A stretch of DNA of 64,000 nucleotides from Asterias rubens. Lineage: Eukaryota. Numbering within the stretch: the stretch's first letter is position 1; the number at the start of each line of letters is the position of its first letter. Positions 1-64,000 of this stretch are shown in pieces. Location: NCBI RefSeq assembly GCF_902459465.1, contig NC_047063.1, positions 13,392,001 through 13,456,000 on the forward strand, written 5' to 3'. The translations under genes were made by a program, and so were the position numbers. Below the pieces are notes generated by a model. That model did not search any database. It saw nothing but the letters and a program-made list of their open reading frames with translations, and was not told the DNA's origin.

Positions 1-570
1 CGAAAATCTGGATTGTGAACTCGCCAAACATCTATTAAATCAAAGTCGTTACATAAACTAAGCACTCTGTTTCTAGCCAGAGGATTATTCAAATTAATGT
101 AATTAACACAACCAAGGAAATCATTTAATATCAAGTTCCAGTCCCCACATAAAATAGCATGAGTATTATCCAAATCATTCAGGGCAGTACATATATCATC
201 ATAAAAGCCAGGGTCATCATTATTTGGCCCATACAGGTTAATCAGGGAGATATTGTACTCTCCAATTTCCAAATCCAAAATTAAAAAGTTACCATTGTCG
301 TCATTTTTGACACGCTTGACTTTATACTCGAAATTGTTATTAAAAAGGATAGCAACTCCCCTGGAATTACTCCTAAAAGAACTAAAAAAAACACTCAAAA
401 CCCCATTCATTCCGGACAAGATTTTCCATGCCCTTATCAAAATGAACATCTTGTAAACAATAAACAGAATATTTTTTACTTTTAAGAAAATTAAAAACAT
501 CTCTTCTCTTGGCTAAGTTTCCCAACCCTCGGCAGTTCATCGAGGCTATCGAAAACTGACTATTTTCCAT
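1..570 (-). pseudogene. L1 ORF2p apurinic-type endonuclease domain (N-terminal part), interrupted by a +1 frameshift
   Basis: MENSQFSIASMNCRGLGNLAKRRDVF..YCLQDVH. Removing one base from the A8 run at 384-391 continues the frame as SSFRSNSRGVAILF..INLYGPNNDDP..CGDWNLIL..LIDVWRVHNPDF, which are typical L1 EN motifs. Confidence 0.85.
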
Positions 571-1048
571 CGCAGTTGTATTTACGTGAGGAAAAAAGGA
601 GTGTATTGGCAATCATTATAAACTTACTTTTCATGTACATACTAACAATTCTTTAATTAAAGAAACGAAATACAAGATAGAAATATCACAGTGAATCGAC
701 GATATGAAAAGAATATATGCTGCCCTGGATTTTTGCATTGACCCCACCCACTCTCCAAACCCCTTGCATCCCACAAGACACAAAAACCCTTCCCGCAAAC
801 AGAGGATGAAAAAAATCCTCCCTCCAAACCCCCCTGAAAAAAAATCTTCTAGGTCGACGAATGACCCGCAAAAGATGGATCATTGGGATGGAACCTACTA
901 ATACACAAGAGCTCCTTTCCAAAAAGCATAAAACGAACATTAAAATCGCCCCGAATGGCAGTACTGAGGAAAAAATTGTACTCAACTAAAGTCACAGTTT
1001 TCTTTATGAAGAAAAACCCCACCAAAGTGGAGAACATAGACTGGTTTT

Positions 1049-1933
1049 TCATCTCGAAAGGTGAAAGGCCTCACCGTTACTCGATCGCCATTTACCAGCG
1101 AAAAATCGCAGCTTTATACCTTTATCGTAAAGAGCCTTGACCTCGGTTTTCCATCGTTTCTTTTCTTGCCAGTCCTGCAATGTGAGGTCGTCCAGGATGT
1201 GTAGCTGTGTACTCGATCGCCATTTACCAGCGAAAAATCGCAGCTTTATACCTTTATCGTAAAGAGCCTTGACCTCGGTTTTCCATGGTTTCTTTTCTTG
1301 CCAATCCTGCAATGTGAGGTCGTTCAGGATGTGTAGCTGTGACCCCTCCAGAGCTCGTCGCCATTCCTTCATTACCCTCACTTTATCTTGGTACGAAAGC
1401 AGCTTAACCAGTATATGGGGTGGTCGACCGTTGTTGTCCCGTCCGTCCCGGTGGGCACGCTCGATTCGCGGGGGGTTTGAGTCCCAGTCGAACTTACTAG
1501 TGAAGATGTTGGAAATCTTTTCTGCACAGTTTTCGCTCTCCGACCTGGTCACTCCCACCACACGAAAGTTGTTTCGTCTTGCAAACCTCTCCTGCTTGTT
1601 GATTTCCTCTCCCTGTTTGGACAGACGGTCCTTCACCTCAGAAAGTTCCCCTTCGAGGGCGCTGACGGACATCTCGAGGCCCATTTTAGCCTTCTCTAGA
1701 ACAACGATTCTCTCGCTATTAAACTCTATTGACGCAGCCAGTCGAGCCTCGAGTTGCTGCTGGCCCTCCACTAACTTGGAGAGGGTAGACCTCACAAAGT
1801 TTTCAAACTCCAGGTGGTCGTCGTTGTTATCACCGACAGTGTCGCTGTCCTCGCCTTCCGAGGCTACTGGAAGCTTGGCGGCAGGGCTTGCTACACGGCC
1901 GGTCCTCTTTCCCCCTCGTAGTTTAGGCGGCAT
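1049..1933 (-). CDS. L1 ORF1p (coiled coil + RRM + C-terminal domain), 294 aa, with internally duplicated C-terminus
   Basis: Heptad coiled coil (LEMSVSALEGELSEVKDRL), RRNNFRVVG, IERAHR and RPPHILVKL motifs characteristic of L1 ORF1p. Confidence 0.85.
   Translation of the reverse strand: MPPKLRGGKRTGRVASPAAKLPVASEGEDSDTVGDNNDDHLEFENFVRSTLSKLVEGQQQLEARLAASIEFNSERIVVLEKAKMGLEMSVSALEGELSEVKDRLSKQGEEINKQERFARRNNFRVVGVTRSESENCAEKISNIFTSKFDWDSNPPRIERAHRDGRDNNGRPPHILVKLLSYQDKVRVMKEWRRALEGSQLHILNDLTLQDWQEKKPWKTEVKALYDKGIKLRFFAGKWRSSTQLHILDDLTLQDWQEKKRWKTEVKALYDKGIKLRFFAGKWRSSNGEAFHLSR
1078..1341. repeat. Tandem duplication, 2 x 132 bp, inside L1 ORF1
   Basis: 1078-1209 vs 1210-1341, 3 substitutions, in frame (44 aa). 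Confidence 0.95.
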
Positions 1934-2039
1934 GGCTATTACTAGTGTGAGTACTCAGTGAGCACGGTTGGGCGATTATATTCAATAGACGCGGAGCTCT
2001 TTTAGTGCACGTCCTTTCCCTACGGCGTCATTAGTCCAT

Positions 2040-2254
2040 CTGCATCATAATATGGGGAAAATGAATCCCATTTGGGTAGACTATGCAGTACCTGGTTTGG
2101 GTTTCTTCTGGGGGAAAACTAGGGCAATCCCATATGGGCCAAGTATGCAGTGTCCCACATTGGAAAAATGTGGGTAATCCCATATGGGGAAAAATGTGGG
2201 CAATCCCACGTGGGAAGAGTATGCACGTGACCCATATGGGCACCATCCTGGGTA
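2040..2254. mobile_element. Partial non-autonomous DNA element (CCCAG-terminus/TA-TSD type) made of CCCATATGGG-like palindromic repeats
   Basis: Multiple CCCA(T/C)(A/G)TGGG palindromes ending in CCTGGG-TA, the same terminus as the complete MITE at 12789-13059. Confidence 0.5.
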
Positions 2255-2994
2255 AGCCCATGATTGGACAGGTTAAAGCAAAGGCCCAACACCAGTATCA
2301 TGCGAGGAAAATGTGGGCATTCACATTGGTTGAATATGCGAACGACTATTAATGTGTGTAGAGAAACACTTACGGACAATCTCATACAATCCCATACCTA
2401 ACGTGTTGGAAAAAGACTCCAGCCATTGGGGACCTCGACTTTACGGGGTTAATATTCAATGTTCAAGTAAAAACCTGGGTGAAAAAACTATAGAAAGGCC
2501 CAAATAAGAATAGAGAAAACCCCAAATAAACCAATCATTGTGGTTATTGATATAAAAAGGTTCGTCTGGTTTTCTAGGGAAATCACCTATAAGCAATAAA
2601 GTTATTGTTCAGCACGGTTCGAAAAATCAACTTGTCAGGGGAGCCCACACTGTTTCCATGTTCAATTACCATGTTCAATTAGAGTGTTATATTAACATGT
2701 AAATTTTTATTCCCAAGGGCATGAATGCAAAGACTCAGTTCAGTTTGTCAAGTTCAGTTTGGTTCTATAAGTGTTCTAAAAAATGAGTGTTAACAACATT
2801 TTTTGGATTACGAACAAACGTTAGGTCACTGCATAACCGAAGACCGTCTCGCAATAAGTTGTTGCGCTTGACAATGTTACCAGTCTTGTCTCTGTACAGA
2901 TGCTGTACACGCAAATTGTCGTACTTGTCTAGTGAAAATAACTTGATCGAATGCTTTTAATATATTAAATGAGTTCATAACTGTTTGGATGCAG

Positions 2995-5890
2995 GTCCCA
3001 TTGTCGCCAGCATTGATCGTCTCGTTAGCAGCAGACGCAGCGTTGTTATCGTCGGTGGAGTAATGGGGTCTGCTGGATTCATTATCGGCTCGCAGTCGAC
3101 TACGGTGTTACAGTTAACATTTTCTATTGCCATTCTATCAGGTAAGAATATACGTGACTTAATTCATTCTGATGATTTGTTTCAATGTTTCATTCGAATA
3201 CCAAAGGGCCGGGGAAGATTTGAGGTTCAAGTTGTGTTGTCACCATCTTCCTGTGTAAGATTTACATTTAAAGCATCTGTTAATGCTCATGCGCAGCACA
3301 TTGTTGTCCATCGTTTACGTTTAAAGGTAGTGGACACTATTGGTAATTACTCAAAAAAGTAATTTTCCACGAATTTGATTTCGAGACCTCAGACTGAGAA
3401 GTTGAGGTCTCGAAATCAACCATCTAAATGCACACAACTTTGTGTGACAAGGGTATTTTTTTCTTTCATTATTTTCTCGCAACTTCGATGACCGATTGAG
3501 CTCAAATTTTCACAGGTTTGTTATTTTCTGCATATGTTGAGATACACCAAGTGAGAAATCTTGTCTTTGACAATTACCAATAGTGTCCAGTGTCTAGTGT
3601 CAAGTATTCTGTTTGAATCAAATAACAACAGCTGCGGCATTACCATCGGTAAAATGCAGTGAAATGGAGTCGAACACCGCGGAGCGTTTTTTTTTTTTTT
3701 TTTTTTTCATTTCATTCCATTTTATTTGCCAGCAAACATGAAAAAACACAAGTATTAAACAAATTGCCCATCAAAGAATTACAAGAACAAGCTATAATGG
3801 TTAATAAGAATACAATATGTAAAAACACAAGCAAATTACTGCGAAACCTGGCCTGGCCGCGGGAAGATATCAGGATTGTGTAGGAAACACCTCCAGTAGA
3901 ACACAAAACACTGGAGACAAAACAAAAGACAAGAACCCTGGCAGGGAAAGCCAATAGCGACAGAAAATCACTTACAAAGTGGCTGACCTTTTGGTTCAAG
4001 ACAACAATCGAAAATTAACATGACAAAACAAACCCTCCAGTGTATTACCCACCATCAAGCCAAGCAAGGCAACTCAGAAATAAAAGACAAGCAAAAAATG
4101 CCAATAACACATAATAATTTAAACAAATAAAGGGGTGAGATTTTGATTTCATTTGCGATGATGCATTGATTGTAAACAATCCATTCTGCGGACTTGTCCA
4201 ATAGTCATGTTTTTAGACAAAAACGGCAATATCAGCATATTAAGCAGAATGAGCAGCAGTGTCAGCAGCAGCAGTAATAGCAGCAACATCAACAGCAGCA
4301 ACGACACAAACAGCAGCAGAAGCAATCACATTAACACCACAAACAGCAAGCACCAGAAAACGCCAATTTCCAAAGGAATCAGATCGCGATGAAATAGTTG
4401 GTTGGGGTCGGTTTATCGATTTCCTCATCTTCTACAAATCGTTACTTTTCAATGAGACTTTTAGCTACTGTCTCATTCTTTTTCTCTGCAGGTATAGGTA
4501 AAGCTTTGAGTATTTTCCCCTGCAATGGTGCTCTGGCGTCCTGCTTCACTGACAACTATTCCGATGCAATTGCGTTAGTAGGATCAAGTATACCAATCTC
4601 GATGATCGTGTATGGTCCCCTGACACAAATACTTCTGGATACATACGGCTGGCGTGGAACCATGCTGATAATGGGTGGTATTACTTCCAACCTTGTAGTT
4701 TGTGGTGCATTGCTTAAAACTCCTGCAGTAGCATCACCAACAGATACAGAACAGTACCAACAGGTACCAAACGATGCAGCGAACGGTGACATTTCAACGG
4801 AGGGAGACGACATTCCTTGTGCTAAATCTCACCATGGAAAGTGTTTGACGATAAAGGAGAACATCCAGCGTGTCTTTATCTCCATGGACTTTAAATTACT
4901 GGCAAACACAAGATTCATATTTCTAACTGCGGCAATGAGCGGCTATGATTTCTGCTTCGCTGGGTGGATAGTGTACATGGTGTCACACGGTATATTCCAG
5001 GGGCTGAGCAGTTACCAAGCTTCACTGTTACCAACATCATTCGGGATTGGATACTTCATCGGCAAGTTCGCAGCTCCTTTGTTGGATCGCACCCGGTTCA
5101 AGCTTCATACATGCACATGGGTTTATCTTGGCTGCGTCCTCATGTGTGCCTCGTACCTCACCGAAGCTTTCATTGTACCGTTCCATGTGCAGATGATCGT
5201 TACGGGTTTCATTGGAATAGGACAAGGCATTACATCGCAGTCACATGACGTCCTTGTACGGTTTTTGACGTCCGTTGATCGGCTCGTAGCTGTGCTGTGC
5301 TGGCAGGCGCTTATAGGTGGATTTTGTGGGATTGGAGGTGGATTGCTAACAGGTTGGTATTAATTAAGCACGTTGGACATAGTTTTAAAGTTTTTTTTTG
5401 TGTTATTTTAAAATATAATAACTAACTCATCTCAATGACTTCGATTATGATTATGAATCTTACAACCAAGTACATGTTGATTACTTACAAGAGACAATAC
5501 TTATTCTAGTCATTGTGAAATCAGCGGTTAGCTTAACTGGTATCAAACCTGCCACCTTCTTTTTGCCAGTTCTGCAGCCTTGACCATGATGCTTTTCCCT
5601 CCCGAAAGCAACAGAGTAATACAATTCTGAGTCATGGGGACTCATTATAGACCACCTTACAGTGGGCGAAAAACACACTGACGGGAACTGAATCTTGACT
5701 ATCACAATAAAACACACAATTAAATGAAAACTATGTCATGTTTTTCCGTTGTTTGCTTTCAGGGTTGATTTACGAATGGACAGGAAGTTTTCAAGGGGCT
5801 CTCATTATGTACAGTGGCATCATGCTGATCTCGATCCTGTTGTTTTTCATATATGAACAAATAACAAAGCGAGAACAAGACCAATGCTAG
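2995..5890 (+). CDS. SLC16: SLC16/monocarboxylate transporter-like MFS protein, paralogue 1 (exons 2-4; exon 1 not in window)
   Basis: Exons 2995-3141, 4492-5352, 5763-5890 with GT-AG sites and phase-1 junctions, collinear with paralogues 2 and 3. MCT motifs LLDTYGWRGTMLIMGG and GLIYEWTGSF. Confidence 0.88.
3321..3597 (+). mobile_element. TTAA-flanked (Kolobok-like) MITE family A, internally deleted copy
   Basis: TTAA-AGGTAGTGGACACTATTGGTAATT ... AATTACCAATAGTGTCCAGTGTCT terminal inverted repeats; same family at 46017, 48664, 53421, 63057. Confidence 0.8.
3686..4135 (-). mobile_element. Probable 3' UTR/tail of a LINE in antisense orientation within MCT1 intron 2
   Basis: On the - strand it ends AATAAAATGGAATGAAATGAAA followed by poly(A) (poly-T run from about 3688 on +). 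Confidence 0.4.
4245..4360. repeat. Degenerate (CAG/CAA)n low-complexity tract in intron 2; similar tracts at ~14720-14845 and ~15560-15640 in paralogue 2
   Basis: AGCAGC/AACAGC-rich run visible directly. Confidence 0.7.
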
Positions 5891-6469
5891 CTGCGGATCT
5901 ATGGATTAGACAGCAACCAACTAACTAAACCCGGCCCCAAATAACAACGAAAACAAGATAAGAACGAAGAAAATGATTACAATTGGTTCATGACATACGC
6001 CCTCATAGGGCTTCTGCTTCCGTATATAGTGCGGCGTACCAACTTGATGCATCGGAAGTTCAGGACCGATCAAGTTGCTTGTGTCTGAAGATGAATTTTG
6101 GGAATCAGCCACTCCTGCACCCCGTATTGACACTGGCTTCCAGTCCGACCGGAAATTACGTAAAATACAGTGAAACGGAGTCAAACTCTGTGATGTGGAG
6201 CATTTGTTAAGTTTTTGAATACCTGTCCGACGAGATTATGTATAAATTGTAAAAAAAAAAAAAAAAAACATTCTGTGGACTGGTTCAGGAGTCATTTTTG
6301 TTTTCCTCTTCAATTATTAAACTTGGATGTGTATTTATTTATAGCTAATGGCATTGAACTGTCCCATGAGCTGCAGTATTTTAATTCAGTAAAAATTGTG
6401 AAGAACGCTGAAACGAATACTGTTGTGGTTTTCCATTTACTGGGCGAACTAACACGGTTTAAGGAAGTC

Positions 6470-6668
6470 AACCATTTGACTCCCATAAATGGCCGACCGT
6501 GTTAGTCGACGGAGTAAAAGAAAAACCATGTAATTTCGAGTCATGTTTGTGTGGATCATTGTATTCTACATTTAAAATATCTTTCTACCCATATGCATAT
6601 AATAACAAACGGTTACAAACGCTTTTCAAAGACCAAATCGACCGATCCAAGGCAACGTGTTCATTTAA
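6470..6668 (+). mobile_element. TTAA-flanked (Kolobok-like) MITE family B, right half
   Basis: Ends GACCAAATCGACCGATCCAAGGCAACGTGTTCAT-TTAA, the near reverse complement of the left ends at 33456 and 34038. Confidence 0.7.
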
Positions 6669-6848
6669 GCTCAGATAGGACTGTTCTTGTACCTATTAGT
6701 TCTGCATTACACAGTGGTGTGATTTGCTCTTCCACTATTTGTGTCAACCACCCAAGTCTGTCGGAAATGGGATGAATACATCTTTTTAACTACATGTCAT
6801 TTGTGAGGGAGTTTTATAAAGTAGCCACGAGTATTAGAATAATGCGAA

Positions 6849-8597
6849 AGTCACCTGTAAGTGGTATTTTGTCAAAATAAAGCTTTTGTCACAAAAATGT
6901 CTTTTGATGAGTGGAATATTAATAAACAATTAACTAAGGTTTAAAAAAATTAGTTTCCATGTTATTTACAAATTAAAAAATAAGCCCGACCCGAGAGGGC
7001 GCTGTTGGTTACGTCAATCGAGGACCGATATCTGAATAGAAAATGTGTAGTCTGGCCCCGTACTAGTCTGGTCCCCTGACCAAAGATTCCTTGACGTCTC
7101 TCGTTAAAAATCTTAGGTCAGGTATCACCCACGGTTAAAAATAGCGCATGACGCAACTTGTCAGGGTCGGGGGTCATCTCCAGGGAAACCATGTCTGCAC
7201 TAGTTGCGATGATAACGTAACCCTCCTCCCGACGGCCGCCAGGCCGGAGGAGATTCTTTTGATCGGCAAATGACAATCTGGTTCAACACGTATAATTTCG
7301 ACAGCTAGTCACCAGATTTGCCCCATTTTTACCACTTTCAAAAATCACTCAAGTCAAAACACCCGTGAGAAAATATTTTGAAGAAAAAGGACAAAAACTT
7401 ACCAGATCCCGGAGCGATTTCCATGGTTTATATTTTGAACATGTCGCATCGCTTTGCAAACGCTTTATTTAGGCACAGCGCCTTCATTGGCTGTAAATAG
7501 CAAAAACTCCTGTATCTACGGCCGACAAGACTGACATTTTGATTCAATACCGACCATCAACGATACTGTCCGAATGTTGACGACAACACATTCGGAACAT
7601 TTCGGATAACTTCGAAAAAGGAGGAATTCCTCCTTTGGTCACGTGATTTTGGGTGATACCGGACCCTAAATTCGACAGAGCCTAGTCGGGGATTTTTGGG
7701 TCTGGGAACCAGACTAGCCCCGTACACTACGTCTGGATACCTGATCGGTATGATGCTCACGTACAAAACTACGTTCACGGAGCAGACTGCACGCACTGTA
7801 TGGCTGCTGTGCGGATGGTCCACTTGGATTAACCAGCACGATGAACCGCATGCAGTGCCAACACAAGAAAGTGACACTTGGCGCAAGCTAAAAACATGCC
7901 CTCAAAGTTGAAACAATACCTGATTTTTTTTTTACGGTAGGCAAATGCTCTTTTAGGTTCGTTACCTCTTTCAGGTATCTTCTTCGACTTCCCCACTAGC
8001 TGGAAAAATGGTTGGGATGGCGTCATGTCTTAGAAAATAACTTTTCTCATCATGTCAAAATGTGTAGTGTATGTAGTCCGGATTCTCGAGGCACGACGGC
8101 TCGAAGTTTTTGCTGCACAGCGCTGGAAAAGTCGTCGGACCGGAAAAATGGGCGTGTTTTTGCCCGAAAAATACTCTCGCGCATGCACGAGCTTTAGTGA
8201 TGACCGCAAGGGACCTTGGGCCACTGGTGGTATGTGGAATGAAAATAGTTGTGGCATGGAGGAGAAATAAATGGGGACCACACAACCTGCTTTTCTTCTA
8301 CTATCGCTTCACACAATGGTGTACAGGTTGTGATGAAGCAATCTACCTCATATTTCTTCAGCCATGGTCTAACCATGGAGATATACCATCCATGGTCTAC
8401 AAAAAAGCAATTATTTTTAAACTGGACACACTTGGTAATTATTGTCGAAGACCAGTATTTCCTGCCAGTATTGTTTTTTTGCATAATTTTGTGTGCTTGA
8501 CCGGATGCATAAGTGCTGTTTGTAATGCAGTGTACTAATTTAAAAGAAACAAATATTGTAATGTTTGAAAAAAATATATATATATTTCCAGGTGACT
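6849..8597 (-). mobile_element. Kolobok-like non-autonomous DNA transposon carrying a decayed THAP domain
   Basis: Termini AGTCACCTGTAA / TTCCAGGTGACT. The - strand remnants ALCSKNFEPSCLENP and PKRAFAYR are homologous to 29279-29650. TTAA flanks are degenerate. Confidence 0.65.
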
Positions 8598-8834
8598 TTA
8601 GTTGTTGTTGCAGCCAAATATTAAAGTTGTTGCATAGTTTTTTAGTCAAGAAAACTGAAAAGGAGATGCATATTCATAGGGAGGTCTTATGTACTGTATA
8701 TACACAACAATTCAAACCGGTATAAACACAATTTCAGCTGTCGTGGAAGAAAACGTTTATGATTAAAGGACTGACGCATAAAACCAATTTGATCCCATTT
8801 TAAGGTTTATCTGAAAACCGATGAGTTTAAGGTA

Positions 8835-9290
8835 CAAGTCTTGGCAAATCAGCAATCATCAAACATTCCCACGAACAAGACCACATCATCGATTGGCATC
8901 AAGCCAAACTCATCGCACCTGTACCTGTACAGTCCTCCTGGCACCAACGACGAGTCAGGAGGCCATCGAGATAGAAGCACATCATACAGTTCCATAGGGT
9001 TCTTCATCAACGACATATGGTCCCTCATCCTCAAGCCCACCCATTTTAGCTGCGCACACACATCCAGCCAGCAAACAACTCTTACGCATCGCCGACAAAG
9101 AAAACTTGGATCGTTCCCGCCCAAGTGGCATCCATCCAGCGCTACTTGCTCAACCACCACAAGCAGCCCAGCATTCCCCTGAAGACGAACAAAGTATACT
9201 ACTCGAAACGTCGAGACCAAACCGGCTCTTTTCAGTGACATTCACTTCTGCACGTTAAACCATTGTCTTTTTATACGACCTAAACATTTT
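8835..9290 (+). mobile_element. Penelope-like element 3' fragment (end of GIY-YIG endonuclease plus pseudo-LTR with hammerhead-like motif)
   Basis: Frame-broken HIIDWHQAKLIAP..WHQRRVR(E)AIEI, resembling the C-terminus of PLE GIY-YIG domains, followed by CTGAAGA..GAAACGTC. Confidence 0.65.
9174..9217 (+). ncRNA. Degenerate minimal type I hammerhead ribozyme motif
   Basis: CUGAAGA 9179-9185, stem II partly mismatched, GAAA 9205-9208, palindromic ACGU stem III and GUC triplet 9210-9212. Confidence 0.5.
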
Positions 9291-9619
9291 CAAAAAAAAA
9301 AAAAAAAAATCATGGCTCTCATTTTTGCGTGACGTCACGCCAATATGGCTGATACGCTCTTTGTAAACACAATTTACTGTTGCTACTTTTTGTACCCGTT
9401 TTGTATTGGTTTTGGCGATGAAATTCGTTCTTAAATTTGGAGCCTTGTGTGGGAAAATGTTATGTACTTCTCTGCCACATGCAAAATGTCATGTAGGCCC
9501 TATATATTATATGAAACACTGTGCTGTGATAGTAGTGGATTTTTTTTATATATATTTGTTTATTAAAAAACGTCTATGGGTGTGTTTCTTATGGTCAGCC
9601 ATGACATTCATACGTTTCT

Positions 9620-10100
9620 TGTTCTGTTTGTCCATTAGGGTGGACCTTAAGTGTTTGACGTTACATAGTATGGTATCTTGTAACTGTTCAAACTCTTCAA
9701 TAGAGCATGACTCCTGGAGTTGAGACTCAGTGTTTGTTATCTCAAGTAACTGATTATCAATGAATTGTTGGCATTGATTTTCCAGCAACTTGATCAAACG
9801 GAAAGACGTATTAGTGAGTGTCTTGTTCCATTTCTTCAAAAAGGATGGGTCAAGGTCCCCAAAGGAAGGGGTACACTTGATCTGTAGGCCTTTGGGAATG
9901 ATACGGGACAAACGATAAAAACGGTAGTTATCAAGATGTGACATGTAACGGGTGTTCTTTTCCTTAAGCTTACGAAGCTTGCGGAAAGTGCACTTGGTGT
10001 CGGGAGCAAGTGCCATAATAGATGGGGGAATACAGTCAAGGGGAAATATCTTAAATCATTCCTGTGGAGAGAACGGGTTATAAATCCTGTACAAAATTGA
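9620..10100 (-). mobile_element. Penelope-like element 5' fragment (N-terminal ORF region, truncated)
   Basis: ORF from ATG 10016 with SHLDNYRFYRLSRIIPKGLQIKCTPSF..WNKTLTNTSFRLIKLL, resembling PLE N-terminal domains. A splice acceptor (TTCTCTCCACAG, AG at 10063-10062) lies just upstream of the ATG. Confidence 0.6.
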
Positions 10101-10104
10101 TTAT

Positions 10105-13100
10105 TAATTAACAGACGTGAAAGCAAAAAGTAAAATAAACCTGCGAAAGCATAAGGAATGTAACTTTGATGTGAATTATTGTTTGCGTACAGCACGGTGG
10201 CTTTTGACATCAGTCATGAGTAAATTTGGTAAATTGCTGACAGTTCATCGTATGGATGCCCGGCGCAAAACCACACTCCTAATGCACACCCATAAAGATT
10301 TAAAGAAGGCTTTGCATCAAGCTCATGCAAAAATTCGTTTGCTGAGGTTAAAGCAAAAAGATTCAAGTGATTCCTCTCCACCACTTGCAACTGATGCAAG
10401 CACCAATTTTAATTTGTCACTGGAGCACACCATCCCAGAGATAGCAAGGAGATTAAAACTTCAGTCAAGAACAGTCACTGAATACTATAAGCAAAATCCT
10501 TTGGCAGTTGTTGAGTTTAATTACGAAAAATTGCTTGAAATGATAGACCCTGTCATATTCAACTTTATATCTTTCATTACCATGAGTGACAAAGAGCAGA
10601 GGCATGCACATTTTTCTGATTTCCAAACATATGCACTTCCCTCTGCTGTAAGTGATCAAGCAAAACTTCAGCGGTAAAGGCGTTTGAATGCTATTTTGAT
10701 CTTGCACTTCATTTTGAATGAGTGCAATAATTACCCTTTTCACATTGTGACTGCAAACTGCATACGTCGCTTATCAAATTCAAGTAAACTTATGCAGATG
10801 TTTAACAAGGCTGCACTTTGTTTCTCCACATGTATGACTTATTTTCACAGAGATACATTGGATAGATTTCTTGAAGAGGTTAAGGAAAGTAGATCTGCAA
10901 ATAATAAACTTTCTACCTTGCATAAATCTTCCTTTACTATCCTCTCAGTAGATAATGTAGATGTACTTGCATCATATGCAGCAGTTACTTCTAAAGGTTT
11001 TGCTAGAAGCTGGCATGGAACATCCATTATGGCTCAGCAAACAAAGCCTTCAGAATTATTGTCTGATGTGGAACTATTATCAGGTAATAAGACATCTGAC
11101 TTCTCAAACATTAATATCTTTGGTGATGGAGCTTGTTTCTATCGGTGTCTTGCAGTTTTTGGAGATTCAAATTTACTGAAATGTCCAAGAAACTCGGTTG
11201 GACTTCCAACATTTCTTTATTAATTAGGCAAGGAGTGTGTACTGTTTTAGAAAACCATGTAGGTATTTTTGAATTATTACCAGATGCGGAGAGACGGCAC
11301 CTTTTAGAAGTAGATTCAAATAAGTCGTATCCAGATTTCATTTCTCGAATTAAGGATGACATAAATGCTGGTACTTATGCAGGTCACCTTGAGATTTGTG
11401 CTGCGTCTTATGCTACCCAGACTGCAATTAGAGTAAACCCAAAAATCGGCACAGAGTTGAAAGAAGTTGCAAGCTACCCTGTTGATAAATCTGTTTTGCA
11501 TAACGATTATCATATACATGTATCTTGTAAACACCTAGTTCAGTTACGTTGTGTGGTCATTTCAATCTTCTGTTCAAAGATTGTTGCAGACCTGTCGGTA
11601 TTGGATCACTTGTCACTGATGAAGCAATGCCCCTTATTTTTGACCGCGCGAGGGCGCTATAAATAGTATTTTGATCACTTCCGGGGGTACACGCGATTCG
11701 CCCTGCACAAATTAATAGGCGTTCTGTCACTTTTGTTGCGCCGTAGTTTCAATTTGCTTTAGAGGTGGATTATAACGGCTCCTTTAAAAGTCTTATTGTC
11801 TGTGATGGATTAGATGTCTGTGGTTATAATGTGTTCCAATCTTTAAAAACTGTTTTGGGTATGAATGAATATACCCCCGGAAGTGATTGAGAGCGCCCTC
11901 ACGCGGTCAAAAATATGGCCCATTGCATCTGGTAATATTTTTGATGATTGGCAACTGCCAAAGCATACAAACATTAGCTTTCAGTTGAGTCTTATTCATT
12001 ATTTCAACAGTAGCACTGACATTCTTTCAGAATTGTTTGATGATATCAGTGATACCAGTGACATGAACGAAGAGACTCAATTACATGGCACTCAGGTAAA
12101 TTTTGATGGTGCAACAGTTACATGTAACAAGCCAAAGCAAGTAGTAAAAACTGAATTGAAGTCACTAAAGATAGTCAGTCCAGTCATTTTGTTCACAATC
12201 ATGAAGAGTCTGATACACAAATTTGGCTCCATGTACAAGAGTGTTTGTGTTCAGTTGTTCAAGTTTATTCTATTGACCGTGACATTGCAATGATTGGTCT
12301 GCCATTGCAGATAAGCAACAAAAATGTAATAATTCAGTACAGAGCCAAGCCTGGTGATGTTAAGTGTTTACATCTGCAAAAGTTCAAAGATTGTTTACAT
12401 AGAGATCCTGATCTAGCTGGTCTTGTTGACAAAGGCTTGGATGTGTGTAAGATTATTCAAGTCATATTTATTTGTAGTGGCTGTGATTTTGTGTCGTACT
12501 TTGTTCGTTTAGGAAAGCGATCATTTTTCAATACATTTTTTTAATATGCTGCATTCATTTGTGGATTGTTTACGGAAAACACTGAAGGGCTGCTTTCAAA
12601 CACCAACCTTAATGAGGATGATGATCTTGGGTTATTAGCATTTTACCGTTTCATTGGTTGTGTTTATTTCACAGCTCACCGTAGCTGTCTGAACAAATAT
12701 ACATCTCCTGTGGAACTGTTTTAGACTCTAGATTACCCAACTAAGTATGAGTGTCATATTAAATTCCTTGATATAATACGTAAGGCTACCCAGGTCGAAA
12801 TTCCAGTTGAACCTAGTTAAACTGGGTTTAACTGGAACTAGTTGAAACCAGTTGATAAACTAGTTAAACACAGTTAAAACCAGTTGGTTTAATATGGAAA
12901 ATGGACAGACACCAACTGGTTTATAATTTCAACCTAGTTGAACACAGTTAAACCTAGTCCAAACCAGTTGGTTAATATGGAAAATGGACGAGTTTGATCA
13001 TTATCCAGTTGAACCAGTTGACCCCAGTTAACTAGGTTCAACTGGAATTTTGACCTGGGTACTTGGAAGGGGACTTACGAAGATGAGCTACTTCCTTCTA

Positions 13101-13105
13101 ACTTG
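10105..13105 (+). pseudogene. Decayed AcademX-like DNA transposon ORF: transposase-like N-terminus + OTU-like protease + XPG/FEN1-type nuclease
   Basis: Stop/frameshift-broken ORF with SVDNVD..SWHGTSIMAQQ, GDGACFYR / GTYAGHLEICAAS / GHFNLL (OTU), NHEESDTQIWLHV / YSIDRD (XPG-I) and GCDFVSYF..LGK (H3TH). The transposase + XPG combination defines AcademX. Termini not found. Confidence 0.65.
12789..13059. mobile_element. 271-bp MITE with TA TSD inserted into the Academ-like ORF
   Basis: TA-CCCAGGTCGAAATTCCAGTTGAACCTAGTTAA ... TTAACTAGGTTCAACTGGAATTTTGACCTGGG-TA. Removing it restores the reading frame (K-A-T-W-K). Confidence 0.92.
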
Positions 13106-13426
13106 ACTGTTTTGAGTATCCTCAGAGATGACGAATACAGCGAATGAATACATCAATAGTGTATCTACCATCCATACGGTAAAATTCTTCTGCACAGTTT
13201 CGTTAACTATTTAAAAAAATTACTTTTTTGAAGACCGTTATTTTTGCACAAAGATCGCAATGTTTTTGGTCCCATATTTCCTTGTTTTGAGCCCCAAAAA
13301 TGGTGTTATATTTTTTGTAGGTACAATAAAACGTTTTTGCTCCGGTATGTGATAGTATTTTTTCGATACAGTATTTAATAATCCAGAAATGGACGTAACA
13401 AATGAAATAAAGCCCTATTCAGACCG

Positions 13427-13548
13427 GTGCGCAGTGACTGCACACACACAAAAGGAAACAGTACGGAATGTTGACGTGATGAGTGCGCAGTGACTGCACA
13501 CACACACACCCACACCCAAGGAAACAGTACCAAATGTTGACGTGATGA
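13427..13548. repeat. Two-unit tandem repeat (56 and 66 bp) upstream of paralogue 2
   Basis: GTGCGCAGTGACTGC(AC)n..AAGGAAACAGTAC..AATGTTGACGTGATGA repeated at 13427 and 13483. Confidence 0.85.
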
Positions 13549-13710
13549 CCTTCCATGTTAATAAAGTGGCCAAGTAGTCGTACCATGGAGGAATAAATTC
13601 CTGTATATCCCAGCAGGCAGGTCACTTGGTTGATGTTAGCTATTGGTTTCATCCGTTAGTATTCTACGGTGCCAGGTGCCATTTGCAATTGAGCGACTCC
13701 GCTGTTCTTT

Positions 13711-16700
13711 ATGGCTTCTCAACGAAGACCAGTTCACCACCAGGACAGGGATCCTTGGGGTTGGGTTGTTGTGGGCGCAACATTTGTCGCCTTTTTCATC
13801 ACATACGGAAATCTGAAGGCTTTGGGTGTTCTCCTCCTAGCCATGCAGAATGACTTCAATAGTGACCTGTGGATAATTGGTTGGATGGCCGTTCTATATA
13901 ACTCAATGAGTCTCCTCTCCGGTAAGACATTTATGCGTAGCCCTTTATCAAAAACTTTACCTGAATGGGAAAAGTACTATATAACTCTGACCTTAACAAT
14001 TAAAGCGGTTCGAAAAGAAGGGGAAAAACGTTAAGGGAACCCGCACTGTTTGCAATTCGATTTCCATGTCCAATTAATTACAGTATTATATTGACACGTA
14101 AATGATTCCTAAGAGCAATCCTTCGGAACCGGAGTTTTTGGTTAAGTTTGATAATAATGAGTGTACAACAGAAGTGATTCGTTTATTATTAATAAACGTA
14201 TAGCATTATTGAAACCGAAGACTGACTCGTAACGACTTGTTGTGTTTAACAGTTTTACTAATGTTGTTTGTTTACATGTCAATTGTAACAATTGTTGAAG
14301 TGTTTTTTATATTGCGAAATTTGTGCACGTTGGTAAGGTTTAATAAGCGTTTATTTTAGATGCTAAAATCCAACAAGAAAAGTGATTTGAGTGAGAGGGT
14401 AGTTACAAACCGTGTACTGTCTTTAAAATTATATCTCCCTTGTTTTTAATGAATGTATTACTGTTTTGATGAAGGTCCTTTTGTTGCAAGCATTGACCGT
14501 CTAGTTAGCAGCAGACGCTGCGTTGTTATCGTCGGTGGAGTACTGGGGTCGGCTGGCTTCATCATCGGCTCGCAGTCGACTACAGTGTTACAGCTAGCTC
14601 TTTCTATTGTCATTCTATCTGGTAAGCAAATAAATAAACAAACGCCTGGATATTAAAACAAACCTGGCTTGTGTCTGAACACCTAACCAAATATGTTTAA
14701 TGACCGAAACTGAGAGCAACCAAAACAGCAGCAAGGCAACAACAACGGCAGCAGCTAGCAGCAGTAGCAGCACCAGAAGCAATAACACCAATAAGCACTG
14801 TACGCAGCAACACCGGTAGCAATAGTAGTAGCAGTACAGCAACTAGACTTGATTCAAGTCCCATTCTCGTGTGAGAGGTCCTTCATGCATATCACTCCAA
14901 CATGCTCCAACTTACTAGCAAACAACGTGGGATACACAGTACAGTGCGCGCTCGTCGTCAAAGTGCACGTTGTTATTCGAAAATCTCCCCAAATGGGGAG
15001 ATGTACAAAACCAATGGGAGCGTAGAAGCGCTGCCATGTCGGTAAAGTATTCATTGTACCCTGTTACATCACAGTAGAAGAGGTTGTAAGGCACGCGTCT
15101 ATACGCCGCGTGCGCGTGGGGCGGGTAAACTCATTAGCAGGCAAGGGGGTGTCGGTGTCATAAGTCGTTTTATTGCACTTCCCAAAATTCATCTTTTGCA
15201 AACAAAACCGACCCCAGTGTATGTTACAACGTATTAACTTAAATTCAAATGAACATTTAGTGCTTTATTTTTTTTTATAATTAATTGGTTATTCAAAAAT
15301 AAATTTCAATCATCAACTAAGTACTTAACCCACAAAAAATAATGACAAATGAACTAGTTTTTTTTGTTTTGCATTTGATTGATCAAAACGTATCACGTAG
15401 CAATGTTACATATTCATAAGTGAATACATTTACATACCCGGCGACTGTGACATCGTCAAGTCCCTGCCCCGCATGCGGAACAGGTTGGGAAATGATGCAG
15501 AGCATCACAAAACAGTAGTTTTCATGGGGTGGCACGGGATTGGGACTTGAGTCAAGTCTACACAGCAGCAACGCCAGCAATAGCACTAAACCCGCACCAC
15601 ATACAGAAGCACAAGCAGCAACAAATGTGAGCAGCATCAATAAGAGACTCTACAAATTTTCAAATGCAATTCAATTCAATTCAATTCAATTTTATTGAAT
15701 TGAATTGAATTGAATTGAATTGCATTCAATCGATGAATTAGTTAAGTTGGTCGGTGGAATTAAATATTCCTCTGTAAATGACACGTTTGACTAAAGTAAA
15801 TTGTCTTGTTATACAGGTCTTGGTAAAGCTTTGAGTTTTTTCTCCTTCTTTGGTGTTCTGGCGTCCTACTTCAGTGAGAACTATTCTGTAGCTATTGCAA
15901 TATCAGCATCAAGTATACCAATCTCGATGATCGTGTATGGTCCCCTGACACAGATACTACTGGATGCATACGGCTGGCGTGGAACCATGCTGATAATGGG
16001 TGGTATTACTTCCCACATCTTAGTATGCGGTGAATTGCTTATAGCTCCTGCAGTATCTTCACCAACAAATAGAGAACAGTACCAACAGGTACCAAACGAT
16101 GCAGCGGATGGAGACGACATTTCAATGGAGAGATACAACAGTAATTCTGCCGAATCTCACCGGGGAACGTTTTTGACGATAAAAAGGAGCATTCAGCGTT
16201 TCTTTACATCTATGGACTTTGAAATACTTGCAGAGAAAAGATTCATATTTCTGACTGCGTCAATAGTTTGCGTTGATTTCTGCTTCAATGGGTGGGTAGT
16301 ATACATGGTGTCACATGGTGTATTCCAGGGGCTGAGCAGTAACCAAGCTTCGCTGTTACCAACAACCTTTGGGATTGGATACATCCTCGGCAAGTTCGTG
16401 GCTCCTCTTACGGATCGCACCCGATGCAAGGTTCCTGCCATCAGATGGATTTATCTTGGCTGCGTCCTCATGTTTGCCTCATATCTCACCGAAGCTTTCA
16501 TGACACTTTTCCCTGTGCAGATGATCGTCACATGTTTCATTGGAATGGGGCATGGTATTGTATCACAGTCACGTGACGTCATTGTGCGGTTTCTGACGTC
16601 CGTTGATCGGCTCGTAGCTGTGCTGTGCTGGCAGGCGCTTATAGGTGGATTTTGTACGATGGGAAGTGGATTGCTAACAGGTTGGTAATATAATGTTACT

Positions 16701-17395
16701 TTGGTTTGGAGATGTTATGTGCAACGTTACAAATTGTGTTTTCTCGCCTCGGCGACTTCCTTTCATGCGAATTCACTTACTCGCCTCTTTGACTTTGATT
16801 ATTGGTATATTGCGCACTATATAAATTGTGATTCAGTTAACTAAAGACGACAAACCTTATCCTAACTATTATGTGAAATGTGGTTAGCTCGCCCGTTTAG
16901 AACCCCGCACCTTCTATTTGCCAGTCCTGGGGTGGATTTCACAAAGGTAGTCCTAACTTAGGACTAGTCCTAGGCAATGCTAAGAGATAGGACTCGTCCT
17001 AAGTTAGGACCAGTAACTCATCCTAACTTAGGACTGGTCCTATCTCTTAGCATTGCCTAGGACTAGTCCTAAGTTAGGACTACCTTTGTGAAATCCACCC
17101 CTGCAGCCTTACCAGTTGACCAAGGCGATTTGTCTCCCTCCCCAAAGGAACACAGTTCTAAAGTTCTGAATCGTGGAGACTTTTTAAGACTCCCCTTACA
17201 GTGTGCGAGCTCTGACGAGAATGGGCAATCACAATAATACTCATGTTATTGTGTTGTTTGCTTTCAGGGTTGATTTACGAATGGACAGGAAGTTTTCAAG
17301 CGGCTTTAATTATGTACAGTGGCATCATGCTGATTTCCGTCATACTGTTCTTCGTATATGATAAAATAACGAACCGAGAACAAGACCAATGTTAG
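13711..17395 (+). CDS. SLC16: SLC16/monocarboxylate transporter-like MFS protein, paralogue 2, complete (449 aa)
   Basis: Exons 13711-13921, 14475-14621, 15817-16680, 17268-17395 total 1350 nt, open to TAG. TM1 motif WGWVVVGATF..GNLKALG is typical of SLC16. Confidence 0.92.
15663..15726. repeat. Inverted pentanucleotide microsatellite (TTCAA)n/(TTGAA)n forming a palindrome
   Basis: AATGCAAT(TCAAT)4-TTT-ATTGA..TTGCATT; arms about 28 bp. Confidence 0.9.
16930..17100. mobile_element. 171-bp fold-back MITE (PIF/Harbinger-like, CTG TSD) in paralogue 2 intron 3
   Basis: Arms of about 80 bp with 2 mismatches; CTG at 16927-16929 and 17101-17103. Paralogue 1 intron 3 shows the empty site (GCCAGTTCTGCAGCC). 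Confidence 0.93.
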
Positions 17396-18000
17396 CTGCG
17401 GATCTCTAGGTTAGGCAACAACCAACTATGCCCTAAACATAGACCCCAACCCCCAAAACAATTGTAATATTTGTGGAGTCCTTTGTCTATCCGTTGAGGG
17501 CCTCCATTTTCTTATAAACAGTATAGTGTTACGTGTACCAACTTGAAGCTTAAACAAGGATGGCAATAAATTTTGTTTTTGATAAGCATGACCACACGAA
17601 ACTTAATCAAGAGACAAGGAACAATATGATACAATTCTTCTTTAAATTGCATTTTACAGTGGATAAATTAAAAGTGGTATAAAAAGAGACCAATAGAAAA
17701 AATGACAAACATAAAGGGCAGAAAGGACTAAAATCAGGATAGGAAAAACAACTCACACGATCCTGGTGGCTAATCCAACTACTTGGTTAAGCTTCAAATA
17801 CAACTGTTCATGTATACATGTTGTTTCTGCATTAACGTCACCTGGAAATATAATTTTTTTTCTTTCAAACACAAGAGTATATGCTTACGAACAATAAGAA
17901 TTTTTTTTTATTTTTATAAACGTACAAACTCACGACTTGGTCCGTACATGTACTTTGCAATTGTGTTAACTCTACGCATTACAGGCAAAGTCTGCCTCGA

Positions 18001-18177
18001 TTGACGTCACGAACAGCGCCCTCTCGGGTCGGGGTCTACACTTAAATTTGTAAATAACATAAGAACTGATTTTTTTAAACCTTAGTTAACTGTTTATTCA
18101 CATTCCACTCATCAAAACACATATATTAGTGACAAAAGCTTTATTTTGAAAAAAATACCACTTCCAGGTGACTTTAA
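18001..18177. mobile_element. Solo terminal fragment of the THAP/Kolobok-like family
   Basis: Reverse complement of 6849-7023; ends CTTCCAGGTGACT-TTAA. Confidence 0.75.
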
Positions 18178-19101
18178 ACAGTGGGATGGTATTCATTTTA
18201 AAACCGCTATTCCTACAGTGAACTGTTTGACTGAGGTTTGACTTGCCCAAATTGAGTGTCAACCTCTCAAGTTTGTCCGATGTATTATTTCACATCAAAT
18301 TATGACATTTCAGACAGAAATATTTCAAGGGATGTTTTCAACTATCATCATCATTAGACCGTGTAAGTTTTATGTAAATCTGTGGTCTTCACGTTTTTTT
18401 CTTACCAATTCTGTAACGTTCCTTTAATTACAAATGACTTCATATGGAAGTATATACAGCCATCATTATTTTGTAAGAATAATGCGAATAATATAGCCAA
18501 ATATTCAATTTGCTCCTTAATTACGCAAGGAAACCAAACAGGAGATGAATATCCAATGACAGGTCTTATAAGGAAACAAAAAGGTAGCGACGAGTTCTCA
18601 AACGGCCGTTAAAACCGGCAGGGTTGTGGCTGTGCAATAAAAGGTCACGACTCTGGCACGTTTTAAACGGTCGTTTATGAACGAGTCACTCATATTTTAT
18701 TCCAGTTCTAGAGACTGTGATACACACGACATGAGCGTGGGCGACCAACACTCAAAGCCAACCGGTCTTAAACAGCTCCAGCTGGTAAGGGACCGATTGC
18801 GCGACCAACGTCACGTGACCTGAGATGGGTATTAAAGCCAAACTAAGAACAAGCAGATGTTTATTACCTTTGTGCAAAAGTTGGAGCAGGCTCAAGAGCC
18901 AAAGATCTGATGTATACAAATTGTGAAAAAAATGAAATAAGTAGTTCTTGAGTTCGGCTGGAACCGAAACTCAAGGTCAATGGGGTCGCACTCGATTGTC
19001 GAGATTTTGAAGAACTTTCCGACGACATGATTCGTAAACTGTAAACAACCAATGTGTTGTAAAGAAGTCTTTTTTCAAATATTAATTTTGATTTAATTTA
19101 A

Positions 19102-19515
19102 TATAGGTTTTCTCGGTAAATTTCGAAAAAAGAGCAGCCAATTTAACCACCAAGCTATTCTATTTCGCGCAAAATCGAATGGTACTCAAAAGGGTCATTC
19201 GATTTCGTTTTGGGATTAGTCAAATGTAATTTTGCGTCATTCGAATTAACAAAATAATTATTCAATTTAACAATTCATCAAAGCAGCATTCAAATTCGCA
19301 GACGCTTCTTGAGGCGTGTGTGTCACGAAAATGAATGACGCTACGCTAAATTGAACAGAGTGCTTAACGAATTTGACTCGACCCAAGACGAAATTGAATG
19401 GCCGAATTCTGAATTTGAAACGCAGTAACAACTGGAAAAGCAAAACGGCTTTAATTCGAACGCATGAAAATTAAATTGACTGCTCATTTGCCGAATTTGA
19501 CCGAGAAAACCTATA
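19102..19515. mobile_element. MITE with TATA/TA-flanked TIRs, copy 1 of an adjacent pair
   Basis: TATAGGTTTTCTCGGT ... CCGAATTTGACCGAGAAAACCTATA. Confidence 0.85.
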
Positions 19516-19539
19516 CTGAAATATACAATTTATAATATT

Positions 19540-19955
19540 TATAGGTTTTCTCGGTCAATTTCGGAAAATGAGCAGCCAATTTAACCACCAAGCTATTCTA
19601 TTTCGCGCAAAATCGAATGCTACTCAAAAGGGTCATTCGATTTCGTTTTGGGATTAGTCAAATGTAATGTTGCGTCATTCGAATTAACAAAATAATCATT
19701 CAATTTAACAATTCATCAAAGCAGCATTCAAATTCGTAGACGCTTCTTGAGGCGTGTGTGTCACGAAAAAGAATGACGCTATACGCTAAATTGAACAGAG
19801 TGCTAAAGGAATTTGACTCGACCCAAAACGAAATTGAATTGCCGAATTCTGAATTTGAAACGCAGTAACAACTGGAGAGGCAAAACAGCTTAAATTCGAA
19901 CGCATGAAAATGAAATTGACTGCTCGTTTGCCGAATTTGACCGAGAAAACCTATA
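19540..19955. mobile_element. MITE with TATA/TA-flanked TIRs, copy 2 of an adjacent pair
   Basis: Same TIRs; collinear with copy 1 but with scattered substitutions; 24-bp spacer between copies. Confidence 0.85.
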
Positions 19956-20422
19956 ACATTATTGTCCCGCGTTTCATTGTGTTGACAGTAACCACTAGGT
20001 TGCATTCGGCCGCGTATTCTACAACAAAGAGTAAAACTAGTTGAAAAAACCAGTCTGAATCATATCAAACGTATCACGTGTTGTTCCAAGGGGTGATCTA
20101 CCGGCAATTATGGCCGAATCGAGGTGAAAATCGGTAGTTTTAAAGTCGGGGTTCGAACTTGTACAATGAAAGCGCCATACCGTATAGAAACAGTTTTCGT
20201 AAATCTGTTGTTACGGTGGGATTGATGAAAATTCTGACATATCTGTCTAATAATACTAAGCTTCACACTGTCAATTTGCCAATACATTACACATTACTTT
20301 TACTAAAAATGATGGTTAAAATAATCGAACCCATATAGTATCTCCTTTTTACCGATATTAAGGGGCTCTTAAATTTGTAAATAACATAAGAACATAAGAA
20401 CTGATAATGCCACTTAACATTT

Positions 20423-22816
20423 TTGATGGACGTGTTGCATATGTACCTTCTCTCTCACATGGACGCAGCCAACCTACCGTTTCTAGAGTACCCTCTATTA
20501 AGCAAACCAACAAGAATTACAAGTTATAGTTCAACCTTAATTGACAATATATTAACAAATGATTTTCTGAACCATTCTGCTGGTATTTTAGTAACCGACA
20601 TAAGTGACCATTTACCTGTATTTCTTATTATTGATCAATTTAAAGAAAAAAATCAGGGTGAACGAAAATATGTCAGACGTGATTTTAACATGAATAACGT
20701 AAAATGCTTTAATGATGATCTAAATGAGACTGATTGGAATTTTTTAAAGTCTCCAAATGATATTCATGATATATACAATACTTTCCTAGAGCATGTACAA
20801 ACATTGTATGACAAAAATTTCCCTGTTCAAGAAATCAAATGCCGTTATGATAAATATAAGTCTCCATGGCTATCGGATGGTATTTATAATTCCATAAGAA
20901 GGAAAAATTACCTGTATAAAAAATTTCTTAAAAACCCTACTTTACAAAATAAATCTTGTTATACTGTATACAAAAACAAGTTATATTCTTTAATTAGAAT
21001 ATCAAAGAAAAATTACTTGAGTAAAAAATTCAACCAAGAAAAAGGCAATGTGAAAGGTACATGGAAGCTCATCAATTCATTATTAAATAAGAACAGGCAA
21101 AAAGCAAACCCCTCGTATTTTATTCAGGACGAAAAGAGAATAGATGATAACAAAGAAATTGCCGATTCATTTAGTGATTACTTTGTCAACATTGGCACCA
21201 GGCTTGCCAGTAACCTCCCATTGTGTAATACAGCGTTTGAATCTTTTCTGAATAACAGATGTTCACATTCTCTTTTCTTGACGCCCATTACGCAAGAGGA
21301 AATAGTGGATATTCTTAACAACATTCCTCATGGTAAAGCGTCTGGCTGTGACGGTTTAAATTCTTTTGTTATTAAACAGGCTAGTTACTCACTAGCGAAG
21401 CCATTAGCTGAGCTTTTCAATATGTCTTTAGCTTTAGGAATTTTTCCTGACGGGCTAAAAATAGGCAAAGTTACACCAATACATAAGAAGGGCAAGAAGC
21501 ATGATATTAACAATTATAGGCCCATAACAGTAGTATCTATTTTCTCAAAAACTTATGAAAAGTTAATATATTCTAGATTAAACTCTTTTATAAGCAAAAA
21601 CAATATTCTGTCTGAATCACAATTTGGATTCAGAGAAAATCGCTCAACTGACCTAGCAATTACGTATGTAGTTAATAAATTATCACAAGCTATTGACGAT
21701 AAGAACATCTCTGTTGGTATATTTTTGGACTTGTCCAAGGCTTTCGACACGGTTAATCATGAAATCTTGCTTCGTAAATTAGAACACTACGGTATCCGTG
21801 GAATAGCATTGGACTTGTTCAAAAGTTACTTATCAAATAGAAAACAATTTGTTTCGTATAATGCTGTCAATTCTATTGATCAACTTATTTCTTGTGGTGT
21901 TCCTCAAGGTTCTGTGTTGGGTCCCTTACTTTTTATTATTTACATCAATGACATTTGTAACTCATCTGATATTATTTCATTTTGCTTATTTGCAGATGAC
22001 ACAAGTTTATTATACAGTCATAATAATGTAGATGCCGCGATTCAGAACCTTAATTTGGAACTTCAAAAAATAAGTACTTGGCTTTTAGCCAATAAGTTAT
22101 GTATTAATGTCCTAAAATCTAATTATGTTATATTTTGTGCAAATCAATATAAATATACTCAATCTATTCCCTTAGTTCTAAATGGTATCAGTTTGAATCA
22201 AGTGAAAGTTACGAAATTCTTAGGTATATATATTGATGAACATCTAACTTGGAAATATCATATCAATGATGTATCAAGTAAATTATCAAAAAATGTGGGT
22301 ATAATGAATCGTTTAAAGTTTTTCTTACCTAGTAATATTTTATTGACCATCTATAATTCTTTTGTTCTGCCGTATTTAAACTACTGCATTCTCATATGGG
22401 GTGGTTCTTCAACTCGGTGTGAGAGACTATTTACTTTGCAAAAGCGGGCTGTTCGCATAATTTCTAATGCTGGTTATCGTGATCATTCAGCCCCACTTTT
22501 TAAACAATTTAAACTTCTAAAATTAAATGATCTTTATTGCCTTAATTTAGGTAAATTTATGTATAAATACAACCATAATGCATTACCTTCTTGTTTTAAC
22601 TCTTTCTTTACATTAACTTCAAATATTCATTCTTATGATACTCGAAGTACTCGTAACAAAAAACTTTATGTCCGTTTTAACAGAACATCATTGTTTAGAA
22701 ATAGTCTTGTCCAACGTGGTACTACATATTGGAATAGTCTCAGCGATTCGTTAAAATCTTCACCTACTTTGTCAAATTTTGCTAAAAAAATTAAAGCACA
22801 GTTCTTTAATTCTTAG
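20423..22816 (+). CDS. CR1/L2-group (Crack/Daphne-like) LINE ORF2: end of endonuclease plus uninterrupted reverse transcriptase
   Basis: KPTRIT..TLIDNI..ISDHLPVF (EN end), YRPIT, GVPQGSVLGPLLF, FADDT. The first ~20 codons are probably flanking DNA. Confidence 0.9.
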   Translation: MMDVLHMYLLSHMDAANLPFLEYPLLSKPTRITSYSSTLIDNILTNDFLNHSAGILVTDISDHLPVFLIIDQFKEKNQGERKYVRRDFNMNNVKCFNDDLNETDWNFLKSPNDIHDIYNTFLEHVQTLYDKNFPVQEIKCRYDKYKSPWLSDGIYNSIRRKNYLYKKFLKNPTLQNKSCYTVYKNKLYSLIRISKKNYLSKKFNQEKGNVKGTWKLINSLLNKNRQKANPSYFIQDEKRIDDNKEIADSFSDYFVNIGTRLASNLPLCNTAFESFLNNRCSHSLFLTPITQEEIVDILNNIPHGKASGCDGLNSFVIKQASYSLAKPLAELFNMSLALGIFPDGLKIGKVTPIHKKGKKHDINNYRPITVVSIFSKTYEKLIYSRLNSFISKNNILSESQFGFRENRSTDLAITYVVNKLSQAIDDKNISVGIFLDLSKAFDTVNHEILLRKLEHYGIRGIALDLFKSYLSNRKQFVSYNAVNSIDQLISCGVPQGSVLGPLLFIIYINDICNSSDIISFCLFADDTSLLYSHNNVDAAIQNLNLELQKISTWLLANKLCINVLKSNYVIFCANQYKYTQSIPLVLNGISLNQVKVTKFLGIYIDEHLTWKYHINDVSSKLSKNVGIMNRLKFFLPSNILLTIYNSFVLPYLNYCILIWGGSSTRCERLFTLQKRAVRIISNAGYRDHSAPLFKQFKLLKLNDLYCLNLGKFMYKYNHNALPSCFNSFFTLTSNIHSYDTRSTRNKKLYVRFNRTSLFRNSLVQRGTTYWNSLSDSLKSSPTLSNFAKKIKAQFFNS

Positions 22817-23166
22817 TTTTGAATGTAAAGTTATGATATATTTTCCGGATGATGTTTTGTCTTTGTACCTACATGTATCATGTTTCTATGTAAGTCAGTG
22901 TTGTGATAGTCTGTTGGTGTGTTTATTTGTTTGTTTGTTTCTTGTCTGTCCGTAGGTACGGGAACAAAAGCTTTTGCTTCACCCTATGCCTAAATGTTGT
23001 CCTGTCTGCGATTATTTATTCAACTTCCGTGTAAATTGTTATTGTTTTTATTTTATCTCTGGTTTGTCATTATATACTCATTATCATGTATCGTAACTTT
23101 AACGATATACACAAATGTAACTTAATGCATGGCAGCATTGAAATAAATGTGAATGAATGAAAAAAA
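20480..23166 (+). mobile_element. 5'-truncated CR1/L2-group LINE with 3'UTR and AATAAA-(TGAA)n-A tail
   Basis: ORF above, then a T-rich 3'UTR ending AAATAAATGTGAATGAATGAAAAAAA. No TSD recognised. Confidence 0.8.
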
Positions 23167-23795
23167 CATGTGTTTGTATTGCATCTCCATGCATAGAGCT
23201 AGGACCTAGGTCTATGGTCCATGGTCCGTCCGGGGCCGGTCGTCCGCAGCGCTACAAATTTAAATAGCTTACTTTAGGACGGGAGCGTTATGGAGTTGCA
23301 CAACACCAGAAATAAGGTGCTTGATACCAAGTAGCCTCATCTTCCTAGCAAACAAAAACAATTTTTTACCGTCCTGTGTGCTGCCGTCCCGAAAGGTCGC
23401 TACTAAGTCATGCATAGCAGGGTGCTTGCATTAAGAGCCTTGGGCAAGGCTATAGATGTAACAGCTCTATAGGAATTCTGGAACAAAAGCAGAATTTGTT
23501 TTTGTTGTATGCAGTTGGAATTTAGTTTGTGGAGCGCATCCGTGCACGATGGAAAACGGGAAATGTGTTATAATAGCCAAGGACATCCACTGACGCTTAC
23601 CCAGGTATAGAGTGCAATACAAATGGAACATTACCAAGAGTGTGCGAGAGTACAACATATGCCGGTGGGTAAGTGTATGAGCTTAACCGTTGTTTCCCTG
23701 TCGGTCTGGTCTACTATTATCATACTGATTGAATCAACGGCAGTGGGAAATGGGGGTAACACATATAGTTAAGAAAACACACATAAATGGGCATT

Positions 23796-26700
23796 CATCT
23801 CATCTCATCATCTAGGCATTGTCCATCCACTGCAGGATGTAGCCCTCTGTCAGATCTTTCCAGGTATGCCGTTCCTTTGCTATCCTTGTCCAGGTCCCCC
23901 CCACCAACTTTGTTATGTCATCCCTCCATCTTTTCTTCGGTCTGCCCCTGGATCTTTTTCCTACTCGGGGTTGCCATTCTGTGGTTCTTATGGTCCATCT
24001 GTTATCTGTCATTCTTGACACATGGCCTGCCCACTTCCATTTCATTGTGCTGACATATTGGATAATGTCTTTGACTTTTGTTATATCCCTAATTGCTTGG
24101 TTGGGTATCCGGTCTTGCAGTTTAATCCCTAGCATCCTTCTTTCCATTGCTCTCTGCGTGGTGGCTAATTTCTTGTTTATCTGTTTGGTAGTTGACCATG
24201 TTTGGCATCCATATGTTATTGTTGGGAGTACACATAGGTCAAACATTCTTTTCTTCAGGGAAATTGGTAGTTGTTTGTCGCATAAGATTTCTTTGTATCT
24301 TCCAAAGAGACCCCATCCTGATTTGATTCTTATGGATACTTCTTCTTTGGTTGTGTCTTGCATTTTTAATGTTTGGCCAAGATACTTGTATTCATGCACT
24401 TTCTCTATAATGTCGTTATCGATTCTGACAAGACTTTGGGAGTCGATGTTGGTCATATATTTTGTCTTTCCTTTGTGCATTTTAAGTCCCAGTCGGTTGC
24501 TTTCTTTGTGGAGCCTGTTAAATTGTCTTTCCAGGCTTTCGATGGAGCTAGCGAATATAGCCACATCATCTGCAAATCGTAGGTTTGACAGCATTTCTCC
24601 ATTGATGTTTATTCCTTCCTCCTCCATCTCTGCTTTCTTGAAAACTTCTTCAAGAGTAGCGTTGAAGAGTTTTGGAGACAGTGGGTCGCCTTGTCGGACC
24701 CCTCTGGATATCTTGATTTCGGTTGATATTTCATTGTCAAGATGAATTTTAGCTGTAGCATCTGAATATATATCTTCAAGGAGGTTGATGTAGGTTTCAT
24801 TTATTCCTATGTTCCTTAATGCTCTAAACATTGCTGGATGTTCTATGGAGTCAAAGGCCTTTTCGAAGTCCACAAAGCCGATGTATAGTGGTAAGTTGTA
24901 TTCGTTTGTCTTCTCTATGATCTGGTTAATTGCTTGCATGTGGTCTGTTGTTGAGTATCCCTTCCTGAATCCTGCTTGATCTCTTGGTTGATTCTCATCT
25001 AAGATCCTTTCTATTCTGTTGTGTATTACTCTTATGAATATTTTGTACTGGTGCGAAAGAAGGCTTATTGGCCTATAGTTCTTAACTTCGCTTTTGTCTC
25101 CCTTCTTGAAAAGTATGATAATTTTCGCTTCCTTCCAGTCTTTTGGAATCCTTGTTTTGTTCAGAATGTCATTGAATAAGGTGACCATTTCTTGAATGAT
25201 TACTTCCCCACCTACTACCATTATATCAGTTGTCACTTGATCAGTGCCTGGAGCTTTGTTTCTTTTCATTTGGTTTATAGCTGTTTGGACTTCCGAATGT
25301 AGAATTGGTGGTATTTCTATTGCATCCGGGCTTGGTATATTTGTATCTTCTCCTGTCTCTACTTCTATTTTTGAAGCGTACAGTTCTTTGTAGAAGTCGG
25401 CACATATTTCCAGTATTTCTGTTCTGTCTGTTGTTTTCTCGCCATTAGGTTTTTTCATTGAGCAGATTTTTGGTTTGTTACTGTCCTTGTCGATCAGCTT
25501 TGGACCCCTTCCGCTTTTAATGATTGATTCAATCTTTTCTGTCCTTCTTTTCCTTTGTCTCTGTCTCCTTTTCTTTTTGACAAGCTTACTTGTTTCGCAA
25601 AGCTCAATCTTCTCATGTAGTGGTAGATTGCTCTTATTTCTCAGAGACTTTCTTCTCTGGTCGAGTGTTTGTATTTCTAGGTCATCCTTTGTTGGAACCT
25701 GCTTCCTAGTATCTTTGTCTCGTTTGGCTAGTTTGGTTGATTCCTCTTTTATTATATTGTTGATTTCCTCGCATCGTTCATCTATATCGATGTCTTTTCC
25801 TTTTAGTACCTCGAAACGGTTCTTGAGGTTCAGTTGGAATTTGTCCTTGTTCTCCCATAATGCTTGGTTGTTTACCATCATGGGTTTGGTTCTTCTGATT
25901 GTTTTCAGTCGGGCTAGTTTTTTGCTGATGGATATTTTTGTTCTCACCATCCTAAGTGGTCGCTTCCAATATCTACCTTGGTGATGACTTCGCAGTTGTG
26001 TACGATACCTCTCTGGCTGACTAAGCAGAAGTCGATTTGATTTGTTGTGATGGCGTTTGGGCTCCTCCATGTCCAGTATCTATAATGCGGTTTGTTGAAT
26101 AGAGTGTTGGCAATGATGAGTTTTTCTTGGATGGCGAACTCTATCAATGTATTTCCTCTATCGTTCCTTGTACCTGTGCCAAATGGGCCAATGCATGAGA
26201 ATGTTTCATCCTGTTTTTTTATTCCAATTTTAGCATTGAAATCTCCCATTACAATGGTGTATTCTGACAGTCTGTTGTCCTGTAGTACCTTGCTTAGGTC
26301 CTCGTAGAATGATTCAATGTCCTCTTCACTATAGTCTTGAGTTGGTGCATAGACTTGCACAATTGTCATTGTCCCTTCTTTGATGAGGTTTATATTCATG
26401 GAAATTATCCGGTTTGAGTGTTTAGTGAATCCTTTCACATGATCCTTAATTCTTGGGTGAATTATGAAGCCTAGACCTTTGTTGTTTGGATCTTCTTCCA
26501 TTTTCCCTGAGTCATATATCCATATCCCGTCGTTTGTTTGGGTAAGTCCCTCACCGTGCCTTTTGGTTTCACACAACCCTATTATGTCCCAATTGAAGTC
26601 TTCTATTTCTTCCAGAAGTCTTTCTAGATCATCTTGTGTTCTTAAGGTTCTTGTATTGTATGTACAAATGTTCAGGTCGGAGTTGCCTTTCCTCTTTCTT

Positions 26701-27229
26701 TCAGCCCCACAACTCCCTGGTGAAGGGTTTAATCGTGACGCGTCATGTTGAGGTCTTCCCTCTGAATTTGGATTTGGCATTTTCCTTTGCTCCATTTGGC
26801 CTTGAGCGTTACGGCCTCTCTTTTCGTTACTCTTCATATCTGACAGGTTTTTAGCCATACACCGACGCGCTGGCTAGACGTGTTGCCGGTGGGTTTTCGA
26901 TAAGGTGACCTTCCTGTAGCCTTTGACTGCATCCTGCTGTCTTTCCCACAAGGCAGTGGGTGGGTGGGGTGGGTTGAGGTTATTTATGGGCGCCTCATAC
27001 TCGCCCGGTGATTCCTTCATTGAGCACGATGAGGTATTTAGTTAGAGTAGCTGCCCCACACAGACTACTCCACCTCACTCTCGGAAAACACCGCCAGTTG
27101 GTCCGCGACTGCTTATTTGGCTATTTCGCAGCTAGCCTCCATATCTGGAGGTCACTCCACTATCCGCCACCTGTGGACGCGTGAGGTTGGGGATTGGTCG
27201 CCCCCATTTGTTTGTAAAACAAATCCCTC
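23796..27229 (-). mobile_element. Full-length RTE-clade LINE with 11-bp target-site duplication
   Basis: TSD AAATGGGCATT at 23785-23795 and 27230-27240; (GATGA)n tail; ~370-bp 5'UTR; single EN-RT ORF. Confidence 0.92.
23812..26858 (-). pseudogene. RTE EN-RT polyprotein, split by one frameshift near 25954-25955
   Basis: EN motifs TYNTRTL, GLCETKR, QVYAPT, GDFNAK, NQIDF, GSDH. RT motifs YRPISLL, GVRQGDPLSP, FADDV. Removing 2 nt after GSDH joins the frames (GSDH-RMVRTK). Confidence 0.9.
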
Positions 27230-27492
27230 AAATGGGCATTAATATTGCATAATTATTTGACTCTCAATTTAATCCTATGTGCAAGTCCGTGGCTATGGTG
27301 TCGTGTTACAGATATAATTGCCTTGAACTTTGGGAAAATACCCCCTTAAACTTGAGTTTCTTATAATATTTTATAACAATGTCTACGGTTAAAATTTGCT
27401 ATAACTTCCTGAAACGAAAATGCAAGAACCCTCAACTATGCTTATTTGTTAGGCGATCTGCAGTAACATAGAATTCAAACTGCCTCTAGCTA

Positions 27493-27665
27493 CCGGGCAA
27501 CCGGTGGTCTAGTTGGTATGACACTGCTCTAGAATTGCAAAGGTCGTGGGTTCAAATCCCACCCGAGTTAAATGCCTGTGATTTTTTCACAGGATTCGGG
27601 AAAGTACTGAGTATACAGTGCTACACACATCAGTATATATGGGTAAAAACCAAAAACTAATATTC
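27493..27665 (+). mobile_element. tRNA-derived SINE immediately upstream of paralogue 3
   Basis: A box TGGTCTAGTTGG, B box GGTTCAAATCC, non-tRNA body. A 3' fragment of the same family lies inverted at 29781-29883. Confidence 0.75.
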
Positions 27666-29006
27666 GATCTTATGTAATTGAAACCTTTTATTTTGTAGGA
27701 ACAAGTATCATTAACACTTTAGCAGCTCAGCTGTGCGTTATGGCATCTCAACGAAGACCAGTTCATCACCAGGACGAGGGCCCTTGGGGTTGGGTCGTTG
27801 TGGGCGCAACATTTGTCGCCCTTTTCATCACGTTTGGAAATCTAAAGGCTCTTGGTGTCCTCCTCCTAGCCATACAGAATGACTTCAATAGTGACGTGTG
27901 GATGATTGGTTGGATGGCTGTCCCGTATAACTCAATAAGTTTCCTATCCGGTAAGAAACTTACGTGACCTTGTCAACATTTGAACCTGGCTTGAACGAGC
28001 ACAGTAAACAATACCCAAGTTAACAATTAAAACGATTGCCAGCAGAGAGCCTGCACTGTTTGCAATTTGAGTTTAATGTTCAATTTCGGTATTTTTGACG
28101 CATCAATTCTTCCCAAGGCAAGCATGCCGAGAACAGGGGTGTCAGATTAAGTTTTGTAGTGATGATCTGTTCAACAAGGTGTGTTTTGTGAACAACAAGG
28201 ATGTTTGATTATTATTAATAAACGTGGATCATTGTATAGCCAAGGACTGACTCGCAACAGTTTGTTGTGCTTACCAATATTACAAATGTTGTGTCTGTAC
28301 GTGTCATTTGTCATACGTTCTCAGGAAAATAACTCGTTCATCAAACTGTTTCATATAATTGCCCGCGTTTATAGAAGCCATTTTTGTTATATATTTCAGT
28401 TGCGACAGTCATAGCAAAGTGGTTTTAGGTGAAAGGGTGGTTACAAGTTTTGTACTTTGTCTTTACGTATGAATCTTCCATGGTTTATGGGTTCAATACT
28501 GTTTGGATGCAGGTCCTATTGTTTCCAGCATAGACGGTCTCGTTAACAGCAGACGCAGCGTTGTTATTGTCGGTGGAGTACTGGGGTCAGCTGGATTCAT
28601 CATCGGCTCGCAGTCGACTACAGTGTTTACAGTTAACACTTTCTGTTGTCGTTCTATCAGGTTAGAATAAACTTATACTGATGATAGGTCACAATATTTA
28701 TTTGTTTCACAGCGTTCTTTGAATCTCAAATAGCCGAGGTGAAGATTTGAGGTTTCGTTAAACACCATCTTCCCCGAAACAATTTGTGTCAGTAAAGCAC
28801 CGGATTGTCATTGTTCCCATTTCATTTCGGTTGTTTTAAAAACAATAATAGCAAGATACAATAAACACTAGGTGTTTGGCTTCCGGAGTACAAGCCTGGG
28901 CGAAAAAAAAAATCATTGCAGCTTGTTTTATTCTCAAAACACGTAATAAATGATCGACATGAAAAAACAAAACAAAAATCAAAAAAACACGCGGTGCCAA
29001 ATTTAA

Positions 29007-29712
29007 AGGCACCTGGAAATAGATTGTTTTTCCTTCAAACATTAGAGTATATGGTCCTGAACAATAAAATAATTTTTTGAGTAATTGTTTTTGACGATTA
29101 TATGTTTAACAAACTAAATAAAGTTGTGTGGGGGTGACTCCGCCTACCCCTTTTGTGACGTCAATCGAGGAAGACTTTGCCTCGATCGAACATCGAACCC
29201 ACGTACGTGCAAGTACATTCAAGGCCTGGACGTGAGTTTGTACGTTTGAACAAGTTTTTTTCTTGCATTTTTCCGGCAATGTCAACCAGGTGTATTGCTG
29301 CTGGATGCAACAAAACAACTAAAGGTGGTGTCAGTTTGCCAAGTGTCCGGTCCGACGTCTTTTCCAGCGCTGTGCGGCAAACACTTCGAGCCGTCGTGCG
29401 TCGAGAATCCGGAATACACTACACATTTTGACATGAAGAGAAACGTTCTTTTCTAAAACATGACAACATCCCAATAATTTTTCCAGCTGGTGGGGAAGTC
29501 GAAGAAGGTACCTGAAAGAAGTAACGAACCTAAAGGAGCATTTGCCTAACGTGAAAAAAAATCAGGTATTGTTTCAACTTTGAGGGCATGTTTTTAGCTT
29601 GCGCCAAGCGTCACTATGCTGTGTTGGCACTGCATGCAATTCATCGCGCCTCGGACAGCGCCCTCTCATATTCCACTCATCAAAACACATATTTTAGTGA
29701 CAAAAGCTTTAT
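29007..29712 (+). mobile_element. Kolobok-like element with decayed THAP domain in paralogue 3 intron 2, internally deleted
   Basis: TTAA-AGGCACCTGGAA terminus. ATG 29279 MSTRCIAAGCNKTTKGGVSL, then in another frame ALCGKHFEPSC (C2CH THAP signature). Homologous to 7800-8260. Confidence 0.7.
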
Positions 29713-29780
29713 CAAGGACATTATGTATACAAATTGTTAAACAATTATCTAATAGATGTTAAATTTGCATCGGGGATAAA

Positions 29781-29883
29781 GAATATATATATTTGTTATA
29801 CCCATACACCGATGTGTGTTAGCACTGTATACTCGGTACGTTCCCGAGTCCTGTGAAAAAAATATATCACAGGCATATTACTC
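29781..29883 (-). mobile_element. 3' fragment of the SINE family seen at 27493
   Basis: Reverse-complement similarity to about 27572-27665. Confidence 0.65.
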
Positions 29884-32800
29884 ATCAACAATATTATCAT
29901 CAACTCTGCCAAAGATTTCTAGTCAAAATGTATTTGGACTGTTTTCAGTTTGCCGCTTGAGGGCGCTCTAACATTTGGTGACGCCATTGGTCTTATTTCT
30001 TTAAACCGGACCAAAGGTCTACATGTCAATCTACAAACCATTTAACAACGCCTTACAAAGCATCCCCAGGCACCTCCGGTTCGGACATATCAAATAAGTT
30101 AGTTGGTCGGTGGTTCAATTACCTTTATATGAGTGTTTTTTGTTTCCAATAAAAATTTAGCAAACGTCACTTTTCTTTTTGTACAGGTCTTGGCAAAGCT
30201 TTAAGTTTTTTCTCCTTCTTTGGTGTTCTGGCGTCCTACTTCAGTGAGAACTATTCGGTAGCTATTGCGATAGCATCATCAAGTATACCAATCTCGATGA
30301 TCGTGTATGGTCCCTTGACACAGATACTTCTGGATACATACGGCTGGCGTGGAACCATGCTGATAATGGGTGGTATTACTTCTCACATCTTAGTATGCGG
30401 TGAATTGCTTATAGCTCCTGCAGTATCTTCACCAACAAATAGAGAACAGTACCAACAGGTACCAAACGATGCAGCGGATGGAGACGACATTTCAAAGGAG
30501 GGAGACGACATTCCTTCTTTCAAATCCCACCAGGGAAAGATTTCGACGATTAAGGGGAACATCCAGCGTTTCTTTACATCTATGGACTTTAAAATACTGG
30601 CAAACAAAAGATTTATATTTCTATCTGCAGCAATGAGTTGCGTTAATTTCTGCTTCAGTGGGTGGGTAGTAAACATGGTGTCACATGGTGTATTCCAGGG
30701 GCTGAGCAGTAACCAAGCTTCACTGTTACCAACAGCATTCGGGATTGGATACTTCCTCGGCAAGTTCATGGAACCTTTGTTGGATCGCACGCGACTGAAG
30801 CTTTCTACATGCACATGGGTCTATCTTGGCTGCGTCATCATGTTTGCCTCATATCTTATCGAAGCTTTCATGATATTGTTCCCAGTGCAGATGCTCGTCA
30901 CGTGGTTCATTGGAACGGGACTTGGTATTGTAACGCAGTCACGTGACGTCCTAGTGCGGTTTTTGACGTCAGATGACCGAATCGTAGCTGTGATGTCCTG
31001 GCAGTCGCTTTTAGGTGGATTATGTGCGATGGGAAGTGGATTGCTAACAGGTGGGTTACATAAAGTTACTTTTTTGCAGCCGTGTGCGATGCCGAAACAT
31101 TTACTAAATGGCCTGATTGACTTCCATTCAACTTATTCACAAAATAAATAAATTAATAACTGTGATTAAGTAACTAGACGACAATACTTCTACTCATTGT
31201 GGAAACAGCGGTTAGCTTCAAGCATTCCACCTTATGCCCAGAAGTCATGCAGCTGACCTAAGGCGACGTTTCTCCCTCCCGAAAGGAACACAGTATAAAG
31301 GTCACATTTAGGTGGACATTTTTAAAACACCCCCTTACAGTCGGCAAAAAGCACACTGACGTGCACTGATGTTTAACACTCAAAATAAAACTATGTTTAT
31401 TGTTGTGTTTGCTTTCAGGGTTGATTTACGAATGGACAGGAAGTTTTCAAGGGGCTCTCATTATGTACAGTGGCATCATGCTGATTTCGATCTTGTTGTT
31501 TATCATATATGATAAAATAACAAAACGAGAACAGGACCAATGTTAGCTCCGGATTTTTGGATTGAGCAACAACCAAGTACCCTAAGCCTGAACCTAAAAA
31601 AAAAGAAGCAAAAACGAAAAATCAGTACATTGGTGCAGTCGTTTATCTAGCTGGCCCTCGGAGGCTTTACACGTTCTTTTTTAAAATAGTACAGCGTATC
31701 AAGATGCAGCTTAGGCTTGCTTTATTTTCCAGAAAGAACACTTAGTCAACCCTCTGTACTTAAAACTTTAAATAAGCAAACTTTCAAAGTTCTAATCTAA
31801 TAACAAATCATCAAACACCGAATTTATTTTCTACTCACCACGGTTCCATCACTCACATGAAGACAAGATGACAAACTTGAAGAAAAAAAAACTCATGAGG
31901 GCCCAAAAGTGTGTTTGGGTCAAAGGTTGTACTTTACGCTTTGTCAATAGAATTGAAGTCTTAAGACACGATTGATATCAATCTTTTCTCACGTTCGATT
32001 GATCTTACGCTAAGATTGTTTTTTATGAAACATACTTTTACAATTAATTGTAGACTAAGATTGATTCAGAAATATTTATAGTTAAGATGAATTGTATACA
32101 TGTTCTTATGAAACATCCCCAGGTAGAATACATGGGGCCCTTTTTACCGTTGAGGAAAGGATCCCACGCCTTTGGACTTGGGACAAATTTTAACTCGTCC
32201 CAACTCCTAAGCTGTAAAGTTCCATATCCATAGACCTTAGGACGCAATTGAACCCATCCTAAGTGTAGGACGAGTTACTCAACTCAAGATAGTACTGAGT
32301 TTTCAACTTTGTAGTAGTCTTGTGTTTGGACGGTAGACCATCTTTTTTTAATGTATAAATCATCTGATGAGGTTCGATGCTTGTCACCGCTTTCTGATCT
32401 AGAGGGAATAGTCTTTTATAAGAACGCATTATCTAGAGGAGCTTGTATAACTTTAAGAACCTGGGATGGAGTTTCCATAAACAACATGTATGTTGGCGAT
32501 TCCGTGGTAACACGCGTTATAACTCATTAGAGGGTCCTTCATCATTCTCCATTCTCATCTACGGCTGCAAGACTAAAATGATTTGAGTGTTCATCTTTTG
32601 TATTTAAAACCCAAACCCAATCATCAATTTAAAATAAAAGATCAACTGGTTTAGCTGAGAGAGCTCAGCGAAAATCGGTAACACGCGTTACGCTGAGTGC
32701 AAAGGCCAAACAAAAGTACAAACTTGTATCTAAATTTTGTCCTAAAATTAACCAGTCTACAACAAATTGGTGTCTTTTGTCATCAAGTACTATGCTAAAG

Positions 32801-33109
32801 GTTTGTTAAACTGGAATAATCAAAGTAATTCAAGTGTTACTTTTTTAGAAAATTGCAAAATTGTCGGTAACACGCGTTACAATTTTCCACATGCTACATT
32901 GTTTATAAAATTATGTTATTTCAACTGTCGAGTTACAATTTCTCTAAAATATCAACCAATATCGGTTGCACAGGTATCGATTTCTCATTTTTAGAACATC
33001 GGACAAACAATTTTGAAAATGTTTGTACGTCTCGTTGTCTTTCAAGAAGTAAACGATACACCAGAAATACTTGAATGCATTTTAGTTTTCCATACCGGTA
33101 CATTTTGCC

Positions 33110-33486
33110 CGAACAACATGATATGGCCACACACGTATATATGTGTATGCAAAGTGGAGACCTTCGAGCATTTCGCCTTTTCTGGGACGGGAGATAAGTT
33201 TGGGGCTTATCCATGAATGATGATAGTAGAGGACAATAACATGGCTGACAGCATCCACTGATGCTTGCTTAAAGGAACTCGTTGCCTTGGATCGGTCGAA
33301 CAACATGATATGGCCACACACGTATATATGTGTATGCAAAGTGGAGACCTTCGAGCATTTCGCCTTTTCTGGGACGGGAGATAAGTTTGGGGCTTATCCA
33401 TAAATGATGATAGTAGAGGACAATAACATGGCTGACAGCATCCACTGATGCTTGCTTAAAGGAACTCGTTGCCTTGGATCGGTCGA
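33110..33486. repeat. Tandem duplication, 2 x 187 bp
   Basis: 33110-33296 vs 33297-33483, one substitution, CGA microhomology at the junction. Confidence 0.95.
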
Positions 33487-33637
33487 GTTGGTCTTTGAAA
33501 AGCGTTCTGTAACCGTTCAAGTTCGATGACCGATTAAGCTCAAAGTTTCACAGGTTTGTTATTTTATGCATATGTTAAGATACACCAACTGCGAAGACTA
33601 GTCTTTGACAATTACCAATAATGTCCACTGCCTTTAA
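33456..33637 (+). mobile_element. TTAA-flanked chimeric MITE (family B left end + family A right end)
   Basis: TTAA-AGGAACTCGTTGCCTTGGATCGG ... CCAATAATGTCCACTGCCT-TTAA. Confidence 0.65.
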
Positions 33638-35539
33638 TGGAACTCATAGAACTGTACAAGCCAGCCAGGAGCCTCCCATCATCTCCAGATACCAAACTAC
33701 TATTTGTAGTACCCAAGCCCATAGGCGACAGAAGTTTCAACGATGCTGTCCAAACATTCAGGAACAATTACCCAACAACAGTCGCCACTCTCATTAGCAG
33801 CTTTAAATATATCAATTATAAGTTATTTGCTTAATAAATCACTCACGGGTGTTTTACTGTATGCTTGTTGCTTCATTGTGTTTCAAGCGCTTACTTAGAC
33901 GATCTCGTAGTTAGAATGCAATATAAATGATCTGCAATAACAATTTGTATTTCTAATGTAATCAGTAAAGCTCACATTAATTAATTATGAGTCAAGGTCA
34001 CATTTTTTGTAACGCCTGTGCAACTTTATTTAGTAGTTTAAAGGGACACGTTGCCATTGGTGGGTCGAGTCGGTATAAAACAGTGTTATTTTATTTGTTT
34101 TTTATTTTAATTCGTGGGACAAAAAAGCAAACACTAAAACAAGCACAGGCCGTCCAGGGAAGGGCAAACGTCAACAAACATTCATCAAAAAAGATGTTCC
34201 CTCCCAGACCTTGCTCATAAAAAGTACACATTTATGTACTATACATTAAACACTCTAAAATTGCAGTACAAATTTAAACAAACGATGGCAAGTAAAAAGC
34301 AATTACACAAACGATATACACAAGGTACTTTTTCAAAATGTCCACAGACTCACACCAAACCTACAGGGCCCGAAGACAATGACAGTAGAAAGCTCTGCAG
34401 CCCCTGAGAAATGAGCGAATCGAGTCACAAAACATATTGCGTCTCAGTGAGATGAACATAATTTTAGTATGCAAAAACCCATCAACCAGCCATGATATTA
34501 TACCAAAACATCCCATAACTGACCAATAAGCCCCTGCACGCCAAAACTGAGACGAAAATTAACTTGTTATACACCAACTCGCCCTATCAAAGGAAATGTG
34601 TCCATTTAAACCCTTTCATAAAATGTGCATACGTGTAGATTGTTAAAATGGCTTATGTACTTCAGAATTTACATTTTTTAAATTGTGAAACCATGTAAAT
34701 CATCAACTAACGGCGTCATGAAAACATTCCACAGAGCTGTCATTCACTAGTGCAGATCTAACACAGCATGAAGTGTAAAGAAACAGTCTGGTGTACACAA
34801 ATCGTGTTCCAATGATAGAAGTTATTATAAGTAATTTACATTTTTGTTTTAAGCTTCCGGCTTGAACGAAACTCAAGGTCAAATGCGGTCACACTCTGGG
34901 AGCAAATGTTTAGTTTTTGAAGACCTTTCAGATGAGGATGATGAATACACTAAAAAAAAAAACAATGTGTGGTTCAGGATGTTTTTTCTTTTTGAAATGT
35001 TATTAAAATTTAATCCAATTCAATTCAATTCCATTTAATGTAATTCAAATCATATCATTACCCGTCCGCATTCAAACTGTCTGATGGATATCAGTGTTAT
35101 TAGTTGTAATTTATTTATGAGTTTCGCTTTAGAGAAATGAGAGAGAATATGAAGACGAAGAATTAACCAGAACAGAACAAACACAATTTTAAAAAAGGAA
35201 ATAAAAAACACAAATAAAACCAAGATTTGTCTTTGTAATTTCCCACTTGTGTCAAATGTTGAATTTGGCGGTATGGGTCAATTCTGAAGGTGTGTCTTTC
35301 TTTTGTGTCTTCGTTAAACTGGCCATTCCCCGAATACAATTTAAAGTTTGAGCTCTAGTGAGTATTTTTGTAGAATTAACTCCTCCTTCAATTACAAAGA
35401 TGTTATTGTAATTCTCATATAAACTTAAATCGATTATTGTAGACTTGCCCGTTGTTTTAAGTCTTGTTGGCCTATTGCCCTTTTCACTGTGTGGTGTTTT
35501 TTGATAAAGATAATTACATAATCGTCATCATGTGGGTTT

Positions 35540-37920
35540 TACTTTCTTCAGCTGTGGGATATATAGTCCTTCCTCCCATTGGTGGACATCATACAGTCCT
35601 TCCGAGATGGGGGACATTTACAAGTCCTACATCAGTTGGGGACATACAGTCCTTCTGCAGTTGGGCGACCCACAGTTTTCTCCACATACAGTCTTATTTA
35701 AGTAGGGGGACATACAGTCCTACAGTTAGGGGAACATACAGTCCTTCTCCCATTTTGAGACATATAGTCCTACTTCAGTTGGGGGACATACAGTCCTTCC
35801 CAGATGGGCGACATTTACATGTCCTACATCAGTTGGGGGACATTCGGGCCTACAGTCTTTTTTCAGTTGGAGGACTGTGACATACAGTCCTTCTCCCATT
35901 GGGGGAAATACATCTACAGTTGGGGACATACAGTCCTTCAGTTGGGACACATACAGTTTTTCTCCACATACATTCCTATTTAAGTAGGGGGACACAGTCC
36001 TACTTCAGTTGGGCGACACACAGTCCTTCTTCAGTTGGGGGACACACAGTCATACTTCATTTGGGGGACATATACAGTCCTTCTTCAGTTGGGGGACATA
36101 CAGTCCTTCTTCAGTTGGGCGACACACAGTCCTACTTCAGTTGGGGGACATACAGTCCTTCTCCCGTTTGGGGAAATACAGTCATTCTACAGTTTGGGGA
36201 CATACAGTCTTTCTTCGGTTGGGGTACATACAGCCCTTCTTCAATTGGGGACATACAGTCCTTCTTTAGCTAGAGGCCATGCAGTCCATTTTCAGTTGGG
36301 GAACATTAGTTTCTTCTTCAATAGGGAGACACAATCCTTTCTTAAGTTGGGGACATGCAATCCTTCTCCTATTGGGGGTCAGTCCTTCTTCAGTTGGGGG
36401 ACATACAGTCCGTCATCATTGGGGGACATACAATCCTTTAGTTTGGGGACTACTCAGTCATTCTTCTGTTGATGGACAAATAGTGCTTTTTAAATTGGTG
36501 ACAAACAGCCTTCCGCTGGGGGACATACAGTCCTTCTCCCATTTGGGGATATCAGTCATTCTTCAGTGGGGGGACATACAGTCCTTCTTCAGTTGGGAGA
36601 CCTACAGTTTTTCACCACACAGTCCTATTTAAGTAAGGGGAAATACAGTCCTATTTCAGGATGGGGAAATACAGTCCTTCAGTTGGGGGACATACAGTCC
36701 TTCTCCCATTGGGGACATACAGTCCTATTTCAGGATGGGGAAATACAGTCCTTCAGTTTTGGGACATACAGTCCTATTTCAGTTGGTCTTCAGTTGGGGG
36801 ACATACAGTCCTTCTCCCATTGGGGGACTAATCATTCCTTTTTCAGTTCGTTTTCATCAGTTGGGGGACATACAGTCCTTCCCCCCATTGGGGGACATAC
36901 AGTCCTACTTCAGTTGGTCTTCAGTTGGGGGACGTCAGTCCTTCGTCCGTTCGGGGACATACAGTCCTACTTCAGTTGGGGGACATACAGTCGTTCTCCC
37001 ATATGGGGGACAAACAGTCCTTTTCTGTTTGGGGACATACAGTCTTTCTTCAGTTTGGGGACATTCAATCCTTCTCCCATTGGGGGACATACTGTCCTAC
37101 TTCAGTTGGTCTTCATGAGTTGGGGGACATACAGTCCTACTTCAGTTGGTCTTCATGAGTTGGGGGACATACAGTCCTACATCAGTTGGGGGACATACAG
37201 TCCTTCTCCCAATGGGGACATACAGTCCTTCAGCTGGGGGGACATATATATGCTTTCAGTTCGGGAACTAACAATCCTTCTTCAATTGGCGACATACACT
37301 CTTTCTACAGTTGAGGGACATAATATAGTCCTTCGTCGGTTCGAAGACCTACAGTCCTACTTCAGTCGGGGGATAGAGTCCCTACTTCAGTTGGTGTATC
37401 ACAGTCATACTTCAGTTGGGGGACTTTTCAGTTTAGTGACATACAGTCCTACGTTAGTTGTCGACATATAGTCCTTCAGTTTAGTGACATACAGTCCTAC
37501 GTTAGTTGTCGACATATAGTCCTTCAGTTGGGGACATACAGTCCTTCTTCAGTTTGGCGACATATAACCCTTGTTCAGTTGGTGATATACAGTCCTTCAG
37601 TTAGGGGGACCGCATGCAGCCCTTCTTCAGCTTGGCGACATAGAGTACTCCAATTGGGGAACATACAGTCTTTCTTCAGTCGGGGGGCTAACCGTCCTAC
37701 TTCAGTTGGGGGACACAGTCCTACTTCAGTTAGGGAACACACAGTCCTACTTTAATTGTATTACATACAGTCCTTCTGCAGTTGTATTTCAGTTGGGAAC
37801 TTTATAGTTGGTGACATACATTCCTACTTCAGTTCTACTTCAGTTGGTGACGTAAGTACCTTAATTGTTAAGTTGATGACACAGGACCCTTCATCAGTTG
37901 GTGGCATACAGTCCTCAAAG
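35540..37920 (+). repeat. Degenerate minisatellite array, ~23-26-bp unit CTTCAGTTGGGGGACATACAGTCCT(T/A)
   Basis: Unit visible throughout about 2.4 kb, with recurring variant blocks. Confidence 0.92.
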
Positions 37921-38699
37921 CGTGGTTGGCTCTATCACCCCTGCGATAGTCACACCTTCTTCAGCTGTCGGGTGTTTGTCAACTCCAATGGAATCGACTC
38001 AATCTGCAGTAGCAATTAGAAAATAAACCGTTTTTAATATTAATTTTGATAAACTATTTCGTGTCAAGTATTTGCTAAAGAATAGATAAAATTTGAATGC
38101 TGTCATGGAAGAAAATGCTTGTCCAGTTTAAATCAGTTCTGTATCCCACTGAATTTACACAGCATGACAAAACATTAGAACATAATTTTTGTGTTAAGTG
38201 TATTTTAAAGCATTTTCCCACCAAACCAAAGGAAGGGAATTCATGGATTGTTTCAAACTCTAATAATGTTAAACCCTCTAATATATTCTTATTCTGAAGT
38301 TTCAATTCTTTTGATAATTAGTGTATGGTCCTTTTCTTTTAAGAAATGATTCAAAGAGGCGACTTTTCTTCAAGTTTAACAACCGCTCTGTTGGTGGCTC
38401 TGATGCTTATTGGGGCCTGCTTTTGTCACCACTTCAAAAGAGACTGCCCAACTGAGTGAAGATTGAGACAAAGTTCTCTCTTCACATTTACACAATCTTA
38501 GTTTTGACCTCGGTGAGCTGGTTGTACAAGTTTGCTGTTGTATGATCTCAATTAATACAATAGATTTGCATTGTAGAACTGTCTGGACCACTTTTTGTTT
38601 TGTCAGACATCCAAAGACACATGCCAAAAGATACAAAGCGCCAGGTATTATTACTGCAAGGAGTGGGACGAAGTTTGAGATATAAGACCTAATCCTTAA

Positions 38700-38980
38700 G
38701 CACCATGTAATGGTTTACAAGGTGCTGTGGCGCAATATGCTGCCAATCCAGCCAGGAACACCGGGGCGGACCCCTTCTCTTTCCGATTAAGTGTGCTGGG
38801 TTCTTTTACATGCATTTACAAAAACACATGGGACCAAACGGCTTTACGTCCCATCCGAAGGACAAAGCAATGGTTGTGTGTCTTGCTTAAGGACACAAGT
38901 GTCACGGCTTGGGATTCGAACCCACGCTCTGCTGATCAGAAACACCAGAGTTTGAATTCGGTGCTCTTAACCGCTCGGCC
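38700..38980 (-). mobile_element. tRNA-derived SINE (second family)
   Basis: The - strand reads GGCCGAGCGGTTAAG (A box) ... GGTTCGAATCCC (B box) followed by a CTTGTGTCCTTAAGCAAGACAC body. Confidence 0.75.
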
Positions 38981-39018
38981 GAGAGACTCCCAACAGTCCT
39001 TCGCCCCATACAGCTGCT

Positions 39019-39261
39019 GGGCCGATTTCATAGAGCTGCTCAGAACACAAACATACTTAGCATGAAATTTCTGCCTTGATAAAAAAAGAATTACCAACTA
39101 TATTTCCACATGATTTTCAGACAAATAACAGCTGAATAAAAGTAACAAGCAATTTAATGCAATAAATGGAAATGGCGTTGGTATGTCTGTTTTTATATAA
39201 TTATGAGATATTTCATGCTAAGCAATTTTTGTGTGCTTAGCAACTCTATGAAATTGAGCCC
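39019..39261. mobile_element. Harbinger-like MITE
   Basis: GGGCCGATTTCATAGAGCTGCT ... AGCAACTCTATGAAATTGAGCCC imperfect TIRs; TSD not clean. Confidence 0.6.
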
Positions 39262-41833
39262 ATGTGATATACAGTTCAAACATTATTAATTAGCCTCACG
39301 ATCCCTACCTCACTTCAACAGTTCAATGTGTAGTTGATAGTCATCTAACTAGACTGACACAGTACTTCTTCAGTCGGTGACAGACAGTGTAAACAGGGTT
39401 TTTGGCCTCATCCATCATGACAATGATGGCACCTTTTCAGATGATGGCTGTATGTTGCCTCCAACATCATTGTCTCAAGCTGCAGTAGAAGAAAAGAAAA
39501 CGATTTGCAAAAAGATTATTAGAGTAAGCTAGTTGAAAACAAGTATCATTGGTCGCCTAAAAAATATTTTAAACAGAATGCTCTCAATCATGTGCACAAA
39601 AATCTCCTCTGTTCAGTCCTTTAAACCATTGACTCGGAACTGTACACAATGTCACAATATTCCAGGAAATGTTCATTTTGTGCTTTCAAAACCTTTTCCC
39701 CTTTATCAGTTGGTTGACCGTTGCATTGCATGTTTTTAATGCAAACAAACTGAATGTTGAGTATTTTTTCCACACTACTTTACCACAGCAAGTGCCTTCC
39801 ATGGAGTCAAAGAGCTGTCATCTATGCACAATTGTTAGCCACAACAACTAGTTTAGCAATAACCGGTCACAGACTTTACAAAACTAAACGTTTGGAGCCT
39901 GTGAAAAAGGCCCTGTTTAGCGCTCTACATGAAACGGGTTAGTGGCTGCAGGAGGTAATTAAAAGCTGCAAAAAGAAATGGTAAGAAGCTGTTGAGAAAA
40001 GGGATTGCTGGTTTTCTTATTACTCTTGACACTTACACTGATACTTGACCTGTTAAACTTGACCTTTGCTGCAAGGAGTTGACCTCACTGACCTCCAGTC
40101 ACTCATCAGGGACATCAAAGGGAGAGTCTTCAGCGTCAACTCAGTGTTTACTTGTGATGGTGCAGTTTTGAGTTCTTGGTTCAGAAATGAAACATTTTTT
40201 TTCGTTTAGGGACTTTTAATTTCTGCCCTTAAAACCTAGCATGAAAATACAATAAAAGAAATGAGTGAACATCTAGGAACCAAGACTATAAGACAAACGC
40301 CAGTCACACCTTATAATTAACCTAATGTCAGTGAACCTGCTGATGAAAGAGTGTGTTAGAGTTATAATTTAGTCTTTATCTCCAGGGCAACACTTTAGAT
40401 ACTTTACTCCTTTTACTGTCTTAACATTCATACGCACCTAAACATCACTGACGTCTTATCTCCAACTGATGATCTTCCCCTTTCTCCATCCGTTGCACCC
40501 TCCTTTTCTTCTTTTTTGTCCATTGTCCATTGTTTATTGTTGTCCCTAGTTTGTGTTTCTTACTTTACAACAGCGCTCGCAATTGCTGGTATTGGGTTTT
40601 AAACATTTATGTGATTGGAACAGGAACCAACCCCTTCTCTTTTTGACATGACAGAGAAGGAAAGGTTACAGCTGCATTTTGTTGTCTTATTATTTTCATT
40701 TTTGAGTGACTTAATTTTGCCATTCTTAGTTGAAAACGCATACATTCACAATTAATTTTATGTTGTTATTAGCAAAAAAGTAATAAAACTTTAGCTGGTA
40801 TAAATTATCTATTTATCACTCCTTAACCAAACACTAATCATTAAGTGAATGTGATTGCCAACTGTAGTACTGACTACCATACTTTTTAGAAAACATTAAT
40901 GCTTTAGTGTTTCGGGGACCCACATTGCAAAGCACAGCAGCAAGGATGACACAATGTCTAAATCAAGTACATTGATCAAATGTATTGATTTACGTTTTGA
41001 CTACTTTAAAACCTAGATGTTGATCTAGATAAGTAAAGATCACAGCTATGTTTTTATTTGAATTTGTGTATTCAAAGAATTTAGGTTATTCGTGGTCATG
41101 CTTAGCTGAAAATGTATCATTCAGAATTGATGTAGTGCTGATCATAGGAATGTGTAAACATGTATTTAGCACACATGTCTAAACTATATATATTAACACT
41201 CCCACGTCAAACATTAATCGTCAAATGAAAAATCGGACTGAAATATTTTACTGCACAGTTAAATCTCTTAAAAACACTTTAAAATGGTGCAGGGTTTTAT
41301 GGTCAACCTTAAGAGCATAAAGCACCAACCAAGGGGTCATAATAACAAATTTGTCTAAATCTTTTTAAATGTTTTTTTTTAATTATCTACTTATTAGTTT
41401 TAATGCTTTTGCTTTAACTTAATGCTTTTTGCTTTAATGATTTTTTTGTAATGGTATTTTGTACTCCTCATATAAACATAACGGTATTTTAATTTATTTT
41501 TAAATGAAACGATGACAATTACATACAATGAACATGACAACTGACGACTTGAAGTATTAACAACTGCAAAAATGTCCAGTAAGACTAGTCTCCTAATTAA
41601 AAAGCATCATTGGCTTCGACCAATATGCAACTCAAGAAATGCCAAGACAGTGTGACGTCACCAGAAAAGCTATACAAGTAAGGACAACATCAACAAGATT
41701 GACGAACATCGTGGGGGGAAGGGGAAGTACTAGGGGTGGGACTCTGCAAGAGAACGGGTTAGCTCTTCTCTTACTCTTTGAAGTCTTCAGCTTGTCTTGA
41801 TCTTGTCTTGGTCTTGAAATTCAACTTGCGTTA

Positions 41834-42110
41834 TCCGACCTCCACTTAAATCCATCAATAATTTGACTTTCAATCTTATTGTATGATATTTCATGTAATG
41901 AAAAGTCTTTTTATTTCCTGAACCACCAAAATGAGTTTTATGTTCTGAAAACTCAATTTCATTCAATTCATTTATTTGTCGAGTGTGAAAAATATGAGTT
42001 TATTTGCTGCAAGTTGCTTGAGAGATCACAAAACACCACAGAAATGGAAATGAAGTCCATTTTTAAATGCAGTGAATGTCATCAGACAAACTGTCAAAGT
42101 GGAGGTCGGA
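41834..42110. mobile_element. 277-bp MITE with 14-bp TIRs and TA TSD
   Basis: TA-TCCGACCTCCACTT ... AAGTGGAGGTCGGA-TA. Confidence 0.6.
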
Positions 42111-43022
42111 TATAGTGCAAAGTTGCTTTTACCTTGGTCCTTTGGTGACCTCCATTGACATCCACATATCCAAAGATAGTCAACTGCTACCATATCACAA
42201 TTTCTTCATGGTGGCCATCAGCTCACAGTCTCATCTATCTGTTCAATTGGCCCACCGCTGGGTGTTGGGTCCTGGCTGCTGTGAGCTGGGTCTGCCGCAG
42301 TCAATAGTCGTCCCCAATCGTGGTCCTCCTACCAGAACAAAACAGACATCAAACAAAGTTCATCAACAATGCAAAAATTTAGATGGGGGTAATTTGGCTA
42401 TCATTTTAGCACAGTTTAGGGAAGAAACGTGTCCTCCCCCACGTTTTTACCAAAATATTTGCCTGGCGTCATAGTGTTGGAAAAAACACACAATTTTGGG
42501 GGTCAGCTGTTACCAGGGCAACCACATAACAGTTTCCGATTCAACTCAATGCAATTTTAAAACTAAAATGTCAGTTAAAAAAAATTAACATTTTATCTAG
42601 GTACAACTTACAGTAAAGAAAAGAGATAAATTTGTAAAAATGTTTACAGAAAGGCAAAAGGCCCCCCCCCCCCTTAAAAAAAATAAATCAAAATACAGTG
42701 ACAGAGTTCTTTATTCACCAACACTTATAAGGGCGATGACCAACAATTAATACACACCTAATGGTTACAGTTTTGTAAGTACTGGAAGGTTGCGAAACAC
42801 ATGAACAAAGGAGGCTTAACAAATCTGTAGTTGATACGCAAACCAGGAACAACAAAAGAGGGACAAAAAGCAGGGGAATATCTTTTGAATTTGGTTTAAT
42901 AAGTGGCAAGCATTGGGCAAGATTGATATTCTTAAGCTATTAGTGTGGGTTTGTGGAGGAGGGCGAATTATTTTTGATTTATGTGTTTTGAGGCATTGCA
43001 TACGGTGAGGTATCAATATGTA

Positions 43023-43106
43023 TTTGGTTTGTGGTAACACCATGTGTGTATCTACTTCTCAGAGAAACTCTACCTGGCAAGTATGATGGTGTTACCGCAA
43101 ACCAAA
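43023..43106. mobile_element. Small internally deleted MITE/hairpin
   Basis: TTTGGTTTGTGGTAACACCAT / ATGGTGTTACCGCAAACCAAA, 21-bp arms with one mismatch. Confidence 0.65.
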
Positions 43107-46016
43107 CATAATAATATTATCCTCCTCTTACCAGTTTTCCTGGTATTATGGCTTTTTCTTTGAATTGGGAAAAAAAATTATGATGCCATATATGTCAACT
43201 GATGCCCTAATATAATTACCTTCATTTGTTTATAAGTATGCAAACTTATATTAAAACTTGATGAACATTGAAATTTTCACACCACTCACTGATCTTCGAT
43301 GACTTCAACTGGTCCCATGTGTTTCGAGTTTTTCCTGTTTTCAAGGCAAATGAGAAAGTATGGTTTCCCAGTGAAGCCACTCATTCAAGAAACATCCGCA
43401 GTGAATACAAGTGGTCTGTGAGACTGTGTGTATGACTCTATAGACAGCAGTTGTCTTCATTTTATTCAAAATGTTTTTTTATGCCATTTTAAATATTACC
43501 ATAGTAATTTCCAAAAGATACAAAAAAATAAAAATTAAATAAAAAGTGTGAATAATTGTTGGCTTTCAAATCTGATTTTTATATAATTTTTTTTCTTCTT
43601 TAAAAACAAAAAATATTTATAATAAAGCGTAAAATAAACAGTGATAATTGAATCACCTAGCCCATGTTTATATTTCAATATTAATAATAATATTGATATG
43701 AGGGTTATAAAAAAAAACTCCAAAAATATTACAAAATGATAAGGCACATGGCTTCTTTAAGCCTTTGTATTTTATTTCCAGAATAGTCAGCAGAATGTTC
43801 AGTCACAAGATTTGATCATCATGAATTGTGAATTGAAATAGTGTTTGATGCAACTTTTTCGATGAGCAATTTTTTTTTATATGGCCTGACTCAACATTAT
43901 GACATATTTTTGTACCTTGTAGAAATGCCTAAAATACCAAACTTTTTGCATTACAAGTGCAACAAACCAGTGGAGCCTTATGTGTTTCTAAGTTTTGGTC
44001 AAGGGAGAGGAGACTCTTTGCTTGGCAAAGAAAACCACACAAATTTTATCTAGGGACTGTTTACATTGCGCACAGAGAGGTAAAAGATTTGCCACGATTT
44101 TAGGGACACCTTGAAAACAGGACCTCTTACGATATATTGTTTGATTTGTTGACAGAACCTGAAGAACAAAGTGGATGGGTCAGACCTTGAATTAATGCCC
44201 AGTTCAACATTACAATGTAATTTCAATCTTGGTTACAGGCATTCATGATAATCTAGAGTTCTTTATACAAATTCAGAGACAATTGATACAAGCTTTGACA
44301 CCTAGTTGTTTTGGGTTGCTCACAGTGGTACTGGTACAGGTAGGCTCAAAATTACTGCACTCTGCAGATAGCTTTGTTCACCAGCTACAGAAAATTTAGT
44401 ACACAAATGGATCCATAAATCTTATAAATTCGTATGTCATGTCATGACCATCCACCCTTGTTCACATTTTTTAAAGCATGCATTGAACAGTAGTTATACT
44501 AATCCATACACTGTGTCAGCGCACATGTCATGTGCAATTTATTTGTCAAACAATTGTTACCGAATTTTTATCCGAAATAACATTCTAAAATCCTACTCAC
44601 CAACCTACCGCCTCTCTAGGTATTGTTAATTAAACTGGCACCATGAGCGGGTCTCCTCACTCGCTTTCTCCACCCAAAATGTTGGATTTACTCTCTCGTC
44701 GTTTTCGAAACGTGTCAACTTTTAGAGACCAACACAGAAAAATGCCGCAACAAATAGACCCGACCGCCTAACCCAGCCAGAAATACTACGCTTTTCACTG
44801 ATTTATTATCAATCTCACCTAGATGTAGAGCTGAAGATTGAAAACAACATAGTGAATTATTTGTATAAATGTGTACAAGTAATTTACATACCAGGTGTGA
44901 CGACGAGATTGAGACTAATTCATTGTACGACAAAATAATCCCAAAAGTTATGCCTTTTTACATCCATGAAGTGTGTATCAGTGCGACTACCAATAGAGCA
45001 CATTTGCGCCCTCTATTGGTTAACAAAGTCATTCAACCAAACTTTGTATCGCCGTTAATTCCCATTGATTGAAATACATATTTTTTGGTTCGTTACAATA
45101 AAATTTGAACGTTTTCACTCTTCAGTGATAATATATATTAAAAAAACGTCAGCAAACCTTTTACTCTGATCCTAAAGAGTCGTATCAATCATATCAACAT
45201 TCCTTAACCACACTGATACAGTTATAATTAACAATGTCATTTCACGATCAAAACATTGTTTTCACACGCTATGAAACAGAAGACAATTATTTTATTATAT
45301 TAATCCAACGAGTATGCCTTTTCGGAGAAATTGGTGAAAATGTGTAACTTAATAGCCTTACCTCCAAAAAGTTACTGGAACAGTGTTCGTCTTTAGTCGA
45401 CGGCAACTCACTGGCGGCTCTGCTCATACTGCAACTATACACCGACTTACTGGTTTTCAAAGTTCGTTGACGGAACAAAGTTATTTCTGTGAATCTCATG
45501 ATAAAGGCCTCAAACCGTCATGTTAATTTTGCACTGTGGTTTTCGTAAACCAACTGGCCAGTGACAAATATAATCCACAAGGTTGATACAGTTCTTGTCC
45601 TTCAGATCTTGTTAAATCCTCAGAAGAAAAAAAAAATCACAATTAGTCCCAACAGATATTTGCCGAGATAATTCTGAATGCACATAATTTCGACCATTGT
45701 TAGAATTATGATACACTATCAAAAGTTCATCAGAAAACGCGATGTCCATCCTACGCTGAAGTACAGACGTCCGCCCTGCTGCGCGCGACTCGTCTATCTG
45801 AATGACAGTTGAATGAACTATACAACGACTACCTCGAAGACGCCGGGGCTAAACTCCTTGTTGCTTAACAATGAATATCCTATACAGGTGATGACCGCAT
45901 TCCACAGTAAACCCCACCCCAGTACAAAGGAATGTACTGAATGAACTTGTTAATGTATAACTGTCCCAATTCATGATTTTTTTTTGCTTCAGTTCAAGAA
46001 TACAAATAGGCGCAAT

Positions 46017-46150
46017 TTAAAAGGCAGTGGACACTATTGTTAATTACTCAAAACAATTACTAGCATAAAACCTTGGTGACGAGTATAATGGGGGAGAAGT
46101 TGATAAAATAAAACATTGTGAGGAACGGCTCCCTCTGAAGTGACACAGTT
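46017..46150 (+). mobile_element. Kolobok-like MITE family A, left part
   Basis: TTAA-AAGGCAGTGGACACTATTG..GGCTCCCTCTGAAGTGAC, matching 53421-53545. Confidence 0.75.
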
Positions 46151-48663
46151 TTTCTTTTCAATTGTATAAAATTTTAAATCCATTACTAACCTTAAATTTA
46201 ACTATAAACGTTTACAATGATTGCCCCTTCATTATCAAAATATCATTTCACCGACTGTATATTTTAATTACCAACATTCTTTTATAAAACAACATTCTCA
46301 CTCAAGGCAAAATTATTATATGTTTTAATTTGACATGTTTTGATCACCATCAAAATCTGTGTGTACACTCGCATAATCTCACCATGCATAGTTTATTCGG
46401 GTGTAGACCCCAAACGGTCTAAAATCAAATAACAGAGTAGGCCTACTCGGCAAACAACAAATTCCAAGCCATCGGTAAGACTTCATTATGTTCTGCAAGG
46501 AAGGGTAGCATTAAATTGTCACGTTAGATTTGTGCCCAAAGCTTTGGTTGAGTTGGTCTATACATTGTCATTGCAAGTTGCGCGGTACGCTGGCCCGCCG
46601 CCTACGAAATCTTCACTGAATAAACATTGTACGAGAAAAAGGCACTGGAAATGTACTTGCCGAAAGGTAAACATGATCTGGGTTTTTTTTCCACGGAGGA
46701 AATTATTTATTTACACTGAAGAACCACTCCTCATATTACAAACACGCTGGAAATCAATAACATTAACAGCAAAACAAATAAAATAAAAATACATTATACA
46801 ATGTTAACCTTGAACCAGTAGTTTGAAAGAGTCCATTTTTGTGTGGAAATTAACAGTGGAATCATTGGTGATGGAGAGGTATAACTCTTGTTCAGATTGA
46901 ACATTAAATCGGAGAAGGGGGAATTTACCTGAATAAATATTTTGTGTTTTTCTCTTTGACAGCTCTGTTTACGAAGACCCTATTGGGGAGGCTGTTGAGG
47001 AGATTTCGAAGCGTCCTAACTAACTTGTTTGTTCCAGTTTGAAGAAGTGACGTAGCCGCACTCAAACTTTTTGGTTTGGACGCAGGGATATGCCAGGAAA
47101 TGTCAGGTAAACTGTATTTCTCTAGCATGCTTAGTACCGGAGTTATTGTCAAATTCACCGCAAGTCAAACCATTTTCCGCCGGCATATGTGTGACACGCT
47201 GTGTACAGCGCAATCCCAGTGCGTTAGTTTTGTGGAGGAAATAAAAGCCCAATTCCTGGCCCATGGAAACAGCAATGCAATGAGTATGGGAAGGGAGCCA
47301 TAGAAAGGGGCTTTCCGATGGTACGTAGAACTTGTTCACATTAATAAGCATAGCTAAATTGACCTCAATTAAACTTGTGATTGACATTTCTGTGTACACA
47401 AATTCCAATGGGGTGGCTGTTGATGAGCGTTCGAAACGTCCTTACTAATCATTTCCAGTTGAAGGAGTGTCGAATCCGCCATTAAACTTTGATATTCGGA
47501 TGCAGGGATATGCCAGGAAGTTCAGGAGTTATGGTCAAACTCATAACTTGGAGCAAACTTGTATGCCAACCATTTTCGGCAACCCGCCCCTTGCGTTTTC
47601 AAACATTGGTCACTGACACAAAACAAATAATGAACTTGTAGCCCTCGAGTAGGTCTTCGAATACAGTTTTTTTTCTTCAACTTGATACAAAAAAAAGTTT
47701 TGGTTAATCCAATACCAAACCCTAAACTTTACAATTAAAATGAGTGTACTCTTCACTATCAATACATCATCTCACCGACTATTTTATTATTAACAACATT
47801 CTCGCTCAAAAGACAACACTATACGTTAATTAATAAGGAGTGCCAGGCAAAATTAGTTGATAACAAACAAACAACCGCGCGCACTCACTGCGAAAACATA
47901 CTACGTACATACATACTAATAATGTAATCATTTATACAATGCTACAAAAAGGATCTCTTTACATAGTGACTGGGATGTGGGATGATATGTTTCCTAAGTG
48001 TTGTTTGACAATGAAAGATGTCCATGAATTCATGGCTGAATGAGCTCAAGAATGGTCATTGTTTCTTTCGATGTGTTGAAGTGATGAAAAGAGGACAAAA
48101 TTACATGTATGTAAACATCCCTTTGCCAACATTTCTGTGCTATTTTGCCTGATTAAAAATGTTCTTAGTTTATATTATACCCTTCCCTGAAAGGACCAGT
48201 ATTTTCCCCAACGATCAATACTTGGTGGAAGGATTTGTCCCACTGAAGGATTTGAAAGGCAAGATGATTCCTCACCGTAATAAGTATATAACAATTCATA
48301 AGTTTCGTAAACGTCTCTACAGACAACTACATTAAACAAACACCTGTATAGTCCTTATACATATGACATTCAAACAACACTTCATAATTGAGATTGGAAT
48401 AATGTCAGTTCTTTTTACTATTGTTCTCCTTTCTGCTGTACCAATATTACCAATCTCTCTATGACTAAAATGTTAACGAAATTCATCTATTTACAATATG
48501 GCAAACTATAACAACCACAGTATATTGTAATCATTCAACCAGCGCATGATATTTTTGTTTGTATCGACTATAACATATTCGTGCTCTTTAAAAAAACAAA
48601 TTAGTTGACTATTAAGTTTATTTTTAATAATCCATTATAGACAAGTGTATTATAGGCGAGTAT

Positions 48664-48973
48664 TTAAAGTAGCCTCTATAAGCTGACAAAATCGGTCATC
48701 GAAGTTGCGAGATAATAATGAAAGAAAAATAACCCTTGTCACACGAAGTTGTGTGCGTTTGGATGGTTGATTTCGAGACCTCAAGTTTTAAATCTGAGGT
48801 CTCGAAATAAAATTCGTGGAAAATTACTTCGTTCTCGAAAACTATGTCACTTCAGATCGAGCCGTTTATCACAACGTTTTATACCATCAACCTCTCCCCA
48901 TTACTCGTCACCAAGAAAAGGTTTATGCTAACAATTATTTTGAGTAATTACCAATAGTGTCCACTACCTTTAA
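48664..48973 (-). mobile_element. Kolobok-like MITE family A, inverted copy
   Basis: Ends GTAATTACCAATAGTGTCCACTACCT-TTAA; internal GATTTCGAGACCTCA/TGAGGTCTCGAAAT palindrome as in other copies. Confidence 0.8.
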
Positions 48974-49181
48974 CTTTGGTTGTAACAATCCAAATCAGCT
49001 GTTGATCTTTTAATGTTATCAATACAGTTTTCTCAATAAACGACTTCATTTGAGAGGGAAACACAGAAGAACAACATTTCAACTATGGACTTCACATAAA
49101 CTTTCAGACTATTAAACAATGATTTGTTGTATCTTAACCAAGCCTGCACTGGCCTGACCTTTAACCTAACATAATTTTTCT

Positions 49182-52100
49182 TCAAGCCGATTTACTGCCA
49201 GAATACCAACATGACTTAGCTGTGTCTTCCCGAATGTCCCGCATGACCTCTAGTGTGACCTCTTGTCGTTTCTTACTTGCAATGCGGATGTAACCTTTGA
49301 TATCTCCACTGTCTTTGGTGAGGCGGATTTCTTTGCCAACGAAGGAACCTAATTGAGGAAGATAGTTTGCAAGAACTTTAACTTCAATCACCACGATAAA
49401 CGATTTAGCTTTATACACATAAAATAATGGTATAAAAAGCACTAAAATTATTCAGTGAGAAATGTTGCATATAGCTGACCAAGTTGACAGAAATACCGCA
49501 CGAGTTTGCCCATCGAACGAAAAGCATCACTTTATACAGCTTTGATTTAAGAAAAAGTAACGTTGGTTTTATTTTCAGCTGGTGTAATTTCCAATTATCA
49601 GTTAAAAAAACAGTTGAAATTTTAGTAAAATTGCATAACATTACTCTAATTTTGATGTTAGTATGTTTTACTCGTACTAAATTCTGTTCTGCTCTCTTCT
49701 TTGACACCGTATTATGATAACGTTGACTTACCAATCAAACCTCCTACAGAGTCATTAAACCCTTCACCACTGTCCGTGCTGAATCCCAAATAATCGGCTT
49801 TATCCTCTTGGTGGCGCCCTACATGCTTTGTCACAACGAGGCTGATGTTTGCACTTGGCTGGAGGGTCAGACGGGCACCATCTTGAGACACCGATATAAC
49901 CAAACCGCCGTCTAACCGAATATGGTTGCCAACCCAAGGGACTGAGAATGTGCCATTTGCAGACGATATTTGTTTTGTGGAGACAACGATGTGTTGACTG
50001 CCAACTTTCACGAAGAGTTGTTCGATAATTAGCGGGGCGGGGCCATTCCCTGAGTGACTGTTCAACGCACTTGCTACTTGAGCCTTGACTTCCAAATCTG
50101 AAACACGAAAGAATTCAAGTAAGCTAAGGACTTTTACCAGTTTGTAAAGAATAGGAAACATCAACCGAAAGCTGTACGTATTTTGCTCAGCCAATTTTAT
50201 CCTTTTCAACACGTTGACAAGAAAATAAACATTTATTTAAAATTCCACCGAATCTCAAGTAAAGATGGCCAGGTTGCAAACATTTTGTGGAACGAAAACA
50301 TGCAATTTTGTACGCTAATGAATAACATTAACTCACCGTTAAAAGGATATGTCAGCAGAATCAGATTATCTCCAGGCACCGCGATGACATCAAAGCACAT
50401 TGTGACGTTGGTCTGTCCATCACGCACCAAGAAATTAGCATTCTCGTCCACTATGGTGTGGAGAAAAAGGGTGAAAAGATTTGGAGACAAAGAAGAACTC
50501 TCTGTAATTTGAGGACTGCATGAGAGATGAGATCACCTTTCAAAAAGGTAATATTTGTAATAATAAACTTGATTTGTTTGCCTCACAGGATGACCTCCAT
50601 AAAGTTGTTCGTATTGTGCTGCTTGATGAGTTAAATTGTTTGTTATGTTCTAAACCTTGATCTGTTACCGATATATCAGCCAAAATTCTGTACACCGCAG
50701 TCCCGATTACTTTCATCTTGTTCATGTATACCTTTTCTGAATGCATTCATCTCATTGCTTGCATTCTACCCGACTGCTTCAGAAGTAAACTATGTCTGTA
50801 TTGTATTGTATTTTATGCAAACTCTCGAGAGATGGACCCCAGCTACTGTTGGCAAAAATTTGGCAATTTACGCATTTTCGTTTATAAATTTCAGTAAATA
50901 AATAGCTTTAAAGAAGGACAAAAATCCTTGTATTGACATGAGTCATTGCTTTAGACGAACATAATATTGTTTAATTTGGTTGGACGAAGACGGTTTAATG
51001 GTCGTCTTCTGTCAATTAGAAAAAGTCCCCGGTGATTGTCACTAAATCCGGTAAAATAATTGAGGGCGCTGTCATTTCTACCCAATACGGAGGACAGAAT
51101 ATCCGGGGTGGGTGGAGGGGTGGAAGGGGGGGGGGGTGGGGACACCACAGAATGTCCTGCTAGCTGCTACCTAGCCTATACACCATACTAACATACTCAC
51201 CTCTTGTCGAAGCTGGGAGCGTGGTGCGTGTTATATGCGTAGTTGGAACCGTTGTATGCGTAGTTGGAACCGTTGTAGTCGTTGTACGCATCATCATTGT
51301 AGGCATGAAGACACTGTGTGTTCCTGTGAAGAAAAAACAACAATACATCATACCTTGATTATAATCATTGTAAGTTGATTTTGTATTAATATTTAGTTCA
51401 CTGTCTAAATTTCATTTATTTTCTTCTTTCTATAATGAGTTTCAAAAGGAGATAACACTGATACAAACGCCACGGTCAGTATACAAATGGTTATATACGT
51501 AGAAAAACACTTTGAAATGTTGCGCCCCTGGGGGATTACAAAACCTAAATTCTTCTCTCCCGAGTTAGTATTTCACAATTCACTATTCCCTGGAAAAAAA
51601 AAAGTACATTCAAGTTTATTAGGTCGCAGAGATCGTTAAATTTTACAAACCAACAAGAAGCCATAAAGGCTTGTTTTGAAATGCCTGACAAAATAATACA
51701 AAACGAAAGACATGACGGAAAAAAAACCTCTCGAATGATAGCGAATGGTGGGAAAGTAAGAAAGACAAAACAAAAGGATTCAGAACAAAAGAGACAAGCA
51801 ACAAACTTACAATTTAAAGAGGATGTAAACAATAAGATGATAATGAAACGACAATAAAAAACGAGGAAGGAGTTTTGAAGATGACGAACGGAACAGTATC
51901 AAAGGAACTTATTTATAAAATCAAGAAGAAATTCAAGTTACTTACGCCGTGGTCTAGACGTAGGCAACACAGGACGGTGGCGTCGCGGTGTCGAAACAGG
52001 GATCCCCCGACTAATTGAGCCGTAATTTTTTTGTCTGTAGGGCCGACCGATTGGGCCTAGCAATGCAAACAAATTGAGGAAGACACATGATGAAAACAAG

Positions 52101-52577
52101 ATCAACAAATGAACAAGTCTCTCACCGTGCTTGTCAGTCAAAGACGTCTTGCGAACAAGAAATGGTTTTTTTTGTGTTGAAATTTGGAACTCGAGGAAAC
52201 ATTTTCTATCTGTTTATCAATTTTCTTTCCATTTAAAATTGAAACGTGATGGTCGTTCATTTTTTAAGTAATATTTCACTTCAAACTTTAATAGCATTCA
52301 CAAATCGTGTATTGCTTTTACCTGGCATCGTTTGCTTTAACTTTTACTTCCAGTTAAAGATTTCTGTGTAATGTTTAGTACTTACATATGAACTTTAACA
52401 CTTTTATGGGCACTCTTTTTTGATGACAGTTTTGTTTCCACTTTTGCCTTTCACTGGACGGTCTTTGCTTGTTATAAGAGTTATTGTGTTGTGCGAAGAA
52501 TAAATAAAATAAATAAAATTCCTTGTAGTGCGCAGACGAGTATATTTATATAGGAAACTGCGCAATATAAATGTCCG

Positions 52578-52652
<75 letters not shown>

Positions 52653-55600
52653 CATTATAAAATAAATAAACTCACCGGGTTGCAAAAAATGTCTCCCCTG
52701 TGATGATACTTGTTGTATGCTTGGTAATTGATCCTGGTAATTTTCGTCCTGAATTCTAATTGGCCCTGACCCGAAACAAAAACGTTAAGAAAATCCATCA
52801 ACAAATAAAATAGTATATCATTACTGAGAATAAATATAATGAGAAATCATTTTAAAAGGTTAATATTAAACAGAGCAAACATTGAGAACGATCTAAGACA
52901 ACCAGAAGTAATTCATTCCTGGAATTTAGGCCGTTTTCGGATTAGCGGCTACAGCCACGGCTACGGCTAGGTCTCCACGTCATCATGCGTTTAAGTGTGG
53001 TTCGTACTTAGCAACACCTTTAGCAACAGCCAATAGCCGTACCCGTATGTCCTCGCTTCGATACTTACCTCCATCAATCATAGGTTCTTCGTCTGGTTTC
53101 ACCACCACCAATGACGTCAGTGGCGTCACAAAGTGATACTTGAGAGACAGCTCTAGCGCCCTCTCCGTCAGGTTTGCCTTCTCGGCGTCGCCGTCGGCTG
53201 CACTACGCTTGCGTAGAAGTTCCTTAATGGTCAAGAATGCCCACAATCTCTGCGCAAAGTCGTCAACGGATCGTGGACTCAACATACCCTCCGTCTCATT
53301 CTGCACGAGAAAAATCATTCGTTCCAAATTAATTAATTTACAACGAGGACTTCTATAGCGTCTTTCCAACTATAGTTATCATGGCGCTCAGCAATAAGAT
53401 GCCATGAAAAACAAATGCATTTGAAGGCGGTGGACACTATCGGTCAAAATAATTATCATCATAAAACCTTTCTTGATTACGAGTAATGGGGAGAGGTTGA
53501 TAGTTTAAAACATTGTGAGAAACAGCTCCCTCTGAAGTGACGTAGTATTCGAGAAAGAAGTAATTTTCCACGAATTTTAGTTCGAGACCTCAGATTTAGA
53601 ATATGAGGTATCGAAATCAATTATCAGAAAGCACGCAATTTTGTGAGACAAGGGTGTTGTTTCTTTCATTACTTTCTCGCAACTTCGACGACCGATTGAG
53701 CTATAATTTTCACAGGTTTGTTATTTTATGCATATGTTGAAATACACCAACTATGAAGACTAGTCTTTGACAATTACCAATAGTGTCCACTGACTTTAAA
53801 GATTTACTTAGAAACATGTGACGAAACAGTGCCCATTGATCTGATGTGCTCAATTGCCATTTTTTATATAGGGCTATATTGATTTCAATGTAAAAAAAAA
53901 TGCGGGAGTGTAACTACCACAAAATGATGTTTTGATTTAAATTCTGGGTACCTTTTTAATTTCCCGGGTCACAGTGACCTACACAAGGGTCAGCCCCACT
54001 AGGACATGAGATACGGCCTAGCCCCTCATGTTATCCATGTAAACTTATTTTATCTGATCCCATGACCGGAATCAAGCCACTGGTTTAACAAGCAGTGTAT
54101 AATTGTTAGGCGAGATGTATTAGAATTGTGTAAGTACACTTCTTACACCTACCTTGACTTCAGTTTCGGTTTCAAGTATAATTTCATCTTCCCAGGATGT
54201 AGCAAGGACTGTGCAGATAATCCTCACCGGTTCTGGCGAAACTTCACCATCGGTATCATCGAGCAGAGTAGTTAACTTGCCTGCCACAACCAACTCAGTG
54301 CCGTCAAAGTACACAGGGAACTCGCTCTGGGAAATGCTGTTGACCTGGATAGCGTTGTTGGTGTTTTCGTACTTGATGACAACATTAGTCAACAAAGGGG
54401 TGGCTACCTCGTCGAAGAACCCCACCAGCTGCAGCCCTGCGTCGGCATCCTCGTAGATCTTCCTGGCGAGACCGCGATTCTGAAGGGAGAGCTTTTCCAG
54501 GAAGGAGAAATCCACATTGTTGCCGAAACCGAGGCAGAACAGGGAAAATCTCCCTTCCATTCTCGATTTGATGTCTGAAACGATGCCGTCAGTGTGTGTG
54601 ATTCGACCGGAGGTTGGCTGCCCGTCAGTCAACATGATGATGAGTGGGAAAGCACCGTCAGACCCGAGCTCGTTACGTTTGAAGTCTTCCAACATATCAA
54701 TACCTGCTACGATCCCTCCATGTAAGTCAGTTCCTGTATAGAATAAACAACACAATAATTCACATTCAAATTTACAACAACAAACTAGCCCGATACCATT
54801 TAATATTGGACAGACGACACTGTAGTCAATGAAACGTTTAACACTTTCACATTATTATTGTGGTATTGAATTTACAAACCTGACTTGTTGGTAGTTACTT
54901 ATTCACCAATAACACAAACAGGCAGAGGGTTGTGGATTAAAACAAAGAACTTGAGCGTTGTTCAAAGTGCACAAAGAACGACCAGTACTATTTTTTACTA
55001 AAGGAATCTTGCTTTTGATAAATGTGTACGAATATAAATGAGCCTAAACTGTAAAATTAAGCGCAAAATCAATCCCAAGCTTGAACACTTTCAGTTTTCT
55101 GTGTACACCCGTATACCACGTCGTTCCAAATGTTACACCACAATACTAAGCTTAATGCTGCAGCCTTGGGATGTTTTTTTGCACAGTAAGGTGATCACTA
55201 CTAAGCCCGTTCACAATAATATATTGCCCGGGGAAACCCTGCCGAATAATGCCTCCTAACCCCTCCCAGTGGGCATACCCTGGAGAACAATTTACCCGGC
55301 TGCTCTGGAGTAGGGGGCAACCCCCCTGGGATGAGGGACATTTGCTGGTACAGTGTGAAAGTACGCACGGGTAACTGCGGGGGTAAAACAACCCCCTGGG
55401 CCTCATAAAGGGGTGTGTTCCGCGCAGAAAAGTGACTGATAAAGAAAAATCTACTAACCTCCGTTTGCTCTCAGTTGACTTATCTTTCCCTTGGCTAACT
55501 CGATGTTATCTTTATTCGCTGACATCATGGTCTCACGCCAAACTGTGGTCTGAGACGCAAACGTTATCAATCCGAAGTTGTCTTGCTCGCGCAATTCCGT

Positions 55601-58600
55601 CAGGATTTTCCCCATTGCTTCTTTCGTTTGCCGTATCTTGGTACCACTCATGGATCCGCTGGTGTCCAGAACGAAGACCACATTTTTACTAACTGGACGT
55701 AATCCAGCAGGGGAGAAGTGGTGCACGAAATAGCCGTTGACAATCTGTTTAAAAATAGCACGGTAAAACAAAACAAACTTTTACGTAAAGTTCAATATTA
55801 ATTTGTGTTAGATTGGGCCTAACTCTACAAGTTTTTTAAAGTTCTTTTGTTGTTGTTGTTTGTGCTGAACGTAACTGCGACTTTCAGATTAGCACAGGTT
55901 GAGTTGACCTAAGGAACAAAATTTGAAAAAGATAATAACTATGATTTTTATTATTTTTTATTTCAATATTTTCAGAAACAAACCTCAATTTTGCCAGCAT
56001 TTTCTCCATGGATGACGTCATATCTCACTATAAATTTACCCAGCACGCCATCGGATGCGAGGAGCTCTTGTTCCTCAGTGGTTGGGTGAAACTGCACGTG
56101 GACACGGTCACGTTGAAGTTGTTTCATCTCTGCCCATTGAGGGCGCACTATAACCTTCTCATAGTCTGTCGAGCTGGGCCGCTCCAAAAAGAAATCCATT
56201 TTACCTTCGTCGATGCCCTGAGGTTCTTCGATGTGAACGTTGACAATGAGATGCTTTACAAGCTGAAACCAATAATAACAAGATTATTACCATGGAGCTC
56301 GATGATGCCTACTCGGTCCTAGCTCGCCCTGTTTGGAGCCCAGGCAACGGCCCTAACTTGGTGCAGGGATAGCCTCAAATCCCGCAGAGCACGGCAAAGT
56401 ATGAAGTTACAGGTACGTTAATATGACTTTCTTGGGCATAAAACAAGAGCGTTGCCTTTTTATTTTTTTTATTTTTACACGCTGCACACTTAACCTTACA
56501 TTATTGAATGTACAGTGTAACTGTATAAATTCCAACTGTGTCATGATGGTGAAATACAACCTAGTTGAAGTCGTCGAAAAAGGTTTAAAGGCAGAGTATA
56601 CTTAAAGACCAGGATTCTCACTCGATGTATCCCAACACTTGCATAAGATAACAAACTTGTGAAAATTTGCGCTCAATCGGTCATCAAGAAAGTAAAGAAA
56701 GGAAAAAAACAAGAAAGTTGTTGTGCATAGAATGTTAATAGGATGTTTAAAAATCCTTTCTGTCGGCCTTGGAATATATGGTATCTTGGGATTTTACCTG
56801 GCGAGGTGAAATCGAAATGGCGTTTTCGAAATAGCCATTGTGGCGCTTTAGCAGCTCCTCGTAGGTCAGATTGAATGAAAGGGCGCCCTCGGCGGCAACG
56901 TTGATGGACACCGTAAAGTCATTCCTCTTTTCCGACCTATACCAAAATAGCCAAATAATAATAATTCAGTCAATTAGTGACGTGTATAGTTTTGTGCCTA
57001 CCCCAGAAGAAAGGTAATACATTATGTATACGCTCTCTATGCGGCGCCTTCTGGAAAAAAAGGAAAAAAAAAAAAAAAAAAAAAAAAAAAGGGAAACAGA
57101 TAAAGGTGCTCCAAAGGGAAAGTCTAAAGACCGGGATGCTCTACAAGAAAGTTTGTGTACAAAGTCTGAGGGGAAATCTTAAGTGCAGGCACAATGGAAA
57201 GAAACAAAATATGTCTCCACAGGGATGCATAATTTGAGAACAAGTGAGGAGGTATACACATTTAAACAATAGAGGACAATAGGGTTCACGGTTCACGGTT
57301 CAGGAAAGGTCCACAGTTGGAAAACGTGTCAAAACCAATAGGAGCCTTTGCAACAAAGTTAGAGTTTAAACACAAGAGGGACGAAGAGGTCCATGTGATT
57401 GCAGGCGTATACAATATTGTGTGTGTTTCTAAATGTATGACCAAGCTCTGTGGCAGACAGCTGAAATGTAGTATTAAAGTTAATGGAAACAATTCGCTAC
57501 TTGTACTCACGTCTGTGACACATGCCCAGTTGTCTGTCCCTGTTGCTTGGCTTGCTCGTAAGCCGCCTTCGCCTTCTCTTTCTCGTCAACCCTGGAACGG
57601 TACACTTTCCCCTCTGTCTCACTGTTGGATGAAAGTGGAAGACTGTTTATAACTTGGCCCATTATATATAATTATATCCAATATCTTTCTGGAACACACA
57701 AAAAATCACATGCGCATTTTTTATAATACATTTTCATCTCCTTGAATGTCCCTTTAAGTACTGAAGTTAGTTTCATGTCTTGAACTCACATCAGAAATCC
57801 CGAGATGAACGCCTCTTTAGGGAGCTCGATGTAAAAGTTGACCTCTTGACCCTGACTCGCTGGGTTGGTCACGTGACATGTCACAACTGTCTTGGCGAAG
57901 CGGGCTGTTATGGTTGACGTCACGCGCAGACCCCTCAATCTCAGAGCAGTGTCGGTGTCGGTTGAGCTTTTACCATCAGTGCCTTTGCCAGCAGTTTCAA
58001 CCTGATCAGAAAAAAACAACGTCAACACTTTTCTTGGAAAGGGCGAATTTTAAACAGTTCGTTTTAGTTGTTTGTAGTCATTTCTTAAGGTTTCATTTAG
58101 GTAACAACTGGTCTGGCCAAATTCACTATATTTTGTTGGTGGGCTAAAGATTCGAAATCTACAGTATAATTCTTAAAGACAGAGTATTTCGGTTTAGAAC
58201 ATTTCCGTTTAGGAATCGAATCTAGTGTTTTGATCCCATGTAAAAGTAGATACAGGAAGAATTGATCACTTTTTACTATGAAAACACAATCTAAGAAACT
58301 TTATTAACAGTAACGCTTGTCATGTTCATTATTGTAGGGCATACACACTGATTATTCTCACATAATCAAATAACTTTCGAAGTTTTTATTTTTTATTTTT
58401 TTTCCTTTAAAAGGCACTTCTTTATGACAGACACGTTTGGTAGTTGCCAATTCTATCAAGCCTGTGAGAAGTGGGTGATCAATTGGTTTTCGAAGTTGCA
58501 AGAAAATGACGAAAGAAGAACACCTTCGTTGTAAACTCCTTAGTGCGCTTTCAGGTAGAAATTAAAGGCTTCCGCTGGAGTCTTTTTAGTGACAAATTGG

Positions 58601-59801
58601 CCTTTTTCTAAAACAAAAACAACATTTCAACAGCTTTACATTGCCCGTTACAATGTATTTTTGTTTTGCTTACAATTATTTGGAATAATTTTTTATTATA
58701 AAAACTGTCCAGTGCCTCATCACGGACAGTTTTCACCATAGAGGTATAAAAGGACCCACCTTGTCCGCCTTGGGTGTTGGCCTCGTCCTGGTACCCATTG
58801 TGGTGTGTCTCTTGGTACCCAATGTGGTCCCCACCGTGCCCAGTGTGGTTGGGCTCATCGTGGGAATCAAACTGGGAGGCCTCCTCGTATCTCTTCTTTC
58901 ACGCTAATAACAATTTCAAAGAATAAAAAATGCTGCAGAGTTTAAATGCAATTTTTATCTGTCATATTATTATTAAGCCCTTTTCAAAAACACGACTTCG
59001 GCTTTTGGATTCGGCTTCAAGCTCCATGTACGCGTCTGGAGCCCTGAATGCCAACGCAAATCAAGCGCGATTTTTTTTTTCAAAACAACCGCGGGGCCAG
59101 GCTAGCCAGAGCCGAATCCAAAGCAGAAGTCGTGGTTTCGAAAAGGGCCTTATTTTCACGTTTTTACTTAATGTTTACACACTTTCTGAGACAAGCTTTA
59201 AATGCCAACGTTTTGCGTTAAAAAAACACACCTAAAACTATAAACATTCAGAACTACAGTATATAATGAACACATCATGTGGATTTAATCTCTAAGCATT
59301 GAGGCACTCATGAAACAACAGAAGATCTATTTTTCAGTACAGAGGCACATCGAATAAAGCACCCCACGTGAATGGTCATTTTTAACTAGTCCTTTCATGT
59401 AAATCATGTTCTACTTTTGCAATATATTTCCAACCAAATCCATGAAAAAAAAAAAACGCCTTTTATAGCCCAGAGCGTACAATCTGCACACAAAATGTCC
59501 CCTTACACTCCTATTTTTCCACCTAACAGATTCAATTGTTTACACCCACAGAAGCTCCACATGGATGAGGCTCACGCTCCGGTTCAGAATGAGCTTCTTT
59601 CAACAAACATACTCAACATTTGTCCCTCTACGTTTTGGTCAACAGTTCGAAAGTATTTACCGGGACAAACTCCTCCAATTCCTTCATGACCGCCAGGAAC
59701 GACGGGCTGCCGAGGGCCGCAGGGGCTGCTGAGGACCCGGTGATACTGTAGAGCAGCCCGGTGGCAATCACTGCCGTTAACAACGTCAGCATGGACGCCA
59801 T
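49182..59801 (-). CDS. ITIH: Inter-alpha-trypsin inhibitor heavy chain-like protein (signal peptide, VIT, vWA with MIDAS, P/T/R-rich linker, ITI-HC C-terminal domain), 1048 aa
   Basis: Coding exons: 59801-59661, 58903-58760, 58001-57790, 57621-57511, 56936-56798, 56262-55984, 55744-55459, 54733-54153, 53300-53069, 52765-52676, 52056-51946, 51323-51201, 50501-50337, 50097-49732, 49348-49182. All GT-AG, phases consistent, 3147 nt. Motifs [40 protein letters not shown]. The three linker exons are less certain than the domain exons. Confidence 0.88.
52579..52652. repeat. (TTA)n microsatellite in an ITIH intron
   Basis: Uninterrupted TTA run of about 24 units. Confidence 0.97.
53421..53799 (+). 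mobile_element. Kolobok-like MITE family A, near full-length (~380 bp)
   Basis: AGGCGGTGGACACTAT ... ATAGTGTCCACTGACT-TTAA. Confidence 0.85.
58976..59149. mobile_element. 174-bp Harbinger/Tourist-like MITE with TTA TSD in an ITIH intron
   Basis: TIRs of about 40 bp, AGCCCTTTTCAAAAACACGACTTC.. / ..GAAGTCGTGGTTTCGAAAAGGGCC; TTA on both sides. Confidence 0.8.
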
Positions 59802-60095
59802 GTTTCGTCTTGACCGGCACCTGGCAATAACAAATCCCGTTGACAGAAATTATTGGCTGTGGCTCCTCAGGTTTACAAAAATAACGGAAGTTGGACATCA
59901 GTGCAATTCGAGACAGGTTTTGGTAAGAATTTTATTCCACCTATAATATGCAACTTTCTAATTGCAGAAAACAAAAAGGAAATGGCCCGTCACACTTAAC
60001 GTTGTTGTAAAGTGTTTTTCTATGACACTGTTTTGAAAAGAAAACAAAAAGAAAACAGCTGATCAGCTGAAAAGTTCCATGCCTGTATACATACA

Positions 60096-60167
60096 CCGTG
60101 GTCCAGTGGTAATAACTGCGTGACTTGGAATTACAGGAATTACCAGATTGCGGGTTCGAACCCCCAA
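60096..60167 (+). mobile_element. tRNA-like SINE head fragment
   Basis: TGGTCCAGTGG (A box) and GGTTCGAACCC (B box) without a complete cloverleaf. Confidence 0.45.
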
Positions 60168-63056
60168 TCACAGTACACAGTACACACGGTGTGCAAACAC
60201 GTGCATTGTTTTTTCAGTAGACTTTCAAAAGTCTCCACACGTGTTATCTTTGCTGCACCAGCAAGCGCATTACACGCAAACATTATTGAGCCGTACCACT
60301 ATAAACGAAGCAAGGAATGAGGCAAGTTTATACATCTGTCGCTGCTGCTGCATGCATGCGCGATGCCAGCTAGGAAGACAACAAGCCGTAAATTGGGCCA
60401 GCTGCTGGACGGCAATTTTTATTGTTTAGGTGCCGGTGTTTCATGAACGACGTGTGAGGATCCGCGATAATAACAATTACAAAGGTAAACTTACATTGTC
60501 TGACTAGAGAAGAGGGATTAGAGAAATCCAAATGTATACATGTACCCCCAAAAACCTACCCCCCGAATTTTATAGCAAATTCACATCGAACTCGGAGACC
60601 ACAATTTTTAAAGGAAAAAAAAACCGGAATTCCGGTTTAAACCGGAAGATTCTCATGCCTGAACTAATGGTTTCATAACAATTATAATACGTATACCATA
60701 GCCAATGTTTGTATAATAATTATAAGAGAGATTGGCTGTTTGCCAGCTTGGAGTTTATACCCTGTGGAAGTTTGCCGAGTTCATTTGATGGGAAGTTCAT
60801 CTAAACAAACATCCTGAAAAAATTGTCTATAGTGGCAAGGAAATAGCAAAGTAAACTTGACCCCATTGTTTAAACCGAATGCAGAAATCCCCATATAAAT
60901 GTTCACAAACATTATTCACTTAAACATGAACAAAATCTGATAAAATGCTGACACTTTAATCAAAGAGCATTTCCTTGCTCTGGTTTTATGGATACAAATT
61001 AGTTAGTTATCACATTTCTTGTATTACGACAACTGCTCGTGTTAATGTGATTATATTGGACTCAATTGTTTACTATTTTGGGGTTCTCTGTTTCTTTCCC
61101 AACATACATTCAACGTCATTTAATTACTTAAAATTAATTTCTTCATGGTGTTGTTTTGATTCATAAATCGGGCGCGTGGTCATAATCATATGACGAATAA
61201 ATAGTTCGGTTGCTTTCACATGATTGATCCTCTAAGAATTCATCATCTAAAATCCAAAACCAGGGGCTGATATTTTTTTACAAGCAGACACAATTGATAT
61301 ATTATCGTGATGGATGATCATTGAACATAACTCCATTAATGAACTAGTATAGCAACAAAGAGTAGTCTTTGTTGTCTTTACTGGTTAACCGTTTGGAGGT
61401 TTAGCAAAATTTGTCACTAAATTTTGCTTAGAAGTGCCAAAATAGTCGTAGGCAGCAGAGTGTTTAAGTTTTGTGTGATCAACTGGTAATTGGTAGTGGA
61501 AAACAGACACGTTTTCAGCATGTAAACATTTTTCGTTAGTGTTGGTTGTAACAAACGTTTTCTCGAATATGACTTGACTTCAAGAACAATATTTGACAGA
61601 AAAATGTGTGATTTTCAAGACCGGTAAGCCTTTTTTAAAGACTAAAATTAAACAATGATGTTTAAAACTTCCGAATAAAGTATTCACCATACGAACTTAC
61701 ACATGAATTTTTGCACGGAGGCAACCCATGGTCATAGGAACATTTTGGTAACACACGAGTCCCTTTTAAAACAACGTTTTAAGTGCATGAACATATCTCT
61801 TTGATGATTTCTGGACCTGTAAATTGCCTTTAATTGTGTGACATGGCCCTAGCAAAAAGAAAAAAGACAAAAAAAGACAACAAATAACAAGCATACAATT
61901 AAAACCACCCCAATACACCATTAGACGATCAATCCAATAAATATAACTTACCTTTTTAATGCCGATGAGGTAGGAAGTAGATGCACGAACTCGTTGAGCA
62001 ATGTGTACTATCGAAATAATAATCTTGACACAAAACTAGACCCTGTCTCTTTGCTCCTTCACTGAGTGCCCCAGATGACCAGAGTGACTTAAACCAGAGA
62101 AATAGTTTCCTTTATATAACCCTTCTCTCTTCCTTGTACCACGTTTTCTTTTCCAAGTGGCGGCAAGGTGTCTGATCTTTCGATTGTGCCTGAAGAAAAC
62201 AAAACAAAAAAACTGATCAACAGCCCACTCAATCACCGGATTTTCCTAGAAACTTCCGCATCAAGCGACCATTCGTCCGTGGTGCCACACTGTTGTGCCA
62301 CCCCGTGTCAGTCAGCGTCTTCCCCCGTAGACTTTACTCGAGTCACTTCGCATCCTAAACGATCTTCTACTTGGTCAGTGTTGGCTGTAGGTGCCTTGAA
62401 AAAATACCACTCCATACACTTGGTAACCCTCTGCGCCTGCTGCATCGGTTTAACAGCAGCTGCTAGGTGAATTAGTGACCTACGCTCCTGCATAAGACGT
62501 GGTCTCCCGCCATTGTTTACTTCTGGATGTTGTTATTCTATAGCCGCTCGTGAAAATGATAACTTGGTGTCAGTTGATGTTTATCACAAATGAAATGTGT
62601 CTCTTGTAAACAGTTTTAGAAAAGAGGAATTTCAAACAATCGTTGTTCAAGGATACTGTGTTTATGAGTTTCAGATTGAACCCCCCCCAAAAAAAAAAAC
62701 CCAAAATGCATGGAGGTTACAGTATGTGTGGAAATGATGCAATATTTCCCAGAGCCAAGAATGTTGTCCTTGATTGAAGAGTTGGTGACGAATCTCTCCC
62801 AGTGTGTACTAGACTCCCTGTCTCATATGATTATTACCCCCACCCCACCCCCGTAGCTTGACCCATTATATCCGTACAAAAGGGTAATTGAAAAACCCTT
62901 CGTACCAGTCATCATAACTTTCTTCCACTATGTGCTTTTTTTTAAAGAGCCTCCATCCCAAACTTCACTGGAACTTTAAATAAACTTTAAAACAATAATT
63001 ATCCTGTGGCTAAGCTCTTTTTCCATATTTTTGTGATTGTGGACGTATATTCTTCT

Positions 63057-63427
63057 GGGAAGGTACATGTTTGGTAATTACTCAAAACAAATATTAACTT
63101 AAAAACTGACTCGGTAACAAGCATTGGAGAGCTGCTGATAGTCTATAACATTGTGAGAAACGGATCCCACTGAAGTAGCATAGATTTTGAAATAGAGGTA
63201 ATTTCTCACTAAAATAATAAAAGACTTCTAGATAGAAGTCTTTTATTCCCATCTGAAAGCACACAAATTCGTCCAAAAAGGGTGTTTTTTCTTTCATCAT
63301 TTTCTCCCAACTCCGATGACCAATTGAGCTCAAATTTTCACAGGTTTGTAATTTTATGCATATGTTGAGATACACCAAGTGAGAACACTGGTATTTGACA
63401 ATTACCAAAAGTGTACCTTCCCTTTAA
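63057..63427 (+). mobile_element. Kolobok-like MITE, subfamily related to family A
   Basis: GGGAAGGTACATGTTTGGTAATT ... AATTACCAAAAGTGTACCTTCCCT-TTAA; internal blocks shared with family A. Confidence 0.8.
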
Positions 63428-64000
63428 GTGTATTTCCTGTCTTTAAATGGGCGTTCTTGTAAGGAGCATGGTTTTCTTTTAAACTTTTTTATTTTGTATA
63501 GTGTTGATGCCTTTACTTCTTAAAAATGATACACCTTTTGCCTTGGGGCTGTGTTTTTCACTTTAGAGCAAACAGACAAATCTTTCTCCGGAAGACGATC
63601 AAAGACTATTGATCGAAACCAACGGTTCTTTTCTTTTAGAGATTATCATTACATCGTGTTACCGCAAAATATTACTTTATCGTATTTTAACCGTGCAGAG
63701 TTCCAAATCCTACTCAAGTGCAAACCTTTGCATGACATCAACATTATACTTGTGTCTTGGAGGCGTTTTTTTGTACACCGCAGCGAGGGGTTTTGTGCTG
63801 TAACACTGCCAATTTCTGTCTTGACACGCATATCACTTTTGAAAGTATATTTCAAAAAGGGAAAGAAAGTCCGATTGGGCGGGAATGCACGGTTGCATAG
63901 TTGCTTCTTAGAAAATGACGTCATAAACGCGTATTATGAAGAAGTCCATAGAAAAAGCAAGCTCGCGAGCTCCTTAACACTTGGAGACCTCACAACATAC

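Follow-up and report, generated by a model that had tools for sequence, protein, structure and literature searches.

The window, a 64-kb stretch of DNA, carries on its forward strand the remnant of a large transposase gene. The features recognized are listed below; P0164 is an Acanthaster protein of the same family.

10117-12790, + strand: OTU-bearing transposase relic, one long but broken ORF, remnant of a protein of ~2000 residues
10117-11223, + strand: 5' part of the relic, upstream of and including strands β1-β2 of the predicted RNase H fold, ~P0164 residues 268-617
11104-11600, + strand: OTU cysteine-protease domain, split over three frames, recognized by motifs and profile matches
11629-11921, no strand assigned: nested MITE-like insertion of 293 bp, recognized by its inverted ends and its absence from the paralogous locus L007
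11922-12152, + strand: weakly conserved post-OTU linker, ending at a deletion breakpoint (12152/12153)
12161-12790, + strand: C-terminal two thirds of a predicted XRN/XPG/FEN-like 5' nuclease, corresponding to P0164 residues 1612-1822

The frame that extends from 10117 to 11223 is interrupted by a stop at 10675-10677 and contains SVDNVD, in which codon 10951-10953 specifies the candidate first catalytic Asp, followed in the 3' direction by SWHGT with its His codon at 11014-11016. One frameshift lies near 11205-11225 and a second near 11510-11535. The nuclease part of the relic has kept the motifs EESDTQIWLH, SIDRDIA and SGCDFVSYF and contains in-frame stops at 12542-12544 and 12722-12724. The MITE-like insertion has inverted ends of ~30-44 nt (arms at 11621-11664 and 11886-11929) and is flanked on both sides by the dinucleotide AT. 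A paralog (L007), which is 97% identical to the window copy and resides in other flanking DNA, does not contain the insert at 11629-11921 and runs on beyond window position 12152 into linker and core, thereby fixing the boundaries of the MITE as well as the deletion breakpoint at 12152/12153. Comparison with Acanthaster P0164 revealed that the window copy retains the equivalents of residues ~268-750 and 1612-1822, while it lacks the first ~267 residues and, at the other end, the CXC tail. An internal deletion of ~770 residues (about P0164 843-1611) has taken strands β3-β5 along with the second Asp from the core, as well as its insertion domain and Glu helix, and has shortened the nuclease by its first third. 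With at least seven disruptions and two of the three catalytic acidic core residues gone, the window copy is inert; it is a dead, non-functional relic. Neither a second copy of the relic nor a trace of the companion esterase gene described further below was found within the 64-kb window.

In the relic, IFGDGACFYRCLAV sits in the 10117-11223 frame, with the Cys codon (tgt) at 11134-11136. The Cys loop reads GDGACFYRC (GDGAC core) and is located 40 codons past SWHGT. GTYAGHLEICAASY comes after the frameshift near 11205-11225, with the AGHLEI helix at ~11380-11400, and CGHFNLL comes after the second frameshift, with the His codon of GHFN at 11558-11560. An HMM of the OTU block (A3), built from 20 relatives with the window excluded, was used to search the complete set of 2091 six-frame pieces derived from the window. 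It matched piece 10678-11220 with profile positions 3-42 (E 9e-16), piece 11127-11663 with positions 53-155 (E 1.8e-25) and piece 11531-11659 with positions 159-184 (E 0.02). As these three matches follow the order of the profile and no others occurred among the 2091 pieces, we take the OTU motifs to be real and not the product of chance. Pfam is nearly silent on the broken window pieces, yielding a weak Otubain match on the Cys loop (E 0.18) and no match to PF02338, so that identification of the OTU domain rests on the relatives. A PDB sequence search with single window pieces returned nothing meaningful.

Relatives were collected by a full HMMER scan with window segment 10684-11220, which gave 280 protein matches, including proteins of 1000-2200 residues; according to the source names, they stem from Patiria, Amphiura, Lytechinus, Acanthaster, Branchiostoma and Owenia. 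In four of them the Pfam OTU family (PF02338, MEROPS C85-like) scored above its gathering cut-off of 23.3 bits (P0003, 30.7 bits; P0006, 28.8 bits; P0008, 31.4 bits; P0033, 40.7 bits), and in these four proteins the OTU domain lies immediately C-terminal to the stretch that matches the window. Other members stay below the cut-off (P0165, 19.5 bits) or give no match at all (P0159). In nearly all proteins checked with Pfam, DUF6589 is found downstream; the literature search on DUF6589 yielded nothing relevant and a single unrelated mention. All 18 relatives checked have the catalytic Cys and the catalytic His, and in all of them the second residue past this His is Asp or Asn. The position three residues before the catalytic Cys is occupied by Asp in 15 of the 18 and by Cys in the other three OTU-bearing proteins. 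When the A3 profile was compared with PDB sequences, 37 out of 37 matches were OTU-family proteases, the best being OTUD5 (2.8e-5), followed by OTUD3, otubains, nairovirus vOTUs and OTULIN. Foldseek with the OTU part of the predicted model returned OTUD5, OTUD3, OTUD1 and viral OTUs at probability 1.0, and VIA-align gave Z scores of 10-12.4, the highest (12.4) with OTUD1 for model residues 78-246. Sequence profiles and the predicted fold thus support the inserted segment of the intact relatives as a true OTU-family domain. The earlier note on this DNA had proposed an OTU-family protease with Cys loop, central helix and His strand in this order. The order proved exact to the base across three frames, and the family identity is borne out by Pfam, PDB profile matches and fold in the intact relatives. 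The comparison with PF02338 that the note had recommended had a divided outcome: it succeeded with the four relatives above the gathering cut-off and failed with the broken window pieces.

BLAST against P0007 together with a MAFFT alignment revealed two classes of proteins that differ at one spot, where some carry a block of ~210 residues and others 17-50 residues. Upstream of this spot lies S(I/V)DNID...RSWHGTS, and downstream of it the series KTFI...LKCK...AD...GD...GDWH...DExHE. First Asp and GD motif are accordingly ~415-465 residues apart in proteins with the OTU block as compared to ~160-215 residues in those without. At least 18 diverged proteins, which belong to three phyla, have the block in frame and in the same place, and no repeats or target site duplication flanking it were found. 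The surrounding core was modelled with AlphaFold2 (AF2) for residues 500-1300 of P0164 on the basis of an alignment of 26 sequences (pLDDT 79, pTM 0.65). The predicted elements are as follows, in model numbering.

25-32: β1, carrying DNID
50-58: β2, carrying HGTS
~75-250: OTU domain, between β2 and β3
288-340: disordered linker
365-414: helices
423-430: β3, then α1
460-464: β4, then the invariant GD465
486-490: β5, then GDWH
after GDWH: helical insertion domain
724-740: helix with DEAHE

D29 on β1 and D465 after β4 are invariant in alignment A2, E725/729 are placed on the helix by the model, and DE.HE is shared by all proteins long enough to include it. Structurally, the core was closest to the Drosophila P element transposase (Z 10.6; 286 aligned residues in the range 1-761). 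Tn5 and Hermes followed (Z 8.7 each), RAG1 also matched, and retroviral integrase cores aligned over ~130 residues (Z 7-7.6) spanning model positions ~19 to ~766. As these matches extend across the OTU domain, the RNase H-like core appears to be split by it. Conserved residues and model together support a transposase core of the RNase H-like DDE type with D29, D465 and E725/729 as predicted catalytic residues, and the model supports a location of the OTU domain in the connection between β2 and β3.

The C-terminal part of the relatives contains the motifs IAEGMN, RILFDQ..SPK..E..RRD, NHEESDTQIWLH, S.DRDI and SGCDFVSYF. Its model (pLDDT 88.6, pTM 0.88) matches XRN1, XRN2 and Rat1 (E ~1e-6) as well as Rad2/XPG, EXO1, FEN1 and T5 flap endonuclease. 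All of these enzymes are members of the PIN-like 5' nuclease superfamily. The conserved acidic motifs are EGM, LFD, EESD, DRD and GCD, and from reading these motifs we take all conserved acidic positions to have counterparts in FEN1. A PDB sequence search with the nuclease profile gave nothing meaningful. Motifs and predicted fold support assignment of the C-terminal domain as a putative XRN/XPG/FEN-type 5' nuclease. The protein is closed by a Tesmin-type CXC domain (28.2 bits in P0164). At three loci the gene is a single intronless ORF (L001, 3348-9230; L009, 3188-9202; L010, 10001-15985). An intact protein of ~2000 residues, encoded by one ORF, would accordingly start with a helical N-terminal region, continue with β1-β2 (DNID, WHGTS), the OTU domain of ~175 residues and the disordered linker, and then complete the core with β3, α1, β4 (GD), β5 (GDWH), an all-helical insertion domain and the DExHE helix, before the XRN/XPG/FEN-type 5' nuclease and the CXC zinc domain. 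The earlier note had placed the OTU domain inside the transposase and a flap-type nuclease in the same polypeptide. The intact, intronless relatives agree with it on both points, as their OTU domain is in frame with both flanks and they end in the XPG/FEN/XRN-type nuclease.

The Academ superfamily reportedly goes back to Kapitonov and Jurka in 2010. An Academ-type, AcademX-like assignment fits the family studied here, the label being derived from architecture and from setting the family beside AcademX as it is described. In the statement given in PMC10045372, which cites Kojima 2020, fusion of a DDE transposase with an XPG-type nuclease is the mark of AcademX, AcademH is marked by a helicase, and target site duplications measure 3-4 bp. 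No Pfam model existed for Academ in 2017 (PMC5751038). The present family resembles AcademX in its very long single ORF, in the combination of DDE core and XPG-type 5' nuclease, in short terminal inverted repeats and in its marine-invertebrate hosts, which include echinoderms. It differs in having the OTU domain inside the catalytic core: no OTU domain is mentioned for Academ, and no link between the two is made, in the literature searched, a search that did not extend to Repbase, Kojima 2020 and Yuan & Wessler 2011. It is conceivable that the family is not Academ and instead forms a separate or P-element-like superfamily that pairs a DDE core with a 5' nuclease. That the core has its closest structural match in the P element transposase of Drosophila speaks for this, while the nuclease fusion given in PMC10045372 as characteristic of AcademX, together with the lack of THAP or any other Pfam domain in residues 1-500 of P0164, makes it unlikely in our view. 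Membership in two established groups was considered and rejected. For the P element superfamily, the N-terminal region of P0164 just mentioned lacks the THAP domain. For Ginger1, no member has a match to an rve/integrase Pfam family, and the OTU domain is internal and not C-terminal. We thus continue to refer to the family as Academ-type.

Transposons with protease or deubiquitinase domains (Ginger1, Helentron, MULE, Zisupton) have been on record for 15 years. All such domains described in the literature searched are terminal appendages. Ginger1 transposases have either an OTU domain (pfam02338) at the C-terminus or a Ulp1 domain (PMC2836005). They share with the present family the union of DDE transposase and OTU domain in one polypeptide and the existence of sister elements with or without the protease, and the same hypothesis has been put forward for them, namely that proteases of the ubiquitin pathway aid transposition or repair (PMC2836005). 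However, the Ginger1 core is similar to Gypsy integrase (H2C2 finger, rve, GPY/F) and the OTU domain is appended to its C-terminus, whereas here the core is P/hAT/Tn5-like, the OTU domain lies between β2 and β3, and a 5' nuclease follows. The earlier note did not mention these known OTU-transposase fusions (PMC2836005). Helentron and Helitron proteins carry OTU or VTD deubiquitinase domains (PMC4224331, PMC9741609, PMC6431247). The resemblance consists in a papain-like, deubiquitinase-type domain with conserved catalytic residues in a giant multi-enzyme ORF, the difference in that these are rolling-circle RepHel elements and not DDE transposons. The activity of the Helentron/Helitron VTD domains has been shown biochemically, whereas OTU domains of transposons, explicitly those of Helitrons, have according to PMC9741609 never been assayed for isopeptidase activity. 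OTUD1, OTUD3, OTUD5 and nairovirus vOTU share the fold with the domain studied here (Z 11-12.4, rmsd 2.4-3.5 Å over 129-144 residues), along with the Cys loop DG-x-C-(F/L)-(F/Y)-R and the His strand GH(F/Y)(D/N). They differ from it in sequence (14-23% identity only), in lacking the extra helical segment that is present here between Cys loop and central helix, and in that the domain here is inserted into the fold of another enzyme. As far as we have checked, the literature searched contains no description of an Academ-type transposase that has a 5' nuclease and houses an OTU domain within its DDE core.

While identity, position and conservation of the domain are observed in the relatives, and mobility of the family in the contigs described below, its activity is inferred: as a companion of the transposase, the domain would act as an isopeptidase on ubiquitin or a ubiquitin-like protein. 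Two targets can be envisaged. Either the domain would strip ubiquitin from the transposase itself and thus spare it degradation, or it would strip ubiquitin from chromatin or repair factors at double-strand breaks, which would arise from the combined action of DDE core and 5' nuclease. We tentatively suggest that an active OTU nested between β2 and β3 might be coupled to the transpososome and, together with the 5' nuclease, erase ubiquitin signals at the breaks accompanying excision and integration, an idea that we regard as possible and would not yet call probable. If true, a cut-and-paste transposon would have its own 'repair-signal editor' in the form of the OTU domain. Viral OTU/PLP domains often act in both polyprotein processing and deubiquitination, and a multi-enzyme protein of 2000 residues is reminiscent of a polyprotein, with a disordered linker of ~50-90 residues predicted after the OTU domain. 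These features would agree with a cis-acting processing protease or a catalytically silent ubiquitin-binding module in place of a deubiquitinase. However, cleavage beside the OTU domain would sever β2 from β3 within the RNase H core, full conservation of the Cys/His/Asp triad argues against a silent ubiquitin binder, and the nearest structures are those of cellular, ubiquitin-specific OTUDs. We consider this alternative quite improbable and prefer a role as ubiquitin or ubiquitin-like isopeptidase.

Mobility of the family is evident from the P0165 protein, which is encoded identically on 13 contigs. On six of these contigs the common DNA ends at one and the same base (...GCGGACTGACTG) and is then followed by six different flanks. 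The reverse complement of this 3' end is the 13-mer CAGTCAGTCCGCA, which was located at L001:216. The 13-mer thus occurs in inverted orientation on both ends of an element of 10,347 bp, which also contains a gene for a GDSL/SGNH esterase ahead of the transposase. The same 13-mer is present 2.9 kb upstream of the Acanthaster gene. Searches for terminal inverted repeats in L001 and L009 had not revealed any termini; these came only from the comparison of the six contigs. Note that L001, the sole contig with both termini, has differing flanks and may be chimeric. A metagenome scan for the element terminus produced chance matches only (the human-gut loci L038 and L063 were left out of the comparison). 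These observations support the view that the family is a mobile cut-and-paste DNA transposon, with recently active copies represented by identical ORFs on many contigs. In chromosome-scale assemblies, several of the relatives carry the annotation of a single 'uncharacterized protein LOC' gene, as would be expected if the relatives were domesticated host genes and the window contained a pseudogene of one. This is very unlikely given the identity of P0165 on 13 contigs, its six different 3' flanks and the terminal inverted repeats, to which are added the 97%-identical paralog of the window copy in different flanking DNA and the decay of the window copy in the manner of neutral transposable element relics. 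We therefore regard the family as mobile, although some of the relatives annotated as 'LOC' could be domesticated and no longer mobile.

The history of the OTU module was followed in a maximum likelihood tree of the core, from which the OTU and linker columns had been removed (26 rows, 514 columns, midpoint root). OTU-less proteins fall within the diversity of the OTU-bearing ones, which include amphioxus, annelid and echinoderm proteins, and the well-supported branches cannot be explained with fewer than three changes of state. In the OTU-less lineages the block is cleanly absent from the identical spot. One old gain of the OTU domain followed by repeated clean losses is the simplest reading of this tree, for which a midpoint root only is available. 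Mean pairwise identity amounts to 0.38 for the OTU block, 0.17 for the linker and 0.47-0.59 for the core, indicating that the OTU domain is under constraint where it is kept, while lineages without it are apparently intact, so that it is not essential and can be dispensed with. The earlier note had named, as findings that would speak against its proposal, copies without the OTU segment or with the segment as a separate insertion. Sister lineages that cleanly lack the block do exist; a separate insertion was not borne out. That the OTU stretch might be private to the window copy and foreign to the transposase, either a host gene fragment that was captured or a nested insertion in its own right, would have some appeal in a heavily rearranged copy in which a true MITE insertion lies 30 bp past the OTU domain, but the intact relatives, with the in-frame block at the same position in intronless ORFs of three phyla and without surrounding repeats or target site duplication, rule it out with near certainty. 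We consider it highly probable that 10117-12790 is the relic of an Academ-type giant-ORF transposon with a nested, anciently acquired and constrained OTU domain that presumably serves as a deubiquitinase.

The family thus provides a case in which one enzyme domain is built into the catalytic fold of a second enzyme, and it offers natural matched pairs with and without the OTU domain that are usable as controls. Nested domain, matched pairs and recent copies make the long-standing idea that a transposon interferes with ubiquitin signalling at its own DNA breaks directly testable. Among the ~15 OTU-bearing proteins listed, precomputed Pfam labels mark the OTU domain in four. Automated Pfam annotation misses the domain in most members because PF02338 scores often stay below the cut-off, which makes the fusion easy to overlook and helps to explain why it could go unnoticed.

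The intact elements of this transposase family carry a GDSL/SGNH esterase as a gene separate from the transposase, and in the intronless copy of locus L009 a pair of perfect inverted repeats lies just within the 5' end of the ORF for P0159, the 2004-residue transposase.

L001:1539-2870, GDSL/SGNH esterase gene within the element at L001:216-10562, upstream of the transposase (Pfam Lipase_GDSL_2, 35.4 bits)
L009:3200-3248 and 3577-3625, perfect inverted repeat pair, 49 nt each, 328 nt apart

No trace of the esterase gene was found in the window. In P0171, a distant, OTU-less relative of 2252 aa, a NADAR domain (residues 36-183, 64 bits) occupies the N-terminus and precedes the DUF6589 core and the nuclease, both of which are shared with the other members. 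It is a further accessory enzyme module on this transposase family.

The following features lie within the transposase relic of the window or near it.

9546-10016, minus strand, ORF of 156 residues immediately upstream of the relic, on its truncated 5' side
11629-11921, no strand assigned, MITE-like element of 293 bp inside the relic, inverted ends GCCCCTTATTTTTGACCGCG... / ...CGCGGTCAAAAATATGGCCC
12787-13061 and 13427-13548, repeats in direct and inverted orientation, short units of 49-62 bp with 85-92% identity
13711-17395, plus strand, major-facilitator transporter gene, exon-like ORFs (MFS_1, 66 bits for 15801-16685)

The MITE-like insert is missing from the 97%-identical paralog L007, and the bases AT, which flank it on either side, may represent a 2-bp duplication. 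The 156-residue ORF has no Pfam match and may be part of another repeat that caused the 5' truncation of the relic. The short repeat units come just past its 3' truncation, and the first exon-like ORF of the transporter gene starts about 900 bp downstream of the relic end.

Elsewhere in the window, positions 24001-28000 show strong AT skew (-0.40 and -0.20), and 36001-38000 form a block richer in G+C (AT skew -0.17) in which a motif around 'ttggggacata' recurs. The presence of tandem repeats is likely.
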